Below are positions 1 through 64,000 of a DNA stretch of 64,000 nucleotides, in pieces. The number at the start of each line of letters is the position of its first letter. Within the stretch, counting starts at the first letter, position 1. The notes below the pieces were generated by a model. That model was not told where the DNA came from. It was given only the letters and a program-made list of their open reading frames with translations, and ran no database searches. The stretch lies in assembly GCA_009694025.1 (NCBI GenBank), contig SHVZ01000003.1, positions 6,608-70,607 of the forward strand, given 5' to 3'. Origin of the DNA: Alphaproteobacteria bacterium. Its GTDB lineage: Bacteria; Pseudomonadota; Alphaproteobacteria; SHVZ01. Made by a program: the position numbers and the translations under genes.

Positions 1-419
1 GCGGCGACCTGTCGGTTCGCATCGATACCCATGGCGGGCGCTATGTCGAAGGGCTGGACGTCGGCGCCTCCTATGCGGTGCTCGAGCGCAATGTCCCGGA
101 GGTGACCCGCGGCTACCGCTCGGAGGCCGAGCTACGGAACCTGATCGGCCCGGGCGTCTCGGCCGCCGCCGTCTGGCACATGCGCGAGCAGCTCGACCGG
201 GCAGGATTCCCCAAGGTCAAGATCGTCGCCTCCTCCGGATTCAATCCGGCGAAATGCAAGGTGATGGCGGTCGCCCGCGCGCCGGTCGACGCGATCGGCA
301 CCGGCTCCTATCTTCCGGAGAACTGGAGCGAGACCTACGCCACGTCCGACATAATCCAGTACGACGGCAAGCCGCGCGTGAAGGTCGGGCGCGAGTTCCT
401 GCTGCGTCGGCCAGGGTGA
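1..419 (+). CDS. phosphoribosyltransferase of the nicotinate PRTase (type II) family, C-terminal part; 5' end lies outside the window
   Basis: The frame-3 translation from nt 3 (GDLSVRIDTHGGRYVEGLDVGASYAV...) runs continuously into ORF 78..419. It ends 4 bp before the next gene and is the first gene of a tightly packed NAD-related operon. The family call is by eye only. Confidence 0.5.
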   Translation, partial: GDLSVRIDTHGGRYVEGLDVGASYAVLERNVPEVTRGYRSEAELRNLIGPGVSAAAVWHMREQLDRAGFPKVKIVASSGFNPAKCKVMAVARAPVDAIGTGSYLPENWSETYATSDIIQYDGKPRVKVGREFLLRRPG

Positions 420-423
420 CCCG

Positions 424-1158
424 ATGACCGGCGACAAAATTCCCGAAGGCTCGATCTCGCTGCAGCCGTTCTTCGACGAGCTGAAGCAACATCTGAAGAA
501 GACCACGGTCGGGAGCTTGGCCGGCAACCGGACGCCGCGACAGGTCCGCGCCGTCGCCGACACGACGATGGAGGCCTTCACGACGGCCGTCACCCGCCTC
601 GAGGCGTTGTCGCCGCCTGAGAAGCCGCTCGCCTGCAAGAAGGGCTGCGCGCATTGCTGCCATCTCGCGGTGATGACCGAAGGAGCAACGGTGATGCGCA
701 TCGCCGACCACGTCCGCGAGACGTTCACGACCGCCGAGCGGACCTTGCTCGACATGCGGCTGATCGTCTACGAAGACAAGGTCGAGAAGATGACCCAGAG
801 CCAGCGCAGCATGGCTCGCCTACCCTGTCCGCTCCTCGTCGACGGCGTCTGCACGGTCCACCCGGTGCGGCCGTTGGTCTGCCGCTCGTTCAACTCCTAC
901 GACGTCGAATCGTGCGAGAAACAGATCCACGGCGGCGGATCGACCGGCGACATCCCGGCCTGGAACGTGCCCTGGCTTCTCGGCCTCGCCCTCGAAAGCG
1001 GCGTCAAGGGCGCGTTGGTCGAGTCCGGCTATGCCGATGGCGATCTCGAGCTCGGGCTCGCGCTCAAGGCGGTCCTCGACCATCCGCATGCGGGCGAGCG
1101 CTGGCTCGCCGGCGATCGCCTCTTCGCCCGCTCCGCCTGGAAGGCGCGGAAGCCATGA
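424..1158 (+). CDS. YkgJ-family cysteine-cluster protein (putative Zn/Fe-chelating domain)
   Basis: Carries CKKGCAHCC and C..L....CTVHPVRPLVCRSF motifs typical of the CxxCxxCC YkgJ/UPF0153 family. Its stop overlaps the nadE start (ATGA at 1155-1158). Confidence 0.7.
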   Translation: MTGDKIPEGSISLQPFFDELKQHLKKTTVGSLAGNRTPRQVRAVADTTMEAFTTAVTRLEALSPPEKPLACKKGCAHCCHLAVMTEGATVMRIADHVRETFTTAERTLLDMRLIVYEDKVEKMTQSQRSMARLPCPLLVDGVCTVHPVRPLVCRSFNSYDVESCEKQIHGGGSTGDIPAWNVPWLLGLALESGVKGALVESGYADGDLELGLALKAVLDHPHAGERWLAGDRLFARSAWKARKP

Positions 1159-2807
1159 CCGACCGTCTCGTCGTTGCCCTCGCCCAGGTCAACCCGACCG
1201 TAGGCGATGTCGCCGGCAACCGAGACAGGCTGCTCGGCGCGCGCGCGGAGGCGACGGCGCTCGGCGCCGATCTGGTGGTGCCGGGCGAGCTTGCTCTGTC
1301 GGGATATCCACCGGAGGATCTGGTCCTCAAGCCGGCGTTCCTGGACTCGCTCGCGCTTGCGGTCGACGAGATCGCCCGCGCCACCGCCGATGGCGGCCCG
1401 GCGGTGCTGGTGACCACGCCCTGGCAGGTCGACGGCAAGACCTACAATGCCGCCCTCCTCGTCGACGGCGGCAAGATCGTCGCCACCCGTCTCAAGCACG
1501 ACCTGCCGAACTACGGGGTCTTCGATGAGAAGCGGGTCTTCGCCGCCGGACCGATGCCCGGCCCGGTCGCGTTCCGCGGCGTCCGCCTCGGCGTGATGAT
1601 CTGCGAGGACATGTGGGGCCCGGACGTGGCGGAGACCCTGGAGGAGTCCGGTGCCGAGCTCCTGATCGTGCCCAATGGATCGCCGTTCGAGCACGAGAAG
1701 CAGGACCAGCGCCTCAATCTCGCGGTCGCCAGGGTGGTCGAGTGCGGCTTGCCGCTGATCTATGTCAACCAGGTCGGCGGCCAGGACGAGATCGTCTTCG
1801 ACGGCGGGTCCTTCGTCGTCGGGGCGGACCGGCACCTGAAGGCGCAGCTTCCGGCCTGGCGCGAATGCGTCCGTCCGGTCGTCTTCCGCCGCGACGGCGG
1901 AACCTGGGCCGCGGAAGGCGAGGTCGCCCGGGTCGCCAACGGTCATGAGTCGATCTACCAGGCGATGGTCCTGGGGTTGCGCGACTATGTCGAGAAGAAC
2001 CGCTTCCCCGGTGTCATCCTCGGCCTCTCAGGCGGCATCGACTCAGCACTCTCCGCGGCGGTCGCCGTCGATGCGCTGGGCTCCGACCGGGTCAGGGCGG
2101 TGATGATGCCGTCGCCCTATACCGGCCGCGACAGCCTGGAGGACGCGGCCGAGGTCGCACGCCTCCTCGGCATCCGCCTCGACACGGTGTCGATCGAGCC
2201 GGCGATGGGCGCTTTCGATGGGATGCTGAAGCCGCTGTTCGAGGGCAGGCCGCCCGACATCACCGAGGAGAACCTGCAGAGCCGGGCCCGCGGCGTCACG
2301 CTGATGGCGATCTCCAACAAGCTCGGCCACATGGTTCTGTCGACCGGCAACAAGTCGGAGATGTCGGTCGGCTACGCCACGCTCTATGGCGACATGTGCG
2401 GCGGCTACGCCGTGCTCAAGGACGTCTACAAGACGACCGTCTTCGAGCTCTGCCGCTGGCGGAACCAGGCGCTGCCCGAGGGCGCGAAGGGGCCGGCCGG
2501 CCGGGTGATGCCCGAGCGCGTCATCACCAAGCCGCCGTCGGCCGAGCTCAAGCCGAACCAGACCGACCAGGACACGCTGCCGCCCTACGGCGCCCTCGAC
2601 GACATCCTCTCCTGCCTGATCGAGGGCGAGATGAGGGTCGGCGACATCGTCGCCCGCGGCCACGACGAGGCGACGGTCAGGCGGGTCTGGCGCATGCTCG
2701 ACCGCGCCGAGTACAAGCGCCGCCAGGCGCCGCCGGGCGTCAAGATCACCAGCCGCGCCTTCGGCCGCGACCGCCGCTATCCGATCGTCAACGCCTTCCA
2801 GAAGTAG
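1155..2807 (+). CDS. nadE: glutamine-dependent NAD+ synthetase
   Basis: N-terminal CN-hydrolase (glutaminase) domain plus a C-terminal NAD synthetase domain with the SGGIDS PP-loop; 550 aa. The upstream extension of ORF 654..2807 is rejected because it overlaps the ykgJ-like gene. Confidence 0.9.
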
Positions 2808-2823
2808 CCGGCGGACGACGCGT

Positions 2824-4206
2824 ATGACTCTCGTTCGCTTCGCGCCGAGCCCGACCGGCCGTCTGCACGTCGGCAACGTGCGGACGGCGCTGGTCAACTG
2901 GCTGTTCGCCCGCCAGCAGGGCGGGCGCTTCCTCCTCCGCCTCGACGACACGGACACCGAGCGCTCGACGCGGGAATTCGCGCGCGGCATCGAGGAAGAC
3001 CTGGCCTGGCTCGGGCTCACCTGGGACCTCTTCGCCCGCCAGTCCGAACGGAAGCACCGCTACGCCGAGGCGGCAGACCAGCTTAGAGCGATTGGCCGTC
3101 TGTATCCCTGCTATGAGACCGAGGAAGAACTGGAAGCGCGCCGCGCTGCTCAGCGTGCTGCTCATCGTCCGCCGGTGTACGACCGTGCGGCGCTTCGATT
3201 ACAGGAAGCGGATAGGCGCCGATTGGAAGCGGAGGGGCGAAAACCACATTGGCGCTTCAAACTCAACTATCCTGAGTATGTGAATCTTTCAGACATGGGT
3301 CTGAAGGAACTTGAGGCACTCGACATATCGGAGTTCGGCTGGCGCGATCTGGTTCGCGGGATGACATTTCCAAAAGCGCATAGCATGAGCGATCCCATAC
3401 TGATTAGGTCTGACTCATCACCGGTCTACTCGATTTGTTCGGTTGTCGATGACGTCGATTTTGGCGTGACGCATGTCATCAGGGGCGAGGATCACGTTGC
3501 GAATACGACGGTCCATATCCAGATCTGCCACGCTCTTGGGTTTTCTCATCCTGAATTCGCGCACCTTCCGCTAATCGCGGGAGTCGAGGGCGAGAAGCTG
3601 TCAAAGCGAATCGATAGCCTGTCGATCGCGAGCCTCCGGGACGACGGCATCGAGCCGATGACCGTCAACAGCCTGCTCGCCCATCTCGGCACCTCCGAGG
3701 CGGTAGAGCCCTACTCTTCGCTCGACGACCTGGTCGGGCATTTCGATCTCGGTCATTTCGGTCGGGCGACGCCGAAATTCGATCCGGACGAGCTGCCCCG
3801 GCTCAACCATCGCCTGATCCAGCACCTGTCCTTCGCCGAGGTCGCGGACCGCCTGCCGGTTGGCGCCGATGAGCCGGTGTGGCTGGCGCTTCGGCCGAAC
3901 CTCGCGCGGGTTGCCGAGGCGGCCGACTGGTGGACGGTCATCCGGGGGCCGATCCGCCCGGGCATCGCCGACCCGCTCTTCGCCGAAGCCGCTGCGTCGC
4001 TGCTGCCGGCGGAGCCTTGGGACGAGGCGACCTGGGGCGCCTGGACCAAGGCGGTCGCCCAGGCGACCGGACGCAAGGGCAAGGACCTGTACCTGCCGCT
4101 CAGGCTGGCGCTCACCGCCCGCGCGCATGGACCCGAACTCAAGTCTTTGCTAGTCCTCATCGGCCGCGCGCGGGCCGAGGCGCGCCTGCTCGGAAAGGAA
4201 GCGTAA
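2824..4206 (+). CDS. gltX: glutamyl-tRNA synthetase (short GluRS/GluRS2-like form)
   Basis: [11 protein letters not shown] (HIGH-type) and KLSKR motifs are present. It contains a low-GC tract at about 3075..3625 (see findings). Confidence 0.9.
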
Positions 4207-4213
4207 CGCCGTC

Positions 4214-5593
4214 ATGGGTCTCAAGCTGCACAACACGCTCTGGCGGAAGAAGGAGGAGTTCCAGCCCCTCGATCCGAACCACGTGCGCATGTACGTGTGC
4301 GGCGTGACGGCCTACGACTTCGCCCACATCGGCAACGCGCGCCCGGTGATCGTCTTCGACGTGCTCTACGGGCTGCTGAAACGGCTCTATCCCAAGGTCA
4401 CCTACGTCCGCAACGTCACCGACATCGACGACAGGATCAACGAGCGGGCCAAGGCGAACGGCGAGACGATCCGCCAGCTCACCGAGCGAACGCTGGCGCA
4501 GTATCAGGCCGACATGGGGGCGTTGCTTGCGTTGCCGCCGGACTTCGAACCGCGGGCGACCGAGCACATCGCGGACATCATCAAAATCGCGCAGATCCTG
4601 ATCGGCAAGGGCCATGCCTACGCCGCCGAGGGCCATGTGCTGTTCAACGTGCCGTCGATGCCCGACTACGGCAAGCTCTCAGGACGCAATCGCGACGAGA
4701 TGGTCGCCGGCGCCCGAGTCGACGTGGCGCCTTACAAGCGCGATCCTGCCGACTTTGTGCTGTGGAAGCCCTCGCGCGAGGATCAGCCGGGATGGGACAG
4801 CCCCTGGGGGCGCGGCCGGCCCGGCTGGCATATCGAATGCTCTGCGATGGCAATGACTTTGCTCGGCGAAACCTTCGACATCCACGGCGGCGGCCTCGAT
4901 CTCATCTTCCCGCACCACGAGAACGAAATCGCCCAGAGCTGCTGCGCCTTCCCAGGCACCTGGCCGATGGCGCGCACCTGGATGCACAACGGCATGCTCA
5001 ATTTCGGCTCGGAGAAGATGTCGAAGTCGCTCGGCAACTTCCGCACCGTGAACGAGCTGCTGCGCGAGGCGCCGGGCGAGGCGCTCCGCTACTACATGCT
5101 GACCGGCCACTACCGCCAGCCGCTGGAATGGACCGACCAGGGCCTGAAAGAGGCGCGGGCCGGGCTCGACCGGCTCTACCAGTCCCTTCAGGGAAGCGAT
5201 GCCCCGCCGGCGAATGAGCCGCCGTTTTCGGTGATGGCCGCGCTCGAGGACGACCTCAACACCCCGCTCGCGATCTCGCACCTGCACGAGATCGCGACCT
5301 TGCTCAACAAGGCGACGGACCCGTCGGAGAGGCGCCGCCTCACGGGCGAGCTCAAGGCGGCCGGCGAGCTGCTCGGTCTCCTCAAGCAGGATGCGACCGC
5401 CTGGTTCCGCTGGCAGCCGGTCGGCGCAACGAACCTCGGCGAGGCCGAGATCGCCGGGATGATCCAGCGTCGCCTGCTGGCGCGAAAGGCCAAGAACTTC
5501 GCCGAGGCCGACCGTATCCGCGGCGAGCTCAAGGCCCAGGGCGTGGTGCTCGAGGACACCGCCGCCGGCACGACCTGGAAGCGGGCGAGCTGA
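4214..5593 (+). CDS. cysS: cysteinyl-tRNA synthetase
   Basis: CGVTAYDFAHIGNAR near the N-terminus and a KMSKS motif; 459 aa. Confidence 0.92.
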   Translation: MGLKLHNTLWRKKEEFQPLDPNHVRMYVCGVTAYDFAHIGNARPVIVFDVLYGLLKRLYPKVTYVRNVTDIDDRINERAKANGETIRQLTERTLAQYQADMGALLALPPDFEPRATEHIADIIKIAQILIGKGHAYAAEGHVLFNVPSMPDYGKLSGRNRDEMVAGARVDVAPYKRDPADFVLWKPSREDQPGWDSPWGRGRPGWHIECSAMAMTLLGETFDIHGGGLDLIFPHHENEIAQSCCAFPGTWPMARTWMHNGMLNFGSEKMSKSLGNFRTVNELLREAPGEALRYYMLTGHYRQPLEWTDQGLKEARAGLDRLYQSLQGSDAPPANEPPFSVMAALEDDLNTPLAISHLHEIATLLNKATDPSERRRLTGELKAAGELLGLLKQDATAWFRWQPVGATNLGEAEIAGMIQRRLLARKAKNFAEADRIRGELKAQGVVLEDTAAGTTWKRAS

Positions 5594-5716
5594 CGGGCGT
5601 GGCCGCGGCGCCGCGGATCGTCGAGAACTACCGCCGCGCGCTCGCCGGGAGACCGCCGCTCCATCCGGTCGATCGCGACCGTCGCTACTGATCTGCGCTA
5701 TGGTCGGCGGACTCCC

Positions 5717-8407
5717 ATGTCGCAACGCAATCTCGGCGCCCTATTCCACCCGGCTTCGATCGCGCTCATCGGCGCCAGCGAGCGGCCGGGCACGGTCGGA
5801 GCGGTCCTCGCCCAGAACCTGCTGAAGGCGGGGTTTGGCGGGCCGGTGTTTCCGGTCAATCCCGGTCGCCGTTCGGTCGATGGGGTCTGGGCCTATCCGG
5901 ATGTCGCCAGCCTGCCGGCGACCCCGGACCTTGCGGTGATCGCCACGCCGCCCGCGACCGTCCCCGGCCTCGTCGCCGAGCTCGGGCGCCGGGGCACGCG
6001 CGCCGTGGTCGTCATCACCGCCGGATTCGGCGAGGGCGGCGATGCGGCAGGCAAGTTGCTCCGCCAGCAGGTGCTGGACGCGGCACGTCCACATCTCGTC
6101 AGGATCGTCGGACCCAACTGCGTCGGCGTTCAGCTTCCGGCCATCCGGCTCGATGCGAGCTTCGCCCGCGGCTTTTCCGATTCCGGCGATCTCGCCTTCG
6201 TCGTGCAGTCAGGCGCGGTTGCGACATCGGTCCTCGACTGGGCCAAGGCGCGGGCCATCGGCTTCTCCGCGGTGATCTCGCTCGGTGACATGATCGACGT
6301 CGACTTTGGCGATCTCCTCAACCACTTCGCCACCGACACGGCGACCCGGGCGATCCTTCTCTATGTCGAGGCGGTGACCTCGCCCCGGAAGTTCATGAGC
6401 GCCGCCAGGGCCGCCGCCCGGATCAAGCCGGTGGTGGTGGTCAAGGCCGGCCGCCACGCCGAAGGCGCGCGGGCGGCGGCCTCCCACACCGGCGCGCTCG
6501 CCGGATCGGACGCCGTCTACGATGCCGCCTTCCGCCGCGCCGGCGTTCTGCGCGTGCTCGACCTCCAGGAGCTGTTCGCCGCGGTCGAGACCTTGAGCCG
6601 GATCAAGCCCTTCGACGGCGACCGGCTGGCGATCCTCTCCAACGGCGGCGGCATCGGGGTGCTGGCGACTGACGCGCTGATCGATCACCGCGCCCACCTT
6701 GCCGACCTCGCGCCCGCGACCCTCGCCGGCCTCGACCGGGTGTTGCCGCAAACCTGGTCCAAGGCCAATCCGGTCGACATTATCGGCGACGCCACCGGGC
6801 GACGGTACGCCGATGCGTTGACCGTGCTGCTGGCCGATCCCGGCATCGATGCGGTGCTGATCCTCAACTGCCCGACCGCGATCGCCTCCGGGCTCGAGGC
6901 GGCCGAGGCGGTGGTCGGCGCCGCGGCGGCGGCGGGAAAGGGTCGGGTGGTGCTGACGAGCTGGCTCGGCGACTCGGCGGCCAGCGAAGCGCGGAAGCTC
7001 TTCCGCCGGAGCGGGATCCCTACCTTCGACACGCCCGAGCAGGCGATCCGCGGCTTCGCCCATCTGGTGCGATACCGGGAAAGCCAACGGCTCCTGATGG
7101 AGGTGCCGCCGTCGGTGCCGGAGTTCACGGTCGATACGGCGATGGCTCGGCGCGCGATCGACGGGGCCCTGGCCGAGGGGCGGGAGTGGCTGGACGAGGT
7201 CGGCGCCAAGACCGTGCTCGACGCCTACGGCATTCCGACCGTGCCGACGCGCATCGTCGGCGATGCCGCGGCGGCCGCGGCGGCCGCGGCGGCGCTTGCG
7301 CGGCCGGTCGCGCTCAAGATCCTGTCGCCGGACATCACGCACAAGTCCGACGTCGGCGGGGTGATCCTCGACCTCGACGGTGCCGAGGCAGTTCGGCATG
7401 CGGCAGTGTCGATGGCCGCGCGCGTCCGCGCGGCCAGACCGGAGGCTCGCCTCCGCGGCTTCACCGTGCAGCCGATGGAGCGCCGCACGGACGCGCTCGA
7501 AACCATCGTCGGAATCGCCGAAGACACGCTGTTCGGGCCGGTGGTGCTGTTCGGCCATGGCGGCACCGCGGTCGAGGCCATCGACGACAAAGCCCTCGCC
7601 CTGCCGCCGCTCAATCTCCGGCTGGCGCACGAGCTGATCCACCGGACCCGGATCGCCAAGCTGCTGGCCGGATACCGCGACAAGCCGCCGGTCGATCTGG
7701 ACGCGCTGGCGCTGACGCTGGTCCGGGTCGCCCAGCTCGCCGCCGATCTCGCCGAGGTGGTCGAGCTCGACATCAATCCGCTGCTGGTCGACGTCCGGGG
7801 CGTGATCGCTCTCGACGCGCGCATCCGGGTGCGCCGGTCGGCCGCTCCCGCCGAGGCTCGCCTGGCGATCCGTCCGTACCCGCGCGAGCTCGAGAGCGAA
7901 GCCGAGGCCGCCGGTCAGAAGATCCGCATCCGCCCGATCCGCCCGGAAGACGAGCCGGCGCTGCACGCCTTCTTCTCCAAGCTGTCGCCCGAGGACGTCC
8001 GCATGCGCTTTCTCCAGCCGCTGAAGCGGCTGCCGGGGGTCCTGGCCCAGCGCCTGACCCAGATCGACTACGACCGCGAGATGGCGCTGACGGCGTTCGA
8101 CGCGGCGGGCGAGGGGCTGCTCGGGGTCTGCCGGCTATCCGCCGATCCCGACAACGCCCGCGCGGAGTTCGCGGTGATCGTCCGGACCGATCGTCAGGGC
8201 ATCGGCCTCGGCCACGTGCTGATGACGCGGATTCTCGCTTATGCCTGGGGTCGCGGCATCGGCCGGGTGTTCGGCGACGTGCTGGCCGAGAACGCTCGCA
8301 TGCTGGAGCTCTGTCGCACGCTCGGCGCCGAGGTCAGATCGCACCCGGAGGATTCGACGCTGCTGCGGGTCGTCTTCCGGCATCCTCGGCATCGAAGCGG
8401 AGCTTGA
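5717..8407 (+). CDS. pat: protein lysine acetyltransferase Pat-type (NDP-forming acyl-CoA synthetase domains fused to a C-terminal GNAT)
   Basis: N-terminal CoA-binding and ATP-grasp domains of the ADP-forming acetyl-CoA synthetase family plus a C-terminal GNAT; 896 aa. Confidence 0.8.
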   Translation: MSQRNLGALFHPASIALIGASERPGTVGAVLAQNLLKAGFGGPVFPVNPGRRSVDGVWAYPDVASLPATPDLAVIATPPATVPGLVAELGRRGTRAVVVITAGFGEGGDAAGKLLRQQVLDAARPHLVRIVGPNCVGVQLPAIRLDASFARGFSDSGDLAFVVQSGAVATSVLDWAKARAIGFSAVISLGDMIDVDFGDLLNHFATDTATRAILLYVEAVTSPRKFMSAARAAARIKPVVVVKAGRHAEGARAAASHTGALAGSDAVYDAAFRRAGVLRVLDLQELFAAVETLSRIKPFDGDRLAILSNGGGIGVLATDALIDHRAHLADLAPATLAGLDRVLPQTWSKANPVDIIGDATGRRYADALTVLLADPGIDAVLILNCPTAIASGLEAAEAVVGAAAAAGKGRVVLTSWLGDSAASEARKLFRRSGIPTFDTPEQAIRGFAHLVRYRESQRLLMEVPPSVPEFTVDTAMARRAIDGALAEGREWLDEVGAKTVLDAYGIPTVPTRIVGDAAAAAAAAAALARPVALKILSPDITHKSDVGGVILDLDGAEAVRHAAVSMAARVRAARPEARLRGFTVQPMERRTDALETIVGIAEDTLFGPVVLFGHGGTAVEAIDDKALALPPLNLRLAHELIHRTRIAKLLAGYRDKPPVDLDALALTLVRVAQLAADLAEVVELDINPLLVDVRGVIALDARIRVRRSAAPAEARLAIRPYPRELESEAEAAGQKIRIRPIRPEDEPALHAFFSKLSPEDVRMRFLQPLKRLPGVLAQRLTQIDYDREMALTAFDAAGEGLLGVCRLSADPDNARAEFAVIVRTDRQGIGLGHVLMTRILAYAWGRGIGRVFGDVLAENARMLELCRTLGAEVRSHPEDSTLLRVVFRHPRHRSGA

Positions 8408-8648
8408 GGGTGAGCAGACAGACGGTCAGGCTGCCGCCGACGATGTGACCGAAGATCGACGCCCAGGCGTCGAGCAAGAGGACGTAGGCGAAGCCGAAGC
8501 CGTAGGAGACGAGCTGAAGCATCAGCCAGGCCGCCGACAAGTCGCCGGCGCTCCGGGTGCGCCAGGTCTTTGCGAGCTGCGGCACCAGCGAGGCAAGGCC
8601 GATGAACACGGCAACCAGGCCGATGAACTCGATCGTCAGCTTGTCCAT
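8334..8648 (-). CDS. SemiSWEET / PQ-loop small sugar transporter
   Basis: A roughly 100-aa protein with three TM helices and a PQLAKTWRT PQ-loop motif. Its C-terminus overlaps the pat 3' end convergently. Confidence 0.65.
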   Translation of the reverse strand: MDKLTIEFIGLVAVFIGLASLVPQLAKTWRTRSAGDLSAAWLMLQLVSYGFGFAYVLLLDAWASIFGHIVGGSLTVCLLTLKLRFDAEDAGRRPAAASNPPGAI

Positions 8649-8715
8649 GGGTTGTCGTTTCCCGTCCGGAAGCTATGGTGATGCCATGGCCGGCGCTCGA
8701 CCGTCGAGGCGCGAC

Positions 8716-9183
8716 ATGTTACGAATTTGTATCATGCGTATCGGCTTTAGCATCGTCCTGGCAATGGGGTTCGTCCTTGTCGCGGCGCCTTCGGCCCGCG
8801 CGCAAGAGGAGATCCGTGGCCGTGCCACCGTCGTCTCGTCGGACACCCTGGAGATCTCGGGAAAACGTTACCGGCTCTTCGGCGTCATCGGTCCGAGCCG
8901 CGAGCAGAAATGCTTGGCCGGCGCGCTTCCCTGGCTCTGCGGCAACGCCGCCTACAACCACCTGCGCGATCATGCGGACGGGAAGGTGGTGACGTGCGTC
9001 GACAAGGGGCTGGGCGACGACAAGAAACCGATGGCGCTGTGCAAGGTCGAGGGCCGCGATCTGGGATACACCCAGATCCGGAACGGTTGGGCCAACGCCG
9101 ACCCCAAATCGGGCAGCGACTACCAGACGGCCGAATTGGCGGCGCGCGCATCCAAGGCCGGCTTCTGGAAAGGCACCCAGTGA
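8716..9183 (+). CDS. secreted thermonuclease (SNase-like) family protein
   Basis: Signal peptide MLRICIMRIGFSIVLAMGFVLVAAPSARA followed by an SNase-like core (DTLEI...RYRLFGVIGPSREQ). The ATG at 8716 was chosen within ORF 8557..9183. Confidence 0.65.
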   Translation: MLRICIMRIGFSIVLAMGFVLVAAPSARAQEEIRGRATVVSSDTLEISGKRYRLFGVIGPSREQKCLAGALPWLCGNAAYNHLRDHADGKVVTCVDKGLGDDKKPMALCKVEGRDLGYTQIRNGWANADPKSGSDYQTAELAARASKAGFWKGTQ

Positions 9184-9220
9184 GGCGTTCCGCCGGCCGC
9201 CGCTTTCCGGGCGCCGGCGC

Positions 9221-10087
9221 ATGAATATCGCCACCAAGCTCGATCCGCCGATCATCGGACTGATCCTGGCCTCGGCGCTGATCCATGCCTGCTGGAACGC
9301 GCTGATCAAGTCCGACACCGACCGCCTCGTCACCTTCGCGGTGGTAATGGGGGTGGGCACCGTAATCGGCATCTTCTTCGCGCCGTTCGTCGCGATCCCG
9401 CGGGCCGAGGCCTGGCCGTGGCTGCTGACCTCGGTCGTCATCCACGGCTTCTACTACTACTTTCTGCTCCAGGCCTACGCGCACGGCGATTTGAGCTACG
9501 TCTACCCGATCGCCCGCGGCCTCGGTCCGCTGCTGGTGGCGGTCTTCTCGGGGGCGCTGCTCGCCGAGCACCTGTCGTTCCGCGAGGCGATCGGCGTCGT
9601 CCTCGTCTCCGTCGGCATCGCCGGCGTCGCCTTCGGCCGCGGCCTGCCGCGCGGCATCGACTTCCGGGCGACGGCCTTCGCCGTGCTGACCGGCCTCACC
9701 ATCGCCGGATACACCGTGGTCGACGGCACCGGCGCGCGCGTCTCCGGCGACCCGCTCGCCTACATCGTCTGGCTCAACATCCTGGAGGGCCCCTGGGTAA
9801 TGATGGTGGCCCTCCAGCGCCGCGGCTGGGGTGTCGTCCGGCACCTCCGGGTGCATTGGTGGCGCGGCACCGTCGGCGGCATCATCGCCACCCTCGGCTA
9901 CGGTATCGCCATCTGGGCCTTGAGCCTCGGTGCGATGGCGCATGTGGCGGCGATCCGCGAGACCTCGGTCCTGTTCGCCACGCTGATGGGCACGTTCCTC
10001 CTCGGCGAGAGCTTCGGACGGCGGCGCATCGCCGCCGCCGCCCTCGTCGTCGTCGGCCTCCTCACCATGAACCTCAGATTCGGATGA
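9221..10087 (+). CDS. EamA/DMT-family transporter
   Basis: Ten predicted TM helices with duplicated EamA-like halves. Confidence 0.7.
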   Translation: MNIATKLDPPIIGLILASALIHACWNALIKSDTDRLVTFAVVMGVGTVIGIFFAPFVAIPRAEAWPWLLTSVVIHGFYYYFLLQAYAHGDLSYVYPIARGLGPLLVAVFSGALLAEHLSFREAIGVVLVSVGIAGVAFGRGLPRGIDFRATAFAVLTGLTIAGYTVVDGTGARVSGDPLAYIVWLNILEGPWVMMVALQRRGWGVVRHLRVHWWRGTVGGIIATLGYGIAIWALSLGAMAHVAAIRETSVLFATLMGTFLLGESFGRRRIAAAALVVVGLLTMNLRFG

Positions 10088-10091
10088 CCAG

Positions 10092-10874
10092 ATGACCGAA
10101 ATCGACCAGCGCGAGCTTGCCCTTCTCGCCATCGCCCGCGAGGCCGGCGAGCTCGCCCGGCGGCGCTTCCTCGACCGTTCGAGCTTCACCGTCAAGTTCA
10201 AGGGGCCGCAGGATTTCATCACCGAGGCCGACGGCGAGGTCGAGCGGCTGATCCTCGGCCGTCTCAGGGCCGCGTTCCCCGACGACACCCATCTCGGCGA
10301 GGAGACCGGCGGCACGCCCGGACGCCGCGCCTGGGTGATCGACCCGATCGACGGCACCGCCAACTTCGCGCGCGGCATCGCGCATTTCTGCGTGTCCATC
10401 GCCTTCGTCGAGGACGGAAAGATCCGGCTCGGCGCCATCTACCAGCCGATGACGCGCGAGATGTTCGCGGCCCGCAAAGGCCAGGGCGCCAGCCTCGACG
10501 GCCGGCCGATGAGGACCAACACGACCGCGAACATCGAGGAGGCGGCGATCGAGCTCGGCTGGTCGAAGCGACGCTCGAACAAGGACTATACCGACACCGC
10601 GCTTCGCCTGCTGGAGGCCGGGGCCAGCTTCCGGCGCTGCGCCTCGGGCGCGCTCGGCCTGGCATCGGTCGCCGACGGCCGGACCGACGCCTATTTCGAG
10701 CGCCACATCAATTCCTGGGACTGCCTCGCCGGCATCCTGATGGTGCGGGAGGCGGGCGGCTGGACCAACGACTTCCTCGCCGGAGACGGGCTGCTCAAGG
10801 GCAACCCGGTGCTCGCCACCAACGCCCCGCTGAAGGACGTGATGGCGAAGCTGGTCGAGGTCGAAAGGGGATAG
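10092..10874 (+). CDS. inositol monophosphatase-family phosphatase
   Basis: WVIDPIDGTANF and WDCLAG motifs typical of the IMPase/SuhB family. Confidence 0.8.
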   Translation: MTEIDQRELALLAIAREAGELARRRFLDRSSFTVKFKGPQDFITEADGEVERLILGRLRAAFPDDTHLGEETGGTPGRRAWVIDPIDGTANFARGIAHFCVSIAFVEDGKIRLGAIYQPMTREMFAARKGQGASLDGRPMRTNTTANIEEAAIELGWSKRRSNKDYTDTALRLLEAGASFRRCASGALGLASVADGRTDAYFERHINSWDCLAGILMVREAGGWTNDFLAGDGLLKGNPVLATNAPLKDVMAKLVEVERG

Positions 10875-10913
10875 GCTATCGTCCGACGACGAGCCAATGA
10901 TTCCGGGAAGACC

Positions 10914-12626
10914 ATGAGCAACACCGTCGACAAGGCGCCGCACGGGCTGGCGCGGGGCCTCACCAACTACGGCGACCGGGACTTCGCGCTCTATCTCCGC
11001 CGGTCCTTCGCCCGCTCGATGGGCTATTCGGACGCCATGCTGGCCCGTCCGGTGGTCGGCATCGTCGACACCTCCAGCGGGTTCAACAACTGCCACCGCC
11101 ACCTGCCGGAGCTGATCGAGGCGGTGAAGCGGGGCGTGCTGATCGCCGGCGGTCTGCCGGTCGTCTTCCCGACGATCTCGCTCGGCGAGGTGTTCCTCAC
11201 GCCCACCAGCCTCAAATACCGGAACCTCATGGCCCTCGACACCGAGGAGATGATCCGGGCCCAGCCGATGGATGCCGTGGTCGCGGTCGGCGGCTGCGAC
11301 AAGACCGTGCCGGCGCAGCTGATGGCGCTGGCCTCCGCCGGCAAGCCGGCGGTCCAGCTCCTCGCCGGGCCCATGCTCACCTCGGGCTACCGCGGCGAGC
11401 GCCTCGGGGCCTGCACCGACTGCCGGCGCTTCTGGGCTCGCTACCGGGCGGGTGAGATCGACGCCCAGGAGATCCAACGGGTCGAGGGGCAGCTCGCCAC
11501 CACCGCCGGCACCTGCGCCGTCATGGGAACGGCCTCGACCATGGCGGCGATCGCCGAGACCCTGGGCCTGGCGCTGCCGGGAACGGCGGCGATCCCGGCC
11601 GTCCATGCCGATCGTCTCCGCGCCGGCGAAGCCTCCGGGGCCGCCGCGCTCGATGCCGCCAAAATGGGCCTCACCCCGGACAAGCTGATCACCGAGAAAT
11701 CGGTCGAGAATGCGCTGACCGTGCTGCTCGCGGTCGGCGGCTCGACCAATGCCGTCCTGCATCTGGCGGCGATCGCCGGGCGCGTCGGCATCGACCTCGA
11801 CCTCAGGCGCCTGAACCAGCTCTCCGACCGGACGCCGGTCATCGTCGACCTGAAGCCGACCGGGCAGCACTATATGGAGGATCTGTTCGCCGCCGGCGGT
11901 GTCGGCGCGGTCCTGCGCGAGCTTCGGCCGCTGCTCCACCAGGAGTGCCTCACGGTCACGGGCGAGACGCTGGGTGAGCGGCTCGACCAGGGAGATGCCT
12001 GGGTCGACCGCAAGGTCGTCCGCTCGCTCGCCGATCCGTTCCTCCCCTATGGCGGGCTGGTGGCGCTGTTCGGCTCGCTCGCCCCCGGCGGCGCCATCCT
12101 CAAGCGCTCGGCTGCCGATACCCGGCTGTTCGAACGCGAGGGCCGCGCCGTCGTCTTCGACGGGCTCGAGGACCTCGCCCGCCGCATCGACGCGCCCGAC
12201 CTCGACGTCACTCCCGACGACTTCCTGGTGATGAAGGGGGCGGGGCCGACTTCGGCCGCCTGTATGCCGGAGGCGGGATACCTGCCGATCCCGACCAAGC
12301 TCGCCCGCGCCGGGGTCAAGGACATGGTCCGGATCTCCGACGCGCGGATGAGCGGCACCGCCTTCGGCGCGGTCGTCCTGCACGTGACGCCCGACGCCGC
12401 CTCCGGCGGTCCGCTCGCCAGGGTCCGCTCCGGCGACCGCATCCGACTTTCGGTCAGGGACCGCCGGCTCGACCTCCTGGTGGCGGAGGAGGAGCTGGCC
12501 CGGCGCCCGCTGCCGGGCGCCGCCCGGCCGTCGCGCGGCTACGACAAGCTCTACGCCCGCGAGATCACCCAGGCCGACAAGGGCTGCGACTTCGACTTCC
12601 TCCGGGCCTTGCCGGAGCGTCCGTGA
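10914..12626 (+). CDS. IlvD/EDD-family dehydratase (dihydroxy-acid or sugar-acid dehydratase)
   Basis: 570 aa, with CDKTVPAQLMA Fe-S ligand region and the SGTAFG C-terminal motif of the IlvD/EDD family. Confidence 0.8.
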   Translation: MSNTVDKAPHGLARGLTNYGDRDFALYLRRSFARSMGYSDAMLARPVVGIVDTSSGFNNCHRHLPELIEAVKRGVLIAGGLPVVFPTISLGEVFLTPTSLKYRNLMALDTEEMIRAQPMDAVVAVGGCDKTVPAQLMALASAGKPAVQLLAGPMLTSGYRGERLGACTDCRRFWARYRAGEIDAQEIQRVEGQLATTAGTCAVMGTASTMAAIAETLGLALPGTAAIPAVHADRLRAGEASGAAALDAAKMGLTPDKLITEKSVENALTVLLAVGGSTNAVLHLAAIAGRVGIDLDLRRLNQLSDRTPVIVDLKPTGQHYMEDLFAAGGVGAVLRELRPLLHQECLTVTGETLGERLDQGDAWVDRKVVRSLADPFLPYGGLVALFGSLAPGGAILKRSAADTRLFEREGRAVVFDGLEDLARRIDAPDLDVTPDDFLVMKGAGPTSAACMPEAGYLPIPTKLARAGVKDMVRISDARMSGTAFGAVVLHVTPDAASGGPLARVRSGDRIRLSVRDRRLDLLVAEEELARRPLPGAARPSRGYDKLYAREITQADKGCDFDFLRALPERP

Positions 12627-12724
12627 GCCGCTTTGCCGGATCATGGTGCGTCGGGGGTCGAGAACAGACAGCCAACGCCCGGTCGACGCGGATCATGCAG
12701 ACGGTCGTGACTTAGGGTAAAGGA

Positions 12725-14692
12725 GTGCCCGTCTCGATCGCTCCGGCGGCATCCGCCCCCGGGGCCCAGGCACTGCCTCAGAGCCACCAGCCGGAACCCC
12801 ACGTGCCGCAAGCCGAAGCCCTTTCGTCCCCAGATCGCAAGCACGCTATCCGCGGCCTGATGCTCGCCGCCATCGGCGTCGTCTACGGCGACATCGGCAC
12901 CAGCCCGCTCTACGCGATGAAGGAGAGCTTCCTCGGCGCGCACGCGGTCGAGCTGACCCAGGCCCATGTCTACGGCGTGCTGTCGCTGGTCTTCTGGTCG
13001 GTGATGGCGGTCGTCTCCTTCAAGTACGTGACTGTGATCATGCGCGCCGACAACAAGGGCGAGGGCGGCAGCCTGGCGCTCCTCGCGCTCGTCGGCCGTG
13101 CTGTCCAAGGCGCCCGCACAGCCCTCCTGATCTCGGTCCTCGGCGTCTTCGCCGCGGCGCTGTTCTACGGCGACAGCATGATCACCCCGGCGATCTCGGT
13201 ACTAAGCGCGGTCGAGGGCCTGGCGCTGGCGGCGCCGACGCTCGGCACCTACGTCGTCCCGCTCACCGTCGCCATTCTGTTCGGCCTATTCGTCATCCAG
13301 AGCCGCGGTACGGCGCGGGTCGGCGCCTTGTTCGGCCCGATCATGGTGCTGTGGTTCCTCGTTCTCGCCGTCCTCGGCGTCGCCGCCATCGTCGATCATC
13401 CGAGCATCCTGCTCGCGCTGAGTCCGACTTACGCCATCGAGTTCTTCCTCGTCGACAAGTGGAAGGCGTTCCTCGCGCTCGGGACCGTGGTCCTGGCCGT
13501 GACCGGCGCCGAGGCGCTCTACGCCGACATGGGGCACTTCGGCCGCGAGCCGATCCGGCGGGCATGGTTCCTGTTCATCTTTCCGAGCCTGATGCTCAAC
13601 TATCTCGGCCAGGGCGCGCTGCTGCTGGAGAATCCGGCGGCGGTAGTCAACCCCTTCTACAGCCTGGCACCGGACTGGGCGCTCGTGCCGTTGATCGTGT
13701 TGGCGACCCTGGCCGCCGTGATCGCCTCCCAGGCGGTCATCTCCGGCGCTTTCTCCGTCACCCAGCAGGCGATCCAGCTCGGATTCCTGCCACGAATGAT
13801 GATCACGCACACCTCGTCCTCCGAGATCGGGCAGATCTATATTCCGTTCATCAACTGGGCGCTGATGGTCTTCGTCAGCGCGCTCGTCCTCGGCTTCGGC
13901 TCCACCACCAACCTCGCCGCCGCCTACGGCATCGCGGTCACCGGCACGATGACGATCGACACGGTGCTGGGCTACCTCTACGCCCGCCGGATCGCCAAGT
14001 GGAACGCCACCGCCGCGCTCGCGCTGTTCGGCGCCTTCCTTATCGTCGACCTCGCCTATTTTGGCGCCAACCTCGTGAAGATCCCGGACGGCGGCTGGTT
14101 CCCGCTCGGCCTCGGCCTCGTCATCTTCGTGCTGCTGATCACCTGGAAGCGCGGCCGCCTGCTCCTGTTCGAGAAGCTCCGCACCGACACCATCCCGATG
14201 GACGTCTTCCTCAGGTCCAGCTCGAAGTCCGTGCATCGCGTGCGCGGCACCGCCGTGTACATGACGGCCTCGGCCGAGGCGGTGCCGCATGCGCTTCTGC
14301 ACAACCTCAAGCACAACAAAGTGCTGCACGAGCGGAACGTGCTGCTGACGGTGGTGACGACGGAGACGCCGACGTGGTCGCTGGCGCAGCGTCTCGAGGT
14401 CAGCGAGCTCGGCTCGAACTTCTGGCGGGTGATCGTGCGCTTCGGCTTCATGGAGGTCGCCGACGTGCCGCTGGCGCTGACCGGGGGCGCGGCTGCCGGG
14501 CTTCCGATCGAAATCGTCGAGACGTCGTTTTTCCTCAGCCGCGAGGCGATCATTCCCTCGATGCGCCCGGGCATGGCGGTCTGGCGCGAGATTCTGTTCG
14601 CGTGGATGCAGAAGAACGCGACCGGCGCGATGGACTTCTTCAAGCTGCCTCCCGACCGTGTGGTCGAGGTCGGCAGCCAGATCGAAATCTAG
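12725..14692 (+). CDS. kup: potassium uptake protein Kup/HAK/KT
   Basis: GVVYGDIGTSPLY signature and about 12 TM helices with a C-terminal cytosolic domain. The start is uncertain: GTG at 12725 or ATG at 12860. Confidence 0.9.
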   Translation: MPVSIAPAASAPGAQALPQSHQPEPHVPQAEALSSPDRKHAIRGLMLAAIGVVYGDIGTSPLYAMKESFLGAHAVELTQAHVYGVLSLVFWSVMAVVSFKYVTVIMRADNKGEGGSLALLALVGRAVQGARTALLISVLGVFAAALFYGDSMITPAISVLSAVEGLALAAPTLGTYVVPLTVAILFGLFVIQSRGTARVGALFGPIMVLWFLVLAVLGVAAIVDHPSILLALSPTYAIEFFLVDKWKAFLALGTVVLAVTGAEALYADMGHFGREPIRRAWFLFIFPSLMLNYLGQGALLLENPAAVVNPFYSLAPDWALVPLIVLATLAAVIASQAVISGAFSVTQQAIQLGFLPRMMITHTSSSEIGQIYIPFINWALMVFVSALVLGFGSTTNLAAAYGIAVTGTMTIDTVLGYLYARRIAKWNATAALALFGAFLIVDLAYFGANLVKIPDGGWFPLGLGLVIFVLLITWKRGRLLLFEKLRTDTIPMDVFLRSSSKSVHRVRGTAVYMTASAEAVPHALLHNLKHNKVLHERNVLLTVVTTETPTWSLAQRLEVSELGSNFWRVIVRFGFMEVADVPLALTGGAAAGLPIEIVETSFFLSREAIIPSMRPGMAVWREILFAWMQKNATGAMDFFKLPPDRVVEVGSQIEI

Positions 14693-14716
14693 GTCCAAGA
14701 TCCAAGAGAACCGGAC

Positions 14717-15799
14717 ATGGTGACGCTCAAGGCGAGCGCGTTGCAGGACTTCGTCGGCGATATCTTCATCAAGGCCGGCTGCTCGCCCGAGGAGGGCCGG
14801 CGCATCGGCAGGTATCTCGTCGCCGCGAACCTGACCGGCCACGACAGCCACGGCGTCGTCCGTGTGCCGCGCTACGTGCAGATGAAGAACGACGGCCTGA
14901 TCCGTGCCGATCAGGAGGTCGAGGTCGTGGTCGACACGCCGGTGTTGGCGGTGGTCGATGGGCGCTATGGCTTCGGCCAGACCGCTGCCCCCCAGGCCGT
15001 CCAGATCGGCATCGACAAGTGCCGGCAGATGGGCCTCTCGGCCGTGGCGCTGCGCAACGCCGGCCATATCGGCCGGGTCGGCGACTGGGCCGAGATGGCG
15101 GCGGCGGCGGGCCTCGTCTCCGTGCACTTCGTCAATGCCGCCGGCTCGATCCTGGTGGCGCCCTTCGGCGCGGTCGAGCGGCGCTTCTCGACCGCCCCCT
15201 ATTGCGTCGGCGTGCCCCGCCCGGGCGAGGCGCCGCTGGTGCTGGACTTCGCCACCTCGGTCGTCGCTGAGGGCAAGGTGCTGGTGGCGAGCAAGGGCGG
15301 AAGTAAGGTGCCGGAGCACGCCCTGATCGGCCCCGACGGGAAGATGAGCGGCGATCCGCACCTCCTCTACGGCGACTACCAGGCCGCCGGCGGGCGCGAC
15401 TACAAGCGGGGCGACGGCGCGATCCGCGCCTTCGGCGACCACAAGGGCTCCGGCCTCGCCTTCATGTGCGAGGTCCTGGGCGGCGCGCTCACCGGCACCG
15501 GCGCGGCGACCGAGGGGCGCCGCTTCGCCAACGGCATGCTGTCGTTCTACATCGATCCCAAGATCGTCGATCCCGCCAACTTCCTGCCGGGCGAGCTCGC
15601 CCGCTTCGTCGGCTGGGTCAAGACGGCGAAGCCGATCCCCGGCGAGCAGGTGCTGGTGCCGGGCGAGAAGGAGGCGCGTCTGCGCGCCGAGCGCCTGGCC
15701 AAGGGCATCCCGCTCCCCGACGAGATCTGGCAGTCACTGGTCACGACCGCGCGCGAGGTCGGCCTGGACGAGCGGCGGATCCAGTCGGCGGCGATGTAG
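14717..15799 (+). CDS. Ldh_2-family (malate/L-lactate dehydrogenase type 2) oxidoreductase
   Basis: LTGHDSHGV motif and overall Ldh_2 fold-family similarity; 360 aa. Confidence 0.7.
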   Translation: MVTLKASALQDFVGDIFIKAGCSPEEGRRIGRYLVAANLTGHDSHGVVRVPRYVQMKNDGLIRADQEVEVVVDTPVLAVVDGRYGFGQTAAPQAVQIGIDKCRQMGLSAVALRNAGHIGRVGDWAEMAAAAGLVSVHFVNAAGSILVAPFGAVERRFSTAPYCVGVPRPGEAPLVLDFATSVVAEGKVLVASKGGSKVPEHALIGPDGKMSGDPHLLYGDYQAAGGRDYKRGDGAIRAFGDHKGSGLAFMCEVLGGALTGTGAATEGRRFANGMLSFYIDPKIVDPANFLPGELARFVGWVKTAKPIPGEQVLVPGEKEARLRAERLAKGIPLPDEIWQSLVTTAREVGLDERRIQSAAM

Positions 15800-15813
15800 G
15801 GGCGGACAGCCTC

Positions 15814-17079
15814 CTACTTCTTCTCGAAGTCGATCTTCTCGTCGACCGGGAGGCCCTGGAGATAGCGCCTCAAGCAGTCGAGGCCCATCTCGACAGCGCC
15901 GAGCCTGACCCACTCGCGACCGCCGAGAAGGCGCGCCTGCCGCGTCACGGTGTCGGTCCCGGTTGCGATCGCGATGGCGATGGTGCCGCCGAGCTCAAGT
16001 CGGTCGGCGCCCTCGTCGAGGTCGACGAGGAGGACGAGAGCGTGGCTGGCGCCGGTGGCGCCGAGAAGCGCTCGGGCGACCGCGACCGCCGTTTCCGGCG
16101 TGGCGACGGCGCCGTCGGCCGGAAGGCCGACCGCCGCCCGCATCTGGGTAAGATCGCGGGCGACGACACCGCGCCGGAACACCTTCTCCGCTCCCGCCAG
16201 AGGGGCGAGCCGGGCCGCGACCTGGCCGCCGGTGAAGCTTTCCGCCACCGCCAGCGTCGCGGCGCGCGAGGCCAGCGCCGCCAGCACCACGCCTTCGAGC
16301 GTCTGGTCGTCCTCTGCCAAGATGAAGTTGCCGACGCGCTTCTGCACCTCGGCCTCGACCGGGGCGAGCTTGCGCCTGACCTCGTCCATATCGGCGCCGC
16401 GCACCACCAGCTTGGTCTCGAGCTGCGGGTAGTGGGCGCGGAAACCCAGCTTGATGCTGCCGTCCGGCACCATCTCCTCGATGCCGGCCAGCAGCGTGTC
16501 GACATGGGACTCGCCGAGGCCATAGGAGTGGAAGCGCTTCAGATGGATGGTGACGGCGCGGCCGCTCTTCTTGAGGAGGCGCGGGATGATCTGCTCTTCC
16601 AGCATGCGGCGGAGCTCGCGCGGCACGCCGGGGGTGAAGAAGAACCAGGCCTTGCCGATGTCGAGGGCGAAGCCGCAGGCGGTACCAATCGGGTTATCGA
16701 GGACCTCCGCCGTCGCCGGCAGCATCGCCTGCTTGACGTTGTTGGGCGGCATCACCCGGGCGCGTCGCGTGAAGAACTCCTCCATCTTGGCGAGCCACTC
16801 CCGGTTCAGCACGAGCTCGGTCGAGGTGGCTTTGGCGGCGATCTCCTGGGAGAGGTCATCGACGGTCGGCCCGAGCCCGCCGTTGACGATCACCGCGTCG
16901 GCGCGGCCCGCGGCCAGCCGGAAGGCGTCGAGGAGGCGCTCGCGGTCGTCGCCGACGGTGGTGCCCCAGACCACCGAGAGCCCGACATCCTCCAACTTCT
17001 GGCTCATGTAGCTGAAGTTGGAGTTGACGATCTTGCCGGTCAGGACCTCGTCCCCGGTGCAGATGATCTCGATGCGCAT
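15814..17079 (-). CDS. cinA: CinA-family competence/damage-inducible protein (MoCF-binding domain plus PncC NMN-deamidase domain)
   Basis: N-terminal MRIEIICTGDEVLTGKIVNSN molybdopterin-binding-like domain and a C-terminal CinA domain; 421 aa. Confidence 0.85.
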   Translation of the reverse strand: MRIEIICTGDEVLTGKIVNSNFSYMSQKLEDVGLSVVWGTTVGDDRERLLDAFRLAAGRADAVIVNGGLGPTVDDLSQEIAAKATSTELVLNREWLAKMEEFFTRRARVMPPNNVKQAMLPATAEVLDNPIGTACGFALDIGKAWFFFTPGVPRELRRMLEEQIIPRLLKKSGRAVTIHLKRFHSYGLGESHVDTLLAGIEEMVPDGSIKLGFRAHYPQLETKLVVRGADMDEVRRKLAPVEAEVQKRVGNFILAEDDQTLEGVVLAALASRAATLAVAESFTGGQVAARLAPLAGAEKVFRRGVVARDLTQMRAAVGLPADGAVATPETAVAVARALLGATGASHALVLLVDLDEGADRLELGGTIAIAIATGTDTVTRQARLLGGREWVRLGAVEMGLDCLRRYLQGLPVDEKIDFEKK

Positions 17080-17170
17080 TGAGGATGTCCGGGTGAGAAG
17101 GGGCGGTATCGGAGGGCGCCGGGGCCGGACCGATCTGTATCATAGAGCGCGAATCGGCTAAACCTCACCC

Positions 17171-18310
17171 ATGGTCCAAGAGATCGGCCGGGCCGCGCCG
17201 GACCTCGGCATCCTCCGCAAGCTCCTGCTGATGAACTGGGGCCTGATCGCGCTCGTCCTGATGATCGCCTCGATCGGCGTCGCAATCCTCTATTCGGCTG
17301 CCGGCGGCGCCTGGTCGCCCTGGGCGTCGCGCCAGCTCACCCGGCTCGCTGTCGGCCTCGTGGTGATGGTGGCGGTCGCGCTCGTCGATGTCCGGCACTG
17401 GCTCCGCTACGCCTACTTGATCTACGGCATCGCCCTGGTGCTCCTGGTGGTGGTCGACGTCATGGGCCGGGTCGGCGGCGGGGCCCAGCGCTGGCTCGAC
17501 TTCGGCTTCATCCAGCTCCAGCCCTCCGAGCTGATGAAGGTCGCCGTGGTGCTGGCGCTCGCCCGCTACTTCCACGGCCTCACCCTGGATCAGGTCGGGA
17601 AGCTGCTGATGGTGGTCCCGCCGATTCTCCTGATCGCCTTTCCGGTCGCCTTGGTGCTGCGCCAGCCGAACCTCGGCACGGCGATGCTGCTCGCCATCGG
17701 CTCGGCCGCGGTGATGTTCTCGGCCGGCGTGCGCATCTGGAAGTTCCTGCTGATCGGTGGCGCCGCCGGCGCGGCGATCCCGGTCGCCTGGTCCTTCCTC
17801 AAGGACTATCAGAAGCGCCGGGTCTATACCTTCCTCGATCCCTCCCAGGACCCGCTCGGCGCCGGCTACAACATCCTGCAGTCGAAAATCGCCCTCGGGT
17901 CAGGCGGCGTCTTCGGCAAGGGCTTCCTCAACGGGACTCAAGGCCAGCTCCGCTTCCTGCCGGAGATGCAGACCGACTTCATCTTCACCGTGCTCGCCGA
18001 GGAGTTCGGTATGGTCGGCTGCCTGGTGCTGCTCGGCCTCTACGTGCTCGTGCTCATCTACGGCTTCGCCATCGCCGTCCGCGCCCGCAGCCAGTTCGGC
18101 CGCCTGGTCGCCATCGGTATCACCACGCAGCTCTTCCTCTATGTCTTCATCAACATGGCGATGGTGATGGGGCTGGTGCCGATCGTTGGAATCCCGCTGC
18201 CGCTGGTCAGCTATGGCGGCACCGCCATGCTTACCCTGCTCGCCGGCGCCGGCTTGTTGCTCTCGGTCTCGATCCATCGCGACGTCGAGATCCCGCGCTG
18301 GCACGGCTGA
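17171..18310 (+). CDS. rodA: SEDS-family peptidoglycan glycosyltransferase RodA
   Basis: FtsW/RodA/SpoVE family: 379 aa, 10 TM helices, and an SYGGT motif near the C-terminus. Confidence 0.85.
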   Translation: MVQEIGRAAPDLGILRKLLLMNWGLIALVLMIASIGVAILYSAAGGAWSPWASRQLTRLAVGLVVMVAVALVDVRHWLRYAYLIYGIALVLLVVVDVMGRVGGGAQRWLDFGFIQLQPSELMKVAVVLALARYFHGLTLDQVGKLLMVVPPILLIAFPVALVLRQPNLGTAMLLAIGSAAVMFSAGVRIWKFLLIGGAAGAAIPVAWSFLKDYQKRRVYTFLDPSQDPLGAGYNILQSKIALGSGGVFGKGFLNGTQGQLRFLPEMQTDFIFTVLAEEFGMVGCLVLLGLYVLVLIYGFAIAVRARSQFGRLVAIGITTQLFLYVFINMAMVMGLVPIVGIPLPLVSYGGTAMLTLLAGAGLLLSVSIHRDVEIPRWHG

Positions 18311-18335
18311 CCGGCGTCGGGGATGCCATCGGCGG

Positions 18336-20180
18336 TCATCTGGCGAGAACGTATCGCAGCAGCCGCGCGCCGTTCTGCCGGTCCAGGTGGTAGGTGTCGG
18401 AGAAATCCTCCTCGTCGCCGCCGAAGGCCGCCGGCGTCGACAGGTCGTGGAGGCGAACGGTTTCGGAGACGAGCGGACGGATGAGGTCGAGCACCTCCGC
18501 CTTTCGCGCCGGGTAGGTGGTCTTCTCGGCGAGAAAGTCGCCGAGCGCCCGGTGGATCGGCATGATGACGAAGTCGATGCGGATGGCGGCGGCGGTTGCG
18601 ACCCGCGCCATGTCGCGGAGATACTCCGACTGCTTCGGGCAGATGCGGTCGAAGCCGCCGTAGGCGACCGCCATCGCGTGCCGGTTCTGCTCGATGACGT
18701 CGGGGCGAAGGCCTGAAGGCTGCACCCCGGCATCGTCGCCGATCAGGTCGCCGTGCTCACCGTCGAAGCTGTAGCGCAACCCGGGGTTCCAGCCGATCAG
18801 GCGCTGGAGATTGATGCGGAGGCGTTGAAACTCGCGTTCGCCGGCTTCGCCGAGCGCCGCCAGGGCCGCCCGGTCGTCCGGCGCCAGGTACTTCACCAGG
18901 TCGGGGAAGCCGATCGAGCGCGGGTCGATGACGGTAACGTCCTTCGGCCGGAAGGCGAAGACGTCGAGACCGACGATGATTCTGCGCACTCTGTCCTGAC
19001 GGTCCAGGGCGAATCGCATGACGCAGTAGATGTCGGCGATCATCGCCATGTCGATCGCGAGGTTGAAGGCAGATATCCCGGCGGCCGCCTCGAGCTTGCC
19101 CGGAATCGTGTAGGCGGTGCTCGACCCGAGGATCAGGAGGTCGAAACGGCCGGTCGCCCCGGCGAACGACGCGAGCTTGTCGCCACGCGGGGATGCGCCT
19201 GTCTGGCGGCTTGAGGCGATGGCGCCCTGCTCGACCTCCTCGAGCAGGCGACAGATGGCGTCGACCGAATCGAAGCGGTGGAACCCGACGACGTTCGGCA
19301 GCGGCAGCCGGTCGCCGAACCGCTCGCCGAGGGCGAGGAGCAGCCGGGTGAGCGCCAGGGAATCGAGTTGTCCGCTGAGGATGAGGGAGTCATCGTCATC
19401 CGGGCAGTCGCGATCGAGCGCGACGGTTACGGCCGCTCTCACGAACGCGACCAGCGAACCGTCGGCCGCCGGCTCCGCCCGAGCCGGCCCGGAAGCCCGG
19501 GCGGCGAGCTCGGAAAGGTACCGTTGGCGGTTGAGCCGCCGGGAGATCTTTCCGGAGGTCGATTTCAACAGCCAGCCGCGATCGACGGCATGGACGGCGC
19601 GCGGGGCGACATCGAGCTGGGCCAGCAGCTCGGACGATATCCATCGCGCGAGCGCGGGGCGGTCCTCGCCGGCGATCGTCTCGGCGACGACGACGACATG
19701 CGACGTTCCGTCCTTGTCGTCGTCGACGCCGAAGGCGACCGAGCGTCCGGGAACGACCCCGGGGACCGAATCGACCACCGCCTCCAGGTCCTGCGGCAGG
19801 AGGTTGCGGCCGGCGACGATGATCATGTCGTCGGCGCGGCCAAGGACGAAGAGCTCGCCGTCCTGCATGAACCCGATGTCGCCGGTGCGCAGCTCGCCGC
19901 CGCCGAGCGCGGCCGACGTCGCCTCCGGGTTCTCGAGATATCCAGCGGTCAGCATCGAACTCGCGACCCGGATCTCGCCGACGGTGGACTCCGCGAGGCT
20001 GCGGCCGGACTCGTCGGCGATGCGGACCGTGACGCCGGCGATCGCCCGCCCCGAGGAGACCAGCGGGGTGGGCCCCGGTACGACCGAAGGTTCCGAGCCG
20101 AGACGGGTGGCATCGACACTCGCGAGCACCGGCGGTTCTCCGAGTCGCGATGACGTTACCGCAAAGGTCGCCTCGGCCAT
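18336..20180 (-). CDS. C-terminal half of a fatty acyl-AMP ligase fused to an acyl carrier domain and a roughly 290-aa SGNH/DltD-like C-terminal domain; same frame as the upstream fragment after a TAG
   Basis: Begins ...AMAEATFAVTS (the adenylation-domain hinge region). An ACP motif DDSLILSGQLDSLALTRLL follows. The C-terminal domain carries ILGSST and a terminal D-T-Y-H (DxxH) motif. Confidence 0.7.
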   Translation of the reverse strand: MAEATFAVTSSRLGEPPVLASVDATRLGSEPSVVPGPTPLVSSGRAIAGVTVRIADESGRSLAESTVGEIRVASSMLTAGYLENPEATSAALGGGELRTGDIGFMQDGELFVLGRADDMIIVAGRNLLPQDLEAVVDSVPGVVPGRSVAFGVDDDKDGTSHVVVVAETIAGEDRPALARWISSELLAQLDVAPRAVHAVDRGWLLKSTSGKISRRLNRQRYLSELAARASGPARAEPAADGSLVAFVRAAVTVALDRDCPDDDDSLILSGQLDSLALTRLLLALGERFGDRLPLPNVVGFHRFDSVDAICRLLEEVEQGAIASSRQTGASPRGDKLASFAGATGRFDLLILGSSTAYTIPGKLEAAAGISAFNLAIDMAMIADIYCVMRFALDRQDRVRRIIVGLDVFAFRPKDVTVIDPRSIGFPDLVKYLAPDDRAALAALGEAGEREFQRLRINLQRLIGWNPGLRYSFDGEHGDLIGDDAGVQPSGLRPDVIEQNRHAMAVAYGGFDRICPKQSEYLRDMARVATAAAIRIDFVIMPIHRALGDFLAEKTTYPARKAEVLDLIRPLVSETVRLHDLSTPAAFGGDEEDFSDTYHLDRQNGARLLRYVLAR

Positions 20181-20198
20181 CGCATAGCAGGTGCCGAT

Positions 20199-21146
20199 CT
20201 AGTCGGGACGGGCGCCGAACCGGGCGAACTTCGTCAGAAACGCAGTGTGCGCCGCATGCCGGACCGGCTCGGAGCAGTTGATGAAGGCGCGGATCGATGA
20301 AAGGTCGTCCCGACCCAGGTCCGCATCCGGAACCGAGCGGACGAGATGCAGGTAGGCGAAGTTCGGTTGCCAGCACAGGCTCGGGCGATAATCCCGGATC
20401 GCTCGCGTGAGCATCGAGGGTTGGGCCACCCAGTCGAACGGCGACATGGCGGTGACCGGCGTTCCCGTCAGCAGCGGCAACATCCAGCAGGCGACCAGTC
20501 CCATGTCGTGGTAAAGCGGGAGCCAGGAGACGATCGAGTCGTCCGGGCGAAGGCCGATGGCGGCGCCGTAGAGATCGATCTGCTCCAGGCACGCCGCGTG
20601 CGAGATCATGACGCCTTTGCGGAGGCCGGTCGTACCTGAGCTGTATTGCAGGAACGCGATGTCGTCGCCTCCGCCACCTCCCTCCATGGCGAAGGAATCA
20701 GGCAGCGGGGCAAGCGCCGCCGCCTGGGTCGGGATGACCATCAGCCCGTCGGCGGACCAGACCGCTCCCTTGAGCTCGCTGCCGATGACGATGGCGTCCG
20801 GGCGAGCCGCAGGCAGCAGTGCCGCGACGATCTCGGTGAAGCGCGCTTCGGGCAGTTTCGGCGAGGGTGGCGGCAGCATCGCCGGGACGAGGCCGCCGAC
20901 GATGGCGCCGAGGAAGGCCGCGTAGCCGTCGATCGAGCTCGACACGAGAACGACGACCCGCTGCCTCGGTTTGAGGCCTCGGTCCTTGTATATCCGCGTC
21001 CACAGCGCCGCCTGCTGGAGCACGCCTGTGTAGGACAGGGCTACCTCGACGCCGTCAACCCCCAGCAGGCGCAGGAAGGTCGAATCGTCGGCGCGCCGGG
21101 CGACGTCCAGGATGCGCTCCGCCAACGAGGAGTGCTTGGCAGACAT
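20199..21146 (-). CDS. N-terminal half of a fatty acyl-AMP ligase (FAAL); terminates at an in-frame TAG 6 codons before the ATG of the downstream fragment
   Basis: LQYSSGTTGLRKGV (AMP-binding core) and WLPLYHDMGL motifs characteristic of FAALs. It is in the same reading frame as 18336..20180. Confidence 0.7.
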   Translation of the reverse strand: MSAKHSSLAERILDVARRADDSTFLRLLGVDGVEVALSYTGVLQQAALWTRIYKDRGLKPRQRVVVLVSSSIDGYAAFLGAIVGGLVPAMLPPPSPKLPEARFTEIVAALLPAARPDAIVIGSELKGAVWSADGLMVIPTQAAALAPLPDSFAMEGGGGGDDIAFLQYSSGTTGLRKGVMISHAACLEQIDLYGAAIGLRPDDSIVSWLPLYHDMGLVACWMLPLLTGTPVTAMSPFDWVAQPSMLTRAIRDYRPSLCWQPNFAYLHLVRSVPDADLGRDDLSSIRAFINCSEPVRHAAHTAFLTKFARFGARPD

Positions 21147-21202
21147 GAAGCCTTTTCCAACTGCGGATCGTCGTCGGCCGTGCTGGTGAGGCTAGCGGTA
21201 GA

Positions 21203-22456
21203 TCACGTCACCCACTTCTTCACCTGGTACTCGGGCTTCTTCCAGGCGCCCGAAGCCATGACGTCGCGGAGATGTTCGACTGCGTCCCAGATGTCGACGA
21301 AACGGACATAAGGCGCGGCGATGCCGAAGCGCACGATGTCGGGCTCGCGGAAGTCGCCGATCACCTTGCGCGCGATCAGCGCCTGCATGATCGGCCAGCC
21401 GTTCTTGTGGTGGAACGCCATCTGGCTGCCGCGGCGCTCCGGCGCGCGCGGCGTCGCCGGGGTGAAGCCGTGGCCGGCCAGCCTCTCGTCCACCAATCGC
21501 ATGAGCAACCCGGTCAGGGCGAGGGACTTGGCGCGAACGGGCTCGATGCCGGCCTCGATCAGGTCGTCGATGCCGGCCTCCATGGCGACCATCCCGAGGA
21601 TCGGCGGGGAAGAGCAGCGCCACTGCAGAATTCCCGGCGCCGGCCGGTAGTCGAGGCCGAACTCGAAGGGATTGGCGTGTCCGAGCCAGCCGGTCAGCGG
21701 CTGGCGCACCTTGTCGTGGTGACGCTTGGGCGCGAACACGAAGCCCGGCGCGCCGGGGCCTCCGTTCAGGTACTTGTAACCGCAGCCGACGGCGAAATCG
21801 GCCTGGATCTTGTTCAGCTCGATCGGCACGCAGCCGGCGGTGTGCGCGACATCCCAGATCGCCAGCGCGCCCTTGGCGTGGGCGGCGGCGGTGATCCGCG
21901 CCATGTCGTGCAGCCGGCCGGTGCGGTAGTTGATCTGTGTGCAGAAGACCACGGCGGTGTCCTCGTCGATCGCCGCCTCGACCTCGTCCTCGCCGACCAC
22001 CTTCACACGGTGCTGGCGCTCGAGGAACTCGGCCAGTCCCTGGGCCATGTAGACGTCGGTCGGGAAGTTGCCGGAATCGGTCAGGAGCGTGCGGCGCTCC
22101 GGGCGCATCAGCAGCGCCGCCGCCAGCACTTTGTGGATGTTGACCGAGGTGGTGTCGACGACGATGACCTCGCCGTCATCGGCGCCGATCAGCTTGGCGA
22201 TCTTGTCGCCGAGCTTCTCGGAGAGCGCCATCCAGCCGTCCTTGAGCCAGCCGCCGACCAGATGCTCGCCCCACTCGACGTCGAGGGTCTTGGCGACGCG
22301 GGTGGCCGCAGCCTTGGGCAGCGCGCCCAGCGAATTGCCGTCGAGATAGATGAGCCCTTCGGGCAGCCGGAAGCGATCACGGAAGGCGCGAAGCGGATCC
22401 TCCCGGTCCAGGCGCTCGCAATCGGTGCGGGTGTTGGCGGCAGGTTCAGCGGTCAT
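21203..22456 (-). CDS. kynU: kynureninase
   Basis: 417 aa, PLP-dependent, starting MTAEPAANTRTDCERLDREDPLRAFRDRFRLPEG with strong kynureninase-family resemblance throughout. The ATG at 22456 was chosen within the longer ORF. Confidence 0.8.
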   Translation of the reverse strand: MTAEPAANTRTDCERLDREDPLRAFRDRFRLPEGLIYLDGNSLGALPKAAATRVAKTLDVEWGEHLVGGWLKDGWMALSEKLGDKIAKLIGADDGEVIVVDTTSVNIHKVLAAALLMRPERRTLLTDSGNFPTDVYMAQGLAEFLERQHRVKVVGEDEVEAAIDEDTAVVFCTQINYRTGRLHDMARITAAAHAKGALAIWDVAHTAGCVPIELNKIQADFAVGCGYKYLNGGPGAPGFVFAPKRHHDKVRQPLTGWLGHANPFEFGLDYRPAPGILQWRCSSPPILGMVAMEAGIDDLIEAGIEPVRAKSLALTGLLMRLVDERLAGHGFTPATPRAPERRGSQMAFHHKNGWPIMQALIARKVIGDFREPDIVRFGIAAPYVRFVDIWDAVEHLRDVMASGAWKKPEYQVKKWVT

Positions 22457-22573
22457 GGCGGCTCCGGAAAGGGCGCGAAACTCTATCACGGCAGGCGTCC
22501 GCGGAAGGGTTGTCCGCGTTGCGTGCCCGGGCTCGCATGCTATAACCCGCCCTTGCCCCGATAACCGCCAGGG

Positions 22574-23035
22574 ATGGCCCGGCCTGTGCCCGCAACCCCC
22601 AAGATCTTGATCTTGAACGGCCCCAACCTCAACATGCTGGGGGTGCGGGAGCCTTCCGTTTACGGCCGGGATACCCTCGCCGATGTCGAGAAGCTGTGCC
22701 GCAAGACCGCTAAGAACCTCGGCCTCGCGGTCGATTTTCGCCAGTCCAACCACGAGGGCGAGCTCGTCACCTGGATCCAGGAAGCCCGGGCGAAGATGGC
22801 GGGGATCGTCATCAACGCCGGCGCCTACACCCACACCTCGGTCGCGCTCCTCGACGCGCTGACGCTCGCCGAGCTGCCGGTGATCGAGGTCCATCTCTCC
22901 AACATCTACAAGCGCGAGCCCTTTCGTCATAAATCCTACATCTCGCCGGTCGCCCGCGCCGTGCTCTGCGGCTTCGGCGCCCATGGCTATGCGTTGGCTC
23001 TCGAGGGACTTGCCCGGATGGTGAAGAAGTCATGA
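22574..23035 (+). CDS. aroQ: 3-dehydroquinate dehydratase, type II
   Basis: [14 protein letters not shown] motif, and the conserved aroQ-accB-accC gene order. Confidence 0.9.
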
Positions 23036-23481
23036 TGCGGAAGGAGCCGAAGGAGATCGACGAGGCGCTGGTGCGCCAGATGGCGCGGCTCCTGACCGAG
23101 ACCGGTCTCACCGAGATCGAGTACGCCGGCAAGGACTGGCACCTACGCGTGGTCCGCCAGCAAGCGCCGGTGGTAGCGCCGGTTGGCGCGAGCCCGGCCG
23201 CGGCGCCGGTGGCGGCGACGGTCGCCGAAAGGCGGCCGGCCGAGCAGCCCGGCGCGCTCAAGGCGCCGATGGTCGGTACCGTCTATCTCGCGCCCGAACC
23301 GGGAGCCGCCGACTTCGTCAAGGCTGGCGACAAGGTGCGCGAGGGGCAGACGGTGATGATCATCGAGGCGATGAAAGTGATGAACCCGATTCCCGCGCCC
23401 CGCTCGGGAACGATCGCCGAAATAGCCGTCACCAACGGTGAGCCGGTCGAGTACGGCCAGCTGCTCGCGGTCGTCGAGTAG
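23032..23481 (+). CDS. accB: acetyl-CoA carboxylase biotin carboxyl carrier protein
   Basis: EAMKVMN biotinylation motif in the C-terminal lipoyl-like domain. Confidence 0.92.
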
Positions 23482-23501
23482 CTCGGCCGCGGGCCCGGCC
23501 G

Positions 23502-24866
23502 ATGTTCGAGAAGGTCCTCATCGCCAACCGCGGCGAGATCGCGCTTCGCATCCATCGCGCCTGCCGCGAGATGGGCATCCAGACCGTCGCCGTGCATTCG
23601 ACCGCCGATGCCGACGCCATGCATGTCCGGCTCGCCGACGAGGCCGTCTGCATCGGCCCGCCGCCGGCGCGGGAGAGCTATCTCAACATCCCGGCGATCC
23701 TGACCGCCGCCACCATCACCAACTCGGACGCCATCCATCCAGGGGTGGGCTTCCTCGCCGAGAACGCCGGCTTCTGCGAGATGGTCGAGGAGCACGGCTT
23801 CACCTTCATCGGGCCGAGCCCCGACCACATCCGCCTGATGGGCGACAAGATCCTGGCGAAGAGGGCGATGATCGAAGCGGGCGTGCCCTGCGTCCCGGGC
23901 TCCGAGGACGCGATCCCGGCCGGACCGGAAGGCGATGCCGTGGCCCAGGGGCTCGCCGCCGGGATCGGCTTCCCGGTGATCGTCAAGGCGGCCGCAGGCG
24001 GCGGCGGCCGTGGCATGAAGGTCGCCTGGAAGGCGGGAGACCTCGACGAGGCCTTGAAGCTCGCCCGGCGCGAGGCCAAGGCGGGATTCGGCAACGACGC
24101 CGTCTACCTCGAGAAGTACCTGGCGCGCCCCCGGCACATCGAGATCCAGATCCTCGGCGACTCCTTCGGCAACGTCGTGCATCTCGGCGAGCGCGACTGC
24201 TCGATCCAGCGCCGCCACCAGAAGCTCCTGGAAGAGGCGCCGTCGCCGGCGCTCAACGCCGTCGCCCGGGCCGAGATCGGCAAGATCGCGGTCGACGCCA
24301 TGGCCAAGCTCGCCTACCGCGGCCTCGGCACCATCGAATTCCTGTACGAGGATGGGCGCTTCTACTTCATCGAGATGAATACCCGCCTCCAGGTCGAGCA
24401 CCCGATCACCGAGGCGATCACCGGCATCGACCTCGTGCGCGAGCAGATCCGCGTCGCCTCCGGCTCGCGCCTGTCCTTCGGCCAGGACGACATCCGCTTC
24501 CAGGGCCACGCCATCGAATGCCGGATCAACGCCGAGGACCCCAGGACCTTCCGGCCGTCGCCCGGCCGGATCATCGACTACCACGCGCCGGGCGGTGCCG
24601 GCGTCCGCGTCGATTCCGGCGTCTTCGCGGGTTACACGGTGCCGCCCCACTACGACAGCCTGATCGCCAAGCTGATCGTCCACGGCGCCAGCCGCAACGA
24701 GTGCCTGATGCGCCTCAAGCGCGCGCTCGGCGAATACGTGATTGGCGGCATCGACACCACGATCCCGCTGCACCAGCGGCTGATGACCGAGCCCGCCTTC
24801 CTGGACGGCCGTTACGACATCCACTGGCTCGAGGGGCTGGTCCAGGGAACCAAGCCTGCGGCATAG
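23502..24866 (+). CDS. accC: acetyl-CoA carboxylase biotin carboxylase subunit
   Basis: N-terminus MFEKVLIANRGEIALRI with an ATP-grasp fold; 454 aa. Confidence 0.95.
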   Translation: MFEKVLIANRGEIALRIHRACREMGIQTVAVHSTADADAMHVRLADEAVCIGPPPARESYLNIPAILTAATITNSDAIHPGVGFLAENAGFCEMVEEHGFTFIGPSPDHIRLMGDKILAKRAMIEAGVPCVPGSEDAIPAGPEGDAVAQGLAAGIGFPVIVKAAAGGGGRGMKVAWKAGDLDEALKLARREAKAGFGNDAVYLEKYLARPRHIEIQILGDSFGNVVHLGERDCSIQRRHQKLLEEAPSPALNAVARAEIGKIAVDAMAKLAYRGLGTIEFLYEDGRFYFIEMNTRLQVEHPITEAITGIDLVREQIRVASGSRLSFGQDDIRFQGHAIECRINAEDPRTFRPSPGRIIDYHAPGGAGVRVDSGVFAGYTVPPHYDSLIAKLIVHGASRNECLMRLKRALGEYVIGGIDTTIPLHQRLMTEPAFLDGRYDIHWLEGLVQGTKPAA

Positions 24867-24873
24867 TCGGGGA

Positions 24874-25476
24874 GTGACCGCCCCGCTCTCGCCGGAGCTC
24901 CTGCTCAAGGCCTACGCCATCGGTGTCTTTCCGATGGCCGAAGGGCGGGCCGATCCGCGCATCGTCTTCGTCGATCCCGATCGCCGGGGCGTGCTGCCGC
25001 TGGACGAGTTCCACATGCCCCGGAGCCTGAAAAAGACGATCAAGCGCTGTGTCTTCGAGGTGCGCTGCGACACCGCCTTCGCCGAGGTGCTGGCCGGCTG
25101 CGCGGCGGCGACGGCGAAGCGCAAGGACACCTGGATCAACCCGGAGATCGAGCGGCTCTACAACCAGCTCTATCGCTCAGGATTCGCCCATTCGGTCGAG
25201 ACTTGGCGGGAGGGGAGGCTGGTCGGCGGGCTCTATGGCGTTGCGCTCGGCGCCGCCTTCTTCGGCGAGAGCATGTTCAGCCGCGAGACCGACGCCAGCA
25301 AGGTCGCGCTGGCGGCCCTGGTCGAGCGCCTGAAGCGCGGCAACTTCACGCTGCTCGACACCCAGTTCCTGACCGAGCATCTCGCCCGCTTCGGCGCCCG
25401 CGAGGTTCCGCGGGAGGCCTATCGCCTGATGCTGGAGGAGGCGATCGTCCGCGACGCGGCGTTCCCTAAGGGGTGA
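24874..25476 (+). CDS. aat: leucyl/phenylalanyl-tRNA--protein transferase
   Basis: Family signature GVFPM...GESMFS; 200 aa. Confidence 0.85.
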   Translation: MTAPLSPELLLKAYAIGVFPMAEGRADPRIVFVDPDRRGVLPLDEFHMPRSLKKTIKRCVFEVRCDTAFAEVLAGCAAATAKRKDTWINPEIERLYNQLYRSGFAHSVETWREGRLVGGLYGVALGAAFFGESMFSRETDASKVALAALVERLKRGNFTLLDTQFLTEHLARFGAREVPREAYRLMLEEAIVRDAAFPKG

Positions 25477-25483
25477 AGCAGGG

Positions 25484-25858
25484 CTAGGTCGGGCGGCAAT
25501 CCAGCACCCAGACGTCGTAGACCGGGTGCTGGAGCGGGTTGAGCGCCGGGCTCGAGGCGAACATCCATCCTGAGAACAGCGGCCGTGGCTGCTCGCCAAG
25601 GCGGAGCTGGCGGATCTCGAGAAAGGCGGCGCTTTCCGGCGGCTCCTCCGGTGGGCGCTTATGGCAGGCACGCAGCGTGATCTCGAGCGTGCCGAACCTG
25701 ACCGGACGGTCGATCTGGGCGGGAAAGGTAGAGACCCTGGCCGTCACCTTCTCGAGCCCCTGCAGCATCGCCGCGCGCTGGTCCTGGGCCGAGGCCGGAA
25801 GCGCGAGCAGCAAGACGAGCAGAGCGAGCGCGTGGCGCTCAGGGCTTCTTCGCCGCAT
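25484..25858 (-). CDS. DUF2155-family periplasmic protein
   Basis: Signal peptide plus a conserved alphaproteobacterial DUF2155-like sequence. It sits downstream of the MlaD-like and NDUFA12-like genes, as in many alphaproteobacteria. Confidence 0.55.
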   Translation of the reverse strand: MRRRSPERHALALLVLLLALPASAQDQRAAMLQGLEKVTARVSTFPAQIDRPVRFGTLEITLRACHKRPPEEPPESAAFLEIRQLRLGEQPRPLFSGWMFASSPALNPLQHPVYDVWVLDCRPT

Positions 25859-26312
25859 CCTTGCTCTGATCGGCGCCGGAGAACATGAACTTACCGAGCA
25901 TCTGGACGAGGTCGACCGGAGACTGAGTGAACAGGATCTCGCCGCCCGGCTTGATCGTCTCCTGCTCGCCGCCCGGGATGAGCGCGACGTAGCGTCCGCC
26001 GAGCAGCCCCTCGCTCGCCACCTCGGCGACCGTGTCGGACGGCAGCTTGACCTTGGGGTCGATGCTCATGCGGACGACGGCGAGGTAGCGCTCGGTATCG
26101 AGCCGCTGGTCGATCACCGTGCCGATCTTGATGCCGCTGAGGCGGACGTCGGTGCCGGCGGTGATGCCGTCGACCCGGTCGAAACGTGCCACCACCTCGT
26201 AGCCGCTCACCGCCTTCAGGCCCGAAAGGTTATAGGCGAACACCAGGAACATCGCGGCGACGACGAGGACGACCGCGCCCATCACCGTCTCGATCATGTT
26301 GCGGCCGGTCAT
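25839..26312 (-). CDS. MlaD/Mce-domain outer-membrane lipid asymmetry protein
   Basis: N-terminal TM helix and an Mce domain. The ATG at 26312 (MTGRN...) was chosen within the longer ORF. Confidence 0.7.
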   Translation of the reverse strand: MTGRNMIETVMGAVVLVVAAMFLVFAYNLSGLKAVSGYEVVARFDRVDGITAGTDVRLSGIKIGTVIDQRLDTERYLAVVRMSIDPKVKLPSDTVAEVASEGLLGGRYVALIPGGEQETIKPGGEILFTQSPVDLVQMLGKFMFSGADQSKDAAKKP

Positions 26313-26346
26313 GGGCCGAACTCGCTCCGGTTTGGCCGAGGGCGGA

Positions 26347-26709
26347 TCAGGCCGGGCGCCACGGCTCGTAATCGCCGGTAGCCGCCGCCCGCTTTCCGCC
26401 CATGGCGACATGGCCGGGCGGGCGATAGGCCTGGGCCGTGCCGGTCAGGTTCGGCACATGCTCCTTCTGCCAGCTCGGCGCGGGCTTGGCGCCGTCCTTG
26501 GGCCGATCCTCGACCGTGTGATGGAGCCAGGCGTTCCACTCCGGCGGCACCTTCGAGCCTTCAGGCTCGCCCTCGTAGATGACCCAGCGCCGCTCTCGGC
26601 CGTCGGTGCGCTTGGCACCGCCCTTGGCCCGGTAGTAACGATTGCCGTAGGCGTCGGTGCCGATGAGCTCGCCGTTGAGCCAGGTGAAGAGACGGGTGCC
26701 GAGACTCAT
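26347..26709 (-). CDS. NADH:ubiquinone oxidoreductase subunit NDUFA12-like protein
   Basis: A roughly 120-aa protein with the NDUFA12/B17.2-like WxxW pattern, forming a conserved trio with the MlaD-like and DUF2155 genes. Confidence 0.6.
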   Translation of the reverse strand: MSLGTRLFTWLNGELIGTDAYGNRYYRAKGGAKRTDGRERRWVIYEGEPEGSKVPPEWNAWLHHTVEDRPKDGAKPAPSWQKEHVPNLTGTAQAYRPPGHVAMGGKRAAATGDYEPWRPA

Positions 26710-26779
26710 GCGTTTTAAGCCTGAATTGCTTAAGCGCGCGGACTATGGACCGGCGGCGGGCGGAGGTAAAGAGCGGGGC

Positions 26780-27178
26780 ATGGCTGCGATCTCGGTGAAG
26801 GCTGTGATCATCGATCGGGGTCGGGTCCTGCTGCTCGCCAACGATCGTGGCGAGTGGGAGCTTCCGGGCGGCCGGCTCGATCCCGGCGAATCCGAGCCGG
26901 CGGCGCTGCTTCGCGAGATCGGCGAGGAGCTCGGCATCGCCACCCGCCTCGGGCCCCGGCTTGCCGAGGAGCCCTTCGAGGTGATTCCTGGCCGCAGCGT
27001 CCGCGTCGTCAGCTATGGCTGCGAGATCGATGGCACCGGCCCGATCACCCTCTCCGCAGAACACCGGGACCTGCTCTGGGCACCGGTCGATGCGCTGGGT
27101 GATTTGCCCCTGCCGGGGGTCTACCGCCGCGCGATCGACCTGTGGGTATCTCTGAGGATATCTTTCAAGAATCCCTAG
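26780..27178 (+). CDS. NUDIX hydrolase
   Basis: Nudix box GGRLDPGESEPAALLREIGEELGI; GGAGG RBS upstream of the ATG at 26780. Confidence 0.8.
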   Translation: MAAISVKAVIIDRGRVLLLANDRGEWELPGGRLDPGESEPAALLREIGEELGIATRLGPRLAEEPFEVIPGRSVRVVSYGCEIDGTGPITLSAEHRDLLWAPVDALGDLPLPGVYRRAIDLWVSLRISFKNP

Positions 27179-27500
27179 TTTATCGGCATATCTATGACAG
27201 TGTGATGGCACACACACAAAATGTTGTTGCCTCGGGCCTCGATTGTGGCAGACTTCAATCCTTCCGCGGACGCCGTTGTCGGGAGGCCGGCCGGGGCGAA
27301 CGCCGTCATCGAAGTCGAAGTCGTCACAGTCGCCTGCGCCTGCCGCGAGGGCTCGAATCCTCAACCTGCCCGCGGCAAATGCGAGTTCAGAGAAATAACG
27401 AAAAATCAAGACTCTACAGGCGTTCTTTTATCTGTTTTGTCAACATTCTCCATTAGTTTTCTGAAATCATTGCGCGATACCCACTTTGCCCTTGCTGCCC

Positions 27501-27547
27501 CCTCAAGACCTAGTGTAGGCTTCCCCTCATAACGCAATATATTGTGG
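27501..27547 (+). promoter_or_regulatory. tandem NrdR boxes (box 2 ACGCAATATATTGTGG strong; box 1 CCTCAAGACCTAGTGT degenerate) immediately upstream of nrdJ
   Basis: Box 2 matches 14 of 16 positions of the NrdR consensus acaCwAtATaTwGtgt. The two box centres are about 31 bp apart, as is typical of NrdR operators. Confidence 0.5.
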
Positions 27548-27567
27548 TTCCGGGGGGAACGAAGCGC

Positions 27568-30500
27568 ATGCGCGTCACTAGGCGATTCACGACCGAGGGT
27601 CAGGATCCGTTCGCCACCGTCGCGTTCCGGCACACGACCAGCGAGATCCGGAACCCGGACGGCTCCGTCGTCTTTCGCCTGGCCGACATCGAGGTGCCCG
27701 AGGAGTTCTCCCAGGTCGCCGCCGACATCCTCGCGCAGAAGTATTTCCGCAAGGCCGGCATCCCCTCCGCGCTGAAGCCGGTCGAGGAGAACACCGTCCC
27801 CTCCTGGCTTTGGCGCAAGGTGCCGGACGCGGCCGTCCTCTCGGTTCTCGAACCCGAGCAGCGCAACACCTATGAGCGCTCGGCCAAGGCGGTGTTCCGC
27901 CGCCTCGCCGGCACCTGGACCTATTGGGGCTGGAAGGGCGGCTATTTCGACACCGAAGCCGACGCCCGCGCCTTCTACGACGAGCACTGCTACATGCTCG
28001 CGAAGCAGATGGTCGCGCCGAACAGCCCGCAATGGTTCAACACCGGGCTGCACTGGGCCTATGGCATCGACGGTCCGGCCCAGGGCCACTACTACGTCGA
28101 CTTCCAGAGCGGCAGGCTGGTCCAGTCGGAGTCCGCCTACGAGCACCCGCAGCCGCATGCCTGCTTCATCCAGTCGGTTTCCGACGACCTGGTGAACGAG
28201 GGCGGCATCATGGACCTCTGGGTCCGCGAGGCGCGCCTGTTCAAGTACGGCTCCGGCACCGGCTCCAACTTCTCCAAGCTCCGCGGCGACGGCGAGAAGC
28301 TGTCGGGCGGCGGTCGCTCGTCCGGTCTGATGAGCTTCCTCAAGATCGGCGACCGCGCCGCCGGCGCGATCAAGTCCGGCGGCACCACGCGCCGCGCCGC
28401 CAAGATGGTGACGGTCGACATCGACCACCCGGACATCGAGACCTACATCAAGTGGAAGATGGTCGAGGAGCAGAAGGTCGCGGCGCTGGTCTCGGGCTCG
28501 CGGCTTGCCGCCAAGCACCTGAACGAGGTGATGGCCGCCTGCCGCGAAGACGTTTCCGGCGTCGCCGGGGACGATCGCTTCGATGCGAAGAAGAACAAGG
28601 TGCTGAGGCGCGCCATCCTCGTCGCCAGGAAGGCGATGATCCCGGAGAACTACGTCCAGCGGGTGATCCAGTTCGCCAAGCAGGGCTTCGACAAGATCGA
28701 GTTCCCGACCTACGACACCGACTGGGATTCCGACGCCTACCTCACCGTCTCCGGCCAGAACTCCAACAACTCCGTCCGGCTGACCAACGCCTTCTTCGAT
28801 GCCGTTCTCGCCGACGCCAAGTGGAAGCTGATCCGACGCACCGACGGCAAGGTCGCGAAGGAGCCGAAGGCGCGCGAGCTCTGGGACCTGATCGGCGAGG
28901 CGGCCTGGGCCTGCGCCGACCCCGGCGTGCAGTACGACACCACGATCAACGAGTGGCACACTTGCCCGGCTTCCGGGCGCATCAACGCGTCCAACCCGTG
29001 CTCCGAGTACATGTTCCTGGACGACACCGCCTGCAACCTCGCGTCCATGAACCTTTTGACCTTCCGGCGCGCCGACGGCGGCTTCGACGTCGAGGCCTAC
29101 GAGCATGTGACGCGGCTCTGGACGGTCGTCCTCGAGATCTCCGTGATGATGGCCCAGTTCCCGTCGAAGGCCATCGCCGAGCTCTCCTACGAGTTCCGCA
29201 CGCTTGGCCTCGGCTACGCCAATATCGGCGGCCTCCTGATGGCGTCGGGCATCCCGTACGATTCCGACGAGGGCCGGTCGTACTGCGGCGCGCTCACCGC
29301 GATCATGACCGGCGTCGCCTATGCCACGTCCGCCGAGATGGCGGGCGAGCTCGGCACCTTCCCGGGCTATGCCGGAAACCGCGAGCACATGCTCCGGGTC
29401 ATCCGCAACCACCGCCGCGCCGCCTATGGCGAGACCGACGGCTACGAGAACCTGGCGATCAAGCCGGTGCCGCTCGACGCCGAGAGCTGCCCGGACGCCG
29501 GCCTGATTCAGGCCGCCAGGCGCGCCTGGGACGAGGCGCTGCGCCTGGGCGAGATACACGGCTACCGGAACGCCCAGGCGAGCGTCGTCGCGCCGACCGG
29601 AACCATCGGTCTGGTCATGGACTGCGACACCACCGGGATCGAGCCGGACTTCGCGCTGGTCAAGTTCAAGAAGCTCGCCGGCGGCGGCTACTTCAAGATC
29701 ATCAACCGGTTGGTGCCGGACGCGCTCAGGACCCTGGGCTATTCCGAAAACCAGATCGACGAGATCGTCAACTATGCCGTCGGCCACGGCACGCTCAAGA
29801 ACGCGCCGGGCGTCGACCATCAGGCGCTCCGCGCCCGCGGATTCACCTCCGAGGCGCTGACCGCGCTCGAGGCGTCGCTCGGATCGGCCTTCGACGTCAA
29901 GTTCGCCTTCAACAAGTGGACGCTGGGCGAGGACTTCTGCCGGGGCGAGCTCAAGATTCCGGCGGACAAGCTGGACGGGCCGGGCTTCGATCTCCTGGTT
30001 TGGCTCGGCTTCAGCCGGCAGGAAATCGAGGCCGCGAACACCTACTGCTGCGGCGCCATGACGGTCGAGGGCGCGCCCTATCTCAAGACCGAGCATCTCG
30101 CCGTCTTCGATTGCGCCAATCCCTGCGGGCGCATCGGCACCCGGGCGCTCTCGGTCGAAAGCCACATCCGGATGATGGCGGCCTCCCAGCCGTTCATCTC
30201 CGGTGCCATCTCCAAGACCATCAACATGCCGAATCTGGCGACGGTCGAGGACTGCAAGAACGCCTACATGCTGTCGTGGCGGCTCGGCTTGAAGGCCAAC
30301 GCGCTCTACCGCGACGGCTCCAAGCTCTCCCAGCCGCTGTCGGCCTCGCTGATCGACGATGTGGATGCGATCGACGAGATCGCCGATGCCGCGCCGGCCG
30401 AGCGGGCGCCGATGGTCGCCGAGAGGATCGTCGAACGGATCATCGAACGGGTCGCCTCCCGCCAACGCCTGCCGCAGCGCCGCAAGGGCTACACCCAGAA

Positions 30501-31245
30501 GGCCAGCGTCGGCGGCCACAAGGTCTATCTTCGGACCGGCGAGTACGATGATGGCAAGGTCGGCGAGATCTTCATCGACATGCACAAGGAAGGGGCGGCG
30601 CTCCGCTCCTGGGTCAACAACTTCGCCATCGCCATCTCGATCGGGCTCCAATACGGCGTGCCGCTGGAGGAGTTCGTCGAGGCCTTCACCTTCACCCGCT
30701 TCGAGCCGTCCGGCCCGGTCGAGGGCAACGAGGCGATCAAGATGTCGACCTCGATCCTCGACTACATCTTCCGCGAGCTCGCCATCAGCTACCTCGACCG
30801 CACCGATCTGGCGCATGTGCAGCCCGACGATCTTCTGCCGGGCGCCATCGGGTCGGGCGGGCAGGAGAGCGCGCTGCCGAGGGCCGAGCCCAAGATCCCG
30901 GTCGAGAAGGTGAGCCGGGGCTTCGTTCGCACCAACCTCGTCGTCTTCCGCGGCGGTGCCGCCTCCGGCGGCGACAATCGCTCGCAGGTGATCCACACCC
31001 ATGGTGCGACCGCTCAGGGCAACGGTGCCGGCCTCGCCGTCCATAGCTTCGCCCAGGGCGCGACCGCGCTCGCGGTCGAGCCCGAGGTGATGGCGGCGGT
31101 CGACGCCAAGTTCGCCCGCCGCCGCGAGGCGAAGCTCAAAGGCTACGAGGGTGATTCCTGCGGCGAGTGCGGCAACTTCACGCTGGTGCGCAATGGCACC
31201 TGCCTGAAATGCGACAGCTGCGGGTCGACCACCGGCTGCAGCTGA
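27568..31245 (+). CDS. nrdJ: adenosylcobalamin-dependent ribonucleoside-diphosphate reductase (class II RNR)
   Basis: 1225 aa with a C-terminal CGECGNF...[14 protein letters not shown] redox tail and a class II RNR core. Confidence 0.9.
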
Positions 31246-31261
31246 CGCGGCGGCGGCGGGG

Positions 31262-31753
31262 CTAGCCGGCGCGCTCCAGGTGAAGGTGGCAACAGCCGGC
31301 CTTGCCCTCGGTCCAGGTGTCGGCCGAGAACGCGATGCCGCGGCCGCCGAAGACGCCGTTGTCGAAATGGCCGGCAATCCTGCAGATCGTCGCCATGTCG
31401 GCGGGCGGCAGCTTCGCCTCCTCCCAGGCCTCCTTGAGCGGGCAGGCTTTCACCTGGATATGAACGCCGCCCTTGTCGTCGCGGCGGACATCGGTCGGGA
31501 AGAGCCGGCCTTCGGCCGGTGAAACCGCGAGGAAGCGCTCGGCGATCGCCCGGGGATCGGCGGCGACGCCGCGGAAGAGAGCGTCGCCCGCCTCTCGGCC
31601 CCGCCGTTCGATGGCGTGGGCCAGCAGCTTCCCGGCCTTCTCCGCGCCCAGCTCCGTGCGGAGCTCGGCGTAGATCGCCCAGTAGATCAGCGCGCGGTTC
31701 TTGAAGGCGTCCTTGAGCTCGCGCTCGAGTTGCCCGGCGCTTCCCTCCGTCAC
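31262..31753 (-). CDS. L-2-amino-thiazoline-4-carboxylic acid hydrolase (ATC hydrolase)-family protein
   Basis: The LERELKDAFKNRALIYWAIYAELRTELGAEKA region resembles the ATC_hydrolase family. Its GTG start overlaps the stop of the upstream aminotransferase. Confidence 0.5.
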   Translation of the reverse strand: MTEGSAGQLERELKDAFKNRALIYWAIYAELRTELGAEKAGKLLAHAIERRGREAGDALFRGVAADPRAIAERFLAVSPAEGRLFPTDVRRDDKGGVHIQVKACPLKEAWEEAKLPPADMATICRIAGHFDNGVFGGRGIAFSADTWTEGKAGCCHLHLERAG

Positions 31754-33144
31754 CGGATGTCGCCCTCGTCCTTCAGGAGCTTGAGGGTCGCGCGGAAGGC
31801 CTCGGCGGTGCGCTCGAGGTCGGCATCGACATGGACCGCCGACATGACGCCGCCCGGGCTGCCGTTCAGGTCGACGCCGTTGACGAACATGCCGAGCCGG
31901 ATCTTGTGGTTGATGTTGGCGCTCCACGCGCCCTTCAGCTCCTCGGGATCGGTCGTGAGCGCATCGAAACTCTTGGGATCGATGGCGCGCCGCTTCGGGT
32001 TGGTGAAGATGTGGAAGCCGGCGAAAGTGCCGAAGGCAGCCCAGGGCACACCTTCGGAGGCGATCACCTCGTTCAGGAGCCCGCGGAGCCGCTGGGCCGA
32101 CGCGTTGGCGCGCTTGCAGGCATCCGTCGTCTTGATGATCTTGAGCGCGGCGATGCCGGCAGCGGCCGAGATCGGGTTGGCGTTATAGGTGCCGGGATGC
32201 TGGATCTTCTCGACGCCCCTGGCCTTGGTCTGGGCGAAGTCCAGCAGCTCGAGGATGTCCTTGCGGCCGACGATGGCGCCGCCAGGGAGCCCGCCGGCCA
32301 GGATCTTGGCGAGCGAGGTCATGTCGGGCGTGACGCCGAACTCGGCCTGGGCGCCGCCGGGGGAGACGCGGAAGCCCGTCACCACCTCGTCGAAGATCAG
32401 GATGATCCCCCTCTCCTTGGTGATCTTGCGAAGGAAGGTGAGGAAGGAGGGCTTCACCGGCACGCGCCCGAAGCTGGCGCCGGTCGGCTCCAGGATCACC
32501 GCGGCGATATCCTGGTTCGCCTCGATCGCCGAGCGGGTGCCCGCCTCGTCGTTGGCGGTCGCCAGGACCACCTGATCGGCGACGCCCTTGACCACGCCGG
32601 TCGTCGGCGAGCCGTCGAAGTGGTTGGCCATGCCCGAGGTCATGTGGTCGTGCCAGCCATGAAAATGCATCTTGAAGCGCAGGACCTTCGACCGCCCGGT
32701 GAAGGCGCGCGCCAGGCGGACGCCCATCAGCGTCGCCTCGGTGCCCGAGGAGGTGAAGCGGACGCGCTCGGCCGACGGCACCATCTCGCGTATCAGCTCG
32801 GCCCAGCGCACCTCGAGCGGGTGGCTGGCGCCGTAGTGGCTGCCCTTGGCGACCTGCTCCTGGACCGCGGCCGTCACCTCCGGGTGGTTGTGGCCGAGGA
32901 GGAGGGCGCCGTGGCCGCCGAAATAGTCGACGTAGTCGTTGCCGTCGACGTCCCATTTATGCGCGCCCTGGGCGCGATCGACATAGAGCGCATAGGGCTC
33001 GAGATAGCGGGAATCGTGGGTGAGGCCGGACGGGAAGAGGTCGGCGGCTTCCTTCGCCAGCTTGGCCGAGCCCGGGGTCTTCTCGCGGTAGCGCGAGACG
33101 ATCAGGGAATTGCTGAGCCACTGCGCCGGGGACTGGTCGGGCAT
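31750..33144 (-). CDS. class III (aspartate-aminotransferase-family) PLP aminotransferase, glutamate-1-semialdehyde aminomutase-like
   Basis: 464 aa from the ATG at 33144, which has a GGAGAGGG RBS. Typical class III fold motifs (SGTEA, DEV..GFR). Confidence 0.75.
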   Translation of the reverse strand: MPDQSPAQWLSNSLIVSRYREKTPGSAKLAKEAADLFPSGLTHDSRYLEPYALYVDRAQGAHKWDVDGNDYVDYFGGHGALLLGHNHPEVTAAVQEQVAKGSHYGASHPLEVRWAELIREMVPSAERVRFTSSGTEATLMGVRLARAFTGRSKVLRFKMHFHGWHDHMTSGMANHFDGSPTTGVVKGVADQVVLATANDEAGTRSAIEANQDIAAVILEPTGASFGRVPVKPSFLTFLRKITKERGIILIFDEVVTGFRVSPGGAQAEFGVTPDMTSLAKILAGGLPGGAIVGRKDILELLDFAQTKARGVEKIQHPGTYNANPISAAAGIAALKIIKTTDACKRANASAQRLRGLLNEVIASEGVPWAAFGTFAGFHIFTNPKRRAIDPKSFDALTTDPEELKGAWSANINHKIRLGMFVNGVDLNGSPGGVMSAVHVDADLERTAEAFRATLKLLKDEGDIR

Positions 33145-33369
33145 CGCCCTCTCCGTAGGTTTGTGTCGGATCGGAAATATTGCAAGGTCTGGGCGGAGGC
33201 TAGTGCCTCGCGGGAGGCAAGGCAACCTTGGCGCTACACCCGTAAAAGCGTGAGAAAATCCGCGTGGCGCCGGCGATCCGACCAGCGGCTGCCGGGCGCC
33301 AGCGTCGAAATGCGCCTCGCCGCCGCCGTCGTTCATCCCTATATGTACTCTTCAGCACAAGGGGTACGC

Positions 33370-33783
33370 ATGTCCCAGATCGTTGACGGTTTTGAGCTCA
33401 AATTCGTTAGCCGCGTCCGCAAGGCCGAGCGGCGTCAGAACGGCCGATTGATCGATACCATTCCGGTCACCTGGGCGAAGACCTGGCGGCAGGCGCCGCC
33501 GGTCAGGCCCACGGCAGCCCCCAAAGGGTCCAAGGTCGTTGCCGCGCCGAAAGAGATCTTCCTCGAAGTCTGGTACCACGACGCGGCCGAGATGGAGGCC
33601 CGCAAGGCCGATTCCGCGCCCTTCGTCGTGGCGCTCGCCTCGACGCAGAGCGCCGAGGGAAAGCCCGACAAGTTCTCGGAATTCCGCGGCGTCTTCGAGG
33701 TGACCGCGACCGGCGAGGTTCTCAGCCCGAACAGCCTGGAATCCAAGGTCATCCGTCGGGCGAAGCCCGCCGCCGAGGCGTGA
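33370..33783 (+). CDS. hypothetical protein
   Basis: A 137-aa ORF with an AAGGGG RBS and no recognisable family. Confidence 0.4.
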   Translation: MSQIVDGFELKFVSRVRKAERRQNGRLIDTIPVTWAKTWRQAPPVRPTAAPKGSKVVAAPKEIFLEVWYHDAAEMEARKADSAPFVVALASTQSAEGKPDKFSEFRGVFEVTATGEVLSPNSLESKVIRRAKPAAEA

Positions 33784-33888
33784 GCGGCAAGAGGCCGTCG
33801 CCGGCTCCGACAGCCGCCCGACGGACGGATGCCGTGAGGTGAAAGCCGCCGCGGCGATCGGCGCGGCGCCAACAAGGTGTGGAGAAAG

Positions 33889-34245
33889 ATGGGCGGGTTC
33901 AAGGAAAAGACCTTCGGCGAAAGACTGAAGGCGGCGGAAGATGCCAAGAAGAAGGCGCTGGCGAAGTTTCGATCTCAGCCGGGTCCGGACGATCCCGCGG
34001 TCATCGCGCGCCAGGCGGCCCGGCAAACGATCAGCGCCTCGCGCGAGGCCCGCACTGCCGAGCGCAGCGCGACCCGCGAGGCGCAGAAGGTGCGCGAGGC
34101 CGTCGAGCGGGCGGCCAGGGACGCTGAGCAGGCGGCCCGAGACGCCGAGGAGGCCGCCAGGAAGTCGGCCGACGAGGCCGCGGCCGAGATCCAGCGCAAG
34201 GCGGCGCGCGATGCGCGCTACGCCGCGCGCAAGGCCAGGAAGTGA
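33889..34245 (+). CDS. hypothetical highly charged Ala/Arg/Glu-rich helical protein
   Basis: Repeated AARDAEQAARDAEEAARK-like motifs; 118 aa. Confidence 0.45.
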   Translation: MGGFKEKTFGERLKAAEDAKKKALAKFRSQPGPDDPAVIARQAARQTISASREARTAERSATREAQKVREAVERAARDAEQAARDAEEAARKSADEAAAEIQRKAARDARYAARKARK

Positions 34246-34556
34246 CGGGCGCCGCGCCGCCAGACGAGGTCACGCGCTACGATTGCCAGAGCTGCGGCGC
34301 CTGCTGTTCTTATTCGCGCGATTGGCCGCGTCTGACCTTGGAGGACGATGCCGCCATCGCGCGCATCTCCGCCGAGTTCCGCGACGACGATTCCGGACGG
34401 ATGCGATGCGAGGGCGATCGCTGCGCGGCGCTCGTCGGTACGGTCGGCGTGTCGACGTCGTGTGCGATCTACGCGGTACGGCCCGAGGTCTGCCGGGCCT
34501 GCCTGCCCGGCGACGACGCCTGCAGGATCGCGCGCGAGCGCTTCGGCCTCGGCTGA
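34242..34556 (+). CDS. YkgJ-family cysteine-cluster protein (second paralogue in the window)
   Basis: CQSCGACC plus C.IY..RP..CR motifs. Its start overlaps the stop of the preceding ORF. Confidence 0.65.
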   Translation: MTGAAPPDEVTRYDCQSCGACCSYSRDWPRLTLEDDAAIARISAEFRDDDSGRMRCEGDRCAALVGTVGVSTSCAIYAVRPEVCRACLPGDDACRIARERFGLG

Positions 34557-34599
34557 CTTAAGCGCTCCCGGAAAACCGGACAGGGAAACGCGAAGCGCC

Positions 34600-34605
34600 T
34601 ATAAT
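34600..34605 (+). promoter_or_regulatory. candidate -10 element (TATAAT) upstream of the 43-aa small ORF
   Basis: A perfect TATAAT lies about 100 nt upstream of the ATG at 34704; the -35 element is weak. Confidence 0.25.
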
Positions 34606-34703
34606 CGACCGGCGTTGCGCCGGCGTGAGCCGACGCCACGGCGAAGACGAGGCATGTCGACACCCGCTTCGCGCCTCGCGAGGCCCACCCGAGGAGAACG
34701 ACG

Positions 34704-34835
34704 ATGGCCAAAGGCCAGCAGCGCGGCAATCGCGAAGCCAAGAAGCCGAAGCAGAATAAGGTCAAGACCAAGGGCGCGGCGGCCGCGTCGCCGTTCGCGG
34801 CGCCTAAGGGCGCGCCGGCCGGCAAGAAGAAGTAG
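34704..34835 (+). CDS. small 43-aa lysine-rich protein (not in the ORF track)
   Basis: GAGGAG RBS 7 nt upstream of the ATG. It translates to MAKGQQRGNREAKKPKQNKVKTKGAAAASPFAAPKGAPAGKKK. Confidence 0.5.
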   Translation: MAKGQQRGNREAKKPKQNKVKTKGAAAASPFAAPKGAPAGKKK

Positions 34836-34854
34836 CGCCGGCGTCAGGGGCCTC

Positions 34855-35742
34855 TCAGCTCCCGCCTTTCAGCCACCCCGGCCGCTCATAGGCCGGGTCG
34901 GGATAGTCGTAGAAGCCCTTGCCGCTGACGAACCCGAGCTCGCCCCGTTCGACCATGGCGACCAGCATGGCGGGCGGGCGGTCGCTCTCGTCGCCGGAGG
35001 CGGCGAAGTATTGCTCTTCGATCTTGAGCACGGTCCTGAGCCCGACCTGGTCCATCAGGCCGAAGGGGCCGTAGGGCGTGCCGAAGGTCAGCATCCAGGC
35101 GCGGTCGATGTCCTCCGGGTCGCCGTAGCCCCGGTCGACCTGGTGCAGGACCTCCTTCTTGATCGCCCGCCACAGGCGGTTGAACGAATAGCCCATGTTC
35201 TCGCGGCGGGTCAGGATCGGCACCATGCCGATCGCCCCGGCCCAGGCGCGCGCGAAGGCGATGGCCTCCGGCGCGGTCTCCGGTCCACCCATGATCTCGA
35301 CCAGGCCTTGGGCCCGGGGGTCGGTGAAGTTCATGTTGAAGAAACGCGCCGGCCGGCCCGACGCCTCGGCGAGCGGCGAGCACAAGAGCGACGAGGTGTT
35401 GGAGCCCATATAGGCGCCGCCCTCGAGGCGCCGGCCAACATCGGCGTGCAGGCGCAGCTTGAGATCGAGATCCTCCGGCACGTTCTCGAAGGCGAGCTGC
35501 GCCCCGGCGAGCGCTTCCTCGAGGGTCGCCGTCGCCGTGAGGCACCTTTCCAGCACGGCCCGTTCCTCGCCCTCGCTCCAGCTCCGGATGAGGGCCAGCG
35601 ACTTGTCGAGCTGGGCCGCCGAGGTGTCGAAGGCCCGGGTCGGGATGCCGGCGCGCGCGCAGGCCCAGGCGACCTTGGCGCCCATGACGCCGCAGCCGAT
35701 GATCGCGATCGGCCGGGCGGGGTCGAATGCGGGGAAGACCAT
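34855..35742 (-). CDS. 3-hydroxyacyl-CoA dehydrogenase family protein
   Basis: Rossmann IAIIGCGVMG motif plus an HCDH C-terminal domain. Confidence 0.8.
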   Translation of the reverse strand: MVFPAFDPARPIAIIGCGVMGAKVAWACARAGIPTRAFDTSAAQLDKSLALIRSWSEGEERAVLERCLTATATLEEALAGAQLAFENVPEDLDLKLRLHADVGRRLEGGAYMGSNTSSLLCSPLAEASGRPARFFNMNFTDPRAQGLVEIMGGPETAPEAIAFARAWAGAIGMVPILTRRENMGYSFNRLWRAIKKEVLHQVDRGYGDPEDIDRAWMLTFGTPYGPFGLMDQVGLRTVLKIEEQYFAASGDESDRPPAMLVAMVERGELGFVSGKGFYDYPDPAYERPGWLKGGS

Positions 35743-35793
35743 GGCGGAACCGTCCTGCCGGTTGTCTCTGTCTCTTGACCGAGCCCGGCCCCT

Positions 35794-37350
35794 TTATCTC
35801 TTCAAGATCGAGCCCAGCACGCCGCGCACGATCTGCCGGCCGATGGCGGAGCCGATCGAGGAGCCGACCGAGCGCACCACGCTCTTGACCGCGGTCTCCG
35901 CCAGGGTCTGGCGCGGCCGACCGGCGGGGGCGGCGCGGGGCAGGCGCGCGGTCGGGATCCGCGTGCCCGGCGCCGGCGGCGCCGAGGGCGCGTCCCGCGG
36001 CGTGCCCCAGGGATTGGGAATGCCGATGGCGTCAGCGGCCTTGCCCCAGGGGTTGCCCGAAGGCGGCGGGGTGCCCGCCTTGGCGAGCTGCTCGAAGGCC
36101 GACTCGCGGTCGACCGTCTGGTCGTAGCGCCCGCCGATCGGGCTCATGGCGAGCGCCGCCCGCCGCTCCTCGGGCGTGATTGCGCCGAGCCGCGAGGCCG
36201 GCGGGCGGATCAGCGCGCGGACGACCGGGGTCGGCGTGCCGCGGGCGTCGAGGACCGAGACCAGCGCCTCGCCGATGGCGAGCTCGGAGATGACCTTCTC
36301 GGTGTCGAGGCCGGGGCTCGCCCGGAAGGTCTCCGCGACGGCGCGGACGGTCTTCTGGTCCTTCGGGGTGAAGGCGCGGAGCGCATGCTGGACCCGGTTG
36401 CCGAGCTGGCCCAGCACGCTCTCCGGCAGGTCGAGCGGACTTTGCGTCACGAAGAAGATGCCGACGCCTTTGGAGCGGATCAGGCGCACCACCTGCTCGA
36501 CCTTCTCGATCAGCGCCGCCGGGGCGTCCTTGAACAGGAGATGCGCCTCGTCGAAGAAGAAGACGAGCTTCGGCTTCTCCAGGTCGCCCGCCTCCGGCAG
36601 CGCCTCGAACAGCTCCGACAAGAGCCAGAGGAGGAAGGTGGCGTAGAGCCGTGGGCGCTGGATCAGCTGGTCGGCGGCCAGCACGTTGATGGCGCCGCGC
36701 CCTTGGGAGTCGGTGATCAGGAGATCGTTGAGATCGAGCGCCGGCTCGCCGAAGAAGATGTTCGCCCCCTGCTCCTCGATCTGGAGAAGGGCGCGCTGGA
36801 TGGTGCCGACCGACTGGGTGGAGACCTGGCCGTAGGTCACTCTCAGCGTCTCCGCCTGCTCGGCCACGTGCTGGAGGAGCGCGCGCAGATCCTTCAAGTC
36901 GAGGAGCAGCAGCCCTTCGTCGTCGGCGAGCTTGAAGGCGAGGGCCAGCACGCCCTCCTGCACCTCGTTCAAGCCGAGGAGGCGGGAGAGCAGCAGCGGC
37001 CCGAGCTCGGAGACGGTGGCGCGGAGCGGGTGGCCCTGGGCGGCCAGCAGGTCCCAGAAAAGTACGGGGAAGGCCAGCGGCTTGTAGCCGGCGGGGCCGG
37101 TCGCCTTCGCCCGTTCCATCAGCTTGGGATCGCCGCGGCCGGGCTGGGAGAGGCCGGCGAGGTCGCCCTTCACGTCGGCGACGAAGACCGGAACGCCGGC
37201 GGCCGACAGGCCCTCGGCCAGGCCCTGGAGGGTCGCGGTCTTGCCGGTGCCGGTGGCGCCTGCGATCAGCCCGTGGCGGTTGGCCATCGCCGGCAGCAGC
37301 ACCACCGGCGTCTTCGCCCGCCCGATCAGAATGGCTTCGACCATCGACAT
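35794..37350 (-). CDS. HerA-like P-loop ATPase of the DUF853/YjgR family
   Basis: Walker A GATGTGKT with YjgR-like overall architecture; 518 aa. Confidence 0.7.
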
Positions 37351-37420
37351 CCCCCGCTTTCCCCCGCCGCCTCAAAGCGGATATCGTGCGCGCCCAACTG
37401 TTTCAAGAGGAGCATGGCGC

Positions 37421-37888
37421 ATGTCAGGGCGCATCGAGGCGAGGCTGGAGGAACTGAAGATCGAGCTGCCGAAGGCGGCGGCACCGGCCGCCAACTACAT
37501 CCCGTACACGATTTCGGGGCGCCTGTTGTTCGTCGCCGGGCAGATCCCCGTGCTGAACGGCCAGCTCAAGTATATAGGCACCGTCGGTCAGGACCTCTCG
37601 ATCGAGGACGGCCAGGCCGCCGCCCGGCTCTGCGCGCTCAACCTGATCGCCCAGGCCAAGGCGGCCTGCGGCGGCAACCTCGACAAGGTCGGGCGCGTGC
37701 TGAAGCTCGTGGGCTTCGTGCAGTGCACGGCCGGCTTCAAGGACCACCCGAAGGTGATCAACGGCGCTTCCGACCTGATGGTGCAGGTGTTCGGCGATCT
37801 CGGCCGGCACGCGCGCGTCGCCGTCGGCGCCAACTCCCTTCCGCTCGGCGTCGCCGCCGAGATCGAAGGCACCTTCGAGCTGATATAG
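37421..37888 (+). CDS. RidA/YjgF-family protein
   Basis: 155 aa with a YjgF/chorismate-mutase-like fold signature. RBS AAGAGGAG. Confidence 0.75.
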   Translation: MSGRIEARLEELKIELPKAAAPAANYIPYTISGRLLFVAGQIPVLNGQLKYIGTVGQDLSIEDGQAAARLCALNLIAQAKAACGGNLDKVGRVLKLVGFVQCTAGFKDHPKVINGASDLMVQVFGDLGRHARVAVGANSLPLGVAAEIEGTFELI

Positions 37889-37893
37889 GCGCC

Positions 37894-39048
37894 ATGGACG
37901 GCGACGGGCAGGTGGCGGTCCGCGTCGTCGAGCGCATCGGCGCCATCGCCGCCGCCGACTGGGACGCCTGCGCCGGTAGGGACAACCCGTTCCTTTCGCA
38001 TGCGTTCCTCGCCGCGCTCGAGGAGTCCGGCAGCGTCGCCCCCGACACCGGCTGGCTGCCCCAGCACCTCGTCGCCGAGGACGAGAGCGGCAGGGTTCTC
38101 GGTGTCGTCCCCGCCTATCTGAAGAGCCATTCCCAGGGGGAATACGTCTTCGACCACGGCTGGGCCGATGCCTATATGAAGGCCGGCGGCCGCTACTACC
38201 CGAAGCTCCAGATCGCCGTGCCGTTCACGCCGGCGACCGGGCGGCGCTTCCTCCTGAGGCCGGGGGTCGATGCCGATCTCGCGCTTCGGCTGGCGCAGGC
38301 GTCGCTGACGCTGGCGGAGAAGCGCCGCGCCTCTTCGGTCCACGTCACCTTCCCGACCGAGGCCGAATGGTCCCAGCTCGGCGAGGCCGGCTGGCTCCGC
38401 CGCACCGGGCTGCAGTTCCACTGGACCAATGAGGGCTACCGGACCTTCGAGGATTTCCTCGAGGCGCTGTCGTCGCGCAAGCGCAAGGTGATCCGCAAGG
38501 AGCGTCGCGAAGTGGCGGAGAGCGGCATCGTCGTCCGCGCGCTCTCCGGCAGCGAGATCGAGGAACGGCACTGGCGGACCTTCCATCGCTACTACCTCGA
38601 CACGGTCGATCGCAAATGGGCGCACGCCTATCTGAACGAGGCGTTCTTTCTCCGCCTCGGCGCGACCATGGCCGACCGGGTGGTGATGGTCGTCGGCGAA
38701 GCCGGAGGGAAGATGATCGCCGGCGCGCTGAACCTCCTGGGCGCGGACGCGCTCTACGGCCGCAATTGGGGTGCCGACGGCGCTTACAGATTCCTGCATT
38801 TCGAGGCTTGCTACTACCGGGCGATCGACGTCGCGATCGAGCGCGGCCTCATGCGCGTCGAGGCGGGGGCCCAGGGGCCCCATAAGATCCAGCGGGGATA
38901 CCTCCCGACGACGACCTACAGCCTTCATCACATCTTCGATCCGCGGCTGGCGAAGCCGGTCGCCGACGTTCTGACGCGCGAGCGTGTCCAGGTCACCCGC
39001 GAGATCGAGCGCCTCAAGGAGCTGTCGCCGTTCCGCAAGGGCGAGTGA
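37894..39048 (+). CDS. GNAT-fold N-acetyltransferase of the DUF482/BioF2-like family
   Basis: 384 aa of the conserved alphaproteobacterial DUF482 family. Confidence 0.6.
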   Translation: MDGDGQVAVRVVERIGAIAAADWDACAGRDNPFLSHAFLAALEESGSVAPDTGWLPQHLVAEDESGRVLGVVPAYLKSHSQGEYVFDHGWADAYMKAGGRYYPKLQIAVPFTPATGRRFLLRPGVDADLALRLAQASLTLAEKRRASSVHVTFPTEAEWSQLGEAGWLRRTGLQFHWTNEGYRTFEDFLEALSSRKRKVIRKERREVAESGIVVRALSGSEIEERHWRTFHRYYLDTVDRKWAHAYLNEAFFLRLGATMADRVVMVVGEAGGKMIAGALNLLGADALYGRNWGADGAYRFLHFEACYYRAIDVAIERGLMRVEAGAQGPHKIQRGYLPTTTYSLHHIFDPRLAKPVADVLTRERVQVTREIERLKELSPFRKGE

Positions 39049-39148
39049 CGCGACCGCCGCCGTCACGCCGGCCGCGGCGATCCGAAGACCGCGCCACCGA
39101 GGATCATGTCGATGGCCGTGCCGCCGGACGGCCCGCGGCATCGGCGGG

Positions 39149-39673
39149 TCACGACGATGTGCGCGGCTCCATTGTGAACACGGCGGCGCCGAGCACCGTG
39201 TCGACCGACGCTCCGTCGGCCGACAAGACCGGGAGCAGCAGCCGCTCGTAGCGGTAAGTCCGCTGGTCCCGGCCGGTGAATTCGCCCCGGTGGCAAAGCG
39301 GCCGGCGTTCGCGGACCACCTGCCGGTAGTGGCCGACGATGGTCTCCCGCATCGCCGGCGCGATGCTGATGTCGAGGTCGAGCCCGGTGTCGTCGGTGCC
39401 GACATTGCGGACGATGTGCCGGCCGATCAGGCGCCAGCGGAACCGCTGGCCGTCCTCGAGCACGTCGACGATGAAGAGGTACGGGAGCAGCGCCGGATTC
39501 ATCGCCATGAGGTCGATATCGTCGTGCCCGGGCAGGCCGCCCGGCTTGATCGCCTGCCAATAGGTGAGCAGCTGGCCGAGCCGGCCGGAGGGCTCGATGT
39601 CCTCGAAGATCGGGGATGGCGGCAAGGGACCGGGCCTCCAGCTACAGCGTCTTGACCGCCGCCAGGACCACAT
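39149..39673 (-). CDS. PAS-domain protein (small, PAS_5-like)
   Basis: PAS-like core. The start is uncertain, and the ORF overlaps the bcp stop. Confidence 0.5.
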   Translation of the reverse strand: MWSWRRSRRCSWRPGPLPPSPIFEDIEPSGRLGQLLTYWQAIKPGGLPGHDDIDLMAMNPALLPYLFIVDVLEDGQRFRWRLIGRHIVRNVGTDDTGLDLDISIAPAMRETIVGHYRQVVRERRPLCHRGEFTGRDQRTYRYERLLLPVLSADGASVDTVLGAAVFTMEPRTSS

Positions 39674-40106
39674 CGACGTGGCCGCGCACCTCGACCTTGC
39701 GCCAGACGTGACGGCCGACGCCTTTTGCGTCGATGACGAAGGTCGCCCGCTCGATCCTCATGCATTTTCGCTTGTACATGCTCTTCTCGACCCAGGTGCC
39801 GAACGCCTCGCAGGCCTTGCCTTCGGTGTCGGCCAGAAGCGGGAACGGCAGGTCGTACTTGGCCGTGAACTTGGCATGGCTCGCAACCGAATCCTTGGAG
39901 ACGCCGAGCGCCTCGGCGCCCGCCCTCTTGAAGCGCGGCAGCGCGTCACGGAAATCCTGGGCTTCTCTGGTGCAGCCGGAGGTGTCGTCGTTCGGATAGA
40001 AGTCGAGGACGACGGGCTTGCCCGTGAGTTCGGCGAGGGAAACCTCGCCGCTCCCCGAGGCCGGAAGCGTGAGGGCCGGCGTCTTGCCGCCGACATCGAT
40101 GGTCAT
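39642..40106 (-). CDS. bcp: peroxiredoxin Bcp (thiol peroxidase)
   Basis: Active-site region DFYPNDDTSGCTREA with a peroxiredoxin fold; 154 aa. Confidence 0.85.
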   Translation of the reverse strand: MTIDVGGKTPALTLPASGSGEVSLAELTGKPVVLDFYPNDDTSGCTREAQDFRDALPRFKRAGAEALGVSKDSVASHAKFTAKYDLPFPLLADTEGKACEAFGTWVEKSMYKRKCMRIERATFVIDAKGVGRHVWRKVEVRGHVDVVLAAVKTL

Positions 40107-43069
40107 GCAATGGCTTCCTTTCGTAGCGTCTGGGCCGGCTCGTCGATGAGCCGACGATAGAGGTCTCGAACCCTGGACGCGGCGGCTTCGATCTTCGCCT
40201 CGAGATCGGCGAGGTTGCTGGCACCGCCTGCCTTTACGAGCGCCTGCTTGACGCCGGCCGAGGCGGTCGTCGGATCGAAGGTGCCGCCGGTGGTGAGCCT
40301 AAGGAAGCCCTGGAGCCGCCGCCACAGGCGCATCGCCTCGATCAGGTCGTCGGCCTCCTCTCGCGCGAGCGCCCCGGCACCGGCCAGGCGATCGAGCGCC
40401 TCCGTGGTGTTGACGCCGAGCACCTCGGGCGCGCGGGCGGCGTTGGCGAGCTGAAGGTACTGGGCGATGAACTCGATGTCGATCATGCCGCCCGGCCGGT
40501 GCTTCGCTTCCCAGAGCGAGCTCCCCGAATGCTCCTTGGCCATCCGCTGGCGCATGTCGGCGACGTCGGCCAGCAGCTTCCGGGGATCGCGGGGCACCGT
40601 CAGTATCCGCCGGACAGCTTCGGCGGCGGCCTCCATCAGCGACGTCGGACCCGCGATCGGCCGGGCCCGGGTCAGCGCCATGTGCTCCCAGGTCCAGGCC
40701 TCGGCCGTCTGATAGCGGACGAAGCCGTCGAGGTTGGAGGCGATCGGGCCCTTGTTGCCCGACGGCCGGAGCCGCATGTCGACCTCGTAAAGCGTGCCCT
40801 CGGCCGTCCTGACGGTGAGGCCGGCGATCAGGCGCTGGCTCCAGCGGCCGAACAGGAGCCCCGCCTGCAGCGGCTTCGGCCCGTCGGACTCGCGGTCGAC
40901 CGGCGCGTCATAGACGAAGATCAGGTCGAGGTCGGAGCCGATGGTCATCTCGCGACCGCCGAGCTTGCCGAGCGCCAGAACGGCCATGCCGGCGTCGGGC
41001 ACCCGGCCATGGGCCTCGGCGAGGAGGCGGCCGGTACGATCGGCGAGCCGGTCGACCACGGCCTCCGCGATGTCGGAGATCGCCGGTCCCAGGCGGTCGG
41101 CGTCGCTTTCGCCCGAGAGCATGCGAAGCCCAAGCGCGAACTTGCGGTCCTCGGCCCAGCGCCGGGTCAGGTCGAGGACCGCCTCGTAGCCGTCGGCGTC
41201 GTCGAGCGCGCTCTCGAGGTCGGCCTTGAGGGCGTCGACGCCCGGCGGCTCGGCCATGGCCGCCGGTGTCAGCACGGCTTCGAGCCGGGTCGGCCGGTTG
41301 CCGAGCGCCTCGGCGAGATGCGGTGCCGAGCCCATGACCTCCGAGAGGAGGGCGAGCAGGCGCGGGTTCTGGTGCAGGAGCGAGAACACCTGCACGCCGG
41401 CCGGCAACGCCTTGAGGAACGCATCGAAGCGGAGGAAGGCGCCGTCGGCGTCCGAGGTCTTCGCCAGCGCCTCCAGGAGGGCCGGCATCAGCTCGGTCAG
41501 GATCTGGCGCGCGCGTTCGCTGCGGGTCGCCCGGTAGCGCCCGTGATGCCAGCCGCGCACGCTGGCGCAGACCATGGAGGCGTCGCGATAACCCAGTTTG
41601 ACCAGCGTCTCGATCGTGCCGGGATCGTCCTCGGTGCCGGTGAAGACCAGGTTCCCGGGGCCGGAAAGGCTGGGCGCCTCCTCGAACAGCCGGGCATAGC
41701 GGCGCTCGACCCGCTTCAGGACCTGGGTGATGGCGCTGCCGAACGTCCCGGCATCGGCATATCCGAGGAACGCGGCAAGGCGATCGAGGCCGGGTCCGTC
41801 TGCGGGCAGCGTCTGCGTCTGCTCGTCGGCGATCATCTGCAGGCGATGCTCGACCGTCCTCAAGGTGCGGTAGGCGTCCGCGAGGTCGTCGGCGACCTCG
41901 CGGGCGACGTGGCCGGAGGCGACCAGCGCCTCCATCGCCTCGACCGTCGGCCGGACGCGGAGCGTGGGGTCGCGTCCGCCCCAGATGAGCTGCTGGGTCT
42001 GGGCGAAGAACTCGATCTCGCGGATGCCGCCGCGGCCGAGCTTGAGATTGTGGCCGGCGACCGCGATGTCGGCGCCGCCTTTGGCGGCGTGGATCTGGCG
42101 CTTGATCGAATGGATGTCGCGGATGGCGGCGAAATCCAGGTGCTTGCGCCAGACGAAGGGTTTGAGGTGCTTGAGGAACCGCCGGCCGGCGGCGAGGTCG
42201 CCGGCGACCGGGCGACCCTTGATCATCGCCGCCCGTTCCCAGTTCTGCCCGAGGCTCTCATAGTAGACCTCGGCGGCGCCGACGGAAATCGCGACTGGCG
42301 TGGCGCCGGGGTCCGGCCTGAGGCGCAGGTCGGTGCGGAACACATAGCCATCGGCGGTGCGCTCCGAGAGGATCTTCACCATGTCTCGGACCAGCCGGAC
42401 GAACCGCTGCTGCAGGTCGTCGACCTCGGCGAAGCCCGGCATGGTCTCGTCGTAGAAGACCATGAGGTCGATGTCGCTCGAGTAGTTGAGCTCGCGCGAG
42501 CCGAGCTTGCCCATCGCCAGCACGAAGAGCCCGGATCCCTCCGACGGCGGGTCGCTGTCGGGGAGCGGTACCTTGCCGGTCGCCCGAAGGCGCCCGAGCA
42601 GATGGTCGACCGTCGCTCGCAGCGCCGATTCGGCAAGGTCGCTCAGGCCCCGCGTCACCTTCTCGACCGGCCACATTCCGGCGATGTCGGCGAGCGCGAT
42701 CGCCAGCGCCGCCTTCCGTCGGGCGCGGCGGAGCCCGATCATCAGCGCCGCCTGGTCCTCCTCGGCGCCGAGAGGCTGAATCCCGGCGAGCGCCTCGGCG
42801 AGGCCGGCATCGGGGCCTTGAGTCGCGAGATCGAGGGCGAAGGGAATCTCCGCCAGCAGGCATTCGGTGAGGAACGGGCTCGACCCGAAAACAGCCCTCA
42901 GCGGCGGACCCGCATCGCCATCCGTAAGCAAGGCCAGCGCCGCGTCCCGCCGGACCTGGTCGAGGTCAGCCGCGCGTTCCCGCCATCGCGCGGCGGCGAT
43001 CTCGACCGCGGCGGGATCGGCCGGCCGCGGAGTTAGGTCGGAGGTGGCGAATCGGAGTAAGCTTGTCAT
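40103..43069 (-). CDS. glnE: bifunctional glutamine synthetase adenylyltransferase/deadenylyltransferase
   Basis: Two nucleotidyltransferase domains, about 990 aa. The ATG at 43069 is preferred over the TTG at 43123. Confidence 0.85.
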   Translation of the reverse strand: MTSLLRFATSDLTPRPADPAAVEIAAARWRERAADLDQVRRDAALALLTDGDAGPPLRAVFGSSPFLTECLLAEIPFALDLATQGPDAGLAEALAGIQPLGAEEDQAALMIGLRRARRKAALAIALADIAGMWPVEKVTRGLSDLAESALRATVDHLLGRLRATGKVPLPDSDPPSEGSGLFVLAMGKLGSRELNYSSDIDLMVFYDETMPGFAEVDDLQQRFVRLVRDMVKILSERTADGYVFRTDLRLRPDPGATPVAISVGAAEVYYESLGQNWERAAMIKGRPVAGDLAAGRRFLKHLKPFVWRKHLDFAAIRDIHSIKRQIHAAKGGADIAVAGHNLKLGRGGIREIEFFAQTQQLIWGGRDPTLRVRPTVEAMEALVASGHVAREVADDLADAYRTLRTVEHRLQMIADEQTQTLPADGPGLDRLAAFLGYADAGTFGSAITQVLKRVERRYARLFEEAPSLSGPGNLVFTGTEDDPGTIETLVKLGYRDASMVCASVRGWHHGRYRATRSERARQILTELMPALLEALAKTSDADGAFLRFDAFLKALPAGVQVFSLLHQNPRLLALLSEVMGSAPHLAEALGNRPTRLEAVLTPAAMAEPPGVDALKADLESALDDADGYEAVLDLTRRWAEDRKFALGLRMLSGESDADRLGPAISDIAEAVVDRLADRTGRLLAEAHGRVPDAGMAVLALGKLGGREMTIGSDLDLIFVYDAPVDRESDGPKPLQAGLLFGRWSQRLIAGLTVRTAEGTLYEVDMRLRPSGNKGPIASNLDGFVRYQTAEAWTWEHMALTRARPIAGPTSLMEAAAEAVRRILTVPRDPRKLLADVADMRQRMAKEHSGSSLWEAKHRPGGMIDIEFIAQYLQLANAARAPEVLGVNTTEALDRLAGAGALAREEADDLIEAMRLWRRLQGFLRLTTGGTFDPTTASAGVKQALVKAGGASNLADLEAKIEAAASRVRDLYRRLIDEPAQTLRKEAIA

Positions 43070-43141
43070 TGAAGGAGGCGTTCCGCGCGGGCGAAGGTGC
43101 GGGAGCCCTCGGGTGACCGTCAAGTCGCGAGTGCTGTCCCG

Positions 43142-46100
43142 ATGCCACGAGCCGTCGTCAAAGCCATCGAGATCGTGGGCGGACTCGCCGCGGGGCTGAT
43201 GATCGCGGCTGCGCTGCTGGTCTGGCGGCTGAACCAGGGGCCGATCGCCCTCGACATGCTGACGCCCTATCTGGAACGGGCGCTCAGCCCTGACGCCAGG
43301 GGCATGCGGGCCCGAATCGGTGCCACGCGCTTGATCTGGGCCGGGTGGGAGCGGGCCGTCGACCTCCGCGCCAGCGACGTGCGTGCGATCGCTCCGGACG
43401 GCGGCGTGATCGCCTCCCTTCCGGACATTACGATCAGGCTCAGCCTGACCGACCTCGCCCGCGGCCGGGTCCGCCCGACCGAGATCGAGGTGGTGGGACC
43501 GCGCCTTCGCCTGACCCGCACCGAGGACGGCCGCATCGACCTCGGATTCGGCGACGGCGGCGACGAGGGCCGGGCGGGGGCGATGCTTGCCGGCCTGATC
43601 GAGGAACTCTCAGGGCCGCAGCGGTCGGCCGCCGCGTCGGACCTGCCCGACCGGGTGGTGATCACCGACGCCGACCTTGCGGTCAGCGACCTCGCCGAAG
43701 GCATCCTCTGGCGGGCGACCGATGTCGATCTCCGCTTCGAGCGGAGCCCGGAAGGCCTTCGGGTCCGCGTCCGGGGGAAGGCCGAAATCGGTGGCTACAA
43801 GACGCCGATCGACGGCGCCGGCCGCTATGTCGCGGCCACCGGCACGATTGAGACGCAGTTCCAGCTGAGCCGCTTCGAGCCGGCGGCGCTGGCCCAGCGC
43901 TTCCCCGACTTCAAGCGGATCAAGCTCGCCATCGACGGCAACCTGCAGGCGGTCTTCGATCGCGAGGGCCGCGTGCTTTCGGCCCGGATCGAGGCCGCGG
44001 CCGGGCCGGGTGCAATCGAGCTGCCGGCGTTCTACCGCGGAGATATGGAGGTCGCCGGCGTGCAGCTCCGCGCCCGTTTCGACCGTGGCGCCGACACCAT
44101 CGACGTCGAACGGTTGATCGTCGACCTCGGAGGTCCGGTCGTGCGCGTCTCGGCCCGTCTCACGGGGCTCGAGGGGCGTGGCCTGATCGAAGCCGATGCG
44201 ATGGTCGAGGGCATGGAGGCCGACCGCCTCGCGCATTTCTGGCCGCCCAGGCTCGCGGTCAATGCGCGGCACTGGGTCACCGAGAACATCAGCCGCGGCA
44301 TGGTCCGCGAGGCGAGGCTCAAGCTGACCGGCGAGGTCAGGGATCTCAAGAATCTGTCGATCCGCTCGGTCGCCGGCGGCCTCGCCTACGACAACCTGGT
44401 CGTCCGCTATCTCAATCCGATGCCGCCGGTGCGCCAGGTTCGCGGCACCGCGACCTTCTCCGATTCCCGCTTCGACCTCGCGATCGCCGGCGGCACGCTC
44501 GATGGCCTCCGCGTCGGGCAGTCGACTGTGTCGATGACCGGGCTCGACAACGATCGTGAGCACGCGGAGATCGAGGTGGTGGTCGGCGGGCCGGTCAAGG
44601 ACGCGCTCAAGCTCATCGACTCGAAGCCGCTCGGATACACCACCAAGATCGGGATCGGCCTTGAGGGCGTCGCCGGCGACGCCGCGATTCGTCTCCGCTT
44701 CTCCTTCCCGCTGATCGCCAACCTGAAGCTCGAGCAGGTGGCGCTCTCGGCCGCTGCGAACCTCCGGGGCGTAGCCGTGCCCAAAGTGATCCGCGAGTGG
44801 GATGTGAGCGAGGCCAAGGGCACGCTTGCTCTCGACGGACGCGGCATGACGGTCAAGGGCGACGGCCGGCTGCAGGGAGTGCCGGTCGTCTTCGAGTGGC
44901 GGGAGAACTTCGACGACGCGCCGAGCGTGCGCCGACGCTTCGAGGTCACCGGCCACGCCGACGACGCCGGGCGGAAGGCCCTCGACTTGCCGCTTCAGGA
45001 GAAGGCTTCAGGTCCGATCGGCGCCCACGTGATCGCCGAGCAGCGTCCGAACGGCACCAGCGACGTCGATGTCACCCTTGATCTCGGCCCGGCCAAGGTC
45101 CGCTTCGACGAGATCGCCTGGCGCAAGCCCGCCGGCAAGCCCGGACACGCGCGCTTTGTCCTCAAGCTCGATCGGGCGACCGTCTCCTCGCTCGACGATC
45201 TCCGGGCAACCGCCGACGACCTCGACCTTACCGGCCGCATCACCTTCGACAAGGACGCCAGCATCTCGGCGCTCGATCTGACCAGGCTCAGGGTCGGCGG
45301 CAGCGAGATCCGCGTCGGCGTCGGCCGGCGCCGGCAGGGCGGCTACACGGTCGGCATCTCCGGCGAACGTCTGGACGTGAGGCCGCTGTTCGCCGACGAC
45401 GACGAGCCCAGGCCGAAGGCCAGGGGACCCGCGCTCGGGGTCGAGGTCCAGGTCGCCGAGCTCCGCGTCAGCGACAATCGCGCCTTCGCCGCCGTCAGGG
45501 CGTCGCTCGAATCGGACGGGCTGGCGTGGCGGCGGATCGGGGCCGAGGGCCGGGTCGGTGCCGAAGGCCGCTTCACCCTCGACATGTCGGCGGCCGACCG
45601 CCGCCACCGCTTCCATCTGACCTCCCTCGACGCGGGCACCATGCTGAAGGCGATGGGGTTCTACGACAACATGGTCGGCGGCCGGCTGATCCTCGAGGGC
45701 ACCGTCGAGGTCGAGGGAAAGGGCCTGCCGTTCGATGGCGACCTCACCATTACCGACTTCACGGTGGTTGGAGCCCCGGTCTTGGCGCGGCTTGCCTCGC
45801 TCGCCTCGTTCTCGGGCCTGTTCCAGACACTGTCGGGATCAGGCATCGGCTTCTCCCGCTTGAGCGCCAAGTTGACGCAGTCCGAGCGGCGGATCGAGAT
45901 CAAGGAGGCGCTCGCGGCCGGCGGCTCGCTCGGCGTGACCGCCCGCGGCTGGGTCGAGCGCAAAACCGACGTGGCGGAAATCGAGGGGACGGCGGTTCCG
46001 GCGTACACGCTCAACCGGATCATCGGCGCCATCCCGTTGCTCGGCGCGATCATCACCGGCGGAGGAAACGAGGGGGTGGTCGCCGCCGACTTCCGCATCA

Positions 46101-46246
46101 CCGGGCCGCTCGACAATCCGGAGGTCAGCGTCAACCCGCTCTCGGTCCTGGCGCCGGGCATCCTTAGGCGGATCGTCCGCTTCGTCGGCGGCCTCGAGGG
46201 CGACGACGATCGCTCGGACCCGTCGAAGCCCGAGGCCGGCCGCTGA
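43142..46246 (+). CDS. AsmA/YhdP-like (DUF3971-type) large envelope protein
   Basis: About 1034 aa with an N-terminal TM anchor and a long beta-rich region. The ATG at 43142 was chosen. Confidence 0.55.
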   Translation: MPRAVVKAIEIVGGLAAGLMIAAALLVWRLNQGPIALDMLTPYLERALSPDARGMRARIGATRLIWAGWERAVDLRASDVRAIAPDGGVIASLPDITIRLSLTDLARGRVRPTEIEVVGPRLRLTRTEDGRIDLGFGDGGDEGRAGAMLAGLIEELSGPQRSAAASDLPDRVVITDADLAVSDLAEGILWRATDVDLRFERSPEGLRVRVRGKAEIGGYKTPIDGAGRYVAATGTIETQFQLSRFEPAALAQRFPDFKRIKLAIDGNLQAVFDREGRVLSARIEAAAGPGAIELPAFYRGDMEVAGVQLRARFDRGADTIDVERLIVDLGGPVVRVSARLTGLEGRGLIEADAMVEGMEADRLAHFWPPRLAVNARHWVTENISRGMVREARLKLTGEVRDLKNLSIRSVAGGLAYDNLVVRYLNPMPPVRQVRGTATFSDSRFDLAIAGGTLDGLRVGQSTVSMTGLDNDREHAEIEVVVGGPVKDALKLIDSKPLGYTTKIGIGLEGVAGDAAIRLRFSFPLIANLKLEQVALSAAANLRGVAVPKVIREWDVSEAKGTLALDGRGMTVKGDGRLQGVPVVFEWRENFDDAPSVRRRFEVTGHADDAGRKALDLPLQEKASGPIGAHVIAEQRPNGTSDVDVTLDLGPAKVRFDEIAWRKPAGKPGHARFVLKLDRATVSSLDDLRATADDLDLTGRITFDKDASISALDLTRLRVGGSEIRVGVGRRRQGGYTVGISGERLDVRPLFADDDEPRPKARGPALGVEVQVAELRVSDNRAFAAVRASLESDGLAWRRIGAEGRVGAEGRFTLDMSAADRRHRFHLTSLDAGTMLKAMGFYDNMVGGRLILEGTVEVEGKGLPFDGDLTITDFTVVGAPVLARLASLASFSGLFQTLSGSGIGFSRLSAKLTQSERRIEIKEALAAGGSLGVTARGWVERKTDVAEIEGTAVPAYTLNRIIGAIPLLGAIITGGGNEGVVAADFRITGPLDNPEVSVNPLSVLAPGILRRIVRFVGGLEGDDDRSDPSKPEAGR

Positions 46247-46379
46247 AGGCGGCATTCCGGTCCTAAACAAGCCTTGAATGGACGCTCTGGTTCGGCCACG
46301 CTATCCAGTGATTGGCCGGCAACGACCGGCCTCTGTGCGTTTCTTCGGGAAGTTCCAACCATAAGCATTGGAGGCTTCG

Positions 46380-47987
46380 ATGCGTCGCCTGCTCGCCCCG
46401 AGCTTGATCCTCGCCGCCACCCTCGCCGCCACCCCGCCCGCGGGGGCCGCCACGCCCAATGACACCCTGGTGATGGCCTGGAACCTGGACGCGCTGATCA
46501 CCCTCGATCCGGCGCAGATCGCCGAGGTCAACGGCAACGACATCATGCGCAACGTCTGCGACCGGCTGGTCGCCTTCGACATGAAGGACTCCTCGAAGCT
46601 CGTGCCGGAGCTGGCCGAAAGCTGGTCGGTATCGGCTGACGGGCTGACGCTGACCTTCAAGCTGCGCAAGGACATCAAGTTTCCTTCAGGCAAGGCCGCG
46701 ACCGCTCATGATGCGGTTTGGTCGCTGAAGCGCGCCATCCACCTGAACTTCGGCAACGCCGCGAACCTCACCGAATGGGGCTTCAGCGCGGCCAAGGCCG
46801 ACGAGCAGTTCAAGGCGGTCGACGACCACACCATCGAGATCAAGCTCGACAAGCCCTATCCCCCCGGCCTGATCCTCTCGGCCGCGTTCACCGCCAACGT
46901 GGCCTCGGTCCTCAACAAGGAGACCGGCGAGAAGAACGCCAAGACGACCGACGGCAAGAGCGACTACGGCAACGCCTGGTTCAAGACCCAGTCCGACTGC
47001 GTCGGCCCCTACCGGGTCCGGACGTGGAACGCCAACGACGTCGTCATCATCGAGCAGACCGACAACTATTGGGGGAAGAAGCCCGGCCTGCGGCGCGTCC
47101 TCATCCGGCACATCCCGGAATCGGGCTCCCAGCGCCTCGCGCTCGAGAAGGCCGACATCGACGTGGCCCGTCTGCTCAATTCGGACGACCTCAAGGGGCT
47201 CGCCAGCAACAAGGACGTGCATATCGAGCAGACGCTGATGCACGGCTTCACCTATCTCGCCTTCAACGCCTCCGATCCGATCCTCTCGAATCCCAAGGTG
47301 CGGCTCGCCTTCCGCTATCTGATCGACTACGAGGGCCTGGGCAAGACCATCATGGCCTATCGCGGCGCGCCTCGCGGCAGCCTCGTGCCGATCGGGGCCT
47401 TCGGCGCACTGGACGAGAAGGCCGGCCTGCCGTTCAAGCTCGACCTCGACGCGGCGAAGAAGGCCATGGTCGAGGGAGGCTATCCGAACGGCTTTCAGAA
47501 GAAGCTGATCCTGTCCGCCAACACGCCTAATCCCGACCTCGCCCAGCACGTCCAGGCCAACGCCGCCAAGATCGGCATCAAGCTCGACCTCGAGCAGATG
47601 GCGGACGCCAACCTGTTCACCAAGATGCGCGGCCGCGAGTTCGAGGTCGGCCTGATCGGCTGGGGCGCCGGCTACCCCGACGCGCATAGCATGGTGTCGC
47701 GCCACGCCCAGAACCCGGACAACCGGCCGGAGGCGAAGCTCGCCCAATACCCGACCTGGCGCTCGGCCTGGGCCGATCCGAAGGTCAACGAGATGGCCGC
47801 GCAAGCCATGATGGAGCGCGACAGCGCCAAACGCATCGCCATGTATCATGAGCTGCAGAAGCACATGCTGGAGAACGGGCCGATGGCCTATATGTTCCAG
47901 ACGATCCGGCCGATCGCCATCCGCAAGGAGGTGAAGGACTTCGCGATCGCGCCGTTCAAGGTCGCCTACGAGACGGCGCGGAAGTAG
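46380..47987 (+). CDS. ABC transporter substrate-binding protein, family 5 (peptide/nickel type)
   Basis: Signal peptide plus an SBP_bac_5-like sequence. GGAGG lies 5 nt upstream of the ATG. Confidence 0.85.
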   Translation: MRRLLAPSLILAATLAATPPAGAATPNDTLVMAWNLDALITLDPAQIAEVNGNDIMRNVCDRLVAFDMKDSSKLVPELAESWSVSADGLTLTFKLRKDIKFPSGKAATAHDAVWSLKRAIHLNFGNAANLTEWGFSAAKADEQFKAVDDHTIEIKLDKPYPPGLILSAAFTANVASVLNKETGEKNAKTTDGKSDYGNAWFKTQSDCVGPYRVRTWNANDVVIIEQTDNYWGKKPGLRRVLIRHIPESGSQRLALEKADIDVARLLNSDDLKGLASNKDVHIEQTLMHGFTYLAFNASDPILSNPKVRLAFRYLIDYEGLGKTIMAYRGAPRGSLVPIGAFGALDEKAGLPFKLDLDAAKKAMVEGGYPNGFQKKLILSANTPNPDLAQHVQANAAKIGIKLDLEQMADANLFTKMRGREFEVGLIGWGAGYPDAHSMVSRHAQNPDNRPEAKLAQYPTWRSAWADPKVNEMAAQAMMERDSAKRIAMYHELQKHMLENGPMAYMFQTIRPIAIRKEVKDFAIAPFKVAYETARK

Positions 47988-48004
47988 CCCGGAGACACGT
48001 TTTC

Positions 48005-49063
48005 ATGGCCGTGACCGACGTCAGCCGGAAGGCGTTGGCGCAGTCGAAGCTGCCGCCGTGGGCCTGGGACGCTTGGCGTATCGGATCCTCGGCGGTGGTG
48101 ACCCTGCTCGGGCTGCTCGCGCTCACCTTCTTCATGGGGCGGATGCTGCCGATCGACCCGGTGATCGCCATCGTCGGCGAGCAGGCTGACGCCTCGACCT
48201 ACGACATGGTCTACAAGCAGCTCGGCCTCGACAAGCCGCTCTACGTGCAGTTCGGCTACTTCATGCGCGACATGATGTCGGGCAATTTCGGCAACGCTCT
48301 GTTCACCGGCAACAAAGTCTCCGACGACCTGATGCGGGTGTTCCCGGCGACCATCGAGCTGGCGACCATCGCGATCACCATCGGCGTCTCCTTCGGCGTG
48401 CCCATCGGCGTGCTTGCCGCCGTCTACCGCGGCAGCCCGATCGACCATTTCGCCAGGATTCTGGGGCTCCTGGGGTACTCGGTTCCGACCTTCTGGAGCG
48501 GCCTGATGGGCCTGGTGCTGTTCTACGCCGTGCTCGGCTGGGTCAGCGGCCCGGGCCGCCTCGACGTCTTCTACATCGATGTCGTCGATCGCGTCACCGG
48601 CCTGATGCTGATCGACGCCGCCATCGCCGGCGAGTGGGAGGTGTGGCGGAATGTCTTCTCCCACATTATCCTGCCGGCCAGCATCCTCAGCTTCAACGCG
48701 ATGGCCTTCATCAGCCGGCTCACCCGCAGCTTCATGCTGGCCCAGCTTTCCCAGGAATACATCCTGGCGGCGCGCGTGAAGGGTCTTTCCAAATGGGAGG
48801 TGATCCGTAAGCACGCCTTCCGCAATATCGCAGTCCAGCTCGTCACGGTGATCTCGCTCGCCTACGTCATCCTGCTGGAGGGCGCGGTGGTGACCGAGAC
48901 GGTGTTCGCCTGGCCCGGCTTCGGGCGCTACCTGGTCTCGGGCCTGCTCGCCGGCGACATGAACGCCGTGCTCGCCTGCGTCCTGATCGTCGGCACGCTC
49001 TTCATCACCATCAACCTCTTCTGCGACCTCCTCTACCGGATCCTGGACCCCCGCACCCGATGA
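48005..49063 (+). CDS. ABC transporter permease (DppB-like)
   Basis: BPD_transp_1-type permease. Confidence 0.85.
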   Translation: MAVTDVSRKALAQSKLPPWAWDAWRIGSSAVVTLLGLLALTFFMGRMLPIDPVIAIVGEQADASTYDMVYKQLGLDKPLYVQFGYFMRDMMSGNFGNALFTGNKVSDDLMRVFPATIELATIAITIGVSFGVPIGVLAAVYRGSPIDHFARILGLLGYSVPTFWSGLMGLVLFYAVLGWVSGPGRLDVFYIDVVDRVTGLMLIDAAIAGEWEVWRNVFSHIILPASILSFNAMAFISRLTRSFMLAQLSQEYILAARVKGLSKWEVIRKHAFRNIAVQLVTVISLAYVILLEGAVVTETVFAWPGFGRYLVSGLLAGDMNAVLACVLIVGTLFITINLFCDLLYRILDPRTR

Positions 49064-49980
49064 CCGCCGCCATCGAAACCGAAAGGAGCGGCCTTGTCGG
49101 CTATCTCACCGCTGAGGTCAGCCGCTCCCCCACGCAAGCGAGCCTGCAGCGGCTCTATTTCGGCTGCCGGCGCTTCGCCCAGAACCCGCTCGCCATGGTC
49201 GGCTTCTTCGTCCTGGTGGCGCTGATTTTGATCGCGGTCTTCGCGCCGTGGATCGCGCCGTTCCCGATGAACGAGCAGAATTTGCAGACGCGCCTGCTGT
49301 GGCCGTCCGCGGATCATCTGTTCGGCACCGACGAGCTCGGCCGCGACATCTTCAGCCGCGTCGTCTACGGCTCCCGCATTACCCTGCAGATCACCTGTCT
49401 GGTCGCGGTCATCGCCGCGCCGATCGGTCTCTTGGTCGGCACGGTCTCCGGCTATTTCGGTGGCTGGACCGACACGATCATGATGCGGCTCACCGACGTC
49501 TTCCTATCGTTCCCGCCGCTGATCCTGGCGCTGGGATTCGTCGCTGCGCTCGGCCCGGGCATCCGGAACGCGGTCATCGCCATCGCCCTGACGGTCTGGC
49601 CGCCGATCGCCCGCCTCGCCCGCGCCGAGACGCTGACCGTCAGGTCGTCGGACTATATCGCGGCCATCCGCGCCCAGGGTGCGCCGGCATGGCGCGTCGT
49701 CGTCAAGCACGTCATGCCGATGTGCCTTTCCTCGGTGATCATCCGCATCACCCTCAACATGGCCGGCATCATCCTGACCGCGGCGGCGCTGGGTTTCCTC
49801 GGCCTCGGCGCACAGCCGCCGATGCCGGAATGGGGCGCCATGCTGTCGACCGGGCGTCAGTATCTCCTCGGAAGCTGGTTCCTTGCCGCGGCGCCCGGGC
49901 TCGCCATCGTGGTCGTCAGCCTCGGCTTCAACCTGTTCGGGGATGGGCTCCGCGACGTCCTGGATCCGCGCGACGAATGA
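49060..49980 (+). CDS. ABC transporter permease (DppC-like)
   Basis: BPD_transp_1-type permease; 4-bp overlaps with both neighbours. Confidence 0.85.
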   Translation: MTAAIETERSGLVGYLTAEVSRSPTQASLQRLYFGCRRFAQNPLAMVGFFVLVALILIAVFAPWIAPFPMNEQNLQTRLLWPSADHLFGTDELGRDIFSRVVYGSRITLQITCLVAVIAAPIGLLVGTVSGYFGGWTDTIMMRLTDVFLSFPPLILALGFVAALGPGIRNAVIAIALTVWPPIARLARAETLTVRSSDYIAAIRAQGAPAWRVVVKHVMPMCLSSVIIRITLNMAGIILTAAALGFLGLGAQPPMPEWGAMLSTGRQYLLGSWFLAAAPGLAIVVVSLGFNLFGDGLRDVLDPRDE

Positions 49981-50807
49981 TCACGCCGCTTCTCGAGGTC
50001 GAGGGCCTCAGCGTCACCTTCAAGACCCCGCACCGCCTGGTCCGGGCGGTGCGCGACATCTCCTTCGCCGTCGGCAAGGAGAAGGTCGGGATCGTCGGCG
50101 AATCCGGCTCCGGCAAGTCGGTGACCGGGCGCGCCATCCTCAAGCTGACGCCGGGCAACGGCACGGTCAGCGCCCGGCGCATGCAGTTCGAGGAGATCGA
50201 CCTCGCCAACGCGAGCGAGACGGAGATGCTGAACGTGCGCGGCAAGCGCATCGGCATGATCCTGCAGGATCCGAAGTTCTCGCTGGACCCGGTGATGCGG
50301 GCCGGCGACCAGATCGCCGAAGCCCTGCCCCCGGGCCTCACCAAGGCGGAGGCGCGCGAGCGCGTGCTCGAGGTGCTGGAGGCCGTGCAGATCCGCAATC
50401 CAAAGCGCGTCTACGACCTCTACCCGCACGAATGCTCCGGCGGCATGGGGCAGCGGGTGATGATCGCGATGATGCTGGTGCCGGAGCCGAAGCTGCTGAT
50501 CGCCGACGAGCCGACCTCGGCCCTCGACGTCACCGTCCGCATGCAGGTGCTGGCGATCCTCGACGACCTGGTCGAGCGGCGCGGCCTCGGCCTGATGTTC
50601 ATCAGCCACGACCTCAACCTGGTCGCCACGTTCTGCGACCGGGTCCTGATCATGTATGCGGGCCGCATCGTCGAGGAGTGCAAGGCCTCCGAGCTCCGCC
50701 AGGCCACCCACCCCTACACCCAGGGCCTGCTCGCTTCGCTACCGCGGATCGGCGACCGCCGCAAGCGCCTGGCGACTCTGGTCCGCGATCCCGCCTGGGC
50801 ACTGTAG
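49977..50807 (+). CDS. ABC transporter ATP-binding protein (DppD-like)
   Basis: Walker A GESGSGKS, and ATGA overlap with the upstream permease. Confidence 0.85.
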
Positions 50808-50809
50808 TC

Positions 50810-51601
50810 ATGATCGAAGTCGAAGATCTCACCGTCCGCTTCGGCAAGGGCAAGGCCGCCGTGACCGCGGTCGACGGCGTCAGCTTCACCGTCCGCACCG
50901 GCGAGGCCTTCGGCCTGGTCGGCGAATCCGGCTGCGGCAAGACCACCATCCTCCGCGCCCTCGCGGGCTTGAACGAGGACTGGAGCGGCCTCGTCCGCAT
51001 CGACGGCAAGCAGCTCATGCCGAAGCGAGAGCGCGCCTTCTACAAGCTGGTGCAGATCGTCTTCCAGGACCCCTACGGCTCGCTCCATCCTCGCTTCACC
51101 GTCAACGGCACGCTGATGGAGCCGATCAAGATCCACGACCTCGATCGCCCCGACGAGCGCATCGACCGGGTGCTGCGTCAGGTGGGCTTGGGGCCGGCCT
51201 TCCGCTTCCGCTATCCGCACCAGCTCTCCGGCGGCCAGCGCCAGCGGGTCGCCATCGCGCGCGCGCTCATCCTCGAGCCCAAGCTGATGCTGCTGGACGA
51301 GCCGACCTCCGCCCTCGACGTCTCGGTCCAGGCGGAGATCCTCAACCTCCTGACGGACATCCGCGACTCGACGGGCCTGACCTTCCTCCTGGTCAGCCAC
51401 GATCTCTCGGTGGTCTCACACATGTGCGACCGGCTCGCGGTGATGAACCAGGGCCGGATCTACGAGGAGCTGACCGTCGAGGACCTGGTCCAGCGGCGCT
51501 ATCGCGAGACCTATACCCGTCAGCTGTTCGAGGCGAGCCTCGGCTACGACAAGCGCCTCTCGACCGCCCAGGTGAAGGCCCTCGACGAGGCCGGTGCTTA
51601 A
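50810..51601 (+). CDS. ABC transporter ATP-binding protein (DppF-like)
   Basis: Walker A GESGCGKT and LSGGQRQR signature. Confidence 0.85.
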
Positions 51602-51615
51602 AGGCACCTGACGAC

Positions 51616-52083
51616 ATGGCCGCGCGCGCGCCTGCCGCCGGTCCGACGCCCGAGGGGGCGGCGATCTTCCGGCTGATGCTGGAGGTGCTGCAGACCTTCC
51701 ACCGGCTCCGCGCCGCCGGGGCGGAGGAAGGCGCGGTGACATCCGGCGGCGGCGGGAGCTGGGGGTTGATGCGGAGCCTGGCCGAGGGCGGGCCGCAGAC
51801 CGTGCCGGCGATCGCGCGCTCCCGCCCGGTCTCCCGCCAACACATCCAGAAGCTCGCCGACGAGCTGGCGGCCGACGGGCTGGTCGAATTCGTCGATAAC
51901 CCGGCGCACAGACGCTCCAAGCTCCTGAAGCTCACGCCCGCCGGCCGCACCCGCTACAAGACCCTCTCCACCCGCATCCTGGAGATCGCCGACGAGCTCG
52001 GCCGCGGTTTCGATGCGGCGGAGGTGGGGGCGGCGGCCGACGTGGTCGCGCGGCTGCGTGCCAAGCTTACGAAGGAGGGTTGA
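51616..52083 (+). CDS. MarR-family transcriptional regulator
   Basis: 155 aa with a winged-HTH MarR-like region (SRQHIQKLADELAADGLV). Confidence 0.7.
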   Translation: MAARAPAAGPTPEGAAIFRLMLEVLQTFHRLRAAGAEEGAVTSGGGGSWGLMRSLAEGGPQTVPAIARSRPVSRQHIQKLADELAADGLVEFVDNPAHRRSKLLKLTPAGRTRYKTLSTRILEIADELGRGFDAAEVGAAADVVARLRAKLTKEG

Positions 52084-52101
52084 CCGCGCTCGCGTGATTT
52101 T

Positions 52102-52128
52102 CATATTGACAACTAAGTTGTCATATTG
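52102..52128 (+). promoter_or_regulatory. perfect 8-N-8 inverted repeat TGACAACT-a-AGTTGTCA (extended CATATTGACAACTAAGTTGTCATATTG), candidate MarR operator overlapping a TTGACA -35-like hexamer
   Basis: Seen directly in the 75-bp AT-rich intergenic region between the MarR gene and the Spy-like gene. Confidence 0.45.
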
Positions 52129-52158
52129 CATTCTCCTCCCAACCACGGAGGTGCTCCC

Positions 52159-52605
52159 ATGTTTTGGACACGCAGAATGAAGCTCGCCCTTGCCGCCGCC
52201 GCCCTTGTCGGCGTGTTGCCCACCCTCGCCGTCGGGTCGTCCTGGCATGGCGGCTGGGGCCATGGCTGGGGTCACGGGCGCCACGCCGACTGGTGCGCCG
52301 GCAGCGGCGAGTCACGGCTCGGGGAAGCCATGACCCTGATCGAGATGCAACTCGCCCTCAGACCGGATCAGCAGGACGCCTGGGCGCGGCTGGCCGAGGC
52401 GGTCGAGCGGTCCGGGCGCGATCTCAAGGCGGCATGCAGCGCCGCCGGCGGCAACGCGCCGGCCGAGTTGGCCCGCCTGCAAGCCGGCATCGAGGCGGGC
52501 TTGAAGGCCGTTCGCGCCCTTAGACCGCCTCTGGATGCTCTCTACGTTGCGCTCGAGCCGGACCAGCGGGCTCGCCTCGACGGGTTGATGCGCGGGCGTC
52601 TATGA
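52159..52605 (+). CDS. periplasmic Spy/CpxP/ZraP-family protein with a His/Gly/Trp-rich motif
   Basis: Signal peptide, HGGWGHGWGHGRH, and LTXXQ-like helices. GGAG RBS 8 nt upstream. Confidence 0.6.
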   Translation: MFWTRRMKLALAAAALVGVLPTLAVGSSWHGGWGHGWGHGRHADWCAGSGESRLGEAMTLIEMQLALRPDQQDAWARLAEAVERSGRDLKAACSAAGGNAPAELARLQAGIEAGLKAVRALRPPLDALYVALEPDQRARLDGLMRGRL

Positions 52606-53069
52606 GCGGCGCTGCCGAGACGGCCGGAGTCATTGCGCCCCCGCCGGTCCTCTACCTCGGGAGCCTGATCGCCGGCGTCATCCTCGATCTGCTCTTCCCG
52701 GCGCCGCTCCCCGACCATGCGCTGCGTCTGCCGGCGGCGGCCGTTGTGCTCGTCGCCGGCCTGGCGCTGGTCGCCGTCTGCTTCCGCCGCTTCAAGGCGG
52801 CCGACACCAACGTGCCGACCTGGATGCCGACCACGGCGCTGGTGACCGGCGGTCCGTACCGGATCTCGCGGAACCCGATCTACCTGGCGCTCACCCTCGC
52901 CTATCTCGGGCTCGCGCTCTTCTGGGGCAGCCTGTGGCCGCTGGTCCTGCTGGCGCCGCTGCTGCTCGTCATGCGCTACGGCGTGATCGGCCGCGAGGAG
53001 CGCTACCTCGAAGCCAGGTTCGGCGACGCCTACCGTGCCTACCGATCCTCGGTCAGGCGCTGGCTCTGA
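52602..53069 (+). CDS. isoprenylcysteine carboxyl methyltransferase-like (ICMT/PEMT family) membrane methyltransferase
   Basis: C-terminal RNPIYLA...EERYL motif of the ICMT family. Confidence 0.65.
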   Translation: MSGAAETAGVIAPPPVLYLGSLIAGVILDLLFPAPLPDHALRLPAAAVVLVAGLALVAVCFRRFKAADTNVPTWMPTTALVTGGPYRISRNPIYLALTLAYLGLALFWGSLWPLVLLAPLLLVMRYGVIGREERYLEARFGDAYRAYRSSVRRWL

Positions 53070-53938
53070 GCCCGGCGGTGCGCCGCGTGCTCGCGATGGG
53101 CGATGTAGAGGGTCGAGCCGAAGATCACCGCCGCCCCCAGCCACACCCACTTGTCCGGGACCTCGCCGAGCAGGACGTAGGCGAGGATGGCGACGAAGGG
53201 GAGGCGGGTGAACTCGAGCGGCAGGATCGCCGAGGCGTCGGCGAGCGCGAAGGCGCGGGTGAAGCAGAGCCAGCCTGCGGTAGAAAGGGCGCCGAGCGCC
53301 GCCAGCGCGACGAAGTTCGGGAATGACGGCGTCGTCCATACGGAGATCGCCAGCGGCAGCGTCGCCACCATGACGAACAGGCTCTGGTAGAAGACGACGG
53401 TCGTCGTCCGTTCGGTCGCCGACATCATCTTGACCAGCACGGTCACGCCGGCGAAGGACATGGTCGAGAACAGCACCAGCCCGGCGCCGAGACTGAAGGG
53501 AACGGCACCGGGACGCAGCACGATCAAGACGCCGATGAAGCCGACGACGATCGCGATCCAGCGCCGCGCGCGGACGGTCTCGCCGAGGAACAGCGCGGCC
53601 CCGATGGTGCCGAACAGCGGCGAGGCAAAGGTGAGCGCCGCCGACTCGTTCAGGGGCACCATCGTGACGCCGGTGAAGAAGGCGAGCATCGCCGCGAAGT
53701 GGCAGAACCCGGAAAGGGTCAGCGGCCTGACGGCCCCGGTCCGTGGCCAGGCACGCTTCTGCCACAGCACCACCAGCGCCACCGTGGCGAAGCCGAAGGC
53801 GCAGCGGAAGAAGGCGATCTCGAAGGGGTGGATGCCGATGTCGCCGAGCGTCCGGATCAGCGTGTTTCCCACCGCCGTCGTCGCGGATGACAGCGTCATC
53901 AGGAGGACGGCGAGGACCAGGGGGTTGATCGCCTTCAT
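53039..53938 (-). CDS. EamA/DMT-family transporter (paralogue 3 of a tandem triplet)
   Basis: 299 aa, closely similar to the two upstream paralogues; start ATGA-coupled. Confidence 0.7.
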   Translation of the reverse strand: MKAINPLVLAVLLMTLSSATTAVGNTLIRTLGDIGIHPFEIAFFRCAFGFATVALVVLWQKRAWPRTGAVRPLTLSGFCHFAAMLAFFTGVTMVPLNESAALTFASPLFGTIGAALFLGETVRARRWIAIVVGFIGVLIVLRPGAVPFSLGAGLVLFSTMSFAGVTVLVKMMSATERTTTVVFYQSLFVMVATLPLAISVWTTPSFPNFVALAALGALSTAGWLCFTRAFALADASAILPLEFTRLPFVAILAYVLLGEVPDKWVWLGAAVIFGSTLYIAHREHAAHRRAQSQRLTEDR

Positions 53939-54831
53939 GCCGGATCCCCGGCCTTGAGGGCGCGCCGGGCAGCTTCGCGGGCGACGGCCGCCTCGCGGTG
54001 CGCGATGTAGAGGGTCGAGCCGAAGATCACCGCGGCCCCCAGCCACACCCATTCGTCCGGCGTCTCGCCGAACAGGAGATAGGCGAAGACGGCGATGAAA
54101 GGCAGGCGGGCGAACTCGTAGGGCATGAGGGCGCTCGCATCCGCGAGCGCGCAGGCGCGGAGGAAGGCGATCCAGCCGAGCGTGCCGAGGATGCCGTTCG
54201 CGGCCATCACCAGCATCTGATAGGCGTCGGGCGTCACCCACACGAAGGCCGCCGGCGGTATCGAGAAGAGCGAGGAGAACGCCGACTGGTAGAGGATGAG
54301 CGTGGTCGCCCGCTCGCCGCCGGCGAAGTGCTTGAACAGGAGGGTGATCGCCGCCCCGAGCATGGTCGACACCAGCACCATGGCGGCGCCGAGCTCGACC
54401 GGAACGACACCCGGCCTCAGGATGATGAGGACGCCGACGAAGCCGGCGGCGACCGCGCTCCAGCGCCGCGCGCGCACGGTCTCGCCGAGGAAGAGAGCGG
54501 CCCCGATGGTGGCGAACAGCGGCATGGCGAATCCCAGCGCTGCCGACTCATTCAGCGGCAGCACGGCGACGCCGTAGTATCCGGTCAGCATCGACAGCAC
54601 ATGAACGACGCAACTGAGGCCGATCAGACCGGCGAAGCGGCTCCGCGGGATCCCGTGCTCGACCCAGAGAACGATGGCGGCGACCGAGAGGAGACCGAAG
54701 ACGTTTCGGAACAGCACGATCTCGAAGGAGGGGACGCCGTCGTCGGCGGCGAGCCGGATCGTGCAGTTCTGCATGGCGGTGATGGCGACCGCGAGGAGTG
54801 CGAAGAAGGTGGCGCGGAGGGGCGCGCTCAT
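53935..54831 (-). CDS. EamA/DMT-family transporter (paralogue 2)
   Basis: 298 aa; 4-bp overlaps on both sides. Confidence 0.7.
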   Translation of the reverse strand: MSAPLRATFFALLAVAITAMQNCTIRLAADDGVPSFEIVLFRNVFGLLSVAAIVLWVEHGIPRSRFAGLIGLSCVVHVLSMLTGYYGVAVLPLNESAALGFAMPLFATIGAALFLGETVRARRWSAVAAGFVGVLIILRPGVVPVELGAAMVLVSTMLGAAITLLFKHFAGGERATTLILYQSAFSSLFSIPPAAFVWVTPDAYQMLVMAANGILGTLGWIAFLRACALADASALMPYEFARLPFIAVFAYLLFGETPDEWVWLGAAVIFGSTLYIAHREAAVAREAARRALKAGDPA

Positions 54832-55751
54832 CGGTCCCGGCTCGCGCGGGCTGCGGTCCTTCTATGGGCGATCGCCTCGCGATGGGCGATGTAGAGGTTC
54901 GAGCCGAAGATCACCGCCGCGCCGAGCCACACCCACTCGTCCGGTGTCTCGCCGAACATCAGATAGGCGAAGAACGCGACCGAGGGGAGCTTCACGAACT
55001 CGATCGGCTGGATGGCGCTGGCGTCGACCAGCCGGCAGGCGCGGAGGAAGGCGAGCCAGCCGAGGGTGCCGATCAGCCCGATCGAAGCGAGCGCGAGGAA
55101 CTGCCACCTATCCGGCGTCACCCAGACCCAGGCTGCGCCCGGCACCGAAAACACTGAGGCGATCATGCATTGGTAGAAGATGAGCGTCAGCGGCCGTTCG
55201 TGGCCGGCGAAGTTCTTGAACATCAGCGTGACCGCGGCGCCCAGCATGCACGACAGCAGGATCATTCCCGCGCCGAAGCTGACTGGCACCACGCCCGGCC
55301 GAAGGATGATCAGGACGCCGACGAAGCCGGCGGCGACCGCGCTCCAGCGGCGCGCCCGGACGGTCTCGCCGAGGAAGAGGGCGGCGCCGATGGTGACGAA
55401 GAGCGGGGCGGCGAAGCTGAGCGCCGCCGATTCGTTGAGCGGCAGCAGGGTCAGGCCGTGGATGAAGGTCAGCATCGAGGCGACGTGCAGGATGCAGGAG
55501 AAGAAGATCGCCCAGAACCAGCGGGTCCGCGGCACCCCGCGCTCGGCCCACAGCATGATCGCGGCGACCGAGACCAGGCCGAAGACGTTGCGGAAGAGGG
55601 TGATCTGGAAGGCGTGGATGCCCTGGTCGGCGATCAGCCGCATCAGGCTGTTCTGCAGTCCCGAAACGGAGACCGCAGCCAGCATCAGGAGGGTGGCGCG
55701 GACGGGGGCGGAAACGGTGGGCATCGGGGCGGGGCCGGCCCACTTTGACAC
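54828..55751 (-). CDS. EamA/DMT-family transporter (paralogue 1)
   Basis: 307 aa; first gene of the triplet. Confidence 0.7.
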   Translation of the reverse strand: MSKWAGPAPMPTVSAPVRATLLMLAAVSVSGLQNSLMRLIADQGIHAFQITLFRNVFGLVSVAAIMLWAERGVPRTRWFWAIFFSCILHVASMLTFIHGLTLLPLNESAALSFAAPLFVTIGAALFLGETVRARRWSAVAAGFVGVLIILRPGVVPVSFGAGMILLSCMLGAAVTLMFKNFAGHERPLTLIFYQCMIASVFSVPGAAWVWVTPDRWQFLALASIGLIGTLGWLAFLRACRLVDASAIQPIEFVKLPSVAFFAYLMFGETPDEWVWLGAAVIFGSNLYIAHREAIAHRRTAARASRDR

Positions 55752-55791
55752 CGACTCCTCGGAAGCGCGAGCGGCGTGTTATCGTCATTCC

Positions 55792-56475
55792 ATGCTCCGC
55801 CGCGCGGCCCTCGCCCTGGCGCTCCTGATCCCGGGATTCCTCCCGGGGGCGCTGCGGGCGGCGGAACGGGTCGACCTGGCGTTGGTCCTCGCGGTCGACT
55901 CCTCCGGCAGCGTCAACCAGCAGCGATTCGAGCAGCAGCGGAACGGCTATGCCGACGCGCTGGTCTCGCCGGTGGTGCTGACGGCGATCCGGAGCGGCGA
56001 CAACCGCAAGATCGCGGTCACCTATTTCGAGTGGAGCGACGGCCGCCGCATGGCCCGCATCCTGCCCTGGACATTGATCGACGGTGAAGCAACCGCCAAG
56101 GCGGCGGCGAAGATCATCCGCGACCACCGCCGCCAGCTGGTCGGCGACACCTGCATCGCCTGCGCCATCGACGAGGCGATGAAGCAGTTCGAGCAGCTGC
56201 CCTTCCTCACCGACCGCAAGGTGCTGGACGTCTCGGGCGACGGCGAGAGCAACGTCGGGGAATCGATCGACACGGCGCGCGAGCGCGCGCTGGCGGCCGA
56301 CATCACCATCAACGGGCTTCCGATCCAGACCTATTACGAGCCCGGCCTGGTGCGCTACTACGAGGAGCGCGTCATCGGCGGCCCTGGCGCCTTCCTCATC
56401 GTCGCCAGGGGATTCGACGACTTTGCCCGGGCGATCGCCGCAAAGCTGGCCCGCGAGATCGCCGCGCTGCCTTAG
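55792..56475 (+). CDS. DUF1194-family (vWA-like) secreted protein
   Basis: Signal peptide and a DSSGSV MIDAS-like motif. Confidence 0.6.
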   Translation: MLRRAALALALLIPGFLPGALRAAERVDLALVLAVDSSGSVNQQRFEQQRNGYADALVSPVVLTAIRSGDNRKIAVTYFEWSDGRRMARILPWTLIDGEATAKAAAKIIRDHRRQLVGDTCIACAIDEAMKQFEQLPFLTDRKVLDVSGDGESNVGESIDTARERALAADITINGLPIQTYYEPGLVRYYEERVIGGPGAFLIVARGFDDFARAIAAKLAREIAALP

Positions 56476-56551
56476 AGTTCGTTCCGCTCGCGCGGAATCG
56501 GGCGAGCTTCCCCGCACCGCATCGCCCGATGCACGCCCTCACCCCTCGAAG

Positions 56552-56571
56552 CGGCGAAGTCGACTTCGCCG
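56552..56571. repeat. 20-bp perfect palindrome CGGCGAAGTCGACTTCGCCG
   Basis: Seen directly; lies in the 190-bp gap between the DUF1194 gene and the enolase-superfamily gene. Confidence 0.6.
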
Positions 56572-56667
56572 GAGCTCAGAATGGGGCCAAGGTGCGAACC
56601 ACCCCAACTTGAGGATATCTTGGGGGCGCGGCCTGCCGGGCCGCCAGGGGAACCATCGGGGTCCGGA

Positions 56668-57891
56668 ATGCGCATCACCGCCGTCGACACGGTCCAGGTC
56701 GAGACCTGGCCGCATCTGATCTGGGTCCGCGTCCACACCGACGAGGGCCTGATCGGCTTGGGCGAGACCAGCTACCACACCGAGGCGGTGGCCGGGTACA
56801 TCCACCAAGTCGCCGCCCCCTATCTCGTCGGCAAGGACCCGACGCGGATCGACCTGCACAGCCGGACCCTCCTGAAGAGCCTGATGGCGCTGGTGGGCTA
56901 TCAGGGCTCGGGCGCCGAGGTCCGCTCGGTCGCCGCCGTCGACATCGCGCTCTGGGACATCCTCGGCCAGAAGGCGGGGATGCCGATCTACATGCTGCTC
57001 GGCGGTCTCTCGCGCGACTCCATCCGCGTCTACAACACCTGCAACGCCTATCGCCCGGGCTGGAAGCGGAAGCCCGGCGATCCCGGCGAGGGCTACTGGC
57101 GCCTGCTCCCGGCCGGCAAGCCCGAGGGCCCGTACGAGGATCTCGACGGCTTCATCAACCGCGCCGACGAGCTGGCCGAGAGCCTGCTCGCCGAAGGCAT
57201 CCAGGCAATGAAGATCTATCCCTTCAACGCCGCTGCGGAGGCCTCGGGTGGACTGCATCTGTCGTCGGCGGATCTGAAGACGGCGCTGGAGCCGTTCCGG
57301 AAGGCGCGCGCCAAGGTCGGCGACAAGATCGACATCATGGTCGACTTCCATTCCCTCTGGAACCTGCCGCAGGCCAAGCGCATCGCCCGCGCGCTCGAGG
57401 ACTACGAGCCCTATTGGCTGGAAGACCCGGTCAAGATGGACAATGTCGACGTGCTCGCCGACTACACGGCGGCGACGCGGCTGACGGTCTGCGGCAGCGA
57501 GACGCTCGGCACCCGCGCCGAGTTCCGCGAGGTGATCGACCGCCGCGCCGTCGGCATCGTCATGTTCGATGTTTCCTGGGTCGGCGGAATTTCCGAGGCG
57601 CGCAAGATCGCGGCGATGGCCGAGAACCAGCACCTGCCGGTGGCGCCCCACGACGCGACCGGGCCGGTGACGCTGATCTCCGGCAATCATGTGGTGATGA
57701 ACGCGCCGAACGGGCTGATCCAGGAGCTGGTGCGCTCCTACTACTCGACCTGGTATCGCGACATCGTCACCGACCTGCCCAAGCTCGAGAACGGGATCAT
57801 GCGGCCGCTGACCGGCCCCGGCCTGGGGACGCGGCTGCAGCCGGATCTGCTCAAGCGCAAGGACGCGCGGATCAGGACGACGAAGGCTTGA
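56668..57891 (+). CDS. enolase-superfamily enzyme (mandelate racemase/muconate lactonizing family, sugar-acid dehydratase-like)
   Basis: AVDIALWDILGQKAGMPIYMLLGG motif and KxK/D/E/D metal ligands. The ATG at 56668 was chosen. Confidence 0.75.
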   Translation: MRITAVDTVQVETWPHLIWVRVHTDEGLIGLGETSYHTEAVAGYIHQVAAPYLVGKDPTRIDLHSRTLLKSLMALVGYQGSGAEVRSVAAVDIALWDILGQKAGMPIYMLLGGLSRDSIRVYNTCNAYRPGWKRKPGDPGEGYWRLLPAGKPEGPYEDLDGFINRADELAESLLAEGIQAMKIYPFNAAAEASGGLHLSSADLKTALEPFRKARAKVGDKIDIMVDFHSLWNLPQAKRIARALEDYEPYWLEDPVKMDNVDVLADYTAATRLTVCGSETLGTRAEFREVIDRRAVGIVMFDVSWVGGISEARKIAAMAENQHLPVAPHDATGPVTLISGNHVVMNAPNGLIQELVRSYYSTWYRDIVTDLPKLENGIMRPLTGPGLGTRLQPDLLKRKDARIRTTKA

Positions 57892-58426
57892 GCCCGGCTT
57901 CCAGGCGGCGGCGGTAGCGGGCGAGGTCCGGCGTCTTCGCGTTGGCGACCTTCGCGAGGTCGTCCCACTTGCGAAGGCGTAGCGCATCCTCGGCGCCGGG
58001 CATCGCGAGGAATCGCGACGCCTCGTCCGGCGTGAAGGCGCCGCCCTGGACCTTGAGAGAGCGGACGGACTCCTCCGACAGAGCCGCGAAGTAGCCGGGC
58101 TCGGTCGTGACCAGGCAGCGCTTGGCGGCGACGTGCCGGCGGATCGGCTCGACCACCGCCGGGGCGAACCAGCGCGCGAGATACCCGGCGGCGATGTCCT
58201 CGTGCTGGCGGTCGACGCCGGCTTCCGCGGCGCCGTCGGCGTGGCGGTCGACCAGATGGCCGACGTCGTGGAGGAGGGCGGCGGCGATGAGCGTATCGCC
58301 GGCGCCCTCGGCTTCGGCCAGCGCCGCCGATTGCAGCGCGTGCGCGAGCTGGCTCACCGGCTCGCCGCCGTATTGTGCCCGACCCTTGTCGGCGTAGAGT
58401 GCCAGAAGATCGTCGACGATGGACAT
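57872..58426 (-). CDS. HD-domain metal-dependent phosphohydrolase-like protein
   Basis: HD motif LLHDVGH. Confidence 0.6.
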   Translation of the reverse strand: MSIVDDLLALYADKGRAQYGGEPVSQLAHALQSAALAEAEGAGDTLIAAALLHDVGHLVDRHADGAAEAGVDRQHEDIAAGYLARWFAPAVVEPIRRHVAAKRCLVTTEPGYFAALSEESVRSLKVQGGAFTPDEASRFLAMPGAEDALRLRKWDDLAKVANAKTPDLARYRRRLEAGLKPSSS

Positions 58427-58524
58427 ATGCGGTCTCTATGCCACTCATGCTTCGACAGGCTCAGCATGAGGGCTTGGGAGAAAGGACCTCATCCTGAGCT
58501 TGTCGAAGGATGAGGCCTCTTGTT

Positions 58525-59271
58525 CTACTCCTGCGCCATGAACTTCTTGTAGTCGTCGATCACGTCGGCGACCGAGGCCTCGGTCAACTTCTTGCCATGC
58601 TCGGGCGACGCCAGCGACGGGTCGGAGCCGATGCGGCCGTCGGGGAAGGTGCGGCGATAGTCCTCGGCGTCGTAGAAGCCGCGCTTGGCCTTTCCCGTCC
58701 ACTCCATCTGCGCCTTCTTGATGAATTCCGGATAGGCGTATTGGGTGACCGAGACCTCCGAGGCGGTCGCGTGGCTGCCGTCCTTCTCGCCGAAGAGATC
58801 GCTCGCCAGCTTCTTGGTGCGCTCGCCCTCCCACCAGCCGCGCAAGAGGCAGCGGATCGGCGGTTGGTTGGAGCCGCGTTGGTAGCTGGATTCGGCATAG
58901 ATTTCAGAGAAGGCGGCGGTTGTGGTGGCGATGTTGCCGCCATGACCGTTGAGAAAATAGAAGCGCTCGAAGCCGTGGCGGCGGAGCGAGCCGATATAGT
59001 CCTGGATCACCATCATCAGGGTCGAGGGCCTGAGCGCGATCGAGCCGGCGAAGGCGAGATGATGCTGGGCCATGCCGACGGAGATGGTGGGGCCGACCAG
59101 GATGTCCATCTGCTCGCCGACCTTCTTGCCGATGAACTCGGGGCAGATGGCGTCGGTGCCGATGAGGCCGTTCGGCCCGTGCTGCTCGGTCGAGCCGATC
59201 GGGATCAGGATGCCCGGCGACTTCTTCAGGTAGGCCTCGACCTCGGACCAGGTGCACATGTGCAGCAGCAT
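58525..59271 (-). CDS. creatininase-family amidohydrolase
   Basis: The GSTEQHGP..G.D and FLNGHGGN motifs. Confidence 0.75.
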   Translation of the reverse strand: MLLHMCTWSEVEAYLKKSPGILIPIGSTEQHGPNGLIGTDAICPEFIGKKVGEQMDILVGPTISVGMAQHHLAFAGSIALRPSTLMMVIQDYIGSLRRHGFERFYFLNGHGGNIATTTAAFSEIYAESSYQRGSNQPPIRCLLRGWWEGERTKKLASDLFGEKDGSHATASEVSVTQYAYPEFIKKAQMEWTGKAKRGFYDAEDYRRTFPDGRIGSDPSLASPEHGKKLTEASVADVIDDYKKFMAQE

Positions 59272-59353
59272 GGGAGCGCCTCTTGTATCGGGATGCGTCA
59301 CCTTACGGGGCGGTCGTTCCGAGGGGCAAGGGGGGTGTGCTAGCGTCCGGCCC

Positions 59354-60373
59354 ATGACCCAGAACCAGAACCGCCGCATCCTGCTGGCATCGCGCCCGAC
59401 CGGCTGGCCCGAGCCCGCCAACTTCCGACTGGTGACCGAGGCGATCCCAGCGCCCGGAGCGAAGGAGGTTCTCGTCCGCGCGCTCTGGCTTTCGGTCGAT
59501 CCGTACATGCGCGGGCGGATGAGCGCGGCCAAGTCCTACACCAAGCCGGTCGAGGTCGGCGAAGTGATGACCGGCGGCGTCGTCGGCCAGGTCGTCACGT
59601 CGCTCCATCCGGCCTTCAGGCCGGGCGAGATCGTCGAGGGCTCGCTCGGCTGGCAGGACTATGCCGTCGCCGAGGCGTCACTGCTCAGGAAGATCGATCC
59701 CGGGCTGGCGCCGATCCAGACCGCCGTCGGCATCCTCGGCATGCCCGGCATGACCGCCTATTTCGCCTTCCTGGAGGTCTGCCAGCCGAAGGCCGGCGAC
59801 ACCGTCGTCGTCTCCGGTGCGGCCGGTGCGGTCGGCCAGATCGTCGGCCAGATCGGCAAGATCAACGGCTGCCGGGTCGTCGGCATCGCCGGCGACGACG
59901 GCAAGCTGGCGCACCTCAAGCGCGACTGCGGCTTCGATGCGACCATCAACTACAAGACCTCCAACGACCTGCCGGCGGCGGTGACGGCGGCGTGCCCGAA
60001 CGGCGTTGACGTGTATTTTGACAATGTCGGCGGCGCCGTCTCCGAAGCCGTGTTCAACAGCCTGGCCTTCAAGGCGCGCATCGTCATCTGCGGGCAGATC
60101 AGCCAGTACAACCTGGACAAGCCCGATCTCGGCCCGAGAAACCTCCGCTACATGCTGGTCAACCGGGCGCGCATGGAGGGCTTCCTCGTCTGGGACTGGC
60201 GCGACCGCTATCCGGAGGCGATCCGCCGCCTCGCCGGCTGGATCAAAGACGGCCGGATCAAGTACTCCGAGCATGTGGCCGAGGGCCTGGAGAAGACGCC
60301 CGAGGCGTTCATCGCCATGCTCCGGGGCGCCAATCTCGGCAAGGCGCTGGTCAAGGTCGCCGACCCCGCATGA
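59354..60373 (+). CDS. NADP-dependent oxidoreductase of the MDR family (YncB/CurA-like)
   Basis: GAAGAVG cofactor motif; 339 aa. Confidence 0.8.
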   Translation: MTQNQNRRILLASRPTGWPEPANFRLVTEAIPAPGAKEVLVRALWLSVDPYMRGRMSAAKSYTKPVEVGEVMTGGVVGQVVTSLHPAFRPGEIVEGSLGWQDYAVAEASLLRKIDPGLAPIQTAVGILGMPGMTAYFAFLEVCQPKAGDTVVVSGAAGAVGQIVGQIGKINGCRVVGIAGDDGKLAHLKRDCGFDATINYKTSNDLPAAVTAACPNGVDVYFDNVGGAVSEAVFNSLAFKARIVICGQISQYNLDKPDLGPRNLRYMLVNRARMEGFLVWDWRDRYPEAIRRLAGWIKDGRIKYSEHVAEGLEKTPEAFIAMLRGANLGKALVKVADPA

Positions 60374-60383
60374 CGGCCGGCCG

Positions 60384-61007
60384 ATGATCGCTCCCAAGAG
60401 CGATCGCGTCTTCCTCTCAGGCCTGAAGCGCGTCGCCGCCGTCGACCCGGATGTCGGCCGCGCGCTCGACGTCCATGGCCGCCCACCGATCCGTCGGGCC
60501 GAGCCGGGATACGGCGCGCTCTTGCGCATTCTCATCGGCCAGCAGGTCTCGACCCAGGCCGCGGCGGCCATCTGGGGTCGGACGACCGACAGGCTCGGCC
60601 TCTCGCCCACGGCCGAGGCGCTGCTGGCGGCCGGCGACGAGGATCTCCGCGCCTGCGGCTTTTCGCGCGCCAAGGTCGTCCATAGCCGGGCCCTTGCCCG
60701 CGCGATCGCCGAGGGGCGCCTCGATCTCGACCGTGTCCACCGGAGCCCCGATGACGAGGCGATGGCGCTGTTGACGGCGATGAAGGGTATCGGGCCGTGG
60801 ACGGCGCAGATCTACCTGCTGTTCGCGCTCGGCCGGCCCGACGTCTTCCCCGCCGCGGACCTGGCCCTCGCCATCGCCTATCAGCGGATCAAGGGCGGCA
60901 AGGCCCGTCCCGACCCGAAGCGCCTGGCCGAGCTCGCCGAGGCTTGGCGTCCGTGGCGCGGGGCGGTGGCGCACCTTCTGTGGCACGTCTATAAGCAGCC
61001 GCTGTGA
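60384..61007 (+). CDS. alkA: DNA-3-methyladenine glycosylase II (HhH-GPD family)
   Basis: HhH-GPD motif MKGIGPWTAQIYLLF...D; 207 aa. Confidence 0.75.
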   Translation: MIAPKSDRVFLSGLKRVAAVDPDVGRALDVHGRPPIRRAEPGYGALLRILIGQQVSTQAAAAIWGRTTDRLGLSPTAEALLAAGDEDLRACGFSRAKVVHSRALARAIAEGRLDLDRVHRSPDDEAMALLTAMKGIGPWTAQIYLLFALGRPDVFPAADLALAIAYQRIKGGKARPDPKRLAELAEAWRPWRGAVAHLLWHVYKQPL

Positions 61008-62329
61008 GCCCCATCCCCGAGACGTCCCAAGCGCGTGCCGGCGCCATCATCCGGCTCGCCGTGCCGGTCATGCTGACCCGGCTCGGGATGCTGATGTTCG
61101 CGACCGTCGACACCCTGATGCTGGGTCGGCTCTCCGCCGAGGAGCTGGCCTACTTCGCCATCAGCGTGCCGCCGCAGGTGACGGTGATCACCGTCAGCTA
61201 CGGGCTGTTCTCCGGCACCCTCGTGCTGATCGCCCAGGCGCGGGGCGCCGGGCGGCTGGAGGAGATCGGACACGTCTTCAAGATCGCCTCGGCGATGGCC
61301 TTGGTCTTGAGCGTCGTCGTCGGCTACTTCCTGTTCCAGGGCGAGGCGCTGCTGCTCGTGCTCGGCCAGTCGGCGGAGATCGCCCATGGCGGCGGCCGCG
61401 CGATCGAGACCTTCACCATCGGCCTGCCGGCGGTTCTGCTCTCCGCCGTCGCCTCGACGCTCCTCGAAGCGATGGGCCGGCCGCGCGTCGTGCTGATCGC
61501 GGTGATCGCCGGCCTCGTCGCCAAGCTCGGCCTGAACTGGTGGCTGCTCGACGCCCACGGCGCCGCCGGCGCCAACCTCGCCACCTCGATCGTCCGCTGG
61601 GGCATGTACCTGGCGCTCCTCGCCTACATCGCCGGGACCCCGGCGATCGCCCGCCTCGGGGTCTACACCCGGGTCGTCCGCAAGCGGCGGATCACCGTCG
61701 ATCTCCTCAGGCTCGGCCTGCCGTCGGGCCTCTCCCAGGGGCTCGAATCCTCGGCCTTCGGTGCCATGACGATCTTCGCCGGCTGGCTCGGCGCCCACGC
61801 GCTCGGCAGCTATCAGATCGCCCTCAATCTGGTCGCCATGGCGTTCATGATGGCGATGGGGCTCTCGACCGCGACCTCGGTCCAGGTCGGGATGGCCTAC
61901 GGCGCCGGCAACCGGGCGGCGGCAGAGTCCGCTGGCTGGCTCGGCACCGGCATGGTCATCGTCTACACCCTCGTCGCCGGCGCAGTGCTCCTCGGGTTCG
62001 ACCGCCAGATCGCCGGTCTCTATGCCGGCGATCCTGCTCTCGCCGCCGCCGCGGCGGCGGCGATCGTGATCGCCGCCTTCATCCTGCTCCCGGACGGGAT
62101 CCAGGGCGTATTGATGGGCGGGCTCCGTGGTTTCGGCGACGTCAACTGGCCGTCGGCGATGCATCTCGTCAGCTTCTGGGTGGTGACGGTGCCGCTCGCC
62201 CACCACCTCGCCTTCGCCCGCGACTGGGGAACCCACGGGCTCCTCTGGGGCCTGGTCGCCGGGCTCGCCTGCGCGTCCGCGCTGCTGGCCGCCCGCTACG
62301 CGGCTGTTTCCCGCCGGCCCTTGGTCTGA
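61004..62329 (+). CDS. MATE-family efflux transporter
   Basis: 12 TM helices with a MatE duplication. Confidence 0.8.
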   Translation: MSPIPETSQARAGAIIRLAVPVMLTRLGMLMFATVDTLMLGRLSAEELAYFAISVPPQVTVITVSYGLFSGTLVLIAQARGAGRLEEIGHVFKIASAMALVLSVVVGYFLFQGEALLLVLGQSAEIAHGGGRAIETFTIGLPAVLLSAVASTLLEAMGRPRVVLIAVIAGLVAKLGLNWWLLDAHGAAGANLATSIVRWGMYLALLAYIAGTPAIARLGVYTRVVRKRRITVDLLRLGLPSGLSQGLESSAFGAMTIFAGWLGAHALGSYQIALNLVAMAFMMAMGLSTATSVQVGMAYGAGNRAAAESAGWLGTGMVIVYTLVAGAVLLGFDRQIAGLYAGDPALAAAAAAAIVIAAFILLPDGIQGVLMGGLRGFGDVNWPSAMHLVSFWVVTVPLAHHLAFARDWGTHGLLWGLVAGLACASALLAARYAAVSRRPLV

Positions 62330-62346
62330 CGTAAAATCATCCTGAA

Positions 62347-64000
62347 ATGACCCGCCGCAAGACGCCTTCGCGCCCGACCTCGTCCGATGCCGGCGCGTCC
62401 GACGGTCGGCTCCTGCGGGCGGCCCTCGACAGCCTGACCCAGGGCGCCGCCGTCTTCGGCGCGGATCGCCGGCTCCAGGCGTGGAACGAACGTTTTTTCG
62501 ACGTGCTTGAACTGCAGGGGGATCTCCGCCGCCCCGGCACGGGCCTGGCCGAGCTGTTCCGCGCGCTCACCGGACGCGGCGACTTCGGTCCGGGCGATGC
62601 CGACGAGGCGGCGACCCGCGAGGTCGAGCGACTGTTCCTGCCGCCCGATCCCGCCCATTTGCACCTGACCCCGGGCGGCCGGGTGGTCGAGCGACTGCTG
62701 GCGCCGATGGCCGATGGCGGCTTCGTGGTGACGCTGACCGACGCGACCGACCGCCGGCGGGCCGAGCTTCGCCTGATGGAGAGCGAGGAGCGCTACGCGC
62801 TCGCCTCCGCCGGCGCCAATGACGGGCTCTGGGACTGGAACCTCTCGACCAACCGGCTCTATTTATCGCCGCGCTGGAAGCGGATGCTCGGCCTCGCCGA
62901 GGATGACGTCGGCGACGAGCCGTCGGAATGGCTCGACCGCGTGCACACGGACGATCTGGAACGACTGTCGGCCGTGCTCGAAGGCCATCTGGCCGGGCGG
63001 AGCCCGCATTTCGAATCCGAGCACCGGCTCCGCCGCACCGACGACAGCTATCTCTGGGTCCTGGCGCGGGGCCTGGCGGTTCGCGACGGCTTCGGGCGGG
63101 CGACCCGCATCGCGGGATCGCTGACCGATGTCACCGACCGGAAGTACCAGGAAGCACAGGCGCTCCACAACACGCTGCACGACCCCTTAACCCAGCTGCC
63201 CAACCGGGCGCTCTTCCTCGACCGGGTCGCCCAGGCGCTGTTTCGCGCGCGGCGGGCGGGATCGGGCCGCTTCGCCGTCCTTTGTCTCGATCTCGACCGT
63301 TTCAAGCTGGTGAACGACTCCCTCGGCCATCGGCTGGGCGATGAGCTGCTTGCCGCCGTCGGACGGCGGCTCGCCGAGATCGCCGGCGCCGGCCAGACGG
63401 TGGCGCGGCCGGGCGGCGACGAGTTCGCCGTGCTGATCGACGAGGTGGCCGGACCGGTGGAGGCGCGGGCGCTCGCCGAACGGCTCCTCGCCGACCTCAC
63501 GAAGGCCTTCGACATCGACGGGCGCCGCCTGGTGGTCACCGGATCGGTCGGACTCGCCCTCTTCGATCCGGCGTACGAGCGCGCCGAGGACATGATGCGC
63601 GACGCCGAGCTCGCGATGTATCAGGCGAAGTCGCTCGGCAAGGCCCGTGCCGAGCTGTTCCACCCGAGCCTGCACAGCCATGCGGTCCACCTGCTCACGC
63701 TCGAGAACGACCTCCGCCAGGCGATCGGCCGGAACGAGCTGCAGCTCTACTTCCAGCCGATCATCTACCTCAAGACCGGCCGCATCGCCGGCTTCGAGTC
63801 GCTGGCGCGCTGGCGCCACCCGCGCCGCGGGCTGCTCGGGCCGCTCGAGTTCATCACGCTGGCGGAGGAGACCGGCCAGATCGGCCAGATCGGCGCCTGG
63901 GTGCTGGAGGAGGCATGCCGGCGTATGCGCGACTGGCAGGCGCGGTATCCGTCCGATCCGGCGCTCACCATCAGCGTCAACCTCTCGATCCGCCAGTTCA
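62347..64000 (+). CDS. PAS-GGDEF-EAL signalling protein; 3' end lies outside the window
   Basis: My own translation from the ATG at 62347 runs open to the window end. It shows PAS (WDWNLSTNRLYLSPRW), RPGGDEF, and an EAL-domain start (ESLARWRHP). Confidence 0.8.
   Translation, partial: MTRRKTPSRPTSSDAGASDGRLLRAALDSLTQGAAVFGADRRLQAWNERFFDVLELQGDLRRPGTGLAELFRALTGRGDFGPGDADEAATREVERLFLPPDPAHLHLTPGGRVVERLLAPMADGGFVVTLTDATDRRRAELRLMESEERYALASAGANDGLWDWNLSTNRLYLSPRWKRMLGLAEDDVGDEPSEWLDRVHTDDLERLSAVLEGHLAGRSPHFESEHRLRRTDDSYLWVLARGLAVRDGFGRATRIAGSLTDVTDRKYQEAQALHNTLHDPLTQLPNRALFLDRVAQALFRARRAGSGRFAVLCLDLDRFKLVNDSLGHRLGDELLAAVGRRLAEIAGAGQTVARPGGDEFAVLIDEVAGPVEARALAERLLADLTKAFDIDGRRLVVTGSVGLALFDPAYERAEDMMRDAELAMYQAKSLGKARAELFHPSLHSHAVHLLTLENDLRQAIGRNELQLYFQPIIYLKTGRIAGFESLARWRHPRRGLLGPLEFITLAEETGQIGQIGAWVLEEACRRMRDWQARYPSDPALTISVNLSIRQF

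Follow-up and report, generated by a model that had tools for sequence, protein, structure and literature searches.

An interrupted tridomain gene

Two neighboring open reading frames in the 64-kb window (the whole stretch of DNA analyzed) are the halves of one gene for a soluble tridomain enzyme of 936 amino acids, which would carry out the chemistry of three Dlt-pathway proteins (DltA, DltC, and DltD) in a single cytoplasmic polypeptide, without an MBOAT step. In this haplotype the gene is dead: a C>T transition has converted Gln316 (CAG) into a TAG midway through the adenylation fold. An intact, 99.7% identical allele coexists in the same metagenome assembly. We put the probability of this reading at roughly 0.72.

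The two frames, 20199..21146 (315 aa) and 18336..20180 (614 aa), each begin with ATG and share one frame on the minus strand (Table 1). Their joined translation runs ...FARFGARPD*IGTCYAMAEATF..., with a lone TAG followed by six sense codons (IGTCYA) and then the ATG at 20180; read as one, the gene comes to 936 codons, plus the terminal TGA. This layout, including a length of about 936 aa, had been described in the initial annotation of this DNA and is confirmed by translation, and the motifs quoted there are all present (LQYSSGTTGLRKGV, WLPLYHDMGL, DDSLILSGQLDSLALTRLL, ILGSST, and DTYH).

Because the Pfam AMP-binding profile aligns straight through the stop, as one continuous match over residues 32-404 (E 4.9e-44), and orthologues are colinear with the joined product from end to end, the two-ORF arrangement is, on the sequence evidence, one gene and not a chance layout. 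The database entries MSP47880.1 and MSP47879.1, both listed as “hypothetical proteins,” are the two parts of this recently inactivated gene.

Table 1. Coordinates of the interrupted gene, its domains, and its predicted functional residues within the window.
Feature	Position	Strand	Basis or remark
Whole gene, FAAL-ACP-SGNH-like tridomain protein	18336..21146	-	936 codons + TGA; broken at codon 316 in this haplotype
Fatty acyl-AMP ligase (FAAL) domain, residues ~29-546	19509..21062	-	Pfam AMP-binding, NCBIfam FAAL-type models, PDB relatives
In-frame TAG, codon 316, nonsense allele of CAG (Gln)	20199..20201	-	Gln/Lys in intact relatives
ATG of downstream ORF, internal Met323 of CYAMAEAT, not a genuine start	20178..20180	-	Orthologue alignment; no Shine-Dalgarno sequence
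Acyl carrier (phosphopantetheine-binding) domain, residues 569-632	19251..19442	-	Pfam PP-binding, LDS serine
Predicted attachment serine, Ser596	19359-19361	-	SGQLDSL motif
SGNH-fold, DltD-like, DUF1574-related acyl-transfer or esterase domain, residues ~650-936	18339..19199	-	
Block I, G674-S675-S676; Ser676 predicted nucleophile	19119..19127	-	Conservation in 71 homologues; directly after beta-1 in model
Asn695, candidate oxyanion-hole residue, after beta-2	19062..19064	-	At least 90% conserved; role inferred from general SGNH architecture
Gly726, after beta-3	18969-18971	-	At least 90% conserved
Block V, D917-T-Y-H920, predicted catalytic acid and base	18387..18398	-	Conservation in 71 homologues

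Nature of the stop codon

An uninterrupted 936-aa allele (P0152), 99.7% identical and differing at three positions, is encoded on a 32-kb contig of the ENA assembly ERZ1305449, in synteny identical to that of the window. It has Gln at position 316, from which its CAG codon is deduced. Of two more distant orthologues, both uninterrupted, L001 (62% identity) has Gln at this position and L002 (53% identity) has Lys. The initial annotation proposed a comparison with orthologues in search of an uninterrupted fusion; those found (L001, L002, P0002, P0152, L063, L065, and L068) are all single-chain, so the split is not native.

One possibility is that the TAG arose as an error in sequencing or assembly, with the organism's gene actually intact. 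The source of the window is a metagenome-assembled genome (MAG), and the 99.7%-identical intact version occurs within the same ENA assembly, both of which would fit an error. The identical TAG, however, is present in three assemblies made with different pipelines, although their read sets may overlap: the NCBI MAG, a second, 23-kb contig of ERZ1305449, and a contig (L060) of Logan SRR8561391. The Logan contig is identical to the window at 4878 of 4879 bases and differs at base 20781, so these are not copies of one consensus; similarly, the intact allele has two more amino-acid differences, at residues 158 and ~908, and is therefore a separate haplotype and not a corrected version of the window. 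Substitution errors in a consensus are also rare at good coverage. An error is, on balance, improbable.

Alternatively, the gene might be functionally split, either with the 315-aa and ~600-aa products reassembling or with the carrier-SGNH part acting alone and being loaded in trans. Proteins consisting of just these last two domains do occur naturally (P0006, P0016, and P0036), and a GGAG lies ~8 nt upstream of a GTG at 20129 that other gene callers have picked as the start (P0153, 597 aa). One argument against a functional split is the position of the break, which is not at a domain boundary: it falls inside the N-terminal subdomain of the adenylation fold, with Met323 of the invariant YAMAEAT following seven codons later, and would leave the YSSGTTG P-loop on a different chain from the rest of the active site. 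Another is that every orthologue, including the 99.7% allele, is a single chain. Finally, a Shine-Dalgarno sequence was looked for upstream of the ATG at 20180 and none was found, as the initial annotation had stated, and residues Y321, A322, M323, A324, and E325 around this ATG are invariant across orthologues. A functional split is accordingly given very little weight.

As a further possibility, the TAG could be decoded, by readthrough, as pyrrolysine, or as a reassigned codon, to give a full-length protein. A related gene (L064) does contain another in-frame TAG of independent origin, at the codon where SWLPLYHDMG has its invariant Trp. Against decoding, five well-supported neighbors in the window (the CinA, Ldh2, Kup, BCCP, and AccC genes) use TAG as their ordinary terminator, so the codon is not reassigned; the residues lost to the two in-frame TAGs differ (Gln/Lys and Trp), as would be expected of random C:G>T:A nonsense mutations (CAG>TAG, TGG>TAG); a third lineage (L066/L067) is broken by a frameshift instead; and no pyl genes are found among the annotated ORFs of the window. 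Decoding of the TAG seems scarcely credible.

The evidence favors a strain-level CAG>TAG nonsense allele that is genuine and of recent origin, over either a native split or recoding, because the AMP-binding match spans the TAG, intact relatives have Gln or Lys at this position, the same TAG is seen in three assemblies, and TAG is a normal stop codon nearby. Of the three options that had been offered for the stop, recent pseudogenization is thus the one favored, by the intact allele and by the repeated recovery of the TAG. Counting L064 and L066/L067, the fusion gene has apparently been inactivated in 3 of ~9 lineages.

Adenylation and carrier domains

The N-terminal region scores 151 bits against PF00501 (cutoff 29.9), with YSSGTTG P-loop and YGxAE core motifs visible; the stop falls just N-terminal to the core motif, here YAMAEAT. 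NCBIfam FAAL-type models span residues 29-546 with 236-281 bits, all under their curated cutoffs. The top matches in a PDB sequence search are FAALs (7r7e, 198.7 bits; 3kxw, 187.6; 3pbk, 176.1; and FadD23/32/28), with the acyl-CoA synthetase FadD13 at 88 bits. As the closest solved relatives are all FAALs, the original FAAL call holds; since the NCBIfam scores are under the curated cutoffs, this part is, as far as profile matches go, a FAAL-like protein and not a named equivalog. Loading of a carrier would be the expected reaction of the domain, given the ACP fused to it.

The acyl-carrier assignment made at the same time also stands. The PP-binding (PF00550) match of the window protein itself is under the 20.8-bit cutoff (17.8 bits, E 0.004), but homologous fusions exceed it (P0003, 21.1 bits; P0005, 24.6; P0013, 23.3; and P0031, 22.6), and D595, S596, and L597 of the SGQLDSLAL stretch, which include the predicted attachment serine, are invariant in three full-length orthologues.

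The C-terminal domain

The C-terminal domain had been annotated as SGNH/DltD/AlgX-like, with the proviso that a different fold lacking a catalytic triad would speak against this. An AF2 model (pLDDT 89, pTM 0.89) has the three-layer alpha/beta/alpha SGNH fold, and the putative triad residues are highly conserved. In domain numbering, G34 and S36 are invariant in 71 homologues and S35 is at least 90% conserved, with strand E30-34 preceding this motif in the model; in the same set H280 does not vary and D277 reaches at least 90% conservation, and both are invariant in close orthologues. The conserved Asn and Gly blocks run in reverse order compared to canonical SGNH (GDSL) enzymes. In structural comparisons the domain aligns over the greatest length with transferases: DltD, over 227-228 residues, and also PatB and OatA.

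Sequence-based comparisons place the domain less directly. Pfam and NCBIfam searches with the window domain gave no match, including none to a Pfam SGNH model. The DltD profile (PF04914) does not match it either, and matches just one of the 71 homologues (E 0.03). PDB sequence searches, with the domain and with a 73-sequence profile, gave chance matches only and did not retrieve DltD, so the link to DltD is a structural one only. The closest sequence family is DUF1574 (PF07611, SGNH clan), which matches 29 of the 71 homologues (best E 3.3e-10) and leaves the window domain and its close orthologues unmatched; the two are probably related as sister groups. DUF1574 is uncharacterized, with no known function or structure (PMC9487903), and this relationship therefore gives a superfamily placement but no function.

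Homologues and gene neighborhoods

A word-index homology search with the C-terminal domain found nothing; an exhaustive HMMER scan recovered its family, with 411 homologues. In the set of the 150 top-ranking cluster representatives, standalone proteins with a TM anchor account for 92, and fusions in which the domain follows a FAAL, with or without an ACP, for ~40. Those standalone relatives that could be placed adjoin MBOAT and FAAL genes, and in three loci (L011, L015, and L016) the genes are contiguous as FAAL>ACP>SGNH-like>MBOAT, an order matching that of the fusion. The MBOAT-adjacent protein in a further locus (L006) matches DUF1574. The fusion itself has no TM segment, and no hydrophobic anchor between its ACP and SGNH domains; searches of the window and of 12 fusion loci turned up no MBOAT gene.

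Some relatives have a more suggestive context. One of the carrier-SGNH didomain proteins (P0016) overlaps an FkbH gene, encoding an alternative ACP loader, in an exopolysaccharide locus, which supports coupling of the carrier to the C-terminal domain. Two fusions (P0013 and P0008) lie within nonulosonic-acid clusters, with NeuB, CMP-transferase, and PseG-like genes. Membership of the window copy in a local Dlt-like or sugar cluster was considered and rejected, because searches of the window for MBOAT and for nonulosonic-acid genes were both negative. The neighbors of this gene and of its close orthologues are unrelated and not conserved (kynureninase and RodA; an M24 peptidase and GlyQS; an MFS protein; a plasmid-like contig). 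The kynureninase gene is 56 nt upstream of the window gene, whose neighborhood contains no PKS or NRPS genes.

Literature searches in which FAAL or acyl-AMP ligase was paired with SGNH, GDSL, DltD, or MBOAT turned up no publication describing the fusion architecture.

Comparison with known systems and proposed function

The Dlt pathway, which D-alanylates teichoic acids, consists of the adenylation enzyme DltA, the carrier DltC, the MBOAT protein DltB, the SGNH transferase DltD, and DltX. The fusion differs from it in having a fatty acyl-AMP ligase in place of a D-Ala ligase, and in combining three soluble functions in one chain. It also lacks the N-terminal membrane anchor and the neighboring MBOAT gene, both of which its standalone relatives have. 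Its SGNH domain must act in the cytoplasm, presumably taking the acyl group directly from the carrier, which DltD is not known to do (PMC12148441).

Other MBOAT-SGNH pairs, such as PatA/PatB in peptidoglycan O-acetylation, AlgI/AlgJ/AlgX in alginate modification, and WssH/WssI in cellulose modification, use acetyl-CoA as donor and are extracytoplasmic, with neither an adenylation enzyme nor a carrier (PMC12148441). The fusion, in contrast, has activation and carrier domains of its own and no MBOAT. Its first two domains are of the same type as FAAL-ACP loading modules (FadD32/Pks13, or the cyanobacterial olefin synthase FAAL, PDB 7r7e), in which an ACP directly follows the FAAL; 7r7e, the best solved relative, is deposited as “Polyketide synthase.” Unlike polyketide or lipopeptide FAAL-ACP modules, however, the downstream partner here has an SGNH fold, and is not a ketosynthase or condensation domain. 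The gene is most readily viewed as derived by fusion from Dlt-like FAAL/ACP/SGNH/MBOAT operons, with the MBOAT missing, and not as something without relatives.

In the intact enzyme, the FAAL domain would adenylate a carboxylic acid (a fatty acid or a hydroxy acid being the likeliest substrate) and load it as a thioester onto the phosphopantetheine arm of the fused carrier, at Ser596. The DltD-like SGNH domain would then take the acyl group onto Ser676, with His920 as the base and Asp917 as the acid, and hand it to a hydroxyl or amine acceptor. The initial annotation had offered an envelope polymer or lipid as an example of what might be modified. The acceptor may be a sugar or glycan: this is suggested by the distant relatives in nonulosonic-acid and exopolysaccharide clusters, there being no such association for this clade. 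In the Dlt paradigm, DltD gets its acyl group outside the cell from a tyrosine ester; the carrier thioester is not its donor (PMC12148441). Transfer straight from the ACP to the SGNH domain would thus be a novel reaction for this branch.

A different role for the SGNH domain, as a hydrolytic release domain (a thioesterase like E. coli TesA) or an esterase that merely releases or edits the acyl group, is conceivable, if unlikely. ATP-dependent activation followed by mere hydrolysis would amount to a futile cycle, and it is to transferases that the domain has its longest structural alignments. Standalone members of the family partner MBOAT acyltransferases, as in the Dlt, Pat, and Alg transfer systems (PMC12148441), and the two fusions found in sugar-biosynthesis operons are there without another acyltransferase candidate for unusual acyl groups. 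We infer direct transfer from the ACP to the SGNH domain, and transferase rather than hydrolase action.

Implications

Extending this to the family is more tentative, and we would rate the following at a little under even odds. FAAL-ACP-SGNH fusions may make up a separate class of acyltransferases that are soluble, depend on a carrier protein, and work without an MBOAT. Their SGNH serine would be charged straight from the phosphopantetheine thioester, and the acyl groups transferred would be unusual ones (fatty or hydroxy). These would go to acceptors in the cytoplasm, for example nonulosonic acids in nucleotide-activated form, or other precursors of glycans or lipids. Such a class would go back to a Dlt-like FAAL-ACP-SGNH-MBOAT operon in which the first three genes became fused and the membrane step was lost; the apparent repeated inactivation of the gene in wild populations may mean that it is frequently counter-selected.

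In current models of bacterial MBOAT-SGNH acylation, the SGNH enzyme is outside the membrane and is fed by the MBOAT protein. If the proposal is correct, a soluble protein uniting activator, carrier, and DltD-like domain would show that the SGNH branch can be fed by a carrier thioester within the cell, and would provide a one-gene, readily reconstituted system for studying the carrier-to-SGNH step; the intact allele P0152 is available for such experiments. Because two fusions occur in NeuB/CMP-transferase clusters and a carrier-SGNH didomain protein is paired with FkbH in an exopolysaccharide locus, these proteins would also be candidates for the enzymes behind the unusual acyl decorations, so far poorly explained, that nonulosonic acids and exopolysaccharides carry.

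Tridomain gene and its interrupting stop

Two same-frame reading frames on the minus strand, parted by a single TAG, had been proposed in an initial annotation to form one FAAL-ACP-SGNH-like gene, and both their layout (see table) and their continuous translation agree with this. Reading through gives ...FARFGARPD, the stop, and IGTCYAMAEATF...; the TAG at 20199-20201 (codon 316) is the sole break, and the joined product of 936 aa contains all the motifs then quoted. Both halves are annotated as hypothetical proteins in the NCBI MAG (MSP47880.1, MSP47879.1).

Open reading frames of the tridomain gene and of its upstream neighbor (window positions)
Feature	Position	Strand	Length	Remarks
Upstream half	20199..21146	minus	315 aa	frame shared with 18336..20180
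Downstream half	18336..20180	minus	614 aa	frame shared with 20199..21146
Kynureninase ORF	21203-22984	minus	593 aa as listed	over-extended

One possibility is that the gene is natively split. As first noted, no Shine-Dalgarno sequence was found before the ATG at 20180; this ATG is Met323, within the conserved adenylation motif CYAMAEAT. Pfam AMP-binding gives one unbroken alignment over residues 32-404, through codon 316, so that the break lies inside a fold and not at a domain boundary. The uninterrupted fusion that had been sought among relatives exists: orthologues L001 and L002, from species-representative genomes (62 and 53% identity), are full-length, with Gln and Lys, respectively, at the TAG position, and a cluster look-up found an uninterrupted 936-aa protein, P0152, with three differences from the window product, Gln316 being one. 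The broken fold and these three intact proteins make a native split very unlikely.

The P0152 gene comes from a 32-kb contig in ENA assembly ERZ1305449 that has the synteny of the window (kynureninase, tridomain gene, RodA, CinA, Ldh_2, Kup); a 23-kb contig of the same assembly carries the split version (315 + 597 aa). The same TAG is found in a Logan assembly contig (L060, run SRR8561391) that is identical to window 17960-22838 at 4878 of 4879 positions. The single other difference, at 20781, is synonymous (third position of Gly122, GGC/GGT); the assemblies are therefore not copies of a single consensus. Sequencing error, another of the explanations originally offered, is unlikely given the TAG in both the 23-kb and the Logan contigs. 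Recoding of TAG is very unlikely, since five genes near the tridomain gene end in it as an ordinary terminator. Because the AMP-binding domain spans the stop, the orthologues and P0152 are intact, the TAG recurs in assemblies and TAG terminates normally, we conclude that the stop is a real CAG>TAG nonsense allele coexisting with an intact one. It represents a very recent pseudogenisation, one of the options first listed, or a strain polymorphism.

Other lineages also carry broken copies. At locus L064 (SXGR01568062.1), an in-frame TAG at 1346-1348 stands where SWLPLYHDMG has its invariant Trp (TGG>TAG), between same-frame ORFs 692-1345 and 1349-3541 (SGNH-like domain ~52% identical); to judge by sequence, this nonsense mutation is independent of that in the window, which lies at another site. 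Loci L067 and L066 (SXGU01005340.1 and SXGR01049477.1, respectively) are 100% identical across 2759 bp and carry the same frameshift, seemingly a 2-nt deletion at L067:6860-6880 in ...CAACGTTGTTTCC..., which splits the SGNH domain of the tridomain gene. Inactivating lesions thus occur in three of about nine fusion lineages with DNA (the window, L064 and L066/L067). This exceeds the expectation for assembly error and may point to frequent loss of function in nature.

Domains and family architecture

NCBIfam FAAL-type models span residues 29-546, and the best solved relatives of this part are all FAALs (7r7e, 3kxw, 3pbk, FadD23/32/28), acyl-CoA synthetases scoring far lower. The ACP part has a weak, below-cutoff Pfam PP-binding match (17.8 bits); homologous fusions pass that cutoff, and Ser596, in the motif SGQLDSL, is invariant among orthologues. 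The C-terminal domain matched nothing in Pfam, NCBIfam or PDB sequences, and a word-index search with it found no homologue; an exhaustive HMMER scan found 411. In a 71-sequence alignment of these Gly674, Ser676 and His920 are invariant and Lys657, Ser675, Asn695, Gly726 and Asp917 are conserved at ≥90%; 29 of the 71 match Lipase_GDSL_2, and 29 match DUF1574, for which neither function nor structure is known (PMC9487903). AlphaFold models the domain with confidence (pLDDT 89, pTM 0.89). Residue conservation and model support the SGNH/DltD-like assignment made earlier at the level of fold; membership in the Pfam DltD family is not supported.

Of the 150 top-ranking cluster representatives (50% identity) of the C-terminal-domain homologues, 92 stand alone, at ~350 aa, and carry a hydrophobic anchor at the N-terminus; a further 40, of about 940-1400 aa, have the fusion layout FAAL(-ACP)-SGNH-like, and a few are ACP-SGNH-like didomains. 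The standalone genes adjoin MBOAT and FAAL genes: all three occur together at L006 (4951-9618), the SGNH-like gene is followed by MBOAT at L062, and MBOAT is adjacent in 12 FAAL-matched loci. Myxococcota MAGs have contiguous FAAL > ACP > SGNH-like > MBOAT operons (L011:3662-8476, L015:5029-9596, L016:4993-9570), in the domain order of the fusion; rearranged loci occur in Omnitrophota and Acidobacteria (L006:4951-9618, L007:2401-6702). These operons share the four-part architecture of Dlt, namely adenylation enzyme, carrier, MBOAT and SGNH (PMC12148441), except that the adenylation enzyme is a fatty acyl-AMP ligase. No MBOAT was found in the 64-kb window or at 12 fusion loci, and the fusion protein has no membrane segment; these features make the fusion look like a cytoplasmic derivative from which the membrane step has been lost.

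TPR domains are fused to some tridomain proteins (C-terminal in P0013, N-terminal in P0031), and two TPR protein genes lie directly upstream of the L068 tridomain gene (L068:193-3937).

Literature searches combining FAAL or acyl-AMP ligase with SGNH, GDSL, DltD or MBOAT found no paper on the fusion architecture, and none was found on the four-gene Dlt-like system. Existing database names are "hypothetical protein" or "fatty-acyl-CoA synthase".

Possible substrates and acceptors

A gap of 56 nt separates the tridomain gene from the end of the kynureninase ORF, which lies upstream in the same orientation, making co-transcription, and an aryl acid (anthranilate) as substrate, possible. TIGR01814 matches residues 189-576 of the kynureninase ORF, for which 417 aa are called in other assemblies. 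L001 and L002 do not share this adjacency; in the window and at the close orthologues the neighbors of the gene are unrelated. Long ORFs at 10074-12644 (-), 23283-24908 (-) and 21272-22564 (+) were rejected as genes, being antisense to the well-supported IlvD, AccC and kynureninase genes and without family matches; such shadow ORFs are typical of 68% GC DNA.

More distant fusions have other surroundings. The P0013 operon (L072:745-11443) encodes a cytidylyltransferase, a pyruvyl transferase, a NeuB/PseI-like synthase, a PseG-like protein and a GT4-TPR glycosyltransferase; P0008 (L075:2201-13089) separates a group of genes for Maf, aminotransferase, NeuB, Hexapep-DegT and CTP_transf_3 from one for a GFO_IDH oxidoreductase. 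By gene content, both are nonulosonic-acid-type clusters. The P0030 gene is downstream of DegT, SDR and methyltransferase genes. The ACP-SGNH-like didomain P0016 (L061:8001-10918; GCA_017849585.1, JAFIGT010000013.1) overlaps by 7 nt an FkbH-domain gene, whose product we take to be of the glyceryl-ACP loader type; with PrsK/PrsR-like regulators, an EpsL-like outer-membrane protein and a Wzz/ParA kinase, L061 looks like a PEP-CTERM-type exopolysaccharide locus. These four contexts suggest that sugars or glycans are acylated, the window's own clade giving no acceptor clue, and functional coupling of carrier and SGNH domains is supported whichever enzyme loads the carrier.

Of the tridomain genes that are not orthologues, the closest is P0002 (946 aa; L059:1-11837, ENA ERZ27280297 k141_94855). 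Its contig carries resolvase, RepA_C and Prim-Pol genes and resembles a plasmid or mobile element, which suggests that the tridomain gene can move horizontally as a single unit.

Proposed mechanism

Folds and residue conservation are consistent with a scheme in which the FAAL domain would adenylate an acid, which would form an acyl thioester on the Ser596-Ppant of the carrier, pass to Ser676 as an acyl intermediate (His920 and Asp917 taking part) and finally be transferred to an acceptor. The direct carrier-to-SGNH step, transferase rather than hydrolase action, and the substrate are all putative. The TAG allele is predicted to be incapable of adenylation, because it would place the P-loop and the YAMAEAT/C-terminal halves on separate chains. 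We rate the tridomain fusion as a variant of Dlt-like, carrier-dependent SGNH acylation, a function that we infer, and the window copy as a dead allele.
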